DNA of 64,000 nucleotides from Syncephalis fuscata S228 (Eukaryota; Fungi; Zoopagomycota): NCBI GenBank assembly GCA_025786725.1, contig JAHLTZ010000025.1, forward strand, positions 1 through 64,000, read 5' to 3'. The notes below the pieces were generated by a model. That model did no database searches. It was not told the origin of the DNA and worked only from the letters and a program-made list of their open reading frames with translations. Positions 1-64,000 of this stretch are shown here, piece by piece (within the stretch, counting starts at the first letter, position 1; every line of letters begins with the position of its first letter). The translations under genes and the position numbers were made by a program.

Positions 1-533
1 ATATTACAATATAAACGCCATATCAGACAGTGATATTTATATACATACGCATCTAGTGATACATAGCAACAACAACACTAGCACTCATTAGTAATAAATA
101 AGAATATAGAAACTGCTGCCTAGTATACTTACAACATTATCGGTAACAGCCAGCCTACATTGATGATAACTAATGCTAATATGCTAATAGGTTGTACATG
201 TTGGATGTAGTATTACAAAGTATATAGTCAAGCAACATACAGCAACACAGTTGTTGAAATGTGCGTCAGTGTACATGCAATATTATTAATCAATACTATC
301 GATATAAATATGCAATAAATAGTATTATGGTTGTTATTCATTGTAATGAGAACACGTGTCAATAGTCATTGTGTATTGAATAATATCAATATTGCAATGT
401 ATGGTCGCATACTAATAATTATTATAGACCAGCCATAATAATAATAAGACTGTTAGGTAACAGAGATAAATGATACATATTATTGTAAACTTTAATTGAC
501 TGTTTATTAATTATATTTCATTAATTTATTATA

Positions 534-1006
534 CACTTTTTTATTAGTATTTGTGTAGGCTTATACTGTAAAATAGCAGAGAGAATTATTGTCGCTTTTT
601 TGATTAACCAATTGATTTTCACCGATTTTTAATTCCATCAGTAAATTAGCTAGAAATACATAATACCATTCATTATGACCGCAGAGACTTGACGCATCGA
701 CACATATAAGTCATGTATTTTAAAAAATTATGAAAATGCTAACAACTAAAAAATGCTTAAAGTGCCATTTTAATAATAATATTGCTGTTTCTATATGTAG
801 CATTTTCTCACAATTTTCAAAAATACATAACTTATATGTGTCGATGCGCCAAGTCTATGCGGTCATAATGAATGGTATTATGTATTTCTAGCTAAGTTAC
901 TGATGGAATTAAAAATCGGTGAAAATCAATTGGTTAATCAAAAAAGCGACAATAATTCCTTTGCTATTTGACAGTACAAGCCTACACAAATACTAATAAA
1001 AAAGTG
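534..1006. mobile_element. MITE-like foldback element with ~208-bp terminal inverted repeats and TA flanks (Tc1/mariner-type non-autonomous element)
   Basis: 534-741 is the near-perfect reverse complement of 798-1006 (CACTTTTTTATTAGTATTTGTGTAGGC... / ...GCCTACACAAATACTAATAAAAAAGTG). TA lies on both sides (532-533, 1007-1008). No ORF. Confidence 0.8.
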
Positions 1007-4000
1007 TATTAATTGCTAATAGATATATTAGTGGTAGGTATTGTATATATTTACAGTGTCTATATAATAACGCAATAGCCTACACTGATAAACCGTTGAC
1101 TATGCGTGTTATGAACAATGTGCTAGCCATGTATATTGCCTATTTTATTAGCATCAATGGTAATGTGAAGTAAGCATAAGCAGCATTATTGGTAGGCCAT
1201 ATTATGCGACATTACTTCTGGTCACTAAATAGCCACTATCCAAATGTATACCAATAACAGCTATTAGTATATTACTCACCATTGGGGCGCACGTCATATC
1301 ATTGCTGTTGTACAACATCAAATCTCGTGAACAGTCATCGGTTGGTAGCAATGCATGTCATGCTGCCACTTACTAAACAAGTAGACATTTATGCTAATTT
1401 ATGACGGCAGTAGGCTGATTGATAGCTAGCGGTAAGTATACACCAAGTGCTCATGTTATCTGTAGGTATGTTGCAGATTGGCCAATACCACTAATAGCTG
1501 CATCATTTCGGTTGCTAACTATTTAGTAATAACTGGCATACTATTTTCAACAATCAATAGTAATATTCATGCTTATGTTGGTAACTAATAATGTATAAAC
1601 AATAGCTTTGGTTAAAATATTTTATTAAACAAATTATACCATTGCCGTTGTCAATACAAATGGCATTTTTCTAACTCTTAGTTGTTACACTGTAATACAT
1701 ATCATTACCTTATAGTGGCATTAAGTTGTATAAATAGCACTTGCTGACTATTAATATCAGTGGCTATATCATGCCAATGATTTACGCAGCATATTTAACA
1801 CTAACTGTACATTAATGACTAGTGATGCACAATAAATAGATAGCGTAAATACAATCAAATAATTAGCTAATAGCGATGTTACATGTTCATTAACGTATAA
1901 CTAACTGTTATCAATACTGTATTTCATTTGATTAATAGACATCTGGCTAATATAATGATGGCTATCGAGTTATAAATATTGATGATATGTTGGTGCTGAT
2001 CCGCTATTCTAGCATATTTACTTAATAAAACACTGACATAGCAGCATATTGATTATGACCAATCGGTTAATACAACTAGTCAACAGCATTTGTAAATACT
2101 GCCTAATCAAACCATCAGTAATCAGTGCGGAATACTAATACTTAACTAGCTATATATACTAGCGCTATAACTAATGGTTATTTGGTCATATGTCAATAAT
2201 AGTTTTGCTATGAGTTTCTGCTATTTTTATCGTTATTAGTAGTATAGCATTGTCAATTAAGTATTATAGACTTGATAACAGTCATGAGTAATATTAAAAT
2301 GGTGTTATTGCCAACTAATACGTCTGCTTATATGTTGATGACAACAGTAGTTTAATGTTTTTGTGTTCACTGCTAATCATTGACAATTGTTTAATTGTTG
2401 ATTTCTATTTATATACACCATACAATTATACATATCAAGAACACAGCTGTTTACATATTGTGCCCATTATTGACACTAACTACATCCGTATACAATGTGT
2501 TTATTAGTCATAATGCTGAATAAACATGCTAACGCATTGAAATAAACAGCCAAAGTATTATGGCATACACTAGCTGCAACCAGTAGATGTATACTGCGTT
2601 AGTTAATGATAGTAATATTATTGCATTTATTATTAGCCATCGGTAATTGTATAGCAATAGCAACATCTATTATAACTTAGCCAGTTATATTGATGCCATG
2701 TGTTTAACCAGTTTGACAATTGCTTGTTGTTATTATAAGCCAACAGTATATCAGCAATACCAATATACACTATGCATGATTGACGTATAACTAGGGGTAT
2801 ATTTAGGACTGATTGTATGGTAGTTTACACTATTACGCCTACTAGCTAACCAGCATTGTTGCAATGCTGCTAGTCACACAGAACACATGCCTCAATAGCT
2901 TTACTAAAATAAATCAATAGCCAAATGATTATGGTAATTTCAAAAACAAACTACATACATAAAGGTTTGGTTTACATCAGAATTAAATAGGTTTATTGCG
3001 TCATAGATACATGTACAAAATAACTCCAATAAATGACATATCAATAATGGTTGCAAAAAACCACAAAATCTTATTTACATCTTTAACAGACACGTTCATA
3101 GTTATAATTTATAAGTCGGCAAACAAATATTATAGACCAATAGCCAATACATATTCATATATACTTTTCTGTAATAATGTTCATTGGCATTAGAATAGTA
3201 CCAAAACTACTAGTTTTGTCATAGCATCGTTGGAAACCTTAAATAGCCATATTAACTCAATATCAATCTATACCAAAATAGTTGCTATATACATGCACAA
3301 TAGTCTTTCCGTAATGCCCATAGCCTGTAATATATTAATCAAATATTTATGCCATAGCATTGCTATTGTATCCATATACTAAATATACTCGTACATGTCT
3401 TGATTATTACCAAAATATGCTCTAATTTCACTGCCAACCCATTTATCACACCGTTTAATCAATCCACATAGCATATCGGCTTTGGTATTAAGGATCTGTG
3501 TCAATTTTATTATTATCTTTAAATATGTTTAATTCAACGGAGCATATTACTTTACTCTGTTTACTTATGAATCAACAGCAGTTCATCGATACTATCAATT
3601 CCCAGTTGTAAGTTGTCAATAAGCAGTGCAAATCTATCAGTTATATTGTCGATAATACATAATTGATTACGTTAAACAAAACAGTAACATAGTCAACTAT
3701 TTAATAAATACAACGTAATACGGTGTGTACATGTGATGTTAATCAATAATGAAATAAAATGACAAATTCATTCAGCACTACTGCAAATACTGCTGATGAT
3801 GCTAAATAAGTGTCACTCCGTGGATCAGTGTTAAATAAATGGAAATAAAATAAAATAGTAGCTGCAGGTAGTTAGCATTTTTCGCGTGTATCCTTGACTG
3901 TAATAGCACCAGCCATCAATGAATATATACAAAATATCTAGTATTCAATGTGCTTTAATTCTGATTAGCGGTCTATTCTATATCATTACATTACAAATGT

Positions 4001-5051
4001 ACGTATTTTGTATTAGTAAATATAATGGCATCTACTTGTAATAAATCTATACACAATAGATTGACTGCCTTGTATGTATCCACTAATATTATGACTTCAT
4101 TTTTCTCGAGGCAATACAATTTTCATGATGTTGTCGCCATTATAGATTGTTTTGAATCTAATAATATTGAATGATTAAGAGTAACAATAATAAAAATATA
4201 CTTATAATAACATTTAATAAGCAAAATCACTTAATTTAAAGTGGTATATTGTCTAGTTATAAAGTAGTGTAATTAACATAAAATATAGGCACATTCATGT
4301 CTGATTTTGAATCATCTAGTACGCCTAGCGCGTAGATTTATATTACAGTACTTAAGTTTGCCAGACTTTAACAAGTAATATTACTTATTAACACAAGATT
4401 GTAAATGCCACAATTCAACTACGCAAGACTGCTAATATATATTAGCACTATACTTGTGTCATGTATGTATAAAAGAAAAAGAAACGTTTGTTTATTAACC
4501 AATACTATAATTGTAGTAAATCTACTAAGCAGATTGCATTGATTATATAGATAATAAACAATATATATTGGGATGTGCATATTGGACCAATATGATCAAT
4601 ATAGGCCGTCAGGTTAAAGCAATACTATTATTGTATGGTGAGTATTTAGCGAAAATTAATGTATATAAATGTTAAAAGTAATGCATAATGCTCACTATAA
4701 ACAGCCATAGAGTAATTTTATAGTCATTCGAATATAATGACAAATTATAGACACATTAATGATAAGGTTGTTAATAATGCTGGTTGGAAGTGGTATAATT
4801 GTTGATTACAACACGGCAGTAATAAACTAATTGCCATTGTTACTATATGTCAACTGTGCATCATCAGACACTATTATAACATTATTATAATCTATTCACT
4901 GTTAATAAACCAATTTATTAACACTGGTAGATATACAATACAAGTGGAATAGTACCAAGTTAGCCGAAAAATAGCCCATTTTTTGCCCAAAGCCAATAAC
5001 TAGATCGCTTACAATTATAAAATTTATTAAAAAGTAATAAACAGCTTTACA

Positions 5052-6448
5052 TTATACAAATCGTTGTTTTTTGTTTACTGGTCTGTCAATATAATCATAT
5101 ATAATGATATCTTGGTCGGTTAAACAACAATTAAACAGAGTCCAGTATACCGGCAATGTCTTTCCACGAAGCCATAGTCTTAAACTGCGTTCGGGACCGC
5201 CTGTTTTATGACTCATATACATCGCTAAATCCGCAACTAATGTGCTAACTAGCAAAGCAAGCGTAATGGTGTTATCGGGATTTGCGCCTGCTTCAAGCAT
5301 CCGAACGTTGATATACTGCTTTGTTGAAGCAGATATAAGATATTTATTTTGCTGTTGCTTTAGCTGACTGCTGTTCGTGTTTACTTGTGTGTTGAATAAT
5401 AATGTACCAAGATGTTTAATTGATTCCAGCATAGGACGAATGTTTAACGCCTGCTCTAATGAAGTAGGATGTGATGACGGTATAGCTTCATTAGATTGTA
5501 CATAGTTATACCACGCTTCTAGTGGTGGCATCAAGCTATTCCATGTTTCTAATATTTGCTGACCACGCTCTAGCGATATTTCGGCAGATAGCTTACCCGC
5601 AGCAACCATCATCTCCAATTCATTGGCCATTTCGTGCTTTTCATACAGCTTTTGAGTTATATCTTTTGGGTGGCTAATAGGACAGTTGGGCGCAATGGCT
5701 GTGTGTCCAGAATGTGTGTCATGTCATTTGCTGACATCCGAATATTTGTTTCTAGTTGTTGCAACAGTTCACAACGACGCTCTTGCAAACATTTTTCCAA
5801 CTCATCAAACGCTTGGTTGATGGCCATTCGTGTGTTATTTAGTCGTTGATGATCATATTGGTGGTTGTCTATCCATTGCTCTACGCCAATAGCCATATCC
5901 TTTACCTGTTGCTTGCCTTGCCTGATGCTAGTAAGCATCTCCGTGTTTGCTTCGCAAGTGGGCACTACACGACAGTTCCACTCCACCTTACAATCTACAC
6001 AATGAAACTTGTTGTGGGTCAAACAATAGTGAGTTTGTGGTATGTTGCCATCTACTTCGCAGACCCGCAGCTGCTCCGTCGTCTCTAATACGCGCGCAAT
6101 AACATAATTGATGGGAAGTCGTCGAGCTGCTTCGTCATCTATCGTTGTCGTAAAGTGCTGGCGACATTTCAACGGACAGCCAATCGAAATCATATTGCAA
6201 ATAAGACTATTGTCTTGCAAACGCGATTCAGCCGTAGCTGCTATTAGTTGCTGTATGCATTCTGCACAGAATGTATGCTGACAGGGAAGAGTGCGTGGGT
6301 CGCGCAATTGGTCTAGGCAGATATGGCAAATCAATGCAGATTGCAGCTCAGTCAGTACAGTGACTTGGTTTGTTTTATAAGCAGCCAATTGCTTCTGTTT
6401 TCCGGCTGCTATCTTAGAGTAGTCGGTTTTCCACACCGGCATGCTCAT
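5052..6448 (-). CDS. TRIM/RBCC-like protein (C3HC4 RING, degenerate B-box, coiled coil), intronless, one frameshift near 5700
   Basis: RING CHIC..CQHTFCAEC..CPLKC followed by LPINYVIARVLE. B-box-like CEVD-x8-CLTH-x4-CVDC. Coil INQAFDELEKCLQERRCELLQQLE. The frame of ORF 5052-5630 is open upstream to ~5720 and overlaps the first ORF, so both probably form one gene. Confidence 0.75.
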
Positions 6449-6864
6449 CTTGTGTTCTACTATAAAGGACAAATGCTGTTTTTCTGAGACGAAAGTAAGA
6501 TCTTTAGGAGTTGAAGGAAGTCATTTATCTTTTTTGGACGTTTACTTCGTGGAACCAATAATATTTGTTATATTTTGGTTATTTTTAGATAATTATTTAG
6601 CAAGAAGCTATTGTATTTTGACCCTCCTTTTTCTTAATACTTTTAAATACAATCAAACACTTATTCACTACTATAACATGTATAATATTGCATCCAACAT
6701 TAACTAATTCATGTGTAATTATCAGTATAATAATATAATTAATTAGTTATCTTTATTGTTGCTTTAATGTATATATTGTCATTATGATATTAATTGTTCA
6801 AATGTCATTTATTTAGTCAGATTGGTTATAGGGAAGTGGCTGTTTAATAAACGACATTTATACT

Positions 6865-7251
6865 AATTATATTAATCTTAATCTTACATCACAAATATGC
6901 CCAAAATGCAATATCAAAATATCAGAATATCAGAAAATAGAAGAGACCATTCAGATGCAGGAATCCATGCTGTATATAGATGCAATAACAACCAATGCGG
7001 AACGACATGGAATTGCAATCAATGGCTTCTATTAATATTCGATCAATCTTTCTACACATGGCTAGCAACAATAATAAATGGCCTTGTAAATCTCAAAGTA
7101 ATTAACTGATATGTTATATCCTTTATTTAAATCAATTTATTCGCAGCATTTTGTTAGAAAACATTATAGTTGTGTTTTGTTATGTATAATAGCATTGATT
7201 CTTATTGGAACAAATTTTACTTTGGACACTCGAAATATGGAAGCCAAAGTA
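6865..7251 (+). mobile_element. Fanzor/TnpB-derived repeat copy (nuclease C-terminus plus conserved 3' tail)
   Basis: With frameshifts, translates to LTSQICPKCN..ENRRDHSDAGIHAVYRCNNNQCGTTWNCN-MASINIRSIFLHMA. The downstream tail ends TTTTACTTTG..CCAAAGTA as in the other copies. Confidence 0.75.
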
Positions 7252-8335
7252 GATGCTTAGCCACTATCATTAAAGCTATCTTTTTGTTGCTAGCTATAGT
7301 GTTTGTGGATTTCAATTCGATTTACTTTAACATATACACATACTAACTCTCGCCAATATTTTATACTTTTTTGACTATCAGCTTTGCTTCATAATATTTT
7401 AAATTTTAATATAATACAAATAAAGACTTGAAATTTTACTTTACAATGAGTATCTAGTACAAATGAAAACCAAACAAAATAGTATCAAGCTATGCATGCA
7501 ATTCACGTTGAATCAAATTTACAGCGATGATCATATCAAAGTGCAATCATTCTTCTCAAAAGCTATCGCTTATCATATTCAATATAGCCGCAAGTTGCTA
7601 CAAATTTACTTTTTATTAATGTATACAAACCAGCTAACAATGAAAATCTTATCAGGGCGTAGCAAGTGCCAATGGGTACACACAGCAGTGATTTCCCGTT
7701 TATTCTAATATCTATTACATCTTTACCGAGCAAAGGATTTATAAATATCATGATATACCATTATTAAATCGTATATAACAATGATTTATTCATTTAATAG
7801 ATATTATATAGGTATATTCATATGATTGATATAAATGACTTGTGTAGAATAATTCAGCAATGGCAACCATAAGCGGCATAAGCCAGTACACCTTTGCTTC
7901 CCTGCAAAGCTGTTAAAGGAAGGAAGAAGTCACTGCAACGATTTCCACTGCGTACGAGCTGCCACGCGATAACTCGGTGCATAAATTGATGCATGCGTGT
8001 ACCTCAACCGCTTGCATACTAAGTGCAGTGCTGTTGCTGCTGCTGTTACCGCCGTTAACGTTGGACAAATGATGCGTTACCATCACACAGAATGGCTGCG
8101 TAATGTCCGTCGTTCGTTATCCTCAACGGGCCACGCAGCACTACCCTATTACGCAACGGTCTCTCTCTCTCTTTTCTATCTCCTGGCTACCTGTAGCCAA
8201 TATAAAGGAGCGCATGAAAAGTTGATTGCCCTCACTCTTCACCCCACTCAACTAATTATCATATATTTTATATTTTTATATTTGTCGTACTTGATATACA
8301 GCTGATTGCATAACATCATATTAAATTTGTTTACC

Positions 8336-8800
8336 ATGCAACTCACCACTTCTCTCCGCAGCCTCGCTATTGCGCTACTCTTGTCAGCCGCATTAGTCAG
8401 TGCTCAATCGCCCGCCCACTCGGGAAGTGCATCTCCTTCCGGTACCGCCCCCGCCACAACTTCTGATGCATCAGCCTTACCCACTGGATCCGGCTCAGCT
8501 GGCGGCTCCATGAGCGGCTCCATGTCGCCATCTTCTTCACCATCGTCGCCGACATCAGGTGCATCGGGTGCGCCGTCGTCGTCCTCGTCATCATCATCAT
8601 CATCATCATCATCATCTAGCTCGTCGACACCAGCAAGTAATTCCAACACTACCCCGACAACATCGACCCCGACCAGTCGCTCGACTCCTTCTCAGACATC
8701 AACTACGTTCAGTGTTAATGCAGGTACTGCCTACAAGTCCGATGCATCCGGTATTTTTATGGGATTGGCTGGGTCTGCTATGGCAATCTTCTTATTGTAG
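8336..8800 (+). CDS. Small Ser/Thr-rich secreted, probably GPI-anchored cell-surface protein
   Basis: Signal peptide MQLTTSLRSLAIALLLSAALVSA, poly-Ser/Thr body, small-residue omega region (NAG) and hydrophobic C-terminus. Confidence 0.85.
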   Translation: MQLTTSLRSLAIALLLSAALVSAQSPAHSGSASPSGTAPATTSDASALPTGSGSAGGSMSGSMSPSSSPSSPTSGASGAPSSSSSSSSSSSSSSSSSTPASNSNTTPTTSTPTSRSTPSQTSTTFSVNAGTAYKSDASGIFMGLAGSAMAIFLL

Positions 8801-9127
8801 ACTATCAAAGTTAAATAAACTCCACCGTTCACATATTATAAAACAGCAGCCCACTTTTATCCCATCTAATCTAGCGGTGCTTAAAAACAGCCTAGTATCC
8901 GATCCATTCTCAAATACATATAGTAATACAATAAACTGAGTTTAAATATTGTTTTATTTCCTTACAAAAATGTAAAGCGGAAGCAAGTAGCATTATAATT
9001 TGGCTGAGTTTTGCTTTCTCCAAATCTAGCAATGTTTATTATTGCAAATATAAATACTGCTTTGACAGCTTACTTGGACTGTTAATTGTTCACTCGCTCT
9101 TTTGCTCTATTCTATACTTATATCATT

Positions 9128-9562
9128 ATGCTTGCCTTCAACAAGTTCACCATCGCCGCTATCGCTACCTTGTTGGCTGTAGCCTACCAGCCGCAGGTAT
9201 CGGCCCAGTTTTTCACAGAATTATCGTCAACGCCAAGTGCATCGAGCAGTGCCCACGCATCTACCAGCACCAGCCCATCAGCTATTGCCAGTAGCACAGG
9301 TGCTGCCACCACCACCACCACTCACTCCACTCCTGCTGCATCAACACCAGGTGCCAGTGTACCTACCACCCCTGCCTCAAGCGGAACAGGTACTGGCACC
9401 ACCTCTTCTTCTACGTCTTCAGGTTCAACCCCCAAGCAAACATCTAATGAGTTTGATACCAGCAGCGCCATGGGTCATGACAATAGCGGTATTGTCAACT
9501 CAATGGCTGCTTCTTTGGTAGCAGCCGGTGGTATGATCATGCTTGCTGATCGTCTTTTGTAA
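9128..9562 (+). CDS. Small Ser/Thr-rich secreted, probably GPI-anchored protein
   Basis: Signal peptide MLAFNKFTIAAIATLLAVAYQPQVSA, S/T/P-rich body, hydrophobic C-terminal tail. Confidence 0.85.
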   Translation: MLAFNKFTIAAIATLLAVAYQPQVSAQFFTELSSTPSASSSAHASTSTSPSAIASSTGAATTTTTHSTPAASTPGASVPTTPASSGTGTGTTSSSTSSGSTPKQTSNEFDTSSAMGHDNSGIVNSMAASLVAAGGMIMLADRLL

Positions 9563-10476
9563 GAGATAAAACAACCAAATTGTCGCTTTAAAGCATTATC
9601 TAATTCGATGCAGCCCATCTTTTTATTCTATACACGAGCCGTGTATTCAATAAACTCTACTTTATATTAGTAATAAAAATTGTTTAAGTTGTGAATAATA
9701 ACTGCTTTAGTGATCTTTTGTTTACAACACAATATTACTTAATCAAACTGTTATGTAATACGCAAGTGTGTTATATTTAGTTAAATAGTACTGCTGTACC
9801 AATTTAAATATATTACCAATGCATTTTGGTCACTAGCTAGTTATTTATTTATTTTGGTGCTTTATTTCAGCTATTACTTGGCAACTAAGCGCTAATCATT
9901 GCTGGTAGCAATGGAATGTCGTTACTATAATTGATGCATTTTTATTTGCTGTCTCCTTGTAGTTAGAAGAAAAACGCAGATCCGCTTCATTAGTCGATCT
10001 TATGCTTAATAGTCGGCTAGTTGTCAGCACATTACCTACTCTTTATTAGCTCGTCGTTCATTTTAATTGTAGCCTGTAAAGTGATGAGATCGCTTAGTAA
10101 CCTACAACTGTGGATTGTTATACTTTTCTACTTGTGTACATTGATTAGTACTGTACTCAGTCATTATACACGCTCAAGTGGTGTAGGTATTGTACATGTG
10201 AGCAATCATAGTCGGTCAGAAGGCATAGCGACGACTGTACCATCGTTTACTCCAACTTTATTCTTTACAACTTTTCTTGTTGTTTTAGAAGTTATTCAAT
10301 TATAATCAAATCATCCTGTGTGCTACTCTAGCCATATAGACCAATCTTACATTTTTACTATGGGTTGAATTGAATCAATAAATAACAAGTAGCGGCTTTC
10401 ACACCAATTGGCTGTAGAAATATTGCTTTGATATTCTGTTTATTGATACGCAGTTTTGTAATTTGCCCAAATCAAC

Positions 10477-12351
10477 CTAAATATACTTTTTGCGTTCATT
10501 CCTTGCCCGCTGTTGATAGAAATTCCAAATGGCGTATACAACAAATTGTGCACCAAAAATAAACAATAGATATTGCAATAATGACGATGACTTTTCTGTC
10601 GTTACGTGATGAATGCTAGAGCGTGTTTCTTCGTGCATTCTCGATGATCGTTCCTAAGACCGTTTCAAATAAGCATAAATCGATACAATATTGTTACGAC
10701 TTACATCAAGCTGTGATATCTTACTGGATAGCTGACTTATCGCATTCTGTAACTGCTCCATCTTATAGGTAATGCCATGGGCGCCGGTAAAATGGCCAAT
10801 GTCCGTAGACAATAGTTGTACACTGTCCTGCAGCGCGCGTATATCGGAAGACAGCGAGTTCAAATGACTATAACATTTAGTCAGTTGTATTACTCTTGAA
10901 AGGCTAAATGCCATAACTTACACGCCTGTTCCGCTGTTTTCCGACTTGGATCCCGTATTTTCCATAGATTTATCAGATTTTTGCAATAGCATATCTAGTT
11001 TATTGATTATTCTAAACTGTGTATCTTGAAGCATCCTAACATCCTCCATCTGATCCATTATCAATAAATGAACAAATAAATACATTGCCGCATCTACTTA
11101 CATCAAATCCTAATTGAGGATCGCTGGCATGTTTTGCCTTTTCAACTTTCTTATGAATCTCTTCCAAATGCTTTATCATAGTCAGTTGCATATTTCAATC
11201 TTAAACGCATATGCTACTCACCTTTAACTGTTCCTCTGTTGCCTTTGGAGCAGTCTAATCAATAACATTAGTATAAATACAAAGCATACTATATAAATGA
11301 CCTGCCTTGTATTGACATGATCTTGTCTAATTTCATAGGTATCAAATGAAATAACTTCATGGTCATCGGCTAATTTAACATTTTATGTGAGCGTATATCC
11401 AGTGATCTGGCGTTCAATTACCTTCATCGTGACTTGATGCCGCCGACATACCAAAATAGTATCCAGTTGGCAGATCAACATTCTCAGACTCAAAACAAGG
11501 CTGGTAGTTTCCGCCTTCGTTAATATTATCAACGTCGATCTAATATCCACGGTTAATCAGCGCTGGTTAATAACCAATAGCCATAGTATCTATACTTACG
11601 TTGATGGTTCGATTGGCATAAGTAACACGAACTTTCAGTGGTGCTTTAAGATTGCGATATTCACGGAAACATCCACTTAATATGTAGGACATTGGATGTT
11701 CGACCTTGGAATATTCAAGGTTGTTATGATTCAGCATACCTAATACAAATGTATTGGTGCGCTGTTAAATGTATTAGTACAAATATTAATGGCTAACTAA
11801 CTAACTAACTAACTAATAACTAATTAACTAATTAACTAATTAATACTTACTAGATCACGCTTATCGTAGGTATCAAGTGCTACCATTAATCCTTCCCAAC
11901 TATCTTTACTGCCGTAGACCGGACCCATTTGACCACGGTCTTTCGTATACCAGAATGCCATACCATCTCCGCCATGAAGATGTCGGCCAAATACATTGAC
12001 ACTAAATTCTACTATCCACTCTTTATGTGGGTTGGGTTCTTTGGCCCAAATGGCACCTTTCATGCCTTTCAAACTTGGTGAAAGTCGAATAAAGTCCACT
12101 GATGGCAACGTGTCTATTGTAGATGTATGAATTTGTTAAGCATTTTATTGTTTCGCTATATATTCTACAGTCTATTAGCACAACTTACTTTCGAAATATT
12201 CAAAGTATGGAATAGTATCTTCAACAAAATAGGGTTTTTTAAAGGTCTGTTTCCAATCATGTCGAACGGGCACCTTCTCCGGTGGAGTAGCATAAGCAGT
12301 TGCTGTCCACCAGGCCATCAATACCAAGAATGAATTGCTAAAGAGCCGCAT
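10477..12351 (-). CDS. L-type (legume-like) lectin cargo receptor, ERGIC-53/Emp47/VIP36 family, multi-exon
   Basis: Signal peptide, FIRLSPSLKGMKGAIW, GGDGMAFWY, GPVYGSKDSWEGLMVALDTY, coiled coil, TM helix and C-terminal KKYI* (KKXX-type sorting motif). Confidence 0.92.
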
Positions 12352-12608
12352 TTTATTAACCATCAAAAACCACTACCAATGCTGTTGGATAAGACTGAAT
12401 CGAAAGAGAAGTATAGGCCGGCGAGAATCGGTATGGCAGAGTGACACCGCTAAATTGTATGATGGATTGGTTGGTTATAAATAAACTGTATTGTAATTTC
12501 ACATTCCGTTTATTAATATGAATACCAAGTGATGTGGTGATTTATTGATGTAAATACTAAGTGGTTTAATAGCTGTATCTTTAACGCGTTCGTTCTATTT
12601 TCTACCAT

Positions 12609-14645
12609 ATGGCATCCTTTCGTCCACTTTGTCTATACGAGCCAAGTTCACCATTGAACATTGATTATGAAACTGATTTTGATAATGAAGGCGGCAATTT
12701 AGCTACGACGCAAACCTGCCTTCAATTAGAAGAAGAGAAGCCACACAATAATCAGTGTAGCAAAGAACAACCAGAACTAATAATAGAGCAATGCGACAAT
12801 GACCAACAGGCCGAGTCTAACTGGTTAATAGCACAAAAACGGCTTTATCCTTTTAAAACAGTACTGCGTAATAATAATATCATTGATAATAATGATAGCA
12901 GTAGCAGTAGCAATAACAGCAACAATAGCAATAATATAATAATTACAACAAAGCATACAACAGCACTCGATACGTGTAAAGACGTAACAGCATTTAAATC
13001 AAATAATCTAGTTCAAAATGAAACACCAAATGAACCTAGCAGTAAAAAAACACGCGGTAATAGATATAGCGAACAAATAGACAGCACTTGTAGCTTGCTA
13101 TATAATGCTGACCACGAAGCAATTAATACCTCACTGGAATTGAGTAATTTATCTAAGCAAGAGCAACAACAACAACAACAACAGGATGCAAATGACGACG
13201 AAACAATGGAATTCAATACCATTTTCAAAGATTATGAAATGCCGCATGACGATGATGAAGTATTCGGCTTTGGTCTATTCAAAGATGAATGTATTACCGA
13301 AGAAGATTTGGTAAGTATAATAACACTATATCGATATTGGCTCACTTGTTGCATAGCAACAATCGATGAAGAAACTTGGTGAAGAAGCAGCAAAATCACA
13401 ACAAGAACAAGCCTTGGAAGCAGCAGTTTATATAAGACAAGCATGTCAAATAGAGTCTAAATGTGACAAAATACAGATAGCTACTACTACTACTGATATA
13501 ATTTGTAAAAACAATCCCATTTTACTATGTCACAATTCAGTAAGTAGCTAAATAAAAGTAATTAGTATTATTAATGTCATTATTATTACTAGCTTATTAT
13601 CGGATCTGGTCAATTGGTTATTAGAGAAAATGGTGTCATTTGGCATGGTCGAATGTTATCTACTACAGATGACACCGATGACACAGTGGATCAGTCATCT
13701 ACACAGCATAGATCACTACTAAATAATATGGGCCATAACACCAATACCATATTACTATTTCTTTATTCAAGACTTTCAGATATACGTGCAAAATATGTAC
13801 CAGATAACAGACCTTTATTACTTGCCACTTATGATGATGCTACATTTGTTCAATTTGCCTTTCCCAATGGTATTTCATGGATAGTCAACTAGAAAGTACA
13901 CTTAACTAATACGTAGTAATAGATGAAACCTCTAATAATCAATGTAAGACAGCTAGTAGTACCGTATCTATAATACTTGAAGAAATACAGGCTCGGCTAA
14001 AATGCGCCCTTCAGCAACAAAATAATACTTTTAATAATAAGGTATTGGAGCATCAACATACTGCAAATCAAACGTCACTAGTACAATCTAATACTGCTGT
14101 AAATATACCATCTATGATGGGCGGGCCATGGATATCGCTTATGGCTGCGGCAAATAGTATTGAAAAAGAGCTTGAATCACAACTAGAATCACATCTTACG
14201 TATGTAAATTGAATGATATCCATACACCAACAATACTAATAAATTTATGATAGACAAGAGATTGAACAGGCCATTAAGACACGAGATGATGCTATTCAGC
14301 ATGCCCACCAAGCCTATCTAGACGCATTAACAGATCTTAAGCAGCGATCTAAGAAGATATCAACTACCGCAATAGCATTAAAGGTGAATGCACAGAATAA
14401 AAGTGCAACACTGGCTGAGTGTCAGCTTTGCTATGCCAACCACGATACACATGGTAAGTGAATTAACAACATATTATTCGCTCATTATAACGCTTTTTGT
14501 ATTAGTAATTCAGCCTTGTCATCATCGATTATGTGGCAGTTGTGCACGCCGATTACAAGCATCTAGCAAATATTGTCCATGGGATCGTGATGAATACACG
14601 CATATTCATCCATTACTGATGGCCAATAATAGCACATTAACATAA
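12609..14645 (+). CDS. Multi-exon protein with low-complexity N-terminus and C-terminal RING finger (putative E3 ligase)
   Basis: Spliced exons with GT-AG introns. C-terminal CQLC..IQPCHHRLCGSCARRLQASSKYCPWDR. Confidence 0.75.
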
Positions 14646-14780
14646 CCAAATAAACTCAATCATTTTATAGCATTCTCTTTACTACGTCAATAAAATAGGT
14701 TTAATCTAAAGAACTCAGCTCGTCTGCTCTCTTCTCTTCTCATTGCAGGGTTGATGTAGGCACACGTCAGTGCAATTGAT

Positions 14781-15446
14781 CTATTTATTTCTATTGGCTT
14801 CAATACAAGTATTATACCAAAGATTTTCCCACTCTTCGTCGCTATGTGTACGGCCCTCGTCACTTAGACCGGCTTTAATGCAAATCGAGCCGCTAACCTG
14901 CTCCTCTTTGCTGCTGTACACGTTATACCATACAGGCTGGTTGCGTGGATCATTAATGTCCAGCGGGTGTCCTTCATCGTGGGATGGCGTGGGACAATTG
15001 CGGGTAAATAAGTGCTGGAGCGGAATGGTAATTTCGCCCATATAGTCACGGCCAATAGTATCTTTATCCCAGATAGTGACGTTAATGGCGGGTGTCATAC
15101 GGCCTGGTTTAATAGGCAATCTATTAAATAGTAGCGATCAATATCAGTATACAATAGTGCCTATACAGCTATTATTCTAGTATTCTGTTACACGTACTCA
15201 AATACTTCATTCCAGACAGGATCAAGGGTCTTTTTAATTGTTTTAGACTGATGTTTAGAACTCCAAATCGAATAACGACATACTATTGTTTAACAAGTAG
15301 GAAACAGGAGGTAGTAGGGGGTTAGTCGAGGCTTGTTGCAATGAAGCTGTTCTATGTCGCGTGCTACTTACTGGGTCAGATAGGCCGTTGGAATCTTTAG
15401 GTGCAAGGTTAGTTGCATTCATCAAGTGAATATGAATTGAAACCAT
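14781..15446 (-). CDS. Small C2-domain (Ca2+/phospholipid-binding) protein, 3 exons
   Basis: ATNLAPKDSNGLSDP/YVV..KTIKKTLDPVWNEVFE and VTIWDKDTIGRDYMGEITIPL, the canonical C2 aspartate loops. Confidence 0.88.
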
Positions 15447-15930
15447 ATTGAATTCTGTCAAAGAAAACAGGAAATGCAGCTAAAATGCGTATACTCAATA
15501 GCAGCAATTGCTTGTATTGTAGTAGGAGTAGAAAGAAGTAGAAAGAAGTAGAAAGAGAGCGTGTCACAGTGAGTGGTGGATATTCTATAGTTGGATCTAT
15601 CTTTTTAAATAGCGTTTATGAGATAAACAGGTTATTGAGAACGCGCAAACGCTCTAAGTAATAACCACCAAGGGGTAGACTTCAGAAGGGTAATTGGCAA
15701 GTTTAAAGCACTGCTACAAGGAAAAGAACTTTCCACCTTGGACGTTTATCGTTTAAATGTAGAGAATAGGTGTGAATATAGTTGTTAATAGGACATGTTT
15801 AAAGCTAAATAAGCAATGCCACATTGATTGTAGAATATTAATGCATTAGTTAATAAATATTGCAACAGATAATTATACTGTCGTTTTTTTGTTTTTTCTC
15901 CTTGTAAAGCATTCAATTGTTTCAATCCAT

Positions 15931-17863
15931 ATGTCTCGTCAAGAGCAACAGCAGCAGCATACTCAGGTGGATGCGGCCAGCTTGGCATTCTACCAAGAGA
16001 AATTGAACAAGTCTTTGATAGAAGCACAGTCTAGTGTGCAGCAATGGCGTGAACACCATAATGAATATCAACAGTTACGTGATGGTTTACAAAAGCTGCC
16101 AGAAGAAACAGCACACCAAGTAATGGTAAGTATATTGGTAGCAGTATTGTTGGTATTGTATTAATGGACTAAGCCGAATCTAAAATAATTCTAACGATAA
16201 ACTGGCGCCTGTATAGGTACCTGTTGGTCCATTAGCGTTCTTTCCAGGCAAAATAGTTAAAACCAATGAGCTTTTAGTTTTACTAGGAGAAAACTGGTTT
16301 ATAGAGCGGTCAGCCGCACAGGCTGTCGAGATTGTAGACCGTCGCTTAGAGAGTAAGTTGATTTATATAAATATATATTAGTACTCTTTAAAACTAATTA
16401 CGAAGTAGCTGTTCAGCAACAACTTGAAACGGCAGAAAAGCGATCCAAAGATATAGAAACTCGCATTAAACTCTCTGGTGGACTGGGCGATCTAACAGGC
16501 TATCCAATTAATGAAGATGGTCAACAAGTAGTTGAGATTCGCGAAGAGTATCATTCTGACGATGAAGACAAATTTGCAACAACATCAACATCAAAGACAT
16601 CAACAGGTAAATAATTATAATACTGATAGTACCATAAATATTAATAAGACCAATTTTAATACAAATATCAATTACTCTAATAACAATACTATTACAATAA
16701 TCACATTGACGCATTTATTTGTATTATACTAACACTTATAAACCATAGAAAAACCATCCATAAAGACTAAAGCCGAACAAGATGAAGATGAACGATTCTT
16801 TACTTATCTTCGTCAATTAGAAGAAGAGTTGAAGGAACAGGAAGAGGAGGAGGAGGAGGAGGAAGAGGAAGAAGAAGCAAGTAAAATGAACGAATCAACT
16901 TTTAAAGCACCATTAAATGTCGGTGAAAAGCCAATACAACCATTAATTATAGAGTTACCGGATGATGATCATATTAATAGCCATGTTAATAACAATAGCA
17001 TAGCCACAGTATCCCCAGTGTTGACATCTAATACATCAACACCTTCTAGTGCTGTATCTATTCCTTCAACAGCATCTAACAAAAAACATGTGCATTTTGC
17101 ACCAGGAACCGTATCACCAGAACACCGACCACCTACACCATTAAAAACACCTATTATTCTACCAACAGCGTCAAATTATAAATCATTTGGACTTAATAGC
17201 CCATTAAAGAAGTCATTAGAAGTGAACACTAGTAATAGTAATGGAACTGTTGTTCATAGTTCATCCATTAATACTTCTACTACAGCAACAAACAAGCCAT
17301 CTATTGTAGCACATCAAGTACAAGAACGTCCCATGACGACCGTCAATCCTGAAGAAGAAGAGGATAAACTGCACTTCCGAGAGGTACATATGATTTAAAT
17401 CTAGTGTGTGTGTGTGTGTGTGGTCTATTAGCAGAACTGGTCAATTAAATAACCGTCACTAAACCACATGACTATTTCTCTTTTTAGATCCAATCAGAAT
17501 ATCATCGACGTCGACATCAAATGATTGCCGCTTCACGGTCACCACTTGACGATACAACAGACATCAATAACAATAATCATGACAATGATGCTATTACTAC
17601 AACGATAACAGCATTATCTAACCAGGTAAGGGGCGGTATCAATATTATTTTACATCTATTACTAACACTATTAACTATTGATACTGCTATTTGTTATGCT
17701 AACTCTTATTAATACACAGTCAAGTGAACCAGGCTCATCCCTAACGCAACAGGAACAATCATTACCACAACAGGAGCAAGCGAAGGAACAGGAACAGGGA
17801 CAGGAACAGCTACCACCAAAACGGATTTCTAGATTCAAGGCGTCAAGACTGGGCAGGCCTTGA
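15931..17863 (+). CDS. BUD27: Unconventional prefoldin RPB5 interactor (URI/Bud27), multi-exon
   Basis: Alpha-prefoldin domain VMVPVGPLAFFPGKIVKTNELLVLLGENWFIERSAAQAVEIVDRR, acidic tract, C-terminal URI box KRISRFKASR. Confidence 0.9.
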
Positions 17864-20175
17864 AAGAAATAATAAACGATAAATATTAACAGTGCTACTG
17901 AAGTCCTGTCGTTTTTTAAACTTTTTACTGTAAACGTGAACCATTGCCGAATAAACCGGTATTTTATGGCCATCGGAACACATGTTGTTACAGCGTAATA
18001 AGCCAGGCAACTGCTGACAACAAACCAATAAACTATATTGCACATGGCATTGTATACGTCATTGACTTTCCTAGACAGAAATGCACTGTAAAGCGTACTC
18101 TTTATTATTTTTAAACAAGGCTGCCATCTAGTGCGTGTGCCATTTCGGTTACAAGCAAGTATTGATTGCTAATTGGCATACGATGATGTATCGCCACTTC
18201 TGTACATCATGTTTTACATGTACTGCTTAATTCGGTAGTTGAGATGACACATGCACTACACTACAGTACAGGCAGGATTCAAGGTATTCGGTGTATGCTA
18301 TGCAGTAATAGATAGCTAGAAAGGTAGATAGATAGATGGATTGTTGGTTAGAGGGAAGGAAGTACATAGAGAGTGGAGAAAAGGAGGGCTGCAAGTAGTA
18401 ACAGCACGTGGAGCTCAGGATGCTGAATGTACTATGCTGTACAATGGTCAAATCAAAGAATAGCATGTAGAGCATGCCAAATTAAAACGACAAGACAGTA
18501 TTATGCAAATCAATCACCAATAAACTGTTTATAAACGAGATTGGTGCATGCATTATGCTTAACCAATTACTAATGTATAGAGAATGCACAGTATATGTGT
18601 GTAGATGTGTAGATGTGTATGTATATGTAGTGTACACATGGCCATATGTGCTATTGTAGATGAGTGAATGTTGTGTACACACACACACGCACTACATCTA
18701 CACATCTACACATTTACACAGTCTATTGACTCTGACAGGCAATGTCTGTGTGTCAGAGGCTAGGCCTAATGGTTATGCATATAGAAATAATTTGTGTTTA
18801 ATCAGTAAAAATATAATGCAAATGTGCTAGTGTTTCAAACGCAAAGATGGTTATAGAAGAAAAAGGACTATGTGGTGCGTAAGCGGCCTATCATACGGCC
18901 CTTTTTTTCAGCAGATGTGCCAATATTGCTTGTTTGTTTCAGAATGAAGCAGAATAGAACATTGTTTTATTGTCAATTGACTTTGCAGCAGTAACAAAAC
19001 AACAACGATGAAGCTAGACTATTTCCTTCCTACCTATTGTATATCCCTCTTTTTTCTGGGTAGATGCGTGGCTCAATGAGCGAATGAATGGATATTGGTG
19101 GTGCCTAGCTTGTAATACTACCGGTTACCTGCCGCTGCTGCTGCTGCTATAGTTACAGCTACAGCTGCCATAGCGCCGACTATGACATTACAGACTTTTT
19201 GGTTATCACACACCCGTGGCTATTATTTGATGGTGGTGAATAATAAAGCAAAACAAACTGGAATAATCAATGGTCAGCTGGTTAGTGTTGTCTAATTGGT
19301 TAATAGACTACTTCATTGCATATTGTCTATATACGTGTCTATGTGTATGCGTAAATAGCATTGTGATGATGCTGATGACGACGACGATGATGTATATCAT
19401 TCAAGGAAGGCGTCATCCTTGTCCTAATGATCGTCACTGCTCATATCATATCCTTTATACTATACTTAATCAATCAATCAATCAATCACATTATACACCC
19501 ACTTAATCACACCCATTTATTCTATGTAACAGTATGAATGCCACTTTCTGTTTAATCATTGCCTCTATGCTGTATGAATGGGGCTAAACAGGTTATCCCC
19601 AAGTACTTGATGCAGTCTCCTCACATGTAGTATTGTACTCCCTAATAAAGGATTGGTTGCAGCAAATCATAGGCAACACGAGAACGGGCGCCATTGGAAG
19701 TCTGGCAATTCTCCGCCTTCCATTGAGCAGCTACGGCCAATAGCTACTGAACAACGTGTTCATACGTGCATGTTTGGAAGGCAGGTTCTAGTGTACAACG
19801 ATAACGGCGTGTCCTCGCCTCTTCTCTATTACACTCACCACTCACCACTCACTCACTCACTCATTGACGCCACTCCCTTCTTTGTCCCTTCTGCTCACTC
19901 GTTTTGTGTCATTGTCTATAGAGGCTGCGTTCTTCCTTCTATAGCCGCCACCACTCTGCCTCCCTCATCATCCTCTAGGAGCAACACCGACCTTTTTCGG
20001 TATTCGACACGCCTTTGCTGACCCCTCACGCCAATTTACACTATTTAAACGTCACTTAACGCCGTCCTCCGCCATGTTCGATACAATCATCAACACTAAG
20101 ATTTTCTTATTAGCTCTACTATCCGCTCTACTTAGTATTACACCCAGTCCCTACGTCAGATAAATTATATTCAAT

Positions 20176-20604
20176 ATGCGTGCCTCCACCGCCTTCGCTA
20201 TTCTTGCTTTCGCCGCTGTCGTCTCAGCTCAGTCCAGCGCCCCAGCTGCCAGTACTACTCCAGCTGCTGGCGCCAACCCAGCTGCCGGTGGCTCATCCAG
20301 CGGTGCTGACAAGGCTACCACTGGCACTGACAAGGCTGCCACTGGCACCGATAAGGCTGCCTCTGGCACCGACAAACCTGCCTCTGGCACTGACAAGGCT
20401 ACCTCTGGCACTGACAAGGCTGCCTCTGGCACTGACAAGGCTGCCTCTGGCTCTGACAAGTCTACCAGCACTGGTACTACTGACAAGTCTGCCACTAGCA
20501 CCGACAAGAAGGACAACGCCGCTGGTGCCGTTGTTGTCGACCGTTTCACTGGTCTCCTTGCCGGTTCTGCTGTCGCTTTGACCGCTGCTTACCGTCTCCT
20601 CTAA
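20176..20604 (+). CDS. Small secreted GPI-type surface protein with 7-aa TDKAASG repeats
   Basis: Signal peptide MRASTAFAILAFAAVVSA, 21-bp tandem repeats, DNAAG omega region, hydrophobic tail, strong C/T-ending codon bias. Confidence 0.9.
   Translation: MRASTAFAILAFAAVVSAQSSAPAASTTPAAGANPAAGGSSSGADKATTGTDKAATGTDKAASGTDKPASGTDKATSGTDKAASGTDKAASGSDKSTSTGTTDKSATSTDKKDNAAGAVVVDRFTGLLAGSAVALTAAYRLL
20302..20508 (+). repeat. Coding tandem repeat, ~21-bp unit (GGCACTGACAAGGCTGCCTCT), about 10 copies
   Basis: Directly visible; encodes (G-T-D-K-A-A/T-S/T)n. Confidence 0.9.
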
Positions 20605-20884
20605 ACAACTAATTAGATTTAGTTTAGAGTAACAATGTAGTTTGCTTCATTAAAGAAGTTATTTCAAAGCAAAATAGCGTGCATATATAGTGTTAAACAG
20701 TGTTTTATTTTACGCACCAGATGGTGCTTAATTATAGCATCATCTGGCATTAACGAGTATTTGTATTTAAAAGCCTTTTATTAGAAAATAGTTATCTATC
20801 TGTATAAACAAGTAAAAGTAGATAGAAAGAGGAAGGTGGTGTATATGACATGGCGGACCACGCAGAATCCACAGATGCTATCGT

Positions 20885-23345
20885 CTACGTGGCAGTGGCA
20901 GTGGCAGTGCCAAGTAGCCGTTCCTCTTCGCCGTCTGACGTCGGTTCGGATCGACATCCGTAAATATTGTCTCGTACAACTTGGTACAATATACCGAGAC
21001 AAAAGACGGCTAAAAAGACCCATTCGGCATTAAAAAATAGCAGGCCCATCGTAGGAAGACCGACAACGATACGATAAATGAAGGTGGATAATACGGTAGG
21101 CGTACAGATATCTAGAGTAGTACGCGCATCCATTGAACGTCTAGTCAGTAACGATGTATATGCTCTCGTTAGACTTACCAACCGGTCCTTCAACGCTACA
21201 TGGAATGATGAGCTGCGGATACAAGGAGCAATCTCGCACGCCATTGACCAAGGTATGATTGCACTACGAGAAGGAAGGAAGGAAGGAAGGAAAGGAGACG
21301 ATATACGCATGGCATGTTAGTTCAAAAGGAGATAGGGCGCAGCAGTAACAGTAGCAAAGGACATATAGAACAGATCAGTGGCCTATCGCTGCATTATCAA
21401 ATGACACTTACATAACGTTGACTGCCAAATTGCGCATATTGAGGTGCAACAACGGTAGTCATGGTATAGTTTAATGCTAATAACGACACCATCAGTAAAA
21501 TGGCCGATAGCAGCAAGCCTTGCGGTGCCGTGCGATGTGCCTTTATCCGGTAAAGAAACACCCAGAAGAATCGTACACCTGCTTGAACTAAACCTGTCGT
21601 TGTGGCAGCGAAAAAGTACAGTACCAAAAGTACAATGAATAGATAATCAGCCGGAAAATGCTATTATTAAATAGCACATTACAATTATTGATGAGCAATT
21701 CATGTGATGTTAAGCGTCATACGCCAGATACATACTTGGCTTAAATAAAGCAGCGTGACATTAACCGGATTGAACCATTCGGGATGACTGATAATATAGC
21801 CACATTCTTTGCCACAGATCGAGTTTTTGACTTTGTCGATACTATAAACAACAGCCATTAGTATTAGCCATAGAATATTGTTACTGTAATCCAGATTACT
21901 ATTAGAACAACAGCAACTTACCATGAAAATAGAATAGAAGTGACTAGACCAATGGTCATGATTAAGCAAAATCCACCTAATAAACACTATTGGTGATATA
22001 TTAGACGAGCAATTAACTAAAGTCTATTTGCTTACCTCAAAGCATCGTACCAATCGGCTGTAAAGTGTATTATTACGTCCATTATCATTTGTAAATGTTT
22101 GTCGGCGTGCCAACTGACTAATAATGGTAGTTGCAGTAACAGTAGTAAAATGTTAATAAAATGTTAATAATTTGCAATTGATATTACATTTCCAACTGTT
22201 CCAAGTCCATCAACATTTTTCTGTCACTCGCTGACATAACACGGGTGGCATTTTCATATTTCCTTTGAATAGCACGGCGTTTGTAGCGTACACGGTCAAT
22301 GGATGCATCGATCTCGGCACTGGTCTGGTGGCGTACGTAACTTCCTCTTAATAGCCGGATTGGCAATACAGATAGTCCATAGGCCTAATAAACAGCGATT
22401 AATTTGTATCTCATTTATTGTAGTTCACACTTACTGTATAACTAACAAATACAGCCATGCCCATAAGTATCAGCGTAGCTACTACAAATATGATTGCTTT
22501 AACACCACCTATGAATAGAATATTCATTGCAATATATCAAATGATTAATTGCTTGTTTCAATGTAGGCTACTCACGCCTATCTCTATTCTATTTAGAACA
22601 ACTTGTCTAGTTGGGGCTTACCATTAGCCAGTAATAGTCGTTTAAACCATTCAAAATTCATATGAGGATTTTCGCCATTTAACTTGGGTCTTAGCGCCAT
22701 ACCGCTCACCAACAGTATTAGTGCAATACATACAGTAAACGTTGTATACTTGGCCGCGCTCACCGCTCTCTATCAATAACATGATATTGATTAGTATTTA
22801 TTATGATGTTATATCGCTATATATCTATATATAGAAAGGAGAATGACTAGATAGTAACTTACTCTTTCTGTTGGTTCGTCATGGTCAAGTTCTTCAAAGT
22901 AGAAATACGCAAATGGAATCACTACAAAGCATAAAAGAACAATCCCAGCAAAGCAGACTATGTATAGTTGTATGTTAGTGCTGCATTAATGTATATATAG
23001 ATATACGTATGTATATATATATATCTATCTATAAAGTTTCTTTAAAAGTCACTTGCCGTAGTAAATGATAGAAAGGGTCGTTAAAAAGTCGTCTATATGA
23101 TCTGGCGTAGCCCAAGAGCGCTTTAATCCCGTCCCTTGGTCAACCGTCGACGATACAAGAAAGATATCGAGCGGTGCAAGTGCCAGTACACATAGACAGA
23201 ACGTTAGCCCCACAACCGTAACAGTAGTTACTAAGGATTCCGACTCGGCTGGATCTTGGTAGTAGCAAGTAAATGCCCAACTTAGCAGTGCAAGAACAAA
23301 TACTACCCCCGTAATAACCAGCCAGATAAGTGCTGCGTACTCCAT
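20885..23345 (-). CDS. LMBR1-family membrane protein (LMBD1-like probable lysosomal cobalamin exporter), multi-exon
   Basis: LAPLDIFLVSSTVD, FVVIPFAYFYFEE, YTAYGLSVLPIRLL, DKVKNSICGKECGY, GVRFFWVFLYRIK..TAPQGLL, APQYAQFGSQRY. Confidence 0.88.
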
Positions 23346-23897
23346 AGTGCTGCAACGTGTGACAAATACAAGCAGTCAAAACGCGAATAGGTTCAATAGG
23401 TAAAAAAAGTCAATAGTAATAGAGCAGAAGGGTTGAATAATGAGTATGCGATGGAATTGATATAAAGAAGTCAGGTCACATTGCCGAGTCATTGATCAAA
23501 ATAAACACTATGTTGTCGTCATGGCTGTTCCACCTGACCATGGATATCACACGATAATCATCCGAGCATTACCTGTAATGGCTAGCTGATTAGTTGAGTA
23601 GCGAGATAATCATAACAATGAGTCGTTGTATAAGCATTGATTAATTGACTAAAGCTATTTGATATAAAATATGTGTACTACTGAGTCATATTATTAGTAT
23701 TTATTGTAATGTTACATACAATCCACGTCATGTAATTGAATTTAAAAGCGCCAATTTTATTATTTTTGTTGTTTATTTTCAACCTTATAGCTTTCTTGCC
23801 ACTGTTTATCGCGTTGTTATCTACGCATTGCTATCTAGCATTTTAGCGATACAAGCGTATCAAGTGTCTCTTCTATCCTGCACCCTTCTACTACAAC

Positions 23898-25275
23898 ATG
23901 AGTACCCGGCGAAGTGCCCGTCTGGCCGATAAGACGGCCACACAACAAGTGCCACCGTATCCACTAGCACTACTGCCACTACTGCTGTTGCCACTACTAC
24001 TGCTGTTGCCAAAAGATCTGGGCGCGTTTCAAAAAAATCCACTAGTAATCGAGTTACTAAAGTAAAGACTGCCACTAAAAAGACTGCCACAAAGAAACCA
24101 CGAGTAGTCAAGACTAAAAGAACACCAACTGAGCCGCCTGCAATTATGGAGTCAATAGCTTCTATGTCATATGTGTCTCCTTTGGCAACAGAGTTTCTTG
24201 TAGCGTCGTCGTCTAATGCCAATTCTACTAATGACTCTGCAGAGCCATCTATTACGCAAGAGGCTATTAACGATAAAACTCGTCGTTATCCTTATCTTTC
24301 TAGTCCAACACAGGTAAGTAATAATACACACCGTTTTGTTGCCATACTCTTTACTCACAATCGTGTATCACGCACTATTGCAGCACATAAAAGTTCGTAT
24401 CGAGCGAGCCAGAAAACAGCGTATGTTTTTAATGTCCCGCGAGGTACAAACAGACGTTGAACACAGCTATGCAGTATTGGGAAACTCGCAACGTGTAAGT
24501 TGTATGGCTTGTCTCGCTATGCAAACTAACTTGACATGTTTATAAGGTCTACAAAGTCACTATCAAAGAAGTTCCTACCTGCAACTGTCCAGACCATATA
24601 ATGCACCGGGATATGCATTGCAAGCACGTTGTAAGTGAACTATTTATTTTGTATCAACAAACCATTAATTGCTGATTTATAGTTGTTTGTACTCCTTAAA
24701 GTACTTCGTGTATCGCATGACAATCCATTGATATGGCAACGGGCGTTAATACCGTGTGAGCTACGTAGCATATTTGCTTTTGCTGCGCCCGACCCGTTAG
24801 TTATGGTAAGTAACTACTGTATAGCAATGGAACAGCCATTTAATACTTATAATGATAACTAGGCCACCGAGTCTATGCACCAGGAGTGGCAGAACGCAAC
24901 TGCACCCACCCAAGAACCGGGAGATAGCCTTCTATTCCCTACGGTCGATCGTCGTCCTATTGAAGGCGACTGTCCAGTCTGCTATGAAGAGTTTACAGAA
25001 GGAGATGAAAAGAATACAGTATGGTGCCAGTTGGTCTGCGGCAATAACATTCACACCGAATGTTTCAATCGCTGGAAGAGCACTCAAACTTATCGCGATG
25101 TAAGTAATAAGTTGTTTATAGGTGTTATCAATAGTAATAACAGTTATATTCTTATTAGGTTACCTGTGTTTACTGCCGTACACCTTGGATCTGTGGCATC
25201 ACTACAGGCAAATCAAAAGGCACATCTGGTGGATCATTCCGTAACACTTATGTACGCATCGAGACAACATTGTAA
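23898..25275 (+). CDS. SWIM zinc-finger plus RING-finger protein (ZSWIM2/MEKK1-type SWIM-RING module), multi-exon
   Basis: RIERARKQRMFLM, VLGNSQ, PTCNCPDH..HCKHV (SWIM). RING CPVCYEEF..WCQLVCGNNIHTECFNRW..VTCVYCR. Confidence 0.88.
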
Positions 25276-25669
25276 TTTGATATTTGCACCCGTAACAATA
25301 AATTTGATTGTTTTAGTTTGTATAATGTTTAAATATGTACTATTGATATGTTGTTTATTATGTGTCGTTAATGATACTAAGAATATAGTTGTTAAAATGT
25401 GCTGTAATATTATTTAGTAATAGAATATTCGATAGGTGTATCTAATAGCTTGATAAATAAACATTACTAATAAATTATTATGTAAATAAAGGCCTTTTAC
25501 TTTTAAAATGCCTTTTATTGCCTTATTACACATAAGCAGTAGTATATATGACTGTCGATTTAACAAATTACTAAATAAACATAAATAAAATTGTAAAACA
25601 TTTTCAAAAACTATTTATTGATTAGCATATACCAGAATTCAAAAGGCTAGCACAAATTGAGATTTGAGC

Positions 25670-26059
25670 TTAGAGAGCAACAAATCCTACTGCAACTGCC
25701 AATAGTGCAGCACCGCCCATAACTAGCCCATGTTGAGCACTAGTGCCTACTGTAGAGGCGGATGAGCCATTGTTGGTGCTGCTCTTGCTGTTATCGCTGT
25801 TGGTGTTGGTCGCAGCAGCGTTGTTTGACAAAGAGGTTATTGAAGCAAGGATGCTCGATGGAATCGTCGTGCCGCTAATGCCGCTTGTAATGATTGAGTT
25901 TATGTCTTTGCTGGCCGAGCTAAGAAGTGCATCGATATTTGAGGGAAGCGCTGTAGGAACAGATAATGGTGTTGTTGTTTGCTGAGGAGCTGGATCGGCC
26001 ATCGTGGCACCAGCAGCCATGACGGCCAACAAAGCTACACTGGATGTAAAGGCACGCAT
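25670..26059 (-). CDS. Small Ser/Thr-rich GPI-type surface protein
   Basis: Signal peptide MRAFTSSVALLAVMAAGATMA, S/T/N-rich body, SSA omega region, tail LVMGGAALLAVAVGFVAL. Confidence 0.85.
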   Translation of the reverse strand: MRAFTSSVALLAVMAAGATMADPAPQQTTTPLSVPTALPSNIDALLSSASKDINSIITSGISGTTIPSSILASITSLSNNAAATNTNSDNSKSSTNNGSSASTVGTSAQHGLVMGGAALLAVAVGFVAL

Positions 26060-26374
26060 ACTGTCAAGTATTGAATTAATTGGTGGTTGTTGCGAATAGG
26101 CAAAAAGTAGATGAGCTGTAGAAGAAGTAGTGAAAAAAAAAACACGAGTCGATTCTTGGCAATCGGTTTGGTTAAAAAAGGTAGCAAAGGCGTACACACA
26201 GGTTTAGTGGAAAATTGTAAAACAAGATGGGCTAATTTATACACTGGTCTGAAATGCAACCGGCAAATTTCTTATCTTTCCGGTTGAGAATGATCTTCAA
26301 TTGGTTATGCATGTGTGTCTTGGAGAAATGATACGCAAGACCCACACTGATTGTATGTGTCGGAGTTTTATTTA

Positions 26375-27146
26375 TCAAATAAAATATTGAATTGCTATTG
26401 GAATAAGTAATAGTAGCCATGACTCCGTGTGAAGTCCATGACTAATTGAGAATGCGCTCGAATCGGATGATGATGGTCTTGAGGGCGTATTTGTGGAAGT
26501 ACCGCCCAATTTAGTATCATCGATATTTGTGCTAGGCGCCGTGCTACCAGTAGTTGTTGGGGAAGAGGAAGGCGATGTTGACGACGATTCTGAATTAGGC
26601 TGCTTTGAAGTAGTCGGTGAAGCAGTTGACGAATCGGTCATAGAGTTGGATGGTACTTTTGATGCTGGTGTTGAGATGGATCCAGATGACGACGTTGACG
26701 TCGGTAATGACGGTGTTGGCGTAATAGGATTTGCAATATTACTATTTATTCCCGCTGACGATAGGCCGTTGTTGATCGATGGGAGAAACTTTGCTATCGC
26801 GCTCGGATCCGTATTGGTAAGCACAGATGGTGGGGGTGTTGTGTTGTCGGTAAATTTAGCGATGATAATGCCGATGCCGCTCCCGATCCTAGTTCAGGAA
26901 TATCGTTAAATTTAGGTGTAGGTGGTGTTGCCGCGCCAGAATTTGCTGGGCTGCTAAGTGGCGGTGGTGCCGCGCCAGAAATAAATGGGCTGCTTAGTGG
27001 AGAAACATGACATCAGGACCTGGTGTGGCGCCAGGACGAGATGCGCCAGGACGGGCCATAAACACTTGTGGGTTGTCTTGCGGTGCAGCCCATGCCAACG
27101 AAGACAGCAAGGCAACAGCGACCGTGATGACAGCAAGTTGATGCAT
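26375..27146 (-). CDS. Pro/Ser/Thr-rich GPI-type surface protein with two apparent 1-nt deletions (~27003, ~26842)
   Basis: Signal peptide MHQLAVITVAVALLSSLAWA. Restoring one base at each of two runs joins three frames into one P/S/T-rich ORF ending SWLLLLIPIAIQYFI. Confidence 0.75.
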
Positions 27147-27484
27147 AGTAAACGGTGTACAGATGTATGAAATAAGATCACAACCAATGCAACTAGAGGT
27201 AGTATTAGCAACAATAAAATGGACCAGCCAAATGAAATGCAATTAGAAAGAGATGTAATTATATACGACATCTATAGACTGCATGTTCTATATCATCTTC
27301 TTATAATAATGATTTTTTCAAACTGTAGAACATCATACCGGTTTTTATTACATTGTTTAGAAGTGTTTGACTTGTCTAATTTAAACTAAAAAGAATTTAT
27401 TTATAGTATTAAGAACAGCTTGTTCTTTGTATTGCCAATCTTGGCGAATATGCAACTTTAGAATATACCTGCTCAGTAATGCAA

Positions 27485-27943
27485 CTATTGTTGATCCAGA
27501 AGACCAACAATCATAATTGCAATAAAAATAGAAACCATTATTGAATAGAGTTTAATGTCTTGGCTTACTATTGCCACATTGGTCGATGACCCCTTATTAG
27601 TTGTGTCGTTGCTTAGTGTGCCTGATGCTGACGGGGGAGACAATGTAGCAGTTGGTGTTGCTGCACCACCGTTATTAATAAGAATGGCTGAAGGAAATCC
27701 GCCCGGAGGAGCGGCAATCGACGAGACCGTAGCCACTGCACCATTAGATAACGTGAATGTCGAAGTGCTAGGTACAGTATCAGGTACAGCTACCGATTGT
27801 GCGTCAGTTGAAACAGCATGTGGATTTGTCGCTGCTAAAAACAACAATGATAGCGATAGTGTTGTCACTATCTGACGCAAGCTATGTAACCGACAACCAT
27901 ACCTCACTCCATTATTACGCTGATTAACGTATTGATAAAGCAT
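27485..27943 (-). CDS. Small Ser/Thr-rich secreted protein with C-terminal hydrophobic anchor (GPI or TM)
   Basis: Hydrophobic leader IVTTLSLSLLFLAA, S/T/P body, tail LYSIMVSIFIAIMIVGLL. Confidence 0.75.
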   Translation of the reverse strand: MLYQYVNQRNNGVRYGCRLHSLRQIVTTLSLSLLFLAATNPHAVSTDAQSVAVPDTVPSTSTFTLSNGAVATVSSIAAPPGGFPSAILINNGGAATPTATLSPPSASGTLSNDTTNKGSSTNVAIVSQDIKLYSIMVSIFIAIMIVGLLDQQ

Positions 27944-28499
27944 GGTGGTTGTATATTCTGTGACAAAGTAGTCGTGTGCAAAACAATTAATACTATTAAA
28001 TGGATAACTGAAACTAAAAATAAGATATAAAGAAGAAACGCTGGAGGATACAGCCATTCACAAGGCAGCTGGTTATTTTATTCTCAACTTTTCTCTTTCT
28101 CTCTCGCTTTCTCTCGCTCTCGTCGATCACATTCAATAGGCCCCTTGTTGTTACACACGCATGATGTTTAAAAGGTATATGATGTTTCCATATTTAGAAT
28201 ACACGTATAACATGCGTTCAACAATACACACATAATTGCCACACACTTATTTAGCAGCAATATCGGCAGTTTATTAAATCAACTGTTTATTTAATTGTAC
28301 TTACATTATTATTTTATTTTAACTTTTAGCTTGGTTTAAAAAGATGTGCTTATTAAATTAAATATCAATATTAAATTAATAGAAATAAATAAATAACTAA
28401 ATAAAGCATTGATATAATCTAACGATAATATAGCATGAATGTAAACTATATCAAATATAATTAATTGTAATATTGCTATTACTTAACCAGATTACATAA

Positions 28500-30415
28500 T
28501 CTAATAAAGTTCAGTTTAAGCTTCGTTGTACTCTAATTAAAGTTTTTCCATTAGGGTCTTTTTCATTTGTTCTCCAGTTAACGACCAGCCGAACATTTAA
28601 TAAATAACTTTTCTACTTCCAATTCTATTTACTATCACTAAAATGCCATTTAGCTTTAACATTAATTAATCATAATATAGATAAGCAAAATTAAAATAAA
28701 ATTTAATATTGTAAATTGGGAATACATAAAAATACATGTATATTTTAGAATTAATTAAATACTCAATATAAACTAATTTATAAATATAACGTGTTTATTC
28801 GCAGCTTTAAGTGTGTAATCATTTGGAAATACTACATATTGCGTGTTTTACTGTAACGGTATATAGATACCAAGATCGTTTCTGATATTGCTGATATTGC
28901 CAGTTAGACCAAGATATGGAACATGGATAGCCTGATCTGATAATTTGGCGTTGTTTGGTGGGTTCGTATCAATGACGATATAGCCAGAATATACCCAGTG
29001 CTTTTTAAGCAAGTGATTCTAGTATGCTAAATGCAATATTGATCATTGCAGTGTCTCCTGGTTTCACTTTAATTTTGTTTGGAGTAATCTTAGCTTCAGC
29101 GTGCATGTTTGTAGTATTTGGCGTTCCACCAAAGCATTTTTAGCGCTGAATTCGTGCATAGATCCAGCCGAAAGATGAGTAATGTAAACTTTTTTTGGTT
29201 GAATAAATTCTTAATCGTTACAGTTGCAAACTTTTGGTGAAGGCTATTTCCTGTTTCCTGTCTATTGCCAAGTTTAATTGCCAAAGAAAAAACACCAATC
29301 TTTCTTGATACTGCTCGTAGAATAATATCGCACTGATTCGACATGACTAAAATTACTTTACCATCCACATGTTCGGGTATCTTACACGAGCCGGTGTTTG
29401 GGTCAGACAGAATGACAAAAAGTGGGTGATCACCTATTATTAACTGCTTATTCTTACAAATATTTGAAACTGATACTTGGATTGGAAATACTGAATATGC
29501 GAACAGTTTCATAAGGCACCTTCATTGCACCAACTGATATTACTGATGGTGAAATACCAGGTGCATCTGAATTTCATATTCCTGGCCGCCCTTTAGATAT
29601 ATTAGAAACGCCAGCAATAATAATCATGTCGTCGGTGTATTTTTGAACTGCTTGAGTCAGTGCCAATCCTCCAGCTTTTATAGTAGTTCCCAAAGATATA
29701 TTGATAATATGCATTTTGTGTTTTTTTTTTGCTTTTTCCAATGCTGGTTCTATCATTTGAAGATTAGGGCCACTTTTACATCCACCTACTTTATAAGCAC
29801 CAATAATAGCGCCTGATGCAATACCATAAAATTTGCCTATTTGTGCTCCAATAATACCGGTCATCTTGGTACCATGACATGCACAATCTTTTGAATTTCT
29901 ACTGGGCTTAGGATCGTTTGTCCCATCATAGGCATTACCGACAAAATCATAGCCATGAGCCACTTTATGGCCTGGACCAAATTTACCACCAAGTGCCAGA
30001 TGCGTATAATCAATACCGCTATCAACAATTCCTATATTAATACCTTCTCCCACTATACCCTTATGGTGCATAGCATTGGCACCAGTCGCCAGGTGCGGCA
30101 TAGCGGCATCAAAAGAATTTCCTAATTTTATATTTTGCATAATAAGTCTATTTTCTTATCCTCAAGTATATGACCTTTTGATAATATCTTTGGTTTCTTA
30201 TACTCGGAACGTCTATTGATACGCACGATATGTTGCTCATTTTGGACTGGCAATGCATTAGTATTAGATGCGCTGATATTGTATTGAGATGTAGCAGTTG
30301 CTGATAATGGTTGTCTAAAATTGTCTGGAGCTGCACTGCAGCGTACAATCAAGGCAATCAGTGCAGTGACCTTTACCGAGTTAAGCAAAGATAGTGTATT
30401 GGAATGATATTACAT
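28500..30415 (-). pseudogene. Degraded S8 subtilisin-like protease (PA and Fn3-like domains)
   Basis: Catalytic Asp (IVDSGIDY) and His (CHGTKMTG) motifs, FGPGHKVAHGYDFVG, WVYSGYIV..HVPYLG. No GTSMA Ser motif seen. In-frame stops (ATG TAA at 30415) and several frameshifts. The 3' limit is approximate. Confidence 0.8.
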
Positions 30416-31746
30416 TGTAAAATGTATGTCTAGTATTTTAAATTGAAAAGGATAATGATATTTTGCTAGACTGAACAAATTTATTACGACTATATACATC
30501 ATGCCATTATACAAATCGGAATAAAACAAGTCCGATTTTGTATCAATGCACCAATTAAGTTTACTTGCCAATTTAAAACAAAGTAGATTTTTTTAAATAA
30601 AAAAAGCAAGTAAATGATTCTTTTGTGCAGAAATATCACTTCTGAGTTTACAACGAATGTCTATTTATAAAAATACTGACAATTTACATTTTCGTGTGTA
30701 TTTCTTATAGCAAACATTGAGCTATTATATTCAAAATTGTAAACAAAAACGTTTTATTTTAATAGCGCATGTACCCTATTGGTGATTGATTTTAACATAT
30801 AGTGTTTTTTAATCACATATTATTTTATATTGTTTAAAATATTAATAATCATAATTACGTTTTTTATTTTAGAAAGTAAAATTACATTATCAAGTCAATG
30901 CTATTTTTGATTTATTTACTATTACCATATTTAGTAATTAGAAATGCTCTATTTTCCACACTAAATAATAGTAAATGCGCATTTTATTATATTTTAAGCT
31001 TTATATTCTACTTATGCAAAAAATAGCTATATAACTGGTTGGTTTATTATCAATAAAAAGCACTTATGCCTATTAAACTTATATTGTTACAAATCCTTAC
31101 ATGTTTATAGTTATTAATGTATTTTATAGTATTTTTATAATTAATTATAACTGTATTGCGACATTTTATAATATTTAGCAATGTTTAAAAATACAACAAT
31201 TAGTCATCATTGCGTTGTAAATACTGGCAATTGTATTACATCATGACCATTACTATTAAATATTTTATTGCTACATATTTATATCTAGTCTTTATGACCG
31301 TATAGCTATGAAATACTCAATAATACTTTATAATAAACAACATAAAATAGCACATTTATACATCCCAGTTTTACCTGTTATCCAAACTATAATAATAACC
31401 ATTATCTGACATGATAGCTCGTATTAATATTTGTTAGTATAGCACTAATAGCTACAATGTAATTATCTACGGGAATAAGCTGACTATTAAACGATTTAAA
31501 ACTGCGCTTAGTTTACTGGCAATTCATAGCATTTTTATACGATTCAATAAACCTCTATATACTATTTATAGACCAAATAATAGTAATACCCATGCAACAA
31601 TAGCCATGGAATCGTGTAACCATTAAGTATTTTAAATAGAATAAAGCAACCTACATTCGAGTATGCCCTTTTCTTTCTACTCGCACCTACTATTGCCCAT
31701 TCTGTCTATTGCATATCACTTTTTGCACAGTTATTTCTAGTCAACT

Positions 31747-33811
31747 ATGCCTTTAAACACCTATAGTGAACGTTTATGGCAAAACTGTGATGTTTTACTG
31801 TATCTATGCCGCTTTATGAATGGCAAGGAGCTGGCACTTTTTGCTACCAGTTGTCGACTTATTCACCAGACAATAGTTGATAGACCGGACTATTGGGAAC
31901 ATCAATTTAAGCGAAAGTTTTGTCTGGGTGATTGGCGGGAACAAGAATGGCTTACATGGCATAACTGGTGCATTGATACTACAACAAAATCCAAAGAATT
32001 GATGGCCAATATAAATGAGACAAAACAAGAACATTTATTATATTCTACCAGTAAAACTATTGATAATATTGATAATGAATATACATTATCCGCTAGTTAT
32101 TCAAAATATATTTCTGATTTTAGTGCCACTCAATGGTTTTATGCTTACCAACGACGTCGGCAAACTGATCATAATTTTATGGCGGGACAGCTCAAAAAGC
32201 AGACATGCCAGTTACCAGTCGGTAAAAACAGGAATCTGTATATAATCGACCTAAATACTTGGTGTGGATTGGTATTGAGTATGCAAGAAAAAGGCTTTTG
32301 GTTGATTCAACACAATATCTTTAGCAAGAAAAACGAGCGCAGCAGCAAGGAATTGGCGTGGAAGGAGTTGACTATTCCTTTATCGCCGCCTTTTCTTGAT
32401 TATATATCCTATACCACTAAAGGTTTTGGAATGCGTCGATTTATTGTAGCTGCTGTTGATATAAAAATATGTAACGAACTGAACAGCATAACACCTGGAA
32501 ATCCAATAGGTAATTAACAATTACTAATGCTAGTTTATATTTTATATGTTTGTTAATATCATTAAAAATAGTAAGCATAGAGGAGTTAAAGGCACAGTAC
32601 ACCAAAGAAACTGAGTATAAAGCCACTACTAATTTAAATGAACGTTCTAATGCATCTTCTACAATAGCATCTTTAAATAAACGAGAAAGTAGCTGGAGAA
32701 AGGTCATTTTGGTGTGGCCTATTACAGGCAACTCGCCACCTAATATTATTTACATCGGACGTGGAGAACGAGATGGGGGAAGTGAAAATAATATTTTTTC
32801 TGACATTTATAATGAATGGGTGCTTTTACATACCAACTATCCACAATACCCATACCAACAATTTGATCTATTTGATTTAGATGGCAATCGATGGATAGAA
32901 GGACTAAAATTGGATAATCACAATACAGCTGGCTGTATTCAGTTTGCTTCTTACGATCAATGCCAATTTTTAACATGTATAATAATAGACGATGTTAAAG
33001 AATCTGGCTCTGCTTCTACTGCTATAGCTGCTCGAGACTTACAAGCTGCCAATAGTAATGATCAAACATTATACATCCAATGGAAACTATTTGACGCTCG
33101 AAAGGGTCAGTCTCAGAGTAATAGGATACTATCGAATCAAATCGCTATTCCATATTGGCCAAACGGTACAATTCAAGCCAAAACGTATACAGAAATAATA
33201 TGCCTAATTACTGTAACTGAATCACGTATTAAATTAGCATATCGTAACAATAGACCAATTAATGCTTTACTGTTTCTTTTTGTATTTGGAAAGAATATAG
33301 CAAATACATTACCACAATCACTATTCGACGCCAGAGATTATGGTCAGCGGCTACCAATTGATAGTTCCGAACAAGGACATGTATTATGGAGGCGGCCTAT
33401 AATTGGTAGCACTATTATGAGCTTATACAGTGCGAAACTGATTATATTCAGGACTATAAAGCATTTAATGTGCTAGATGCTCAAAATGGACATCTACTGC
33501 GTCCAATTGTTTCTGTGGATGACGCTAAACTTACTCACTTTCTTGGATCATTATGCGGATTATATATTTACATTCGTGAAGTTTTAAGATTTATTGACAT
33601 GCAGACTGGCCGTATTTACAAACCACCAACTTGTCTTACTAGGGAACAAACTAAAGACGACACTGAAGACAAGTTTTTAGGCCCCATTGAAGTACTGCAA
33701 TTACCAGAATTGAGTGAAGAATTTACAACAGATACTATAAAATATGATGTATCAAACGTTGTTGTTGGTCGAATAAATGTAAATGGACTGTACAGCTCAT
33801 ATAGATTATAA
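31747..33811 (+). CDS. F-box-like protein with long unknown C-terminal region (intron ~32510-32571, apparent 1-nt deletion ~33447)
   Basis: N-terminal DVLLYLCRFMNGKELALFATSCRLIHQTIVDRPDYWEHQFKRKF resembles an F-box. ORFs 31747, 32550 and 33470 join by one intron and one frameshift. Confidence 0.65.
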
Positions 33812-33924
33812 ATAAACAGCTTTATTTGCATAGCATGCATCTTAAATATTCAAATCAAATACTAAACTAATTGTATTATTTATGTTAAGAGTACTGCGTT
33901 AATAATAAATAGTTTATTAGCCAT

Positions 33925-34720
33925 TTAGTATGACTTGTGGTTAAAATGACTATTTTTAATAATATTCTTTTTATTAAACATGATGATAGATGATGAGTAA
34001 CATTAGGAATCAAATACTCATTATCATAGATTCATTATTTAGCATGCATATATACTCTATTCACCTAATCATTTCTATACTGTTATATGATATAATAGAC
34101 ATATTCTATTGTTTATATGTTCCATTACGTTTTACTCAGTCTACTCATTACGTTATATACGCTGTAGTCTCAACGCTACCCATCATACTTTCTCCACTGT
34201 ATATCTATTCTACGTTCTATTACTATATTGTATAATGGCTACACTTTATTTATCACTGTTGCCAATTTGACGCTAACTCTATTATCTATAAACTTTGACT
34301 CATTGAGCTATACCGAGTCGAATCTTGTAGCCAATAAAGCTAACAACCAATGAACAACGAATTTGACTAGGACAAGGCTAGAAAGCGTAAAATGGCGTAT
34401 AGTAGAATGAGTATTCAATGGGTAGAGCACAAATAGCAGTGTTAAAGTTATAGTGTATATAACGCAACGAACGAGATGAGTAGGGTGCATAAAAGTATAT
34501 AAGGCATAAAGTATATCTGGTATATCATAGAGTGGCTTATAACACTGTAGAGGTACAATGGGAGTAATATATATATGCTGGATAATAAATCTATGATTGA
34601 ACGAATTAATCATAATATAACTTGCCATCTGGCTTCATGTTCACTAGAACAATTGTCTAGTTTAGTTACGCGAATAGTATCAAAAAGTGTTATTTAACAC
34701 CAAATCACAATAAAATCATA
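33925..34720. repeat. Two diverged, oppositely oriented copies of dispersed repeat family B
   Basis: 34075-34225 aligns by eye with the reverse complement of 34390-34535. 33925-34010 matches 45432-45474/45779-45840 and 54410-54600. Confidence 0.65.
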
Positions 34721-34917
34721 AGACACCATCATTTACAGGGCTAGCTAATTAGTTTCTTTATAATAATGCGGTAGTCATTATACACACATACATACCTATA
34801 CAGTATGCATGTATAATAACCAATAACCAATAGAAGGTGATCGACTAACGAAAAAAAGGACAGAAAACTTAATGAAAGAATAAAATAAAAGAACCAGTAG
34901 TAAACTAAAAAAAAGAA

Positions 34918-35505
34918 TTAGAATTGAATAGGTGTGTATTCAGGAATATCCCGCTCGCACTCTTGTCCAAAGAGTCGAGAATAGATGGCACCATCGGGCT
35001 CTTGCGGTGTAGGGGGCAGAGAGGATGAACGACGGGGTGGCGCGTGTTTAGATAGGCCAAGTAGCGCTACACCCGCCACTAGCTTGTTATGAGCAGTATT
35101 AGGGGTTGTCGGTGTAGTGGGCCTAATATCCGCGGTCGCAACACTCCGACGGCCATTAACACCGGTGGTAGTGGTCACGGTCACACTGGGATCCATATCG
35201 GATGCATATCCATTAGCCATGGTCGTATTAATATGCGGTGGCAAAAGGGAGGAACGACGACGGGGCAATGCACCATAATTTGCATTGGCATTAGCATTCA
35301 TGGTGGGACTCGTCGGGGTCAATGGTGGCACGAAGAGTGAAGATCTACGATGAGGTACGACAGGTGGTGCTTCGCCGGGAAATTCGTACATTAATGCATC
35401 ATTCTGAAAGATGAGGTCATCCAGATCGAGTAGCTCGGCATCAAGCAAATCATCATCGCTATTGGTAGTACCCACAGTCCATGAACGAATATTAGCCCAA
35501 ACCAT
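34918..35505 (-). CDS. Intronless disordered Pro/Thr-rich protein with three P-x-RRSS(S)L motifs
   Basis: GC-richer open frame of 195 codons. Motifs VPHRRSSL, LPRRRSSL, APPRRSSSL. Confidence 0.75.
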   Translation of the reverse strand: MVWANIRSWTVGTTNSDDDLLDAELLDLDDLIFQNDALMYEFPGEAPPVVPHRRSSLFVPPLTPTSPTMNANANANYGALPRRRSSLLPPHINTTMANGYASDMDPSVTVTTTTGVNGRRSVATADIRPTTPTTPNTAHNKLVAGVALLGLSKHAPPRRSSSLPPTPQEPDGAIYSRLFGQECERDIPEYTPIQF

Positions 35506-36267
35506 TGTACGTATAATAGAGCGTATCAAAGGACGTGTGTGTGTGTGTGTGTATACAGTGACCTATTCACAATAATCAAATAACCGCAATCAAGGTGTGC
35601 TGTAATAGATGATTATTGGTGGTGGTAGTCGTGGTTGATTGATTAATAGCCGAGAGTAGATAAAAATGTTTATTATTATGACTACAATACTAAAAAATTA
35701 ACTAACGACGGGAAAAAAGAAAATGGTGTTAGTAACAACAGAGAGAGAGAGAGAGTGTGTGTGTGTGTGAAAGTAACAACAATATAGGCAAGAGCGGTAA
35801 AAGGTAGCCGATAAGAAAAAACAAAAATGCATGTACTTGTAGGTTAATGTCACTGATTTTAAATAAACCCGAATGTGGTCGATGTAACCATGCTTGTCAA
35901 GGCCATGCGGTAGTGTGTATGTGTGAGTATGTATGAGTATGGGCAGTGCACATGCCCTTAGTATGCATGTGCTCAAGTCGTGATAGTTCCCCTCACATCC
36001 CATCCATCGTCGTGGTGCCTTCTTTTCCATTGCCAATCCACTTCACTAACCGGTTGTGTTGTTACAAAATAGTCCAATGGCAAATGATGACCCATTTTAC
36101 TGACGACCATTAAGAGTATCGTGTAGCAAATACACATTGACTTAAAACACAGCAAGTATATCGAGGCCACAATATTAATAGTAAGGGTGGTAATATGAAC
36201 GATTAGCCTTAGATGAATCCCTGCACGGCTATCTTGGTCAAGTTATATGAAACGAAAGATAGCGGTT

Positions 36268-37339
36268 TTAGGCTATGCCTCCCTCAACTCGAGAAATAAT
36301 ATCATCACAGAGCTTCATCAAATCGGTATTTTCCCTTGTTTTGGTCTCCACCGTGCTTTCTAGTTGTTTAACGCGTGTTTCCATACGTAGGTTCGTGGCC
36401 CGCAGTGTGGCCAACTCTTTTTCATGTTCAATCCGTATCTCAGCCAATGTCACGTTGGCACTAATCAATTGAAAAGCATGGAACCGAATAAAGCAATAGC
36501 CAATGGTGAGCAATTTTGTCATAGGCCATGCGGTTACGCAATACTTACTAGTCTAATTGCTCTTCAGCATGTGCCTTTAATTTATCAAAGCGTTCTTTGT
36601 AAATGCCATTATCTGATTCTAATCTTTCAATGGTCTTTAATAAAGTATCTTGATCCTATTAATATAATTCAATTTAATGGTTTATTATCGTCTATGAGTT
36701 ACAGTAAATACTTACTCTTCTTAATGCTTCATTCTCTGTTTTACGCATATTATATCGTTTCTTTAATTCTTCAAACGCATGTTCCACTTTGGTCATATGA
36801 TCTTGTAACAAGTCCCGTTCCTCTGTTATGGTCGCCATAGTGGTTGAATAGTTGGCACGTTCATTTTTGGAATCATCTGTAATGCTTGTTGTTAGTGTTA
36901 TCAACATGGTGTTGTTACTATGACTTGCCAATCATTCGCTTCATGGTTGCTTCAAATTCATTCATTAAGGACTCAAGTTGTTTCTTTGTTTGTGTTTCTT
37001 TAGACAGTGCTTTTTGGTATTTCTCCAATTCATGTCGTACTTGGGCAACTTGTTCTTCAGCCTAATTAACCATTTAATTAATACTAATTAATAAACATTA
37101 TAATCTTTGACGTACTTTTACTTCAGCATCGGCTCTGATACGCTCCATATCACGTTCCGAATAGGTGGGTGCACTGCGTGGAGTGGCAAACTCAAAGCTC
37201 AAATCAAGCATGGATGGCCTTGATGTTCCTTCTATGCGTGACCGTCTAGCTGTTAACATATCGGCCACTTTACTTCGTTGTGGTGCTGGGGTCTCAAACT
37301 GTAACATCCAATCAGAACTATCCTTTTTAGCAGTGCCCA

Positions 37340-37375
<36 letters not shown>

Positions 37376-38705
37376 TTGTATTAATTGATGTAGATGATTC
37401 ATTAGATGTGGTCAAATCAGTTAATGGGTCAAATTCAGCAATAGAAGTAAGTATTTTATCATCCAAAGTACATGGAGGTGGTGTTTCTTGAGCCATAGCT
37501 CTTACAGCTATTGGTGTAGTGGGTGTCTTATTATCAATATTGCTATCTTCATTATTTACACTCCCATCTTTATCAGTGCTACTTGATAGTAAAGATTGTG
37601 ATTTAGCTGGAGTAAGAATATGATAACCAGAATTTGTATTAGATTGTAGTGCAAATGGTCCAGTAGTCGGTAGCGTGTATTCGGTCGTTTTTCCGTTATA
37701 GCATGGTATTTGTAGTATTGATATCTTCAGTAGATGTTGATACTGGATCTAAAGTGCTATCTTTACTTGATAGTGCTGTTACTACACTATTATCTTGCTT
37801 ATCTTCTTCTTCTTCTTGCTGTTGTTGTTGTTGTTAATCGCTATAGATGATTTAGGTATAACACTATCTACTTTAGCTTCATTTATCTCCGGTAATCTAT
37901 CAATCTGTGTAGATGCTTGTTCTTCACTAGATAGATTAGATGAATGGATAGCATCTCTACCACAGTTGATGGGGTTGACGACTCACTAATAACAATAGGG
38001 GTTGACGCTATAGGTGTGGTTATTATTGGTATAGTTGGTTCAATAGGTATATCAACTAGTGTATCTCTTAGTGGAGATGCAGATGAGAACAATGGAATGG
38101 TAGATAGATCAGTATCTAATAATGATAATGAAGTATTTGAAATACACTTTAAAGGTGATTCAATAGTATCGTTTAACGTAAATGGCGGTGTGGTTGAAGT
38201 TCCTTGAGGATGAGGACTATCCAGAACAATAGGCGATTGAGCTGAACCAGATAAATGATCGGTATTTGTACTGGATAATTGAACAAATTGACTTGGACTA
38301 TTCATTGTTTTAGTTGAGGTGGCCGGCCAGCAACTGTCATCAAATAATAGTGGACCTTTGTCCTTAATAACCATGTCTTGTTCACTATATTGATATTCAC
38401 TCGAAAGACGGGCTCGTTTTACCGATACTAATGATACGCCATTAGTATCGGTGTTTTCATTACAATCCTCTGAAGTAGCAGGTCGTTTAGGTGGTGTCTA
38501 TATTTATTAGTCAGTTAGTAATAGCCTATATACATATATACATATACATATATATATATATATATATATATCTGGTGTATATACATACTATTTTGTTAGT
38601 AGTGGCATAATGAGATGCATTATCCTCTTGTGTAGCTGTATTATTGGTTACAGGTACCGAGTTGGCAATTGATAAAGGCTTAAGTGGTTGACGTAACTCA
38701 TCCAT
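36268..38705 (-). CDS. TACC-family coiled-coil protein (Alp7/TACC-like), multi-exon
   Basis: Long S/T/P-rich N-terminus. C-terminal coil ending VKQLESTVETKTRENTDLMKLCDDIISRV, typical of the TACC C-terminal domain. Confidence 0.8.
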
Positions 38706-38929
38706 ATTGATCTTAATAAAAACAAGTACAATAAACTAGATAAACGCGAGTACTGTTGATCAATGTCAAAATAGGCTGAAAGTAGAAAGAGAACGCGTAC
38801 AAGTGGAAAAGACACGAAAATAAACATTTATTATGATTATGATTATTAACCACGCTGTCATCACAATAAACACTAAACATCATTTATTACTAATACCATC
38901 TATTAACAGCATATTCATCATTATTTAAT

Positions 38930-41900
38930 TTAATCGTCAGGTTGAGAGGATAGGAAGGACTCTGCTTGTTCAACTAATCCTTCAATAAAGTCTTTATCTG
39001 ATGATTTGAGTTCCATGGCTAGTATGTGAGTGTGTCGTTTAATTAGACCAGCTACAGGGTGACCAAATATAGATTTGCCATAAAGTGATGCAGATTCACC
39101 GACCACTTCAATCACTTGCATATGCAATAGTCGTTCGGCAATAATAGTGGCCAGCATCTTAAACTCTAGTTGAGCATGAACACGGTCCAGATGAATAGAT
39201 AGTGCTGATGCACATTCGGTAAATGTTGTCTCATGATCAGCAAGGGCGAGTGCAAACTCTGGTGGTGTCAATGTTGGTGGTGGCACTACCATGAAATCAG
39301 TACATGTCACCGATAATTGCCAATCCAAATGCTGGTGTGAAATAGTCCTATCCGTATACTAATAGCCATAATAGCATTAATATAACCATAATAATAACAA
39401 AACATATATTGTGGGTACTTACTTCGCAGGCATAGGCCAGATCACCGTCTATACGCATGCCTGATTGTATTTTACCTTGAATTACAAGTTTAATCGATCG
39501 TTCAATACAGTCATTTGATGCAATAGACTCGGTAATATCAATGGTATTACGGGCACTAAGACCCATAGCACGGATGATACCACGACCTGGCCATCTCATC
39601 TCCATATTACGCAGTGTGGCATCACTTGTAATGTTTTGTAGTTGTATTGTAGCTTGTACAAATGTTTGACTAAATGGATCCAAGGTAATGGCACGATCTG
39701 ATACAGAGATTGGGCTTAATTCATAAGACTAATCAATAATTAGTATACTATTCATATTCATAAAGTGTTATACTTACTAAACGTAAATGATTATCTTGAG
39801 CAAATACAGTAAATGAACGTGGGGTTAAAGTCTTTTCGACGGCTCATTTAATGATATGTTACTGTTATTATTATTATTTACAGTAGAGGATTCTATTGTA
39901 TGGTTTGTTACAGGATGGAAGATGTTACGGTCTTTTTCTAATAAATTAATATTAATATCGATGTTATATTATTAAATGGCTATTTACCTTTTTCTTATCC
40001 ACTTTTCTACGTACAACTAAAAGAGCAGATGGATCTGATGATTCAGCCATTATAAAGTTAGTAGATGCATTATTATTGTTGTTGTTGTTACTATTAATAG
40101 ATGCAGGTGATGGTGATCGAAGTGTTATTAATTGATCTGGTGTAGTTGATACTATTTGTTCATTGTCTTATTCATTATTATTAATACATAGTGTGTGTTA
40201 TATATAATGTTAATAAATTACCTTTAATGAATGATCAGCGATGCCTTGTTTTGGCCGACTCTTTTTCTTTATCTTTATTTTGTATATTAACATTAACATT
40301 TACTTAACTAATAGTCTATTTATTTAACTTACTTCTTTTATTGGCTTTGATGGATCTACTTGTTCTACTGTTTTTTCTTTTTCGTCTTTTTCGTCTTCTA
40401 TTACCATTCATTCATTAGTATGTATATCTATATATAACTATATATAATAATGAAATATATTACCGTTATGAGCTGTGTTGGTTGACTTGTTGTTTTTGGT
40501 GTTGTATCAATAGTAATATTGACTGATTGTAGATTAGATGCATCTTCTTCATCGCCGAGTAAGTGTTGTCGTTGACGGCGTGTTGTTGCTGTAGTATCCG
40601 TTCTTTGTATACTGGCCCGTTCTTTACCTTTATGTGATATTGATAAAGAGCTTAATAATTGCTGATGATTTGCTGTAAAATCATCGTCACTGGCTGATAA
40701 TTCAGCTCCTTCGGGCATTTCACCTGGTCCCACGAGTACTTGAGGTCGTGGTGGTGATGGTGATGCTGCACGGTGTTTACGAGATCGATGTGATGTCTTT
40801 TTAGTCTTTGCACCCACTATTACACCATTATATTAACCGTTGTAATATATAGATATACTATTTAATTACCTTTAGGGATATCTTGCCATTGATCGTTGAA
40901 ATTTTGTAAGGTTAGTTTAACCACAGGTATAGTATCTACATTGATATAGCCATGACCATCTGGTCCTTGTTGAATGCGTGGTATGCCCTTTCCAGTAACG
41001 TCGGTATTGCCTGCCCTTGATTCACCTTCATCAGCTGATAAAGGCATAGAAGGTGTATCTTGAATGTAATATGGATCGTGTAAGTGCTGATTGGCATTAG
41101 ATTAGTAACAAGCAATTAGTATATCTATCGTATCTATTGTATCTATCGTATCTATTGTATCTATTTATTTAATTACCTTTTTCTTGGAGATTGTTTACGA
41201 CCTTTTTGACCTTTACTTGGTTCGGATTTACCACGTTTGCCTATTGATCCATGTGGTGTTCTCGTCTGTCTCTTATCGTTGTATACATCATCACTATGTT
41301 CAGAAGAGGTGTCTTCTTTATCAGAAAGCCAGAATTGTGTAATGTCTGGTAGTGGTTTGCCAATCCATTGATCTAAATCAATATCTTCAGGTCTTTTTAC
41401 TTTACGTTGCGCACGAGGTGCTACAGGATTAAGTGGTGTGGCAAAGTAAATTCTATAAAGTTCACTAATTATTGCTCGTGGATCTTTTGGTATTTGTTCA
41501 AGTAATTGTGTTGTTAATTGTCGACAGCTATTTAACTGATATTAAATAGTTCATTAATAGTGGTTAATTACTTAACTTATTACTTACTCGATCGTTAACC
41601 TCTAAATCACTTGTATGCGCATAGACGGCTAAACTAGCAATAACTTGATGTGTTGCATCTTCCAGTACTTTTGATAGTGTAATATTCCATCGCTCTAATA
41701 AAGAGTGTGCCCAACCAATATAGACTTTAATAAACTTTGAATTAGTATCGATTGTAGCGCCGGTGATAGTTTTCGTAACATTGGATTTCCTAATGAACGT
41801 AGTGTTACGGTTGGTTGGTCCAAATATCTAATATCTAGATCGTAAATGAATTCATTGATATACTAAATACTTACTCGTTATATTCACCGACAATATAGGC

Positions 41901-43798
41901 AGCTGCCCATAGAATTTCAATATTTGTTTCTGGTTGTGTAGCTGTATCCAATAAGGATTGATCATTCAATAGAGTGGCCTGTTGATGTCATTGGGTTAAA
42001 ATTAATAGAATTAGGTATTTTACAAAATGTATTACCATCATACGGACACAGTAGCCGCGTACACTTTTAACTCGCACGGCAACATCAATCAATTGATCTG
42101 ATAGTAGTGCACCAACTTGTACACCACTAACGCGGGATAGATCAAGTAATACGGCAATGTACCATTCAAAATTGACAACATACGTGTAGGCATGCTGTGA
42201 ACACATTCGAATAATATGTTCTACCACGAAGTACGATATAATGGACTAAGTGGTAGGAAATCTGGATCATTTACTATATGAGTCGGTGAATCCATAAAAT
42301 ATGGAATCAACTGTAGCATTAATCGCTTTACTATATCCATTAATGTACGTTTTGTAGCCTAATGGATAGATAATTCATATGTAATTGATGAATAGTTAAT
42401 AGATAGTGCGATGCCTACTTACCAATACTACAACTAAATCAAGTGCTCTAATACGAATACTCAAATCAGGATCCTCGGCACAGGATAGAATCAAATCACG
42501 ATGTTGAACAACCAATTTTGGATACCGTTCAAGTAAATCAGCCAACACTAATAAACCAACGTATTTTACTATAATAATAATAGTATCAATACTGTTAATA
42601 TCTTGGATTAAGTCGTATTTGATTAAACTAACAATTTTGATCTGAATCTTCAAGGAATAGTGTAATCTTCGATGCACATAACATAGCAAGTGTAGTTGCT
42701 GCTTCTTCTTCAGCTTCGGATAGAATATTCAATATACCACCAGTTACTACTGATCGAATACATTCATAAAGCACCGACATGGCCGGTGTTGTTTCAATCA
42801 GTGTCTGGAATGAAGGTAATAGTTTTCGTACAAGTCTTGGCTCCAATGGCGTCAATAAAGCAAACTAATATTACCACCACCACATAAATAACCAGCTAGT
42901 ACATTAATACAACAAACACTTACCAATTTAATAAGCTTAATTAACATCCAATTATTGGAGGAAGTGGTTAATAATCGAAATAGTTGTGGTGCCAATGGTA
43001 GATAATTACGCGGATTACGTCGAGCCAACTCACAGATAACATTGACAGCCGCCGATACAACCGCTATCATGGTGGTTACTTAGTAAACCATCTACTCTAT
43101 CTAATGAATAACAAACTACTTACCAGGATCTGTATCCTCTAGACGTTCCGTAAGACGAGGGACACACTCGTGGAGTGCTTCAGGATACTTTAAGCATATT
43201 TTATACAGTACTAGAACAGCACGTTTCCTAATACTAGGTCGGCCATGATTGGTCAAGGATAGAATATCTGGATAGAGATCGCGTGCTAGATCCGGTGTAA
43301 TAATATGAGATAGTCCATTAATAGCCACGCCAATCGAAGGAAGATCTTTGCTAATGATATCCTAGTAGTGGTACACATTAAGTATTTACCAAACATTAAC
43401 ATTAATAACAATAAGTGGCGTACCTTTTTAATAAGATTGGTAGTAAGCATTAAAACATCGGTGTTCTGATTAAATGATTGTGTGGCTGCTAAATAGCCTT
43501 GACGTTTCCAATAAAAATCTGACGAAGCCATAACTTCAATGACGTGGAATGACGCCCACTCCATATCATAGCCAAGCATATGTAACTATTAGTTCATTGG
43601 GTAATTAGAGTATGTTATATAGTTTCAAATACTATCATTTACATAGCATAGCTTGCATATAGCGTTGACCTTGCGTGTCATATCAGTGGATCGCAATTCA
43701 TTGCGAATCTCGTCCATTCTACTAGTAATGTACTTCTTTTCATTGCGCTTATTCGATCGCAAGCCGCGAATAAGATCGGTCAATGTACTGCGGAACAT
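38930..43798 (-). CDS. APL5: AP-3 complex delta adaptin, multi-exon
   Basis: MFRSTLTDLIRGLR, MLGYDMEWASFHVIEVM, DVLMLTTNLIKK, LAPQLFRLLTTSSNNWMLIK, TPLEPRLVRKL, NFEWYIAVLLDL, PVAPRAQRKV. Confidence 0.95.
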
Positions 43799-44016
43799 GA
43801 TGGCACAGAAAAAGCCGGCTAATAAGAAGAGAAAGTAAAGGTATAAACGATAGGCAGATGAAGAGTAAATAGTACGGCTTAGGAGACAATTGAATGAACT
43901 GACGAAATAGGCATCACTTAATAAATGTGTGTGACGTCAATGAAGAGTGGTGATTGCATTCTTTTTGCGCTTCATTATTTTTTTCCTTTGATTTCCCTGC
44001 ACTTTTCTATTTAGTT

Positions 44017-45061
44017 ATGTCGACTTCGGCTCCATTAAAAATACTCTGTCTACATGGCTATATGCAAAATGGCCAAGTATTACGCCGTAAGATGGGTGCT
44101 GTGCGTAAAAAGTTAAAAAACGTAGCAGAATTAGGTATATTACAGCTAGTTAGCTACTTAGTATATATATATTAACACTGATTGCTATAGTATTCATAAC
44201 ATCATCGCATCCAGTGCCTATGCCAAGAATATAACTGAATTAGAGCAAGCTCGGTTACAGAAATTGTATAATTCAGAAGGAGGAGGTAAGTGCGATATAT
44301 TCACTATAAAGCATTATACTTATGTCTATAATAATGCCACTAGAACTACATCCATATGCTTGGTGGTTTGGCTCAGAGGACGGTTTGATCTACAGAGGAG
44401 CTGAAGAATCGTTGAAACAGATTAGAGATGTACTTGCAGAACAGGTTAGTACAATTGTAATAAAGAATACATTATTAAACTAAGAGTAGGGACCATTTGA
44501 TGGTATATTTGGCTTTTCGCAAGGTAAATGATAATATATAGTAAATATTAATACTTAGTATTTGTAAAAGGCGCGGTGTTTGCTTCAATGCTTGCATCAA
44601 TTTATAGTAAACCAGATCATCCATTAAGATATGGTAGCAGCCATTCAGCCTTTCAATTCTCCATGCTAGTTTCTGGATTTAAAGCGCGTAGTCCTGATTA
44701 TGCATCGTTATACGAAACGCCTATTAAGTGTCCAAGTTTTCATGCTATTGGCGCTGAGGATCTTGTTGTACCATCTGGTAAGTAATTGAACAGTTAAACA
44801 GTGGCGGTTATTAATAATATGTTAAAGCGGCATCAGAAGCACTGGCTAAACTATTCGATAATCCTACAGTATATCGACATGATGGCGCGTAAGTAATAAA
44901 CAGGATATATATATATAATTATACTATAACTTATAAGTTATTTATTAAGACATGTTATCCCAACCAATGCTGCTGCCCGACTTGCTTTTACTGAATTTAT
45001 TAAGCCGTTTGTAACTGGTTCTCCCTCGTTAATGGATATTGAATCCATCCCCAAAATTTAA
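44017..45061 (+). CDS. FSH1/OVCA2-family serine hydrolase, multi-exon
   Basis: ILCLHGYMQNG, GPFDGIFGFSQG nucleophile elbow, HAIGAEDLVV, HDG/HVIP. Confidence 0.9.
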
Positions 45062-45474
45062 AACAATAATAATGATAATGAATTTTAACAAAAATCATAT
45101 TTAATACTTGTAATTAATTGTAACACCTTTATTAATAGATTGATTTAGATAAAAGAATGTTACATACTATCTGATTTCATTGAAACATTTGAGGTTGATT
45201 ATTGTTGTTGTTGGCCATGTGTAGAAAGATTGTTCGAATATTAATAGAAGCCATATGGTTGCAATTCCATATCATTTCACAGTCGTTGTTATACTAATAT
45301 ATCTATGCTATGTACCATTACATTTATAACAAATTTGACATTTATTGGTTGAGTTAAATAAACCGTATCATCATATAAAATATTGTATTTCATTTAATAT
45401 TATTATACAATATAATTGAAGCTATTACCCATTTAGTATGATTTGATGTTAAATGACTAGATTTAATAATATTT

Positions 45475-45778
45475 GGATTTGGATTTATTAGCTTAAGTGA
45501 GACAACGGTCCGTAGGACCTAACCGCGCATTTGCAGCATTTGTCTGCCACCCCTAGGAGAATAGACGGTTCATTTCGAACCTATCCGCGCGCAACGCAGA
45601 ACCTGCCATCTACAACTGAAAACCGTTGGTGGCTCTCCTCACGTGTTGGAATATCGACCATTTCTTCTACGGAAGGATCCCATCACGCATTTCCTGAAAA
45701 CAAGATTCGAACTAGGCGAACCAACATTTCCTACTTTAGGGAAGACGCGTTGACCGTTTAGGCCACCACGCCTCCCCC
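45475..45778 (-). mobile_element. tRNA-derived SINE, 304 bp, with up to 20-bp target-site duplication
   Basis: GACTAGATTTAATAATATTT is duplicated at 45455-45474 and 45779-45798, with a single-copy empty site in the other arm (~62162-62181). The minus-strand head has an A box TGGCCTAAACGG and B box GTTCGAATC. 3' hairpin GGTCC-TAC-GGACC and (AAATCC)n tail. Confidence 0.88.
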
Positions 45779-46344
45779 GACTAGATTTAATAATATTTAT
45801 TTTATTGAATATGGCGATGGATGGTGAGTGCCATTAAATATCCAATTATACTGATTTGAGTACTTACAAAAACAACACATGGATTAACATTATTATTACT
45901 ATTATTTATCTATTTGTTATATTTTAATAATGTTAAATATTATTTAGCATTTATTAATACTAATATCGAATATTGAAAATAGTACAGACTGATTTATTCA
46001 AACTAATTCAAATGTAGCTGACATAGCACTGTTTCAACAAATAACAGTTCTTAGTGTTGAAAACTGATTGGCGGTTTTATTACTATTATTTTGCTAAGAT
46101 GAAATTACAAGTTCATTATTATAAGCCTGCACAATCGAATAGGAGCAACCAATTGTAAACTTGTTAATAAAATAATGATTTTATTGATTAAAGTGCATAA
46201 ACCGGAGCATTGGCCAATATCTGGTATGTAAGTCGACTGAACGGCGTAGTTGCTAGATGCTTTTGCTTTTGACGAATATATATCTAAAGTGATCGGGATA
46301 GCGGTTTGGTTGCACTACCAATGCTAATGTCTTGAGATAATTGA

Positions 46345-46542
46345 TTATCCACAATAGTCGCGACATTCCTTATAACGACATTTGTCGTAGTCAAGCCTCC
46401 ACCAACGAGTGCAGTCTTTAATGCAAGCTTTGCAATCCGCAGGCTTAATTAAAGACTCTTTTGGTTTAGCATCCACCATGGTGGTTGTAGTGGCTATCAA
46501 AGCCACAACGACGGTGCAAACGACGGCAATAGAAAGCTTCAT
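46345..46542 (-). CDS. Small secreted 6-cysteine peptide, paralog 1 (C-x2-C-x3-C-x10-C-x4-C-x3-C)
   Basis: Signal peptide MKLSIAVVCTVVVALIATTTTMVDA. Mature KPKESLIKPADCKACIKDCTRWWRLDYDKCRYKECRDYCG. Paralog at 61397. Confidence 0.9.
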   Translation of the reverse strand: MKLSIAVVCTVVVALIATTTTMVDAKPKESLIKPADCKACIKDCTRWWRLDYDKCRYKECRDYCG

Positions 46543-48172
46543 AGTGATATTAATTTGTTAAAACAAACAAATAAACCAGACAATAGATTGTGTGGTATAA
46601 AATGTATAGTAGTGTGTGTTTGGCAAGAAGTAGAGTGATGCTGATATCGCAGTTGGTTGTGTATATTTTGTGGGCTATTTAAACTTATGGTTTACTGAGA
46701 TGCTAGTATACTGTAGTATATGAGGTACACTATTGATGTGTAATATGAGCCAATAGAGCAATCCAAATAATGGTTTAAGGTACACATGTCCAGTAGATTC
46801 AGGGTGTGATAGTGTGCTTCCTAGGCTTAATTTCAACTTGCTCGGTCTTGATTTAACCTGTCCGGTCTTGATTTTAACTTGTCTGGTCTTTACTTTAATC
46901 TACCAGTCATGTACACAAATAACACAACAACGTTCATAATCCAGTACATATGTGATAAAAATAGTCATACTAGCCTGTATTTTTTGTTATACGATTTAGC
47001 TATTTGGTAAAAGCAGGTATATTGTTTGGCTTTGTAAAGCGATAATGATGTTTTGCTGCCATTTCCACTGATCTGGTCCTCAATATCTGCATACATACAA
47101 AAATAGCACACAATACTGATACAAAACAAGTTTAATATATCAAACTGGTATTTTATACAGGTTTTACAGCCATACATGGGTCAGCCATGATTTTTAAATT
47201 ATAAATGTGTTGATTGGTACATGTATGCATTTCATTCGACACTATACCCATTTTATGGGGCAATAGTTGTTTCGAATTCACAAATGCATCGCATCCAGAC
47301 ATATCATGCCACATGTGCAACTACGATCATTCAAACGACAATTAATCTAAGTTATCTGAAGCTGCCTATACAATAAGTACTGTTTGTAGGATGATGCACC
47401 ATGAAATTCTGAGCAATGAAACATTCCAACAAGTTATTTTTATCAGTTTTTCAGCTGTAGACTAATTGCATTGGTTAAATTATACGCAATGCGATATGTG
47501 GACACTAAACTAGACGCTGTAGAAAGTCCTACCCAAATATCAGCAATTTCAAGTGCATAGTAGCTGTGGATTGTATATCAATTGGCAATCATCCAAGGCC
47601 TAAGTACTGCTTACATTTCTGAAACCAACTCTGACAACAAGTTAAGCAAGATGGAGTGTAGAAGAACAAGCCGAAGCAGAACCAATAGAAAAACAATTAG
47701 AAGCTTGAAGGTTTACTGGTTTAACCTATAGCAAACCATTGTAATTATGCTAAGCTGGACTGCGTTTATCAAAAAGTCGACTGTTGCTGATGCAACCAGA
47801 ACAGCAGCAACGTCAAATTGAGATAGCGCACAGAAAACAAAGAGTCATAAATAAAATTGAATCAATGAGTTTAGTTTGTAAATAGTTTATTATTGTCACT
47901 ATAATTTATAATCCTGGTTGTTTGTATAAATAAACATTTACAATCACGTTGTAGCTTCTTATATACTCACATGTACACGACCACCAACTAAGCCAACTAT
48001 TATAAGGCTTAATCTAATTATCTATCAGAGTAAGCAGCCAACATTATACATTATTGCAATAATAGAAAACAGATTAATTCTATTTATTGCCCATTAACAA
48101 AAGCTGTATAGCTATATTAAAATAAAACAAAACATTGGATTAAGCGAGTAATATTTATATGATCAAGCCATT

Positions 48173-48394
48173 TTTACTTTGACTCCCACATTTTGAGTTC
48201 TTAAAGTAAAATTCATTTCAATTAAAGTCGCACTATTATGCGCAACACAATTATATTGCTTCCTATTAAGTGTTGTTAATAGATTGATTTGAATAAAAAA
48301 AATGTAACATACTATCTGATTTCATTGAAACATTTGAGGCCGATTATTGTTATTGTTGGCCATGTGTAAAAAGATTGTTCGAATATTAATAAAA
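48173..48394 (-). mobile_element. Fanzor-derived repeat copy (5'-truncated) at inner end of left arm
   Basis: Reverse complement of 59552-59770. Encodes INIRTIFLHMANNNNNRPQMFQ* plus the tail. Confidence 0.75.
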
Positions 48395-48475
48395 GTGAAA
48401 CAGATGAAATAAAAAATGTAAAACAAACAATAGCTTCTATGGCTTAATTATTTTTGGTACCTTTATTGACTAATT

Positions 48476-49775
48476 ATGGCGACTAACAAGCTACAGAAAA
48501 CACAGCTACAACAATTATTGCGTCGATTAGTGCAATCGCCAGGAACATTCACTGCTGAACATGCGTATACAGCACTGACCGACATACTAAGTGGTAATGC
48601 AACACCAAGTCAAACGGCAGGTTTTCTTACGAGCTTGCGTGCCCATCAGCTCGACCATAAAGCGGATATTATAGCAGCGTGTGGCAAAGTACTGATTGAA
48701 CAAGCGGGAAAAGTGCCACTTGCTGACTACGCTTTATCGGCCAACGATATTGTCGATATTGTTGGTACGGGTGGTGATGGTCACGACACGTTTAACGTAT
48801 CTACTTCAGCGGGTATTGTTGCCGCGGCTGCCGGTGCTTGCGTGGCCAAGGTAAAAATAGCAACGTAGCGAACATACATTTGATGAACGGTAATAGCTAA
48901 TTTTAACTAATTTGGCTTTGTTTATGTGTGTGTGTGTGCGTGTGTGTATCACTAGCATGGTAATCGTGCCTCATCGTCGGCTTCTGGTTCGGCCGATTTA
49001 CTAGAAGCGTTAGGTTGTCAGATTAGTAAATTGACACCTGAACTTGCTGCTCGTCTTTTGGCAGAAAATAACTACTGTTTTTTATTTGCGCAAACTTACC
49101 ATCCAGCCATGGCGCATGTGGCATCAGTGCGTAAGGAACTCGCCTTTCCTACAGTATTTAATCTGCTAGGACCGCTTATTAATCCGGCTCAGCCTAAACG
49201 AATAGTTGTAGGTGTAGCCGCTGCATCTTTAGGACCTACTATGCTTGAAGCATTGCGTATCGGTGGTGCAGAACGAGCATTGGTTGTCTGTGGTGAAGAA
49301 GAATTAGACGAGGTAAGTAAATACGTTTATTATAATACGGCTAATTAATTTACTGCTATTATTAATGTATGTAGATTAGTACAGCTGGATATACGAATGT
49401 AAGTATTTATAATCATATTTATTAACTGTGGTATTAATCAATTGGCTAATTAATTTTCATTATTAGGTGTGGCAATTACTAGATGGAAATGTAACGCATT
49501 TTAAACTTCATCCTAATGATTTTGGATTATCAGTCCATCCACTGGATAAAATACGCGGTGGTGATTCACATCATAATGCTGCCATATTACGTGAAATATT
49601 GGCGGGTCAGCGAAAAGATGCCATCTTGGATTTTATTCTATTAAATGCCGCAGCACTACTGGTCGTTGCTGGTAAAGCCGCCGATTGGAAGGCTGGTGTA
49701 GCATTGGCTCAAGACGCGATTGAGTCAGGACGGGCCACACAAGTATTGGCACGGTTTGCAGCGGCTACGTCATAG
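48476..49775 (+). CDS. TRP4: Anthranilate phosphoribosyltransferase, multi-exon
   Basis: DIVGTGGDGHDTFNVSTSA, AK/HGNRASSSASGSADLLEALG, FLFAQTYHPAM, TVFNLLGPLINP, LDE. Confidence 0.97.
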
Positions 49776-49995
49776 TTTTATTTTATAAAAAGCAATATGT
49801 TTGGTTAAAGTGGTCGAAATAAATAAATTAGTGCAGCTACTACGATGTAGTAATAATACAGCATAGAATAGGCTATGCAATGTTTATTAAAATTGTCGCT
49901 ATATTAAAGAAATCAAAACTAATAATAAGCGCTAAAAATGAAATAAAAATAGAGTTAGATAATTAATTGGTATCGTGCTAATATTGCTATTCTTG

Positions 49996-52543
49996 CTATT
50001 CTTGCTGTTCATAGCTAGCCGATCGTTTACTCGATGCTGCTTTTGATCCTGTCTCGTTTACAGATTCCGATTCGATTACTTGAATTTCATCAGTAGCGGT
50101 AGTTTCAAAAGAGCGTTGTGTATTTAGCGGACGAATAAATGATAAAGCACTCAGATATTTTGTTTTACGGCTCGTTACACTATCACGTAGTCGTTGCCGT
50201 AAATTACCTGATGATGTCTGCTCTCCAGGTGTTGCTTCGTAGGCTGGTGGCGGTGCTTCCACAGTAGACACTGTAGCCATAGTAACTAACGAACGAGGAC
50301 TATCTGGATAACGAGACGGTGATAGCAAGTTCGATGCGGCTCGTTCACGCTCCTTTAATCGAACAGCCATATCCACGGCATTATCAAGTTCTTCTTCGTT
50401 AAGACAGGACAGATTTGTATCAGTGACGGAGTAATACGCATTATGGGTGCCCAGATCCGTCCAAAGTGATATGTCAGAGTCACGATTCGCCTTTCTGCCC
50501 AGTGCAAAGTTAGAGGCAAAGGTTGGTCGATGTGTACGCTGTCCTTCACTGCTTCCAGAATTACTAAGACCGGATTTATTGCTACCTGTCGTATTTTTAG
50601 CATTAAAACGTTGTGTGCGCTTAGCAGATGGAGTTGATCGTTTATTGGCGGCAATAGTCATGGCGGCAGCTTCAGCCTTTCGCTGCTGTCGAACTGCTTC
50701 ACCACGCAGCAATTGTTGTACAATAAGTGTCGATGCCACAACATCTAATAAAGTAATTAGTATTAGTTATACAACATTAAATGCATATATTCATTACTTA
50801 CAGTCAACGCTGTAAAGCGCATTTGTGATATACGGTGGCATAGCTTGACTGACATAGAGTAGTGGGCAGAATACACTTGAGGCACAGGCACATACCAAAT
50901 AAATAAGACCATCTCGAGCTAGAGCATCGTAGACACGCGCAGCATTGCTGGCCATTGTGCATCGATGTCGCATCACCACGGCCAAGAAGAGGCCAGAGCA
51001 TACAAGGTTACTTAATACATCTATGACAATCTTGCTGTAAAATGTCTCGATACTAATACCAAATAGCATATATGGTGCGAGACAGCCATCATTCGGTAGA
51101 TGCTTTACATCAAGCGCATATACCCGTACCGCATTATAAGTCAATAGTGCAACAACGACGATTTCCACGCCAATGCCTACAACGGCCACCCAGTAGGCAC
51201 GCTTATGGCCATAATAGGCTTTAACCATAAGAATACCCGCCACAGCTCCGGTGCCCAAATAGCCGGTAATAAGTCCAATAGCGCGAATAACCTTACATGG
51301 CACAATTTGATCTTCACTATCGCCATCACCCACAAGTAATTGCGGTATCAACGGTAAATGGGCCATTAATACACCCGCGGTCAGCATGACTAATAGCCAA
51401 CGCGCAGGATTTCCACGATCGCGATTCAATAAGATCGACGAATTAATTGCATTACTTAGCGCAAAATAAAGCACAATACTAAGAATGCCACGACTTATCA
51501 TACGGCCGACAAAGCGATCACGTTCGCTTGCTATATACCAGCGTTCATTGGTGGCCGAGAAAGAGAAGAAATCTGGCTCTGGTTCAAGTTGTGTATCAAC
51601 CGGCGCTAGATTGGTACAAGCATGGACAACTTGCGGCTCATTCTGGCGGTGAAGTGCTAATGAGAAATTAACAAAGGCACGCGCTCCTTGCCGTGTCTCC
51701 AGACGTGGATGCAAACTGAGTGTCAGCTTGGGCAAAGTAAGATTGGCAATAGGTGGTTGTAGTGTAGCATTCAAAGAGGCTAATTTGTAAATAACACGAC
51801 AGCAATCAGTTAGCATATAGCCAAAAATAGCTAGTTTATATCGACTTACCTGATAGATCACCCAGCATACAGGAGCCAAAATGGCCAGGGAAGCATTTGT
51901 ACCGTGTAGACGACTCCGATGAGGACACAACAGGTGGACGTGAAACAGTCCGCCATGTATTAACAATATTCTCTCTATCTGGTACAAAATCCGTGGCTTT
52001 AAACGGCTTGCCATCATCGGGCATGCCATCCCAAGCATTCAACGAGGCCAGACTAACGATAGGTGCCTCGCCTGTACCCGCCGGAATAACTTGTTGTGGC
52101 TGATTAGGATAACGAAAGTCTGGATCGTAGACTCGATTAATGTGTTGGCAGTAACCAACTGAAGTGGTGTTGCTGGTACCGGCTACACCCGCCGACAAGT
52201 CAATGCTGTCAGAAAGTGCATTTTCGTGCAACTTTATCAAATACACTGCCCGATCATTAGGATCAATTCGCCGGCTACTGATGTACACTCGACCATAAGG
52301 CAAGCTGCCACCTGAATAAAAGGTAACTGTCACATCCATGGTAGGCGTACGTAGACGACCGCGGATTGCATCTAATGGCTCTAGACCGCTTCGCAACGGT
52401 ATTGCCACTCTAACACCCGAAGTCGAAAAGTCTGCATTGACACATTGAACATCAATATGCAATACAATGAATAATATTATACTAAGGAAATAAAGCATGT
52501 TGACTTTTACACCATGAATGGGCATTCTATCTTGAATGTCCAT
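49996..52543 (-). CDS. Seven-transmembrane GPCR-like receptor with signal peptide, large extracellular N-domain and long cytoplasmic tail (2 introns)
   Basis: Leader MLYFLSIILFIVLHIDVQCVNA. Seven hydrophobic segments in 50730-51500. Cys at the top of TM3 (PCKVIR) and in ECL2 (DGCLAP). Ser/Thr-rich tail with PPPAY. Start ATG uncertain (52543/52525/52498). Confidence 0.8.
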
Positions 52544-53204
52544 TACGGCCAATCAACTAAATCTAATGGAGTTGGATGTATATTAAGGTGGAACAATAAT
52601 AACAATAGTTATTTAACAAGCTAATAGACTATTTAACTCATTAATAGACCATAGATCATGTCCTTTGTCTGCACGTCTACACTATTATTACTACGATTAA
52701 TAAACTACACAATAACACTAGCAGTAACGCGATTAATGTACTATGCAAATAATAGGCACGAATAAATGGTGTTTGTATGAATTAATAGGACAAAATAAAA
52801 CGAATGGATGCCAGAACAAGGTGTGGCGGGCAATAAGATAGCATGTATTGTTTCGGTGTTTCATGAATAACTGAGCGGTGAAAAGAGAACTGGATTGTTA
52901 TCTGCATGCGTCTCTCAATGGGTGCCATAGTGTAACCTCATTGTAGAAAGACAGCGCGGTCCGCATGGCAATGAACACGCGCATGCTAATAACAATGGCT
53001 GTGCTGTTGTTACAGCCCACCAATGACTATGGCGAATTGCATTTTAATTGGTAATACCGCGTGAATGCTTGGTTTCCCTGTCGCCTTTGGCTTTTTATCC
53101 ACACAGTGTACGTCATATTAGAGCCAATCTAGGCCAGAAAGAGGTGGGAGTAGATTTGATGTGGAATGGCAGCTACCATATCGATCCTGTATACTTTTTG
53201 CCCT

Positions 53205-53934
53205 TTATGATGTCGATGTATGTCCTTTTGGAAAGGGCCGCACGGTCGAGGAGGCTAGAACAGCTTTGCGTTGTATCGTTATATGAATGGCCGAGTTGTG
53301 GCGTTCTTGTGCCTCTGGCATGCATTCCTAAATAAGACGAATAGTGTGTTAGTGCTTTTTATTGGTCTGGCTATTATTATTATTGGCCGTTGACTAAATC
53401 AATGTCACCTTGGCAGTTGTTGTGCCGAGTAAGAAATGCATTGGCGCCTACCTGATCTTTTGGATAAATATCATCGACTAGAGTGACAGTTGATGTAGTT
53501 GTTTGAAGGGATACTTGATGATGCATACTTGTTTCAATAGCCGTGGCCAGCTCAATGGCCCGGCCAATAGCTGCACCAAGTCCGTGAATAACAATAGTGT
53601 CGAATCTATTGTCAAAGTGTTTATAATAAATATTAGAGTGCTATAGAATTATAATTATACATACTTTGCCTCGTTTGAAGCTAAAAGCTTTTTCGCACGT
53701 GCTAATTGGCCGTGGAATGAGCTTTTTCGCGTAACATAAATGTCGTTTGGTTTAGTTGCTGCTCTTTGTGGTGCTCGCTTGGCGATCCGACCTTGAATTC
53801 CATTATTAGAACTGTTGTCGTGTCGCAGCTCACCATACTGTTAATGACTTACCTTGTATTGCGCGCTGTTGACGGGCAACTTGGCTAGTCCCCACGATCT
53901 TAAACGGAGTATTACTAGAGGATTGGGTACTCAT
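53205..53934 (-). CDS. POP7: RNase P/MRP subunit Rpp20/Pop7 (Alba fold), multi-exon
   Basis: KRAPQR..PNDIYVTRKSSF, IVIHGLGAAIGRAIELA, TSTVTLVDDI, RHNSAIHITI. Not in the ORF track because of introns. Confidence 0.88.
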
Positions 53935-54399
53935 TGTATAAAGTGCGTTACAAACAATACTGCGTAAAAAGTAAAAGTATAAAAAAATGGCGCTTCTTAT
54001 CTTCAAAAAGCAAAGGCAATAATTTTAAAGAGTTTTCATAATTTTATGGATCTATTTTTCTTTACTGTTTATTATTTGTCATTCTTATTACACTCGTTGT
54101 GTTTTCTATGAATATACTTGTCCTTATTGTTTGCTATCTATTCTTCTTATTACACTCATTGTTTTATTGATAAGATGTTTTATAATTATATTTGCTTTTA
54201 TACTATTAATTTTTATTCTTTCTTCTATTCCACCACTTGAACAATCCCCTCATCCACATTTCAATTTGCTCATAGCCTTTATATGTATAATGCCATTCAA
54301 TTTATGACTTGTATTATCATATTATATATATCATCTCATTTATTAATTAAATAAAAATAACCATTGTTTTTTGTATGTCAAACAATTTATTAGGCATTT

Positions 54400-54800
54400 A
54401 ATGTGGTTTGTGTCAAATGACTAAATTTAATAACATTCGCCTAGTTGAACTACATTTTCCTTCTATTGAACATGGGGACAAGTGGTGAGTTTTATTTAAT
54501 TGTCACATCATCACACTTATTGCTTTTTTGGGGACAAATGACTAATATTTAATGACGCCCAATCTATTGAACATGATGATGGGTGGTGAGTGACATCAGT
54601 CATCAAACACTCACCATTGTAGCTTTATTATCCAATATGCATATATCCACCGTTTACCTATATCATTCCCATTCTATCTCACATTACTATATATCATTAT
54701 ATGATATACTAGTCATATTCTATTGTTTATCTACACCAACACACTTTACTCATTCCACTCATTGCATTATATGCTTTCCACCGCACATTTATAATTTCAT
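54400..54800 (-). repeat. Dispersed repeat family B copies (partly tandem)
   Basis: AAATGACTAA..TTTAAT..ATTGAACATG..GGTGAG occurs twice (54415-54490, 54537-54600) and matches 33945-34000 and 45780-45835. Confidence 0.6.
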
Positions 54801-55309
54801 TTATCGTTCCATACTCGTATAGTCTTCCTCTATTCAATGTTTTTTGTTTTTGTTCTAGCTTTATTATTAACAAATGTCGACTAATGTCGGTCATCTGTTT
54901 AATTACTTTAACATTGCTAATCTCGTTCAATATTGTGTATTCATTATAATGTTTATCATTTTATTGTATATTGCCTATACGCTGTCTATAGTCGTTGTCG
55001 GTATGATTCCAGTTCTTTTATGAATAAAAGTTAACATATCGCACTTAGTTTGTTCACTGAGGTATATTGGCTGAATAAATAATATGAATATGAACGAAGT
55101 TATGTTTTATTAAAAATATTTATAAATAAACTAGATTATGTCAATTAGTTATGATTTTAGTGTTAATCAAGCAAAGTGACGGGTCTACATAGTAATAACA
55201 CATATTGTGATGATATATGCGTACTGGATAATGAATCTATGATGATGCAGTTTATTTAACTCAATTAACAAGTACTAAAAGTTAAAAGCTAAAAATGAAA
55301 TGATACATA

Positions 55310-55464
55310 GCATGTATATATTAACGCCACAATAACGACTGCGGAATGATATGGAATCGATCATATGACTTTTATTAATATTCAATCAATCTTCCTACAC
55401 ATGGTCAACAATGATCGGTCTTGTTTCAAAAAAAATCAAATGATATGTTACACTATTTATTTAA
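55310..55464 (+). mobile_element. Fanzor-derived repeat copy, 3'-truncated
   Basis: NNDCGMIWNR-DHMTFINIQSIFLHMVNNDR. Keeps the GAT Asp codon next to a 2-nt deletion. Confidence 0.7.
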
Positions 55465-55479
55465 AAGGCTACGGTTGCG

Positions 55480-55855
55480 TTTACTTTGCTCCCACATCTG
55501 TCCCCAAAGCGCAATTTGTTTCAACTGAGGTTATGCTGTTGTTATACGCAACATAATTATATTACTTCCTATTAAAATACTGTTAATAGATTGATTTAGA
55601 TAAAAGAATGTAACATACTATTTGATTTCATTGAAACGTTTTAGGCCGATTATTATTGTTGTTGGTCATGTGTAGAAAGATTGATCGAATATTAATAGAA
55701 GCCATATGGTTGCGATTCCATGCCATTCTGCATTTGTTGTTATTGTATCTACGTGCAATGTAAATTATTGCACCTAAATGGTCTTTTCTATTTTCCAATA
55801 TTCCACTATTGCATTTTGGGCATATTTGTGCTGTAAGATCAGGATTAATATAATT
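55480..55855 (-). mobile_element. Best-preserved Fanzor/TnpB-derived repeat copy: 73-codon open nuclease C-terminus (55849-55628) plus conserved tail
   Basis: INPDLTAQICPKCNSGILENRKDHLGAIIYIARRYNNNKCRMAWNRNHMASINIRSIFLHMTNNNNNRPKTFQ* matches the TS-x-x-C-x2-C...C..WNRD..AA.NI...RP..F pattern of TnpB/Fanzor (Zn ribbon plus RuvC-III). Confidence 0.82.
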
Positions 55856-56644
55856 AATTCCTTAATTATTTTAATAAAATTTAATGATTAACACAAGCTT
55901 AAAAAACAATACATTTACTAATAAACATCACAACTATAACATAGCTTAATAATATAGACATTTTAATAAACTAATGTTTATTAATAAACAATTTACTTTT
56001 GCAGTGTCATCTAAATCTAGCAATTTATTGCTATTATTGTGTATAACGCGCGATAAGTGTCCAACTACTTAGCTACTAGACCACAAGTTAGTAGCAAGCA
56101 ACCGATAATACAATATCAATTATTTCTTTCATATCATCTGCCCGCCCGTCGGCCTCTATCCTGTTTGCTAAACTAAAAGCGTAACATTTCTATAACAAAA
56201 TGGCTATCACATGGCCACTAGATTATAACTCTGCCACACCTAACGACAGTACAATTATTACCGCCGCATATGTCTTTTAGGTTACACCAAGAACATGTTC
56301 TGCAAAATTAACACTAATAATGCTGAAACTGCAGTTGGCGTTAAAACAAACGTTTTTTTATTAAGAAGCAAATACAAACTACCAATGAAACAGCTATTAC
56401 AAAGAAAAAATATGTAATTAACAATGTTCAGTTTGCAATGAACATTATTACAAGAAAATAAAGTGCAGTATAGGCAAATAATGAGTTAATCAATAAATAA
56501 TTTTTAAATTTAAAAAACATTAAAAACGGTGGATTTTTAAAAAAATATATTATGGTGAAAGATTTATAAGTTTAAAACAATGTATTTTAGTAAATTCACC
56601 TTTATTAATCAACCAATTAAATCATGGCAAACAATAACATCTTA

Positions 56645-59076
<2,432 letters not shown>

Positions 59077-59439
59077 ACTCAACTTTGTTTAAACAGCAAT
59101 TACAACAGTAAAAACGACAGTAACAAAAGACCAATAAGTAGAAATAATAGCCGTAGCGGTTGGGGGAAGAAGAAGAATGGGTAGTGCACCATAGGCCAAC
59201 CGTTTACTTACTTTTAGATATACGTCACCACGATGTATTGAACAAATGTGAGGTAGACTCAGCTAAATCAAAAACCATAGTTTTAATTCGGGTTGTCAGT
59301 CATTTCAGATAATATGGTTTTGACACTGAATCACATGAGTCTACTAATAAATCAATTAACATTAGGAAGCTATTATGCTTTTAACTTTCACATTTTTATT
59401 TATCCATTTCACCCTTCAACACTTTTGAATACAATTAAA

Positions 59440-59770
59440 CATTTATTATCACAAATATGCCCAAAATGCAATAGTAGAATATTAGAAACTAGAAGAGACC
59501 ATTCAGATGCAACAACAGATGTAGAATGGCCTAGAATTGCAATCATATGGTTTTTATTAATATTCAAACAATCTTTTTACACATGGCCAACAACAATAAT
59601 AATCGACCTCAAATGTTTCAATGAAATCAGATAGTATGTTACATTTTTTTATTCAAATCAATCTATTAACAACACTTAATAGGAAGCAATATAATTGTGT
59701 TGCGCATAATAGTGCGACTTAATTGAAATGAATTTTACTTTAAGAACTCAAAATGTGGGAGTCAAAGTAA
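59440..59770 (+). mobile_element. Fanzor-derived repeat copy at inner end of right arm
   Basis: SQICPKCNSRILETRRDHSDA..(deletion)..NCNHMVFINIQTIFLHMANNNNNRPQMFQ* and a tail ending GGGAGTCAAAGTA. Confidence 0.78.
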
Positions 59771-62503
59771 AAATGGCTTGATCATATAAATATTACTCGC
59801 TTAATCCAATGTTTTGTTTTATTTTAATATAGCTATACAGCTTTTGTTAATGGGCAATAAATAGAATTAATCTGTTTTCTATTATTGCAATAATGTATAA
59901 TGTTGGCTGCTTACTCTGATAGATAATTAGATTAAGCCTTATAATAGTTGGCTTAGTTGGTGGTCGTGTACATGTGAGTATATAAGAAGCTACAACGTGA
60001 TTGTAAATGTTTATTTATACAAACAACCAGGATTATAAATTATAGTGACAATAATAAACTATTTACAAACTAAACTCATTGATTCAATTTTATTTATGAC
60101 TCTTTGTTTTCTGTGCGCTATCTCAATTTGACGTTGCTGCTGTTCTGGTTGCATCAGCAACAGTCGACTTTTGATAAACGCAGTCCAGCTTAGCATAATT
60201 ACAATGGTTTGCTATAGGTTAAACCAGTAAACCTTCAAGCTTCTAATTGTTTTCTATTGGTTCTGCTTCGGCTTGTTCTTCTACACTCCATCTTGCTTAA
60301 CTTGTTGTCAGAGTTGGTTTCAGAAATGTAAGCAGTACTTAGGCCTTGGATGATTGCCAATTGATATACAATCCACAGCTACTATGCACTTGAAATTGCT
60401 GATATTTGGGTAGGACTTTCTACAGCGTCTAGTTTAGTGTCCACATATCGCATTGCGTATAATTTAACCAATGCAATTAGTCTACAGCTGAAAAACTGAT
60501 AAAAATAACTTGTTGGAATGTTTCATTGCTCAGAATTTCATGGTGCATCATCCTACAAACAGTACTTATTGTATAGGCAGCTTCAGATAACTTAGATTAA
60601 CGTCGTTTGAATGATCGTAGTTGCACATGTGGCATGATATGTCTGGATGCGATGCATTTGTGAATTCGAAACAACTATTGCCCCAAAAATGGGTATAGTG
60701 TCGAATGAAATGCATACATGTACCAATCAACACATTTATAATTTAAAAATCATGGCTGACCCATGTATGGCTGTAAAACCTGTATAAAATACCAGTTTGA
60801 TATATTAAACTTGTTTTGTATCAGTATTGTTGCTATTTTTGTATGTATGCAGATATTGAGGACCAGATCAGTGGAAATGGCAGCAAAACATCATTATCGC
60901 TTTACAAAGCCAAACAATATACCTGCTTTTACCAAATAGCTAAATCGTATAACAAAAAATACAGGCTAGTATGACTATTTTTATCACATATGTACTGGAT
61001 TATGAACGTTGTTATGTTATTTGTGTACATGACTGGTAGATTAAAGTAAAAGACCAGACAAGTTAAAATCAAGACCGGACAGGTTAAATCAAGACGAACA
61101 AGTTGAAATTAAGCCTAGGAAGCACACTATCACACCCTGAATCTACTGGACATGTGTACCTTAAACCATTATTTGGATTGCTCTATTGGCTCATATTACA
61201 CATCAATAGTGTACCTCATATACTACAGTATACTAGCATCTCAGTAAACCATAAGTTTAAATAGCCCACAAAATATACACGACCAACTGCGATATCATCA
61301 TCACTCTACTTCTTGCCAAACACACACTACTATACATTTTATATCACACACTCTATTGCCTGCTCTATTTGTTTGTTTTAACAAATTAATATCACTATGA
61401 AGCTTTCTATTGCCGTCGTTTGCACCGTCGTTGTGGCTTTGATAGCCACTACAACCACCATGGTGGATGCTAAACCAACCGCGGAACATGGTGCTCCAGC
61501 TCTAGCTCATTATAGTCCTGCGGATTGCAGGTCTTGCGTTGATATATGCGCTCGTTGGCGGTGGGACAAACGCAGCAAATGTCGTAAAGTGGAATGTAGC
61601 GAATGGTGTGAAAAATAAATGATTTCAAGACATTAGCATTGGTAGTGCAACCAAACCGCTATCCCGATCACTTTAGATATATATTCGTCAAAAGCAAAAG
61701 CATCTAGCAACTACGCCGTTCAGTCGACTTACATACCAGATATTGGCCAATGCTCCGGTTTATGCACTTTAATCAATAAAATTATTATTTTATTAACAAG
61801 TTTACAATTGGTTGCTCCTATTCGATTGTGCAGGCTTATAATAATGAACTTGTAATTCCATTTTAACAAAATAATAGTAATAAAACTGCCAATTAGTTTT
61901 CAACACTAAGAACTGTTGTTTGTTGAAACAGTGCTATGTCAGCTACATTTGAATTAGTTTGAATGAATCAGTCTGTACTATTTTCAATATTCGATATTAG
62001 TATTAATAAATGCTAAACAGTATTTAACATTATTAAAATATAACAAATAGATAAATAATAGTAATAATAATGTTAATCCATGTGTTGTTTTTGTAAGTAC
62101 TCAAATCAGTATAATTGGATATTTAATGGCACTCACCATCCATCGCCATATTCAATAAAATAAATATTATTAAATCTAGTCATTTAACATCAAATCATAC
62201 TAAATGGGTAATAGCTTCAATTATATTGTATAATAATGTTAAATGACATACAATATTTTATATGATGATACGGTTTATTTAACTCAACCAATAAATGTCA
62301 AATTGTTATAAATGTAATGGTACATAGCATGGATATATTAGTATAACAACGACTGTGAAATGATATGGAATTGCAACCATATGGCTTCTATTAATATTCG
62401 AACAATCTTTCTACACATGGCCAACAACAACAATAATCAACCTCAAATGTTTCAATGAAATCAGATAGTATGTTACATTCTTTTATCTAAATCAATCTAT
62501 TAA
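59552..62503 (+). repeat. Right arm of inverted segmental duplication (partner 45132-48394)
   Basis: See left arm. Lacks the SINE. The flanking repeats continue beyond both junctions on this side. Confidence 0.95.
61397..61618 (+). CDS. Small secreted 6-cysteine peptide, paralog 2 (C-x2-C-x3-C-x10-C-x4-C-x3-C)
   Basis: First 82 nt identical to paralog 1. Mature KPTAEHGAPALAHYSPADCRSCVDICARWRWDKRSKCRKVECSEWCEK. Confidence 0.9.
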   Translation: MKLSIAVVCTVVVALIATTTTMVDAKPTAEHGAPALAHYSPADCRSCVDICARWRWDKRSKCRKVECSEWCEK

Positions 62504-62605
62504 CAATATTTTAATAGGAAGCAATATAATTATGTTGTACATAGCAGCATGCCTTCAATTGGAACGAATTTTACTTTGAGGGCTTAAAATTGGGATCAAA
62601 ATGTA
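62120..62605 (+). mobile_element. Fanzor-derived repeat copy preceded by family-B sequence, at outer end of right arm (mirror copy 45132-45840)
   Basis: YNNDCEMIWNCNHMASINIRTIFLHMANNNNNQPQMFQ* and a tail ending TTTTACTTTG..GGGATCAAAATGTA. Confidence 0.75.
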
Positions 62606-63058
62606 ATCGATCCATTTCAATGTGTTCCAATTCATATTTTTTGGTAATCATTTGGGCCAATGTTGTCTTGCTAGAGCCTGAACAGCCGATAGTTAAAATA
62701 CATAGCGATGTATTACCCATTGTAACGACATTAGTAGCAATAAAGAGTAAATTGTAAAAGATAATTTAACTGGACTACTATTTTTAAATGATTAGATGGA
62801 TATCGACTCATCGTGATAACAATGGATTTAACATTTATTGGTTAAAATATAAATGAATAACTTAGCAAAAATAATATCAAGCAATAAAAAGGAAACAGTT
62901 GAAAAATAGGCCCGCTAATATAGCTGTACAAGATACAATGGTACAAATATTCACGCATTGTGAAGTAGTTAAAAACCAAAAATAATAAACTGCGGGGAGG
63001 TAATTGTATGTATCGACAGATTAAATTAAATTAACTTAAATTAACTGGAAAAGGTAAC

Positions 63059-63712
63059 TCATAGATCGATGATACCTCGTAGATCGTAGGCCAGCTCGAG
63101 TTGCTCAAACCATAACGCCGTTTCTCGAGGTGATCGGAATCGATAGACACATAAACGAGGATAATTACCAATAATCATGGGATATTCGTTTCTTAATTGA
63201 CAATGAAGCTTTACAGCATGTTTAATGGCTGTTAAGCCTGAAAACAATTTGAAGGGTCGACGGCGGCCAAATGAACACTTGAAAAACTTCTTTTTAAACA
63301 AAGAGCGGAAACTGCGCCATGCTGTACGACAGACTACATGTAATAATGAGTAGTCGAGCCATATTAGCGTGTCGGCGCGTGTCCATAGGAGGGGACGCCA
63401 AGCATAAAAGTTGCCATGGGTCACCCAGCCGTCGTCGTGCGCGTCCAGAATCAACTGGACCTGTAGGGCAGTTTCCTCGGCGTATTGGCCGCGAGGGGTC
63501 TCCTCGGGGCAGATGGCACTAAGATCGATTTGCGGCTGACGCAGTAGCCGAGATAGGTTGCAGGCAAGCTTTTCCTTGCCGGCACATCCATTACCAACGA
63601 TAATCATTCGACAAGGTGGCAGTTCATAGCTATAGGCATAGCTCATATTACCACAGCTGCCCTTTGATACATTGCTGTAGCGCGACTCGGCCGCGACAAT
63701 AGGCAAAACCAT
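63059..63712 (-). CDS. Intronless P-loop protein of the adenylate-kinase-like/FlaR (topology modulation protein) family with degenerate motifs
   Basis: RMIIVGNGCAGKEKLA, WVTHGNFY, ADTLIWLDYS..VCR..WRS, RFRSPRE..W. Confidence 0.75.
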   Translation of the reverse strand: MVLPIVAAESRYSNVSKGSCGNMSYAYSYELPPCRMIIVGNGCAGKEKLACNLSRLLRQPQIDLSAICPEETPRGQYAEETALQVQLILDAHDDGWVTHGNFYAWRPLLWTRADTLIWLDYSLLHVVCRTAWRSFRSLFKKKFFKCSFGRRRPFKLFSGLTAIKHAVKLHCQLRNEYPMIIGNYPRLCVYRFRSPRETALWFEQLELAYDLRGIIDL

Positions 63713-64000
63713 GACAAAGATATGATATGATAATGAAGGTGAGCGGTGGGTGTGACAACGATAAGAAGAGGGAAAAATGAAATGGAACGGCCAGAAGCAA
63801 GATAAACTATTACAAGACGTACAAGTTGGTGCCTATATAGCACGCTGGGTGGGTGCGTGACTTTGTACAATTAATAAAGAGCAAATTGAGCCGTGGGCTG
63901 TGCTAATGCATGGGTGGTGGGTGTAAGATGGTGGTGCTGAACCTGTTTACAAAAGACATGTGCTTCAACATGCGTGTGAGACTATTGGATCTCGTGAGTT

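Follow-up and report, generated by a model that had tools for sequence, protein, structure and literature searches.

Two secreted-peptide genes of Syncephalis fuscata, a fungus parasitic on other moulds, lie in nearly identical DNA and encode different mature peptides, which raises the question of how a short block could come to differ so strongly inside flanks that hardly differ at all. The window analysed is the whole stretch of 64,000 nucleotides taken from strain S228 (contig JAHLTZ010000025.1, positions 1 to 64,000).

Architecture of the locus

Two open reading frames had been called in the original prediction, and both were recovered: A, encoding 65 aa, and B, encoding 73 aa. Each is a single open reading frame whose cargo is not spelled by arrays of 3-nt exons, and both encode precursors of the secreted type, beginning with a signal peptide. 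The features of the locus are as follows.

46345-46542, minus strand: gene A, intronless 65-aa precursor made up of a 25-aa signal peptide, a short pro-segment that lacks a dibasic site, and a cargo with six Cys
61397-61618, plus strand: gene B, intronless 73-aa precursor with the signal peptide of A, a long pro-segment, and a 6-Cys cargo
45129-48397, minus strand: arm A of a ~3-kb inverted repeat, the unit comprising ~1.9 kb upstream, the gene, and ~1 kb downstream
59511-62549, plus strand: arm B of the same ~3-kb inverted repeat
46336-46460, minus strand: divergent block of arm A, its core identical to copy C at C168:91930-92128
61479-61624, plus strand: divergent block of arm B, which spans the pro-segment, the cargo, and the stop and ends 6 nt into the 3' UTR, with 65% identity to A and a 21-nt indel
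59900-61478, plus strand: 5' module common to the family, which runs from a long upstream stretch devoid of ORFs through the 5' UTR into the CDS (first 81-84 nt), with ~80% identity among dispersed paralogs
61625-61870, plus strand: 3' module common to the family, which in the family consensus begins at the stop codon and holds a near-invariant ~35-nt box
61281-61365, plus strand: 5' UTR patch in which B equals C, with 5 sites setting both haplotype copies of A apart
45475-45797, no strand assigned: 323-nt insertion found only in arm A of this contig and absent from arm B, copy C, and the second-haplotype contig C22
62300-62549, plus strand: high-copy dispersed repeat bounding the arms, with at least 608 candidate genome copies
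45129-45335, 48277-48437, 55537-55743, and 59511-59677: further copies of the arm-bounding dispersed repeat

The arms are separated by an 11-kb spacer, from which genes A and B are directed outward. The Cys spacing is the same in both cargoes (C-x2-C-x3-C-x11-C-x4-C-x3-C), and the stop of B is shifted by one codon. The dibasic VRR at the end of the pro-segment is missing in A, which has SLIK there, and in B, which has ALAHY; the motif is degenerate, not absent, the pro-segment of B being a degenerate copy of the family motif PALVRR. Gene A is absent from the protein collection and is therefore unannotated, and A and B together are unannotated members of a large Syncephalis fuscata peptide gene family. 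Comparison of the copies marks the 5' UTR patch as a second, separate recombination patch.

The peptide family

With up to 3 mismatches allowed, the 41-nt signal-coding start occurs 63 times in the genome, against 0 for the control, A and B matching it exactly; the family comprises at least 63 copies and possibly over 240. Upstream DNA of ~1.5 kb, a nearly unvarying signal/pro leader, and a stop-containing 3' box are common to its members, while the cargo in between, a small secreted peptide usually with six Cys, is unrelated from member to member. The alignment of 59 loci with arm B runs to CDS nt 81-84 and resumes just past the stop for ~250 nt. A conserved leader joined to a variable Cys-rich cargo, first noticed in the pair alone, is the rule throughout the family. 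The leader ends in a dibasic VRR before the cargo in most members, and about half of those sampled run on into arrays of 3-nt (one-codon) exons; members without introns, such as A and B, are known to be the minority.

The family is mostly unannotated. A search among 1.8 billion representatives returned only S. fuscata hypothetical proteins as relatives, so far as sequence similarity indicates a family found only in this species, and a Pfam search gave no hit above threshold, with only sub-threshold noise such as Vanabin-2 (E 0.017). The expectation that the family is undescribed agrees with the searches made, in which no Pfam family, solved fold, or paper matched.

Identity and divergence between the two arms

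The first 82 nt of A and B are identical as predicted, the first difference falling at 61479 in B and 46460 in A, and the flank near-identity of about 98-99% was borne out, with 1885 of 1898 positions (99.3%) shared over 1.9 kb of 5' flank plus signal and with 98.1% and 98.8% identity in the 3' segments. Within the 146-nt block, identity is 83/127 (65%) with 21 gap columns, and the contrast between block and flanks carries a Fisher p of 9e-45. From PADC to the residue after the last Cys, the earlier manual count stands: 30 of 96 nt differ over 32 alignable codons, all 18 differing codons change the residue, and 14 codons are identical, all six Cys codons among them. The 7-codon indel and the shifted stop are both real. 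Differences had been said to run about 12 nt past the stop; they do extend beyond it, but less far, the last lying at 61624 in B (6 nt) and 46336 in A (9 nt), after which identity returns as sharply as described, the next difference being 159 nt on at 61783.

This pattern of change bears on a reading in which the block, recently duplicated, was changed where it stands by extreme positive selection or a locally targeted mutator, which we regard as very improbable. The wholly residue-changing set of 18 codons speaks for it, as do a neutral simulation with Cys residues kept, in which zero synonymous-only codons has p ~0.004, and the clustering of differences by codon (18 triplets hit, p 0.016). 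The claim that all 18 differing codons are non-synonymous is true but weaker as evidence than it looks, because 10 of the 18 carry two or three changes and only ~17-22 synonymous sites are available (Nei-Gojobori pS 0.15-0.17, pN 0.35-0.39). An omega of about 2.8 on these few sites may point to positive selection on the A/B cargo. Across paralogs, the dN/dS above 1 that had been anticipated was obtained in three pairs (A/B 2.8, A/C 1.3, L026/L035a 1.8), whereas four other pairs gave 0.2-0.85, with 17-26 synonymous sites in each. Divergence in place would moreover have to reconcile a dN of ~0.47 with a flank divergence of 0.2-1.8%, requiring an extreme omega that is, to our knowledge, far above all reported values. 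It also meets differences that reach into the UTR and an unremarkable spectrum of 16 transitions and 14 transversions.

Mutagenesis by diversity-generating retroelements is adenine-specific, and a process of that type was rejected here because the changes hit all bases. Single-codon exon swaps were likewise rejected; they would cluster in phase 1 of the arrays, yet the triplets hit in reading phases 0, 1, and 2 number 18, 20, and 19, and phase 0 clusters best. B has kept its reading frame and all six Cys through the 30 substitutions (p 4e-4 if change were random) and has therefore evolved under constraint.

A third copy and opposite trees

A third ~3-kb unit, copy C, lies 45 kb away, with A, B, and C all within 50 kb. 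It carries the cargo of A, with 0 differences in ~120 nt of core, and its flanks are more diverged than those of A and B are from each other. Far upstream, 36 of 42 informative sites join A and B against C; in the block, 39 of 46 join A and C against B. When both haplotype copies are included, that is, the arms on this contig (A_w, B_w) and those on contig C22 (A_c22, B_c22), A_w matches B at 13/13 sites in the flank, and A matches C at 38/38 in the block (Fisher p 2e-12). These site patterns indicate that flanks and cargo give opposite trees.

B further keeps family-ancestral features lost in both A and C, namely the long pro-form (also present in L007, L009, and L020) with its degenerate PAL-VRR motif, and the CVD motif, also present in L020. 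Since the long pro-form is kept and the block differences reach non-coding bases beyond the stop, B is not a mutated A. The proposal of intense positive selection in place after a recent duplication finds no support in that form, on these grounds: B holds ancestral states whose loss A and C share, which a recent A-to-B history cannot yield, and the cargo and flank trees are opposite. From the opposite trees and the ancestral features of B together, it follows that the flanks became nearly identical only secondarily, through recombination, and that their likeness is no clock. Identical flanks around a different core should accordingly not be taken as recent hypermutation.

Haplotype copies and a replicate pair

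In 1.7 kb of upstream sequence, 3 sites distinguish the paralogous arms of one contig, compared with 21 that distinguish the two haplotype copies of arm A; at 5 sites A_c22 has a C-like state and A_w the state of B. The 3' flank pairs A_w with B_c22 and A_c22 with B_w as nearest relatives (3 mismatches, versus 10-13 otherwise), a sequence pattern that points to reciprocal exchange between the arms. Contig C22 is of poor quality with many 1-nt indels, and haplotype comparisons that use it need care.

Short-read polishing of the repeat could have made A_w and B_w look more alike than they are. Taken further, this would make the whole contrast an assembly or polishing artefact, the arms being truly more diverged and their flanks homogenised by consensus polishing. 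The assembly does contain redundant, indel-rich contigs (C22, C169, C176), and the evidence comes from contigs, not raw reads. The arms nevertheless retain private features (the 323-nt insertion only in A, 10 differences in the 3' flank, and the 5' UTR patch), contig C22 independently reproduces both arms, the spacer, and the B block, and a contig from an independent DNA run joins the C22-type A cargo to the 3' flank. Divergence between the arms does not exceed 1.8% in any comparison, versus 35% in the block. The same pattern also occurs at a second locus, and we hold an artefact to be the least probable of the accounts weighed here.

That second locus is the tandem pair L011/L012 on contig C268, with ~1 difference in 1.4 kb upstream, almost none over 1 kb downstream, and 21 substitutions plus an 18-nt indel in the cargo. 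An odd cargo stands there against one common to a distant paralog, the same mosaic as in A and B. Among 24 intronless members (~12 distinct loci), A/B/C and L011/L012 are the only two such groups, and both consist of physically close copies.

Origin of the divergent block

Swapping of the mature cassette with paralogs elsewhere had been put forward as one source of the difference. In this form A and B would be very recent duplicates, one of whose cargo blocks was overwritten by ectopic gene conversion; another member, or the cDNA of a member built of one-codon exons, would be the template, and the leader and 3' box would provide the homology arms. The block edges match the family-wide module borders, and the identity of the A and C cargo cores makes a C-to-A or A-to-C transfer possible. 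Such a transfer, however, leaves unaccounted for the 31% divergence between the B and C cargoes within flanks diverged by roughly 2%. The promoterless mature-domain donor that had been proposed was sought for the B cargo and not found, whether as contiguous DNA or protein elsewhere in the genome, by 11-mer sharing with 50 other loci, or in phase-1 one-codon-exon form, where the core segments W-R-W and D-K-R-S had no three-exon match in a search whose control recovers a known array. Likewise, no donor was found for the L012 cargo, whose other copy lies only on a redundant contig. Cassette replacement we consider possible but unlikely.

The preferred explanation, to which we assign a probability of about 0.6, is that the cargoes split earlier and remain as a divergent island, gene conversion having homogenised the flanks around it. 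A fixed expression-and-secretion module (~1.5 kb upstream, 5' UTR, signal/pro leader, and the 3' box from the stop codon) would frame a variable cargo. The A/C-type and B-type cargoes would have formed separate lineages long before the flanks grew alike, and gene conversion with crossing-over among nearby units, above all the inverted arms A and B, would have homogenised all but the cargo block. The mismatch density of the block would halt conversion tracts at its edges, and selection would favour retaining two different peptides. Against this explanation, none of the 15 residue-identical codons of the block has a synonymous difference, so the arguments for the greater age of the block are indirect. 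On this island explanation, the mycoparasite would keep a set of different secreted peptides behind a single promoter-and-leader module, and the two twin loci would serve as natural experiments on gene-conversion tract limits and on selection on cargo.

A bolder extension, which we think quite doubtful, is that the leader and 3' box are more than expression signals and act as recombination handles of a regular cargo-exchange system, operating ectopically or via cDNA of one-codon-exon genes. If true, the fungus could move peptide cargoes around among strongly expressed slots, and the system would constitute a eukaryotic analogue of pilin or VSG cassette switching for secreted peptides.

Comparison with known systems

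The conotoxin gene superfamilies of cone snails combine a signal/pro region highly conserved even in nucleotides, a hypervariable mature peptide on a fixed 6-Cys framework, and a large number of very highly expressed paralogs. The S. fuscata family resembles them in the conserved signal/pro region (nucleotides included), the variable mature peptide, the 6-Cys framework, the many paralogs, and very high (RNA-like) depth. It differs in belonging to a fungus, in the ~1.5 kb of upstream DNA and the 3' box that its members also share, in the weaker showing of an excess of amino-acid change, and in having no sequence relationship: neither Pfam nor the 1.8 billion representatives gave A or B any homology to a conotoxin or other known Cys-peptide family. 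MgCRP-I of the mussel Mytilus is reported as a comparable conserved-leader, variable Cys-peptide family (PMC4558851), which shares the same likenesses. Both animal systems have a three-exon layout, whereas the S. fuscata precursor lies in one exon, or in one-codon-exon arrays in sister genes.

A peak of divergence between duplicates under gene conversion is documented, for example, at human red/green opsin exon 5 (PMC3924837). Like A and B, such duplicates are close, have flanks near-identical by conversion around a short divergent block at the functionally distinguishing part, and are paralogs more alike than alleles or orthologs (here 3 vs 21 mismatches per 1.7 kb). Unlike the opsin case, the A/B island spans the whole mature peptide (35% divergence plus the indel) instead of a few sites, the arms are inverted, and another pair in the S. 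fuscata family repeats the pattern. Fungal Kex2-processed secreted peptide precursors (PMC6339444) resemble most family members in the leader with a terminal dibasic VRR before the cargo; they differ in that each S. fuscata precursor holds one cargo and no repeats, and in that the dibasic site is lost in A and B.

Predicted structure and expression

The helical-hairpin-like shape proposed earlier is supported by AlphaFold, which predicts a helix-loop-helix for the 6-Cys part (pLDDT 73). Plant alpha-hairpinins, scorpion Cs-alpha/alpha toxins (kappa-hefutoxin), and framework-XIV conotoxins are disulfide-stabilised helical hairpins built on two CX3C motifs (4 Cys), which lie on antiparallel helices in the alpha-hairpinins and Cs-alpha/alpha toxins. 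The predicted model resembles these as a small basic two-helix peptide with Cys on facing helix sides, but A and B have C-x2-C-x3-C ... C-x4-C-x3-C (6 Cys) instead of two CX3C motifs, and no fold match exceeded background: Foldseek against the PDB gave no match, the matches from VIA-align were all generic helical hairpins (Z no higher than 4.4), and the best ESM Atlas match, eclosion hormone (0.77), was below any useful level. Judging from the model, the peptides are most likely disulfide-locked helical hairpins that would be secreted at the parasite-host interface.

In the assembled contigs, none of the four runs gives the B block appreciable coverage, and the family-wide signal region drowns out the rest, a result that speaks neither for expression of B nor for its silence; in the RNA-like run, depth is 11 in the block bin vs 10^5 on the signal region. 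The family as a whole reaches very high depth in that run, which, together with the lack of relatives outside the species and the mostly unannotated state of its members, makes it a good candidate for molecules acting on the host mould.

Flank identity and block divergence between genes A and B

Genes A and B lie within an inverted repeat with a unit of about 3 kb, and both strands were read for each gene:

46345-46542, minus strand, gene A, intact ORF of 65 aa
61397-61618, plus strand, gene B, intact ORF of 73 aa

Differences between the two were counted after aligning six repeat-unit sequences. From the inner arm edge to CDS nucleotide 82, 13 of 1898 aligned bases differ (99.3% identity), and two 3' flank segments show mismatches of 10/535 and 3/259. 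In contrast, the block comprising the pro-segment and the cargo, the mature Cys-rich part of the peptide (B 61479 to 61624), differs at 44 of 127 aligned bases, with 21 additional gap columns (65% identity; p = 9e-45 for block against flank). This observation is real and statistically overwhelming, and the codon tally of the original prediction is exact, with 30/96 nt differing, 18 codons altered in residue, and 14 identical, including all six Cys codons. The block mismatches extend past the stop into non-coding bases (B 61619-61624), an extension that selection acting only on the peptide would not yield.

Second haplotypes and site patterns

A third unit, C, is located at C168:91930-92128, 45 kb off. 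Contigs C22 and C169 are colinear with the A-B region and with C, respectively, as second copies. With the 323-nt arm A insertion missing and substitutions present in A, C22 behaves as a second haplotype, although 1-nt indels abound on its B side. The insertion (window 45475-45797) occurs in arm A of this contig only, being missing from arm B and C as well as C22, and is therefore young and polymorphic. The short contigs C22, C169, and C176 each run colinear with part of a larger contig (97-99% identity); single-base indels are numerous in some, and others have genuine substitutions and presence/absence variants. Unmerged second haplotypes are thus present in the assembly and inflate family copy counts.

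The grouping of A, B, and C changes along the unit. Far upstream, A and B agree against C at 36 of 42 informative sites; in the 5' UTR, 5/9 group B and C against A; within the block, A and C stand together against B at 39/46. With both haplotype copies included, arm A of the window contig (A_w) has B's state at 13/13 flank sites separating B from C, whereas A has C's state at 38/38 block sites (p = 2e-12 for the contrast). These opposite patterns indicate that recombination uncoupled the cargo from its flanks.

Probable homogenisation of the flanks

The A/B pattern is best explained as an island of divergence in homogenised flanks: older cargo divergence would have persisted while gene conversion and crossing-over among neighbouring units made the surrounding DNA alike. 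Three observations argue that the flanks became alike, as opposed to a recent change in B's cargo. First, over 1.7 kb, A_w and B_w, the two arms on one contig, differ at 3 positions, versus 21 between arm A and its own allele; at five sites the C22 copy of arm A (A_c22) retains the C-like state where A_w has B's. Arms closer to each other than alleles, with C-like states left in A_c22, are a signature of arm-to-arm conversion. Second, in the 3' flank (45215-45797 and 61627-62420, compared with C22 loci L021-L023), the nearest pairs are crossed, A_w with B_c22 and A_c22 with B_w, at 3 mismatches versus 10-13, with six 'abba' sites and no arm-specific sites. Reciprocal exchange between the inverted arms would yield this crossed similarity, and the pattern is compatible with two successive crossovers (flip and flop). 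Spacer orientation is the same in the window contig and C22. Third, B retains family-typical features lost from both A and C, its long pro-segment being alignable with those of family copies L007, L009, and L020 and its CVD motif shared with L020, while A and C have derived bases just beyond the stop in common.

A dispersed repeat of 200-250 nt, with at least 608 candidates in the genome, borders both arms and has one copy within the spacer, and the 3-kb unit may have been duplicated through it. Its copies in the window are as follows:

45129-45335, dispersed repeat copy
48277-48437, dispersed repeat copy
55537-55743, dispersed repeat copy
59511-59677, dispersed repeat copy
62300-62549, dispersed repeat copy

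The spacer also holds minus-strand ORFs of 414, 247, and 238 aa (window 49996-52552), with no Pfam match.

A comparable pattern was found in the tandem pair L011/L012, 2.8 kb apart on contig C268. The pair shows one difference in 1.4 kb upstream and almost none over 1 kb downstream, whereas the cargo differs by 21 substitutions and an 18-nt indel, three of these differences lying just beyond the stop. The distant paralog L018 is 19% diverged from L011 in its flanks, with more than 220 flank sites placing L011 with L012 against it, yet at 21 cargo sites it agrees with L011 and not with L012. Among 24 intronless copies, A/B/C and L011/L012 are the only groups combining flanks at least 97% identical with unlike cargo, and both consist of neighbours. 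Dispersed pairs look ordinary, L011/L018 having a cargo pS of 0.14 versus 19% flank divergence and an omega of 0.72. Divergence islands under gene conversion are an evolutionary pattern described before (PMC3924837); the family studied here is new and provides two cases.

Cassette replacement, in which a mature cargo is swapped in from a paralog elsewhere, had been proposed in the original prediction, and a recently pasted cargo would be expected to have a donor. B's block has no second copy in the genome as DNA or protein, its 11-mer matches to 50 other loci are at chance level, and L012's cargo has no other copy except on a redundant contig. The genome was also screened for runs of three consecutive phase-1 micro-exons that would encode two core segments of B's cargo; there were 0 matches, while the same design recovered a known array as control. 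These negative searches weaken the idea of a pasted cargo from a donor unseen so far, which keeps a lower probability than homogenised flanks.

Selection on the cargo

Between A and B there are no synonymous-only codons (p ~0.004 under neutral change keeping Cys residues), differences are clustered by codon (p = 0.016), and Nei-Gojobori omega is ~2.8, calculated on only ~22 synonymous sites; seven other pairs range from 0.23 to 1.8. That B still has its frame and all six Cys after 30 substitutions, for which p = 4e-4 if changes are random, indicates that it has been constrained as a peptide. Diversifying selection on the loops is likely, but certainly not of the magnitude naively implied by flank identity.

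The gene family and predicted structure

The 41-nt ORF start has 63 genome copies within 3 mismatches (control 0), 241 candidates emerged from a less stringent DNA search, and 57 distinct copies were retrieved. All 57 encode the same signal peptide of ~25 residues, followed by a pro-segment usually ending VRR. In about half, a single ORF extends through a cargo 25-45 residues long, which mostly has six Cys and the common opening C-x2-C-[IVM]-x2-C; in the others, the leader runs to a splice donor, beyond which lie arrays of 3-nt exons. Loci homologous to arm B fall from 59 to 1 exactly over the cargo. Dispersed copies share ~1.3-1.6 kb of upstream DNA at ~80% identity, exceeding the length of a simple promoter, and ~250 nt downstream, a module starting at the stop codon itself with a near-invariant box. 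The upstream region (window 59900-61300 and 46640-48000) contains no ORF longer than ~60 aa, and an 894-nt contig of an RNA-like run spans 60080-60968 at depth 75.

Among 1.8 billion representative proteins, relatives are confined to S. fuscata hypothetical proteins; genes A and B are absent from these, and hence unannotated. The family is large, species-restricted, mostly unannotated, and of secreted-peptide type. Searches of the peptides in Pfam, Foldseek, VIA-align, and ESM Atlas gave no specific match, and no such fungal family was found in the literature searched, in line with the expectation of an undescribed family. For the Cys-rich part, AlphaFold predicts a helix-loop-helix, agreeing with the suggested helical hairpin, with pLDDT of 73 for A (five sequences) and 63 for B (single sequence).

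The same leader precedes long, Cys-free cargoes with several KR or RR sites in annotated proteins P0008 and P0013 and in copy L048, indicating that the secreted products made with it are of more than one type. L020 (G000:C306:635347-635499, minus strand), to which B's leader and N-terminal cargo are most closely related, has an in-frame TAG past the third Cys, and the frame beyond would add three Cys before the usual family stop; this member was probably disrupted recently. Two one-codon-exon genes, L049 and L065 (starts G000:C14:3511-3551 and C339:52446-52486), encode, by crude decoding, peptides that are identical apart from an additional 8-residue block in one, which a gained or lost micro-exon run would explain.

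Expression

Expression was viewed through assembled contigs of four runs placed on arm B, one run being RNA-like. In that run, signal-region depth is ~190,000-340,000 versus ~75 just upstream, far above what 241 DNA copies could supply. Among the 57 sampled copies, only A, B, and C have the four-threonine signal form, and contigs with this form reach a depth of ~6,100, so at least one of the three is probably well expressed. B's block is essentially uncovered in the run contigs (bin mean 11). A DNA contig of another run joins the C22-type A cargo to the 3' flank, providing independent support for that allele.
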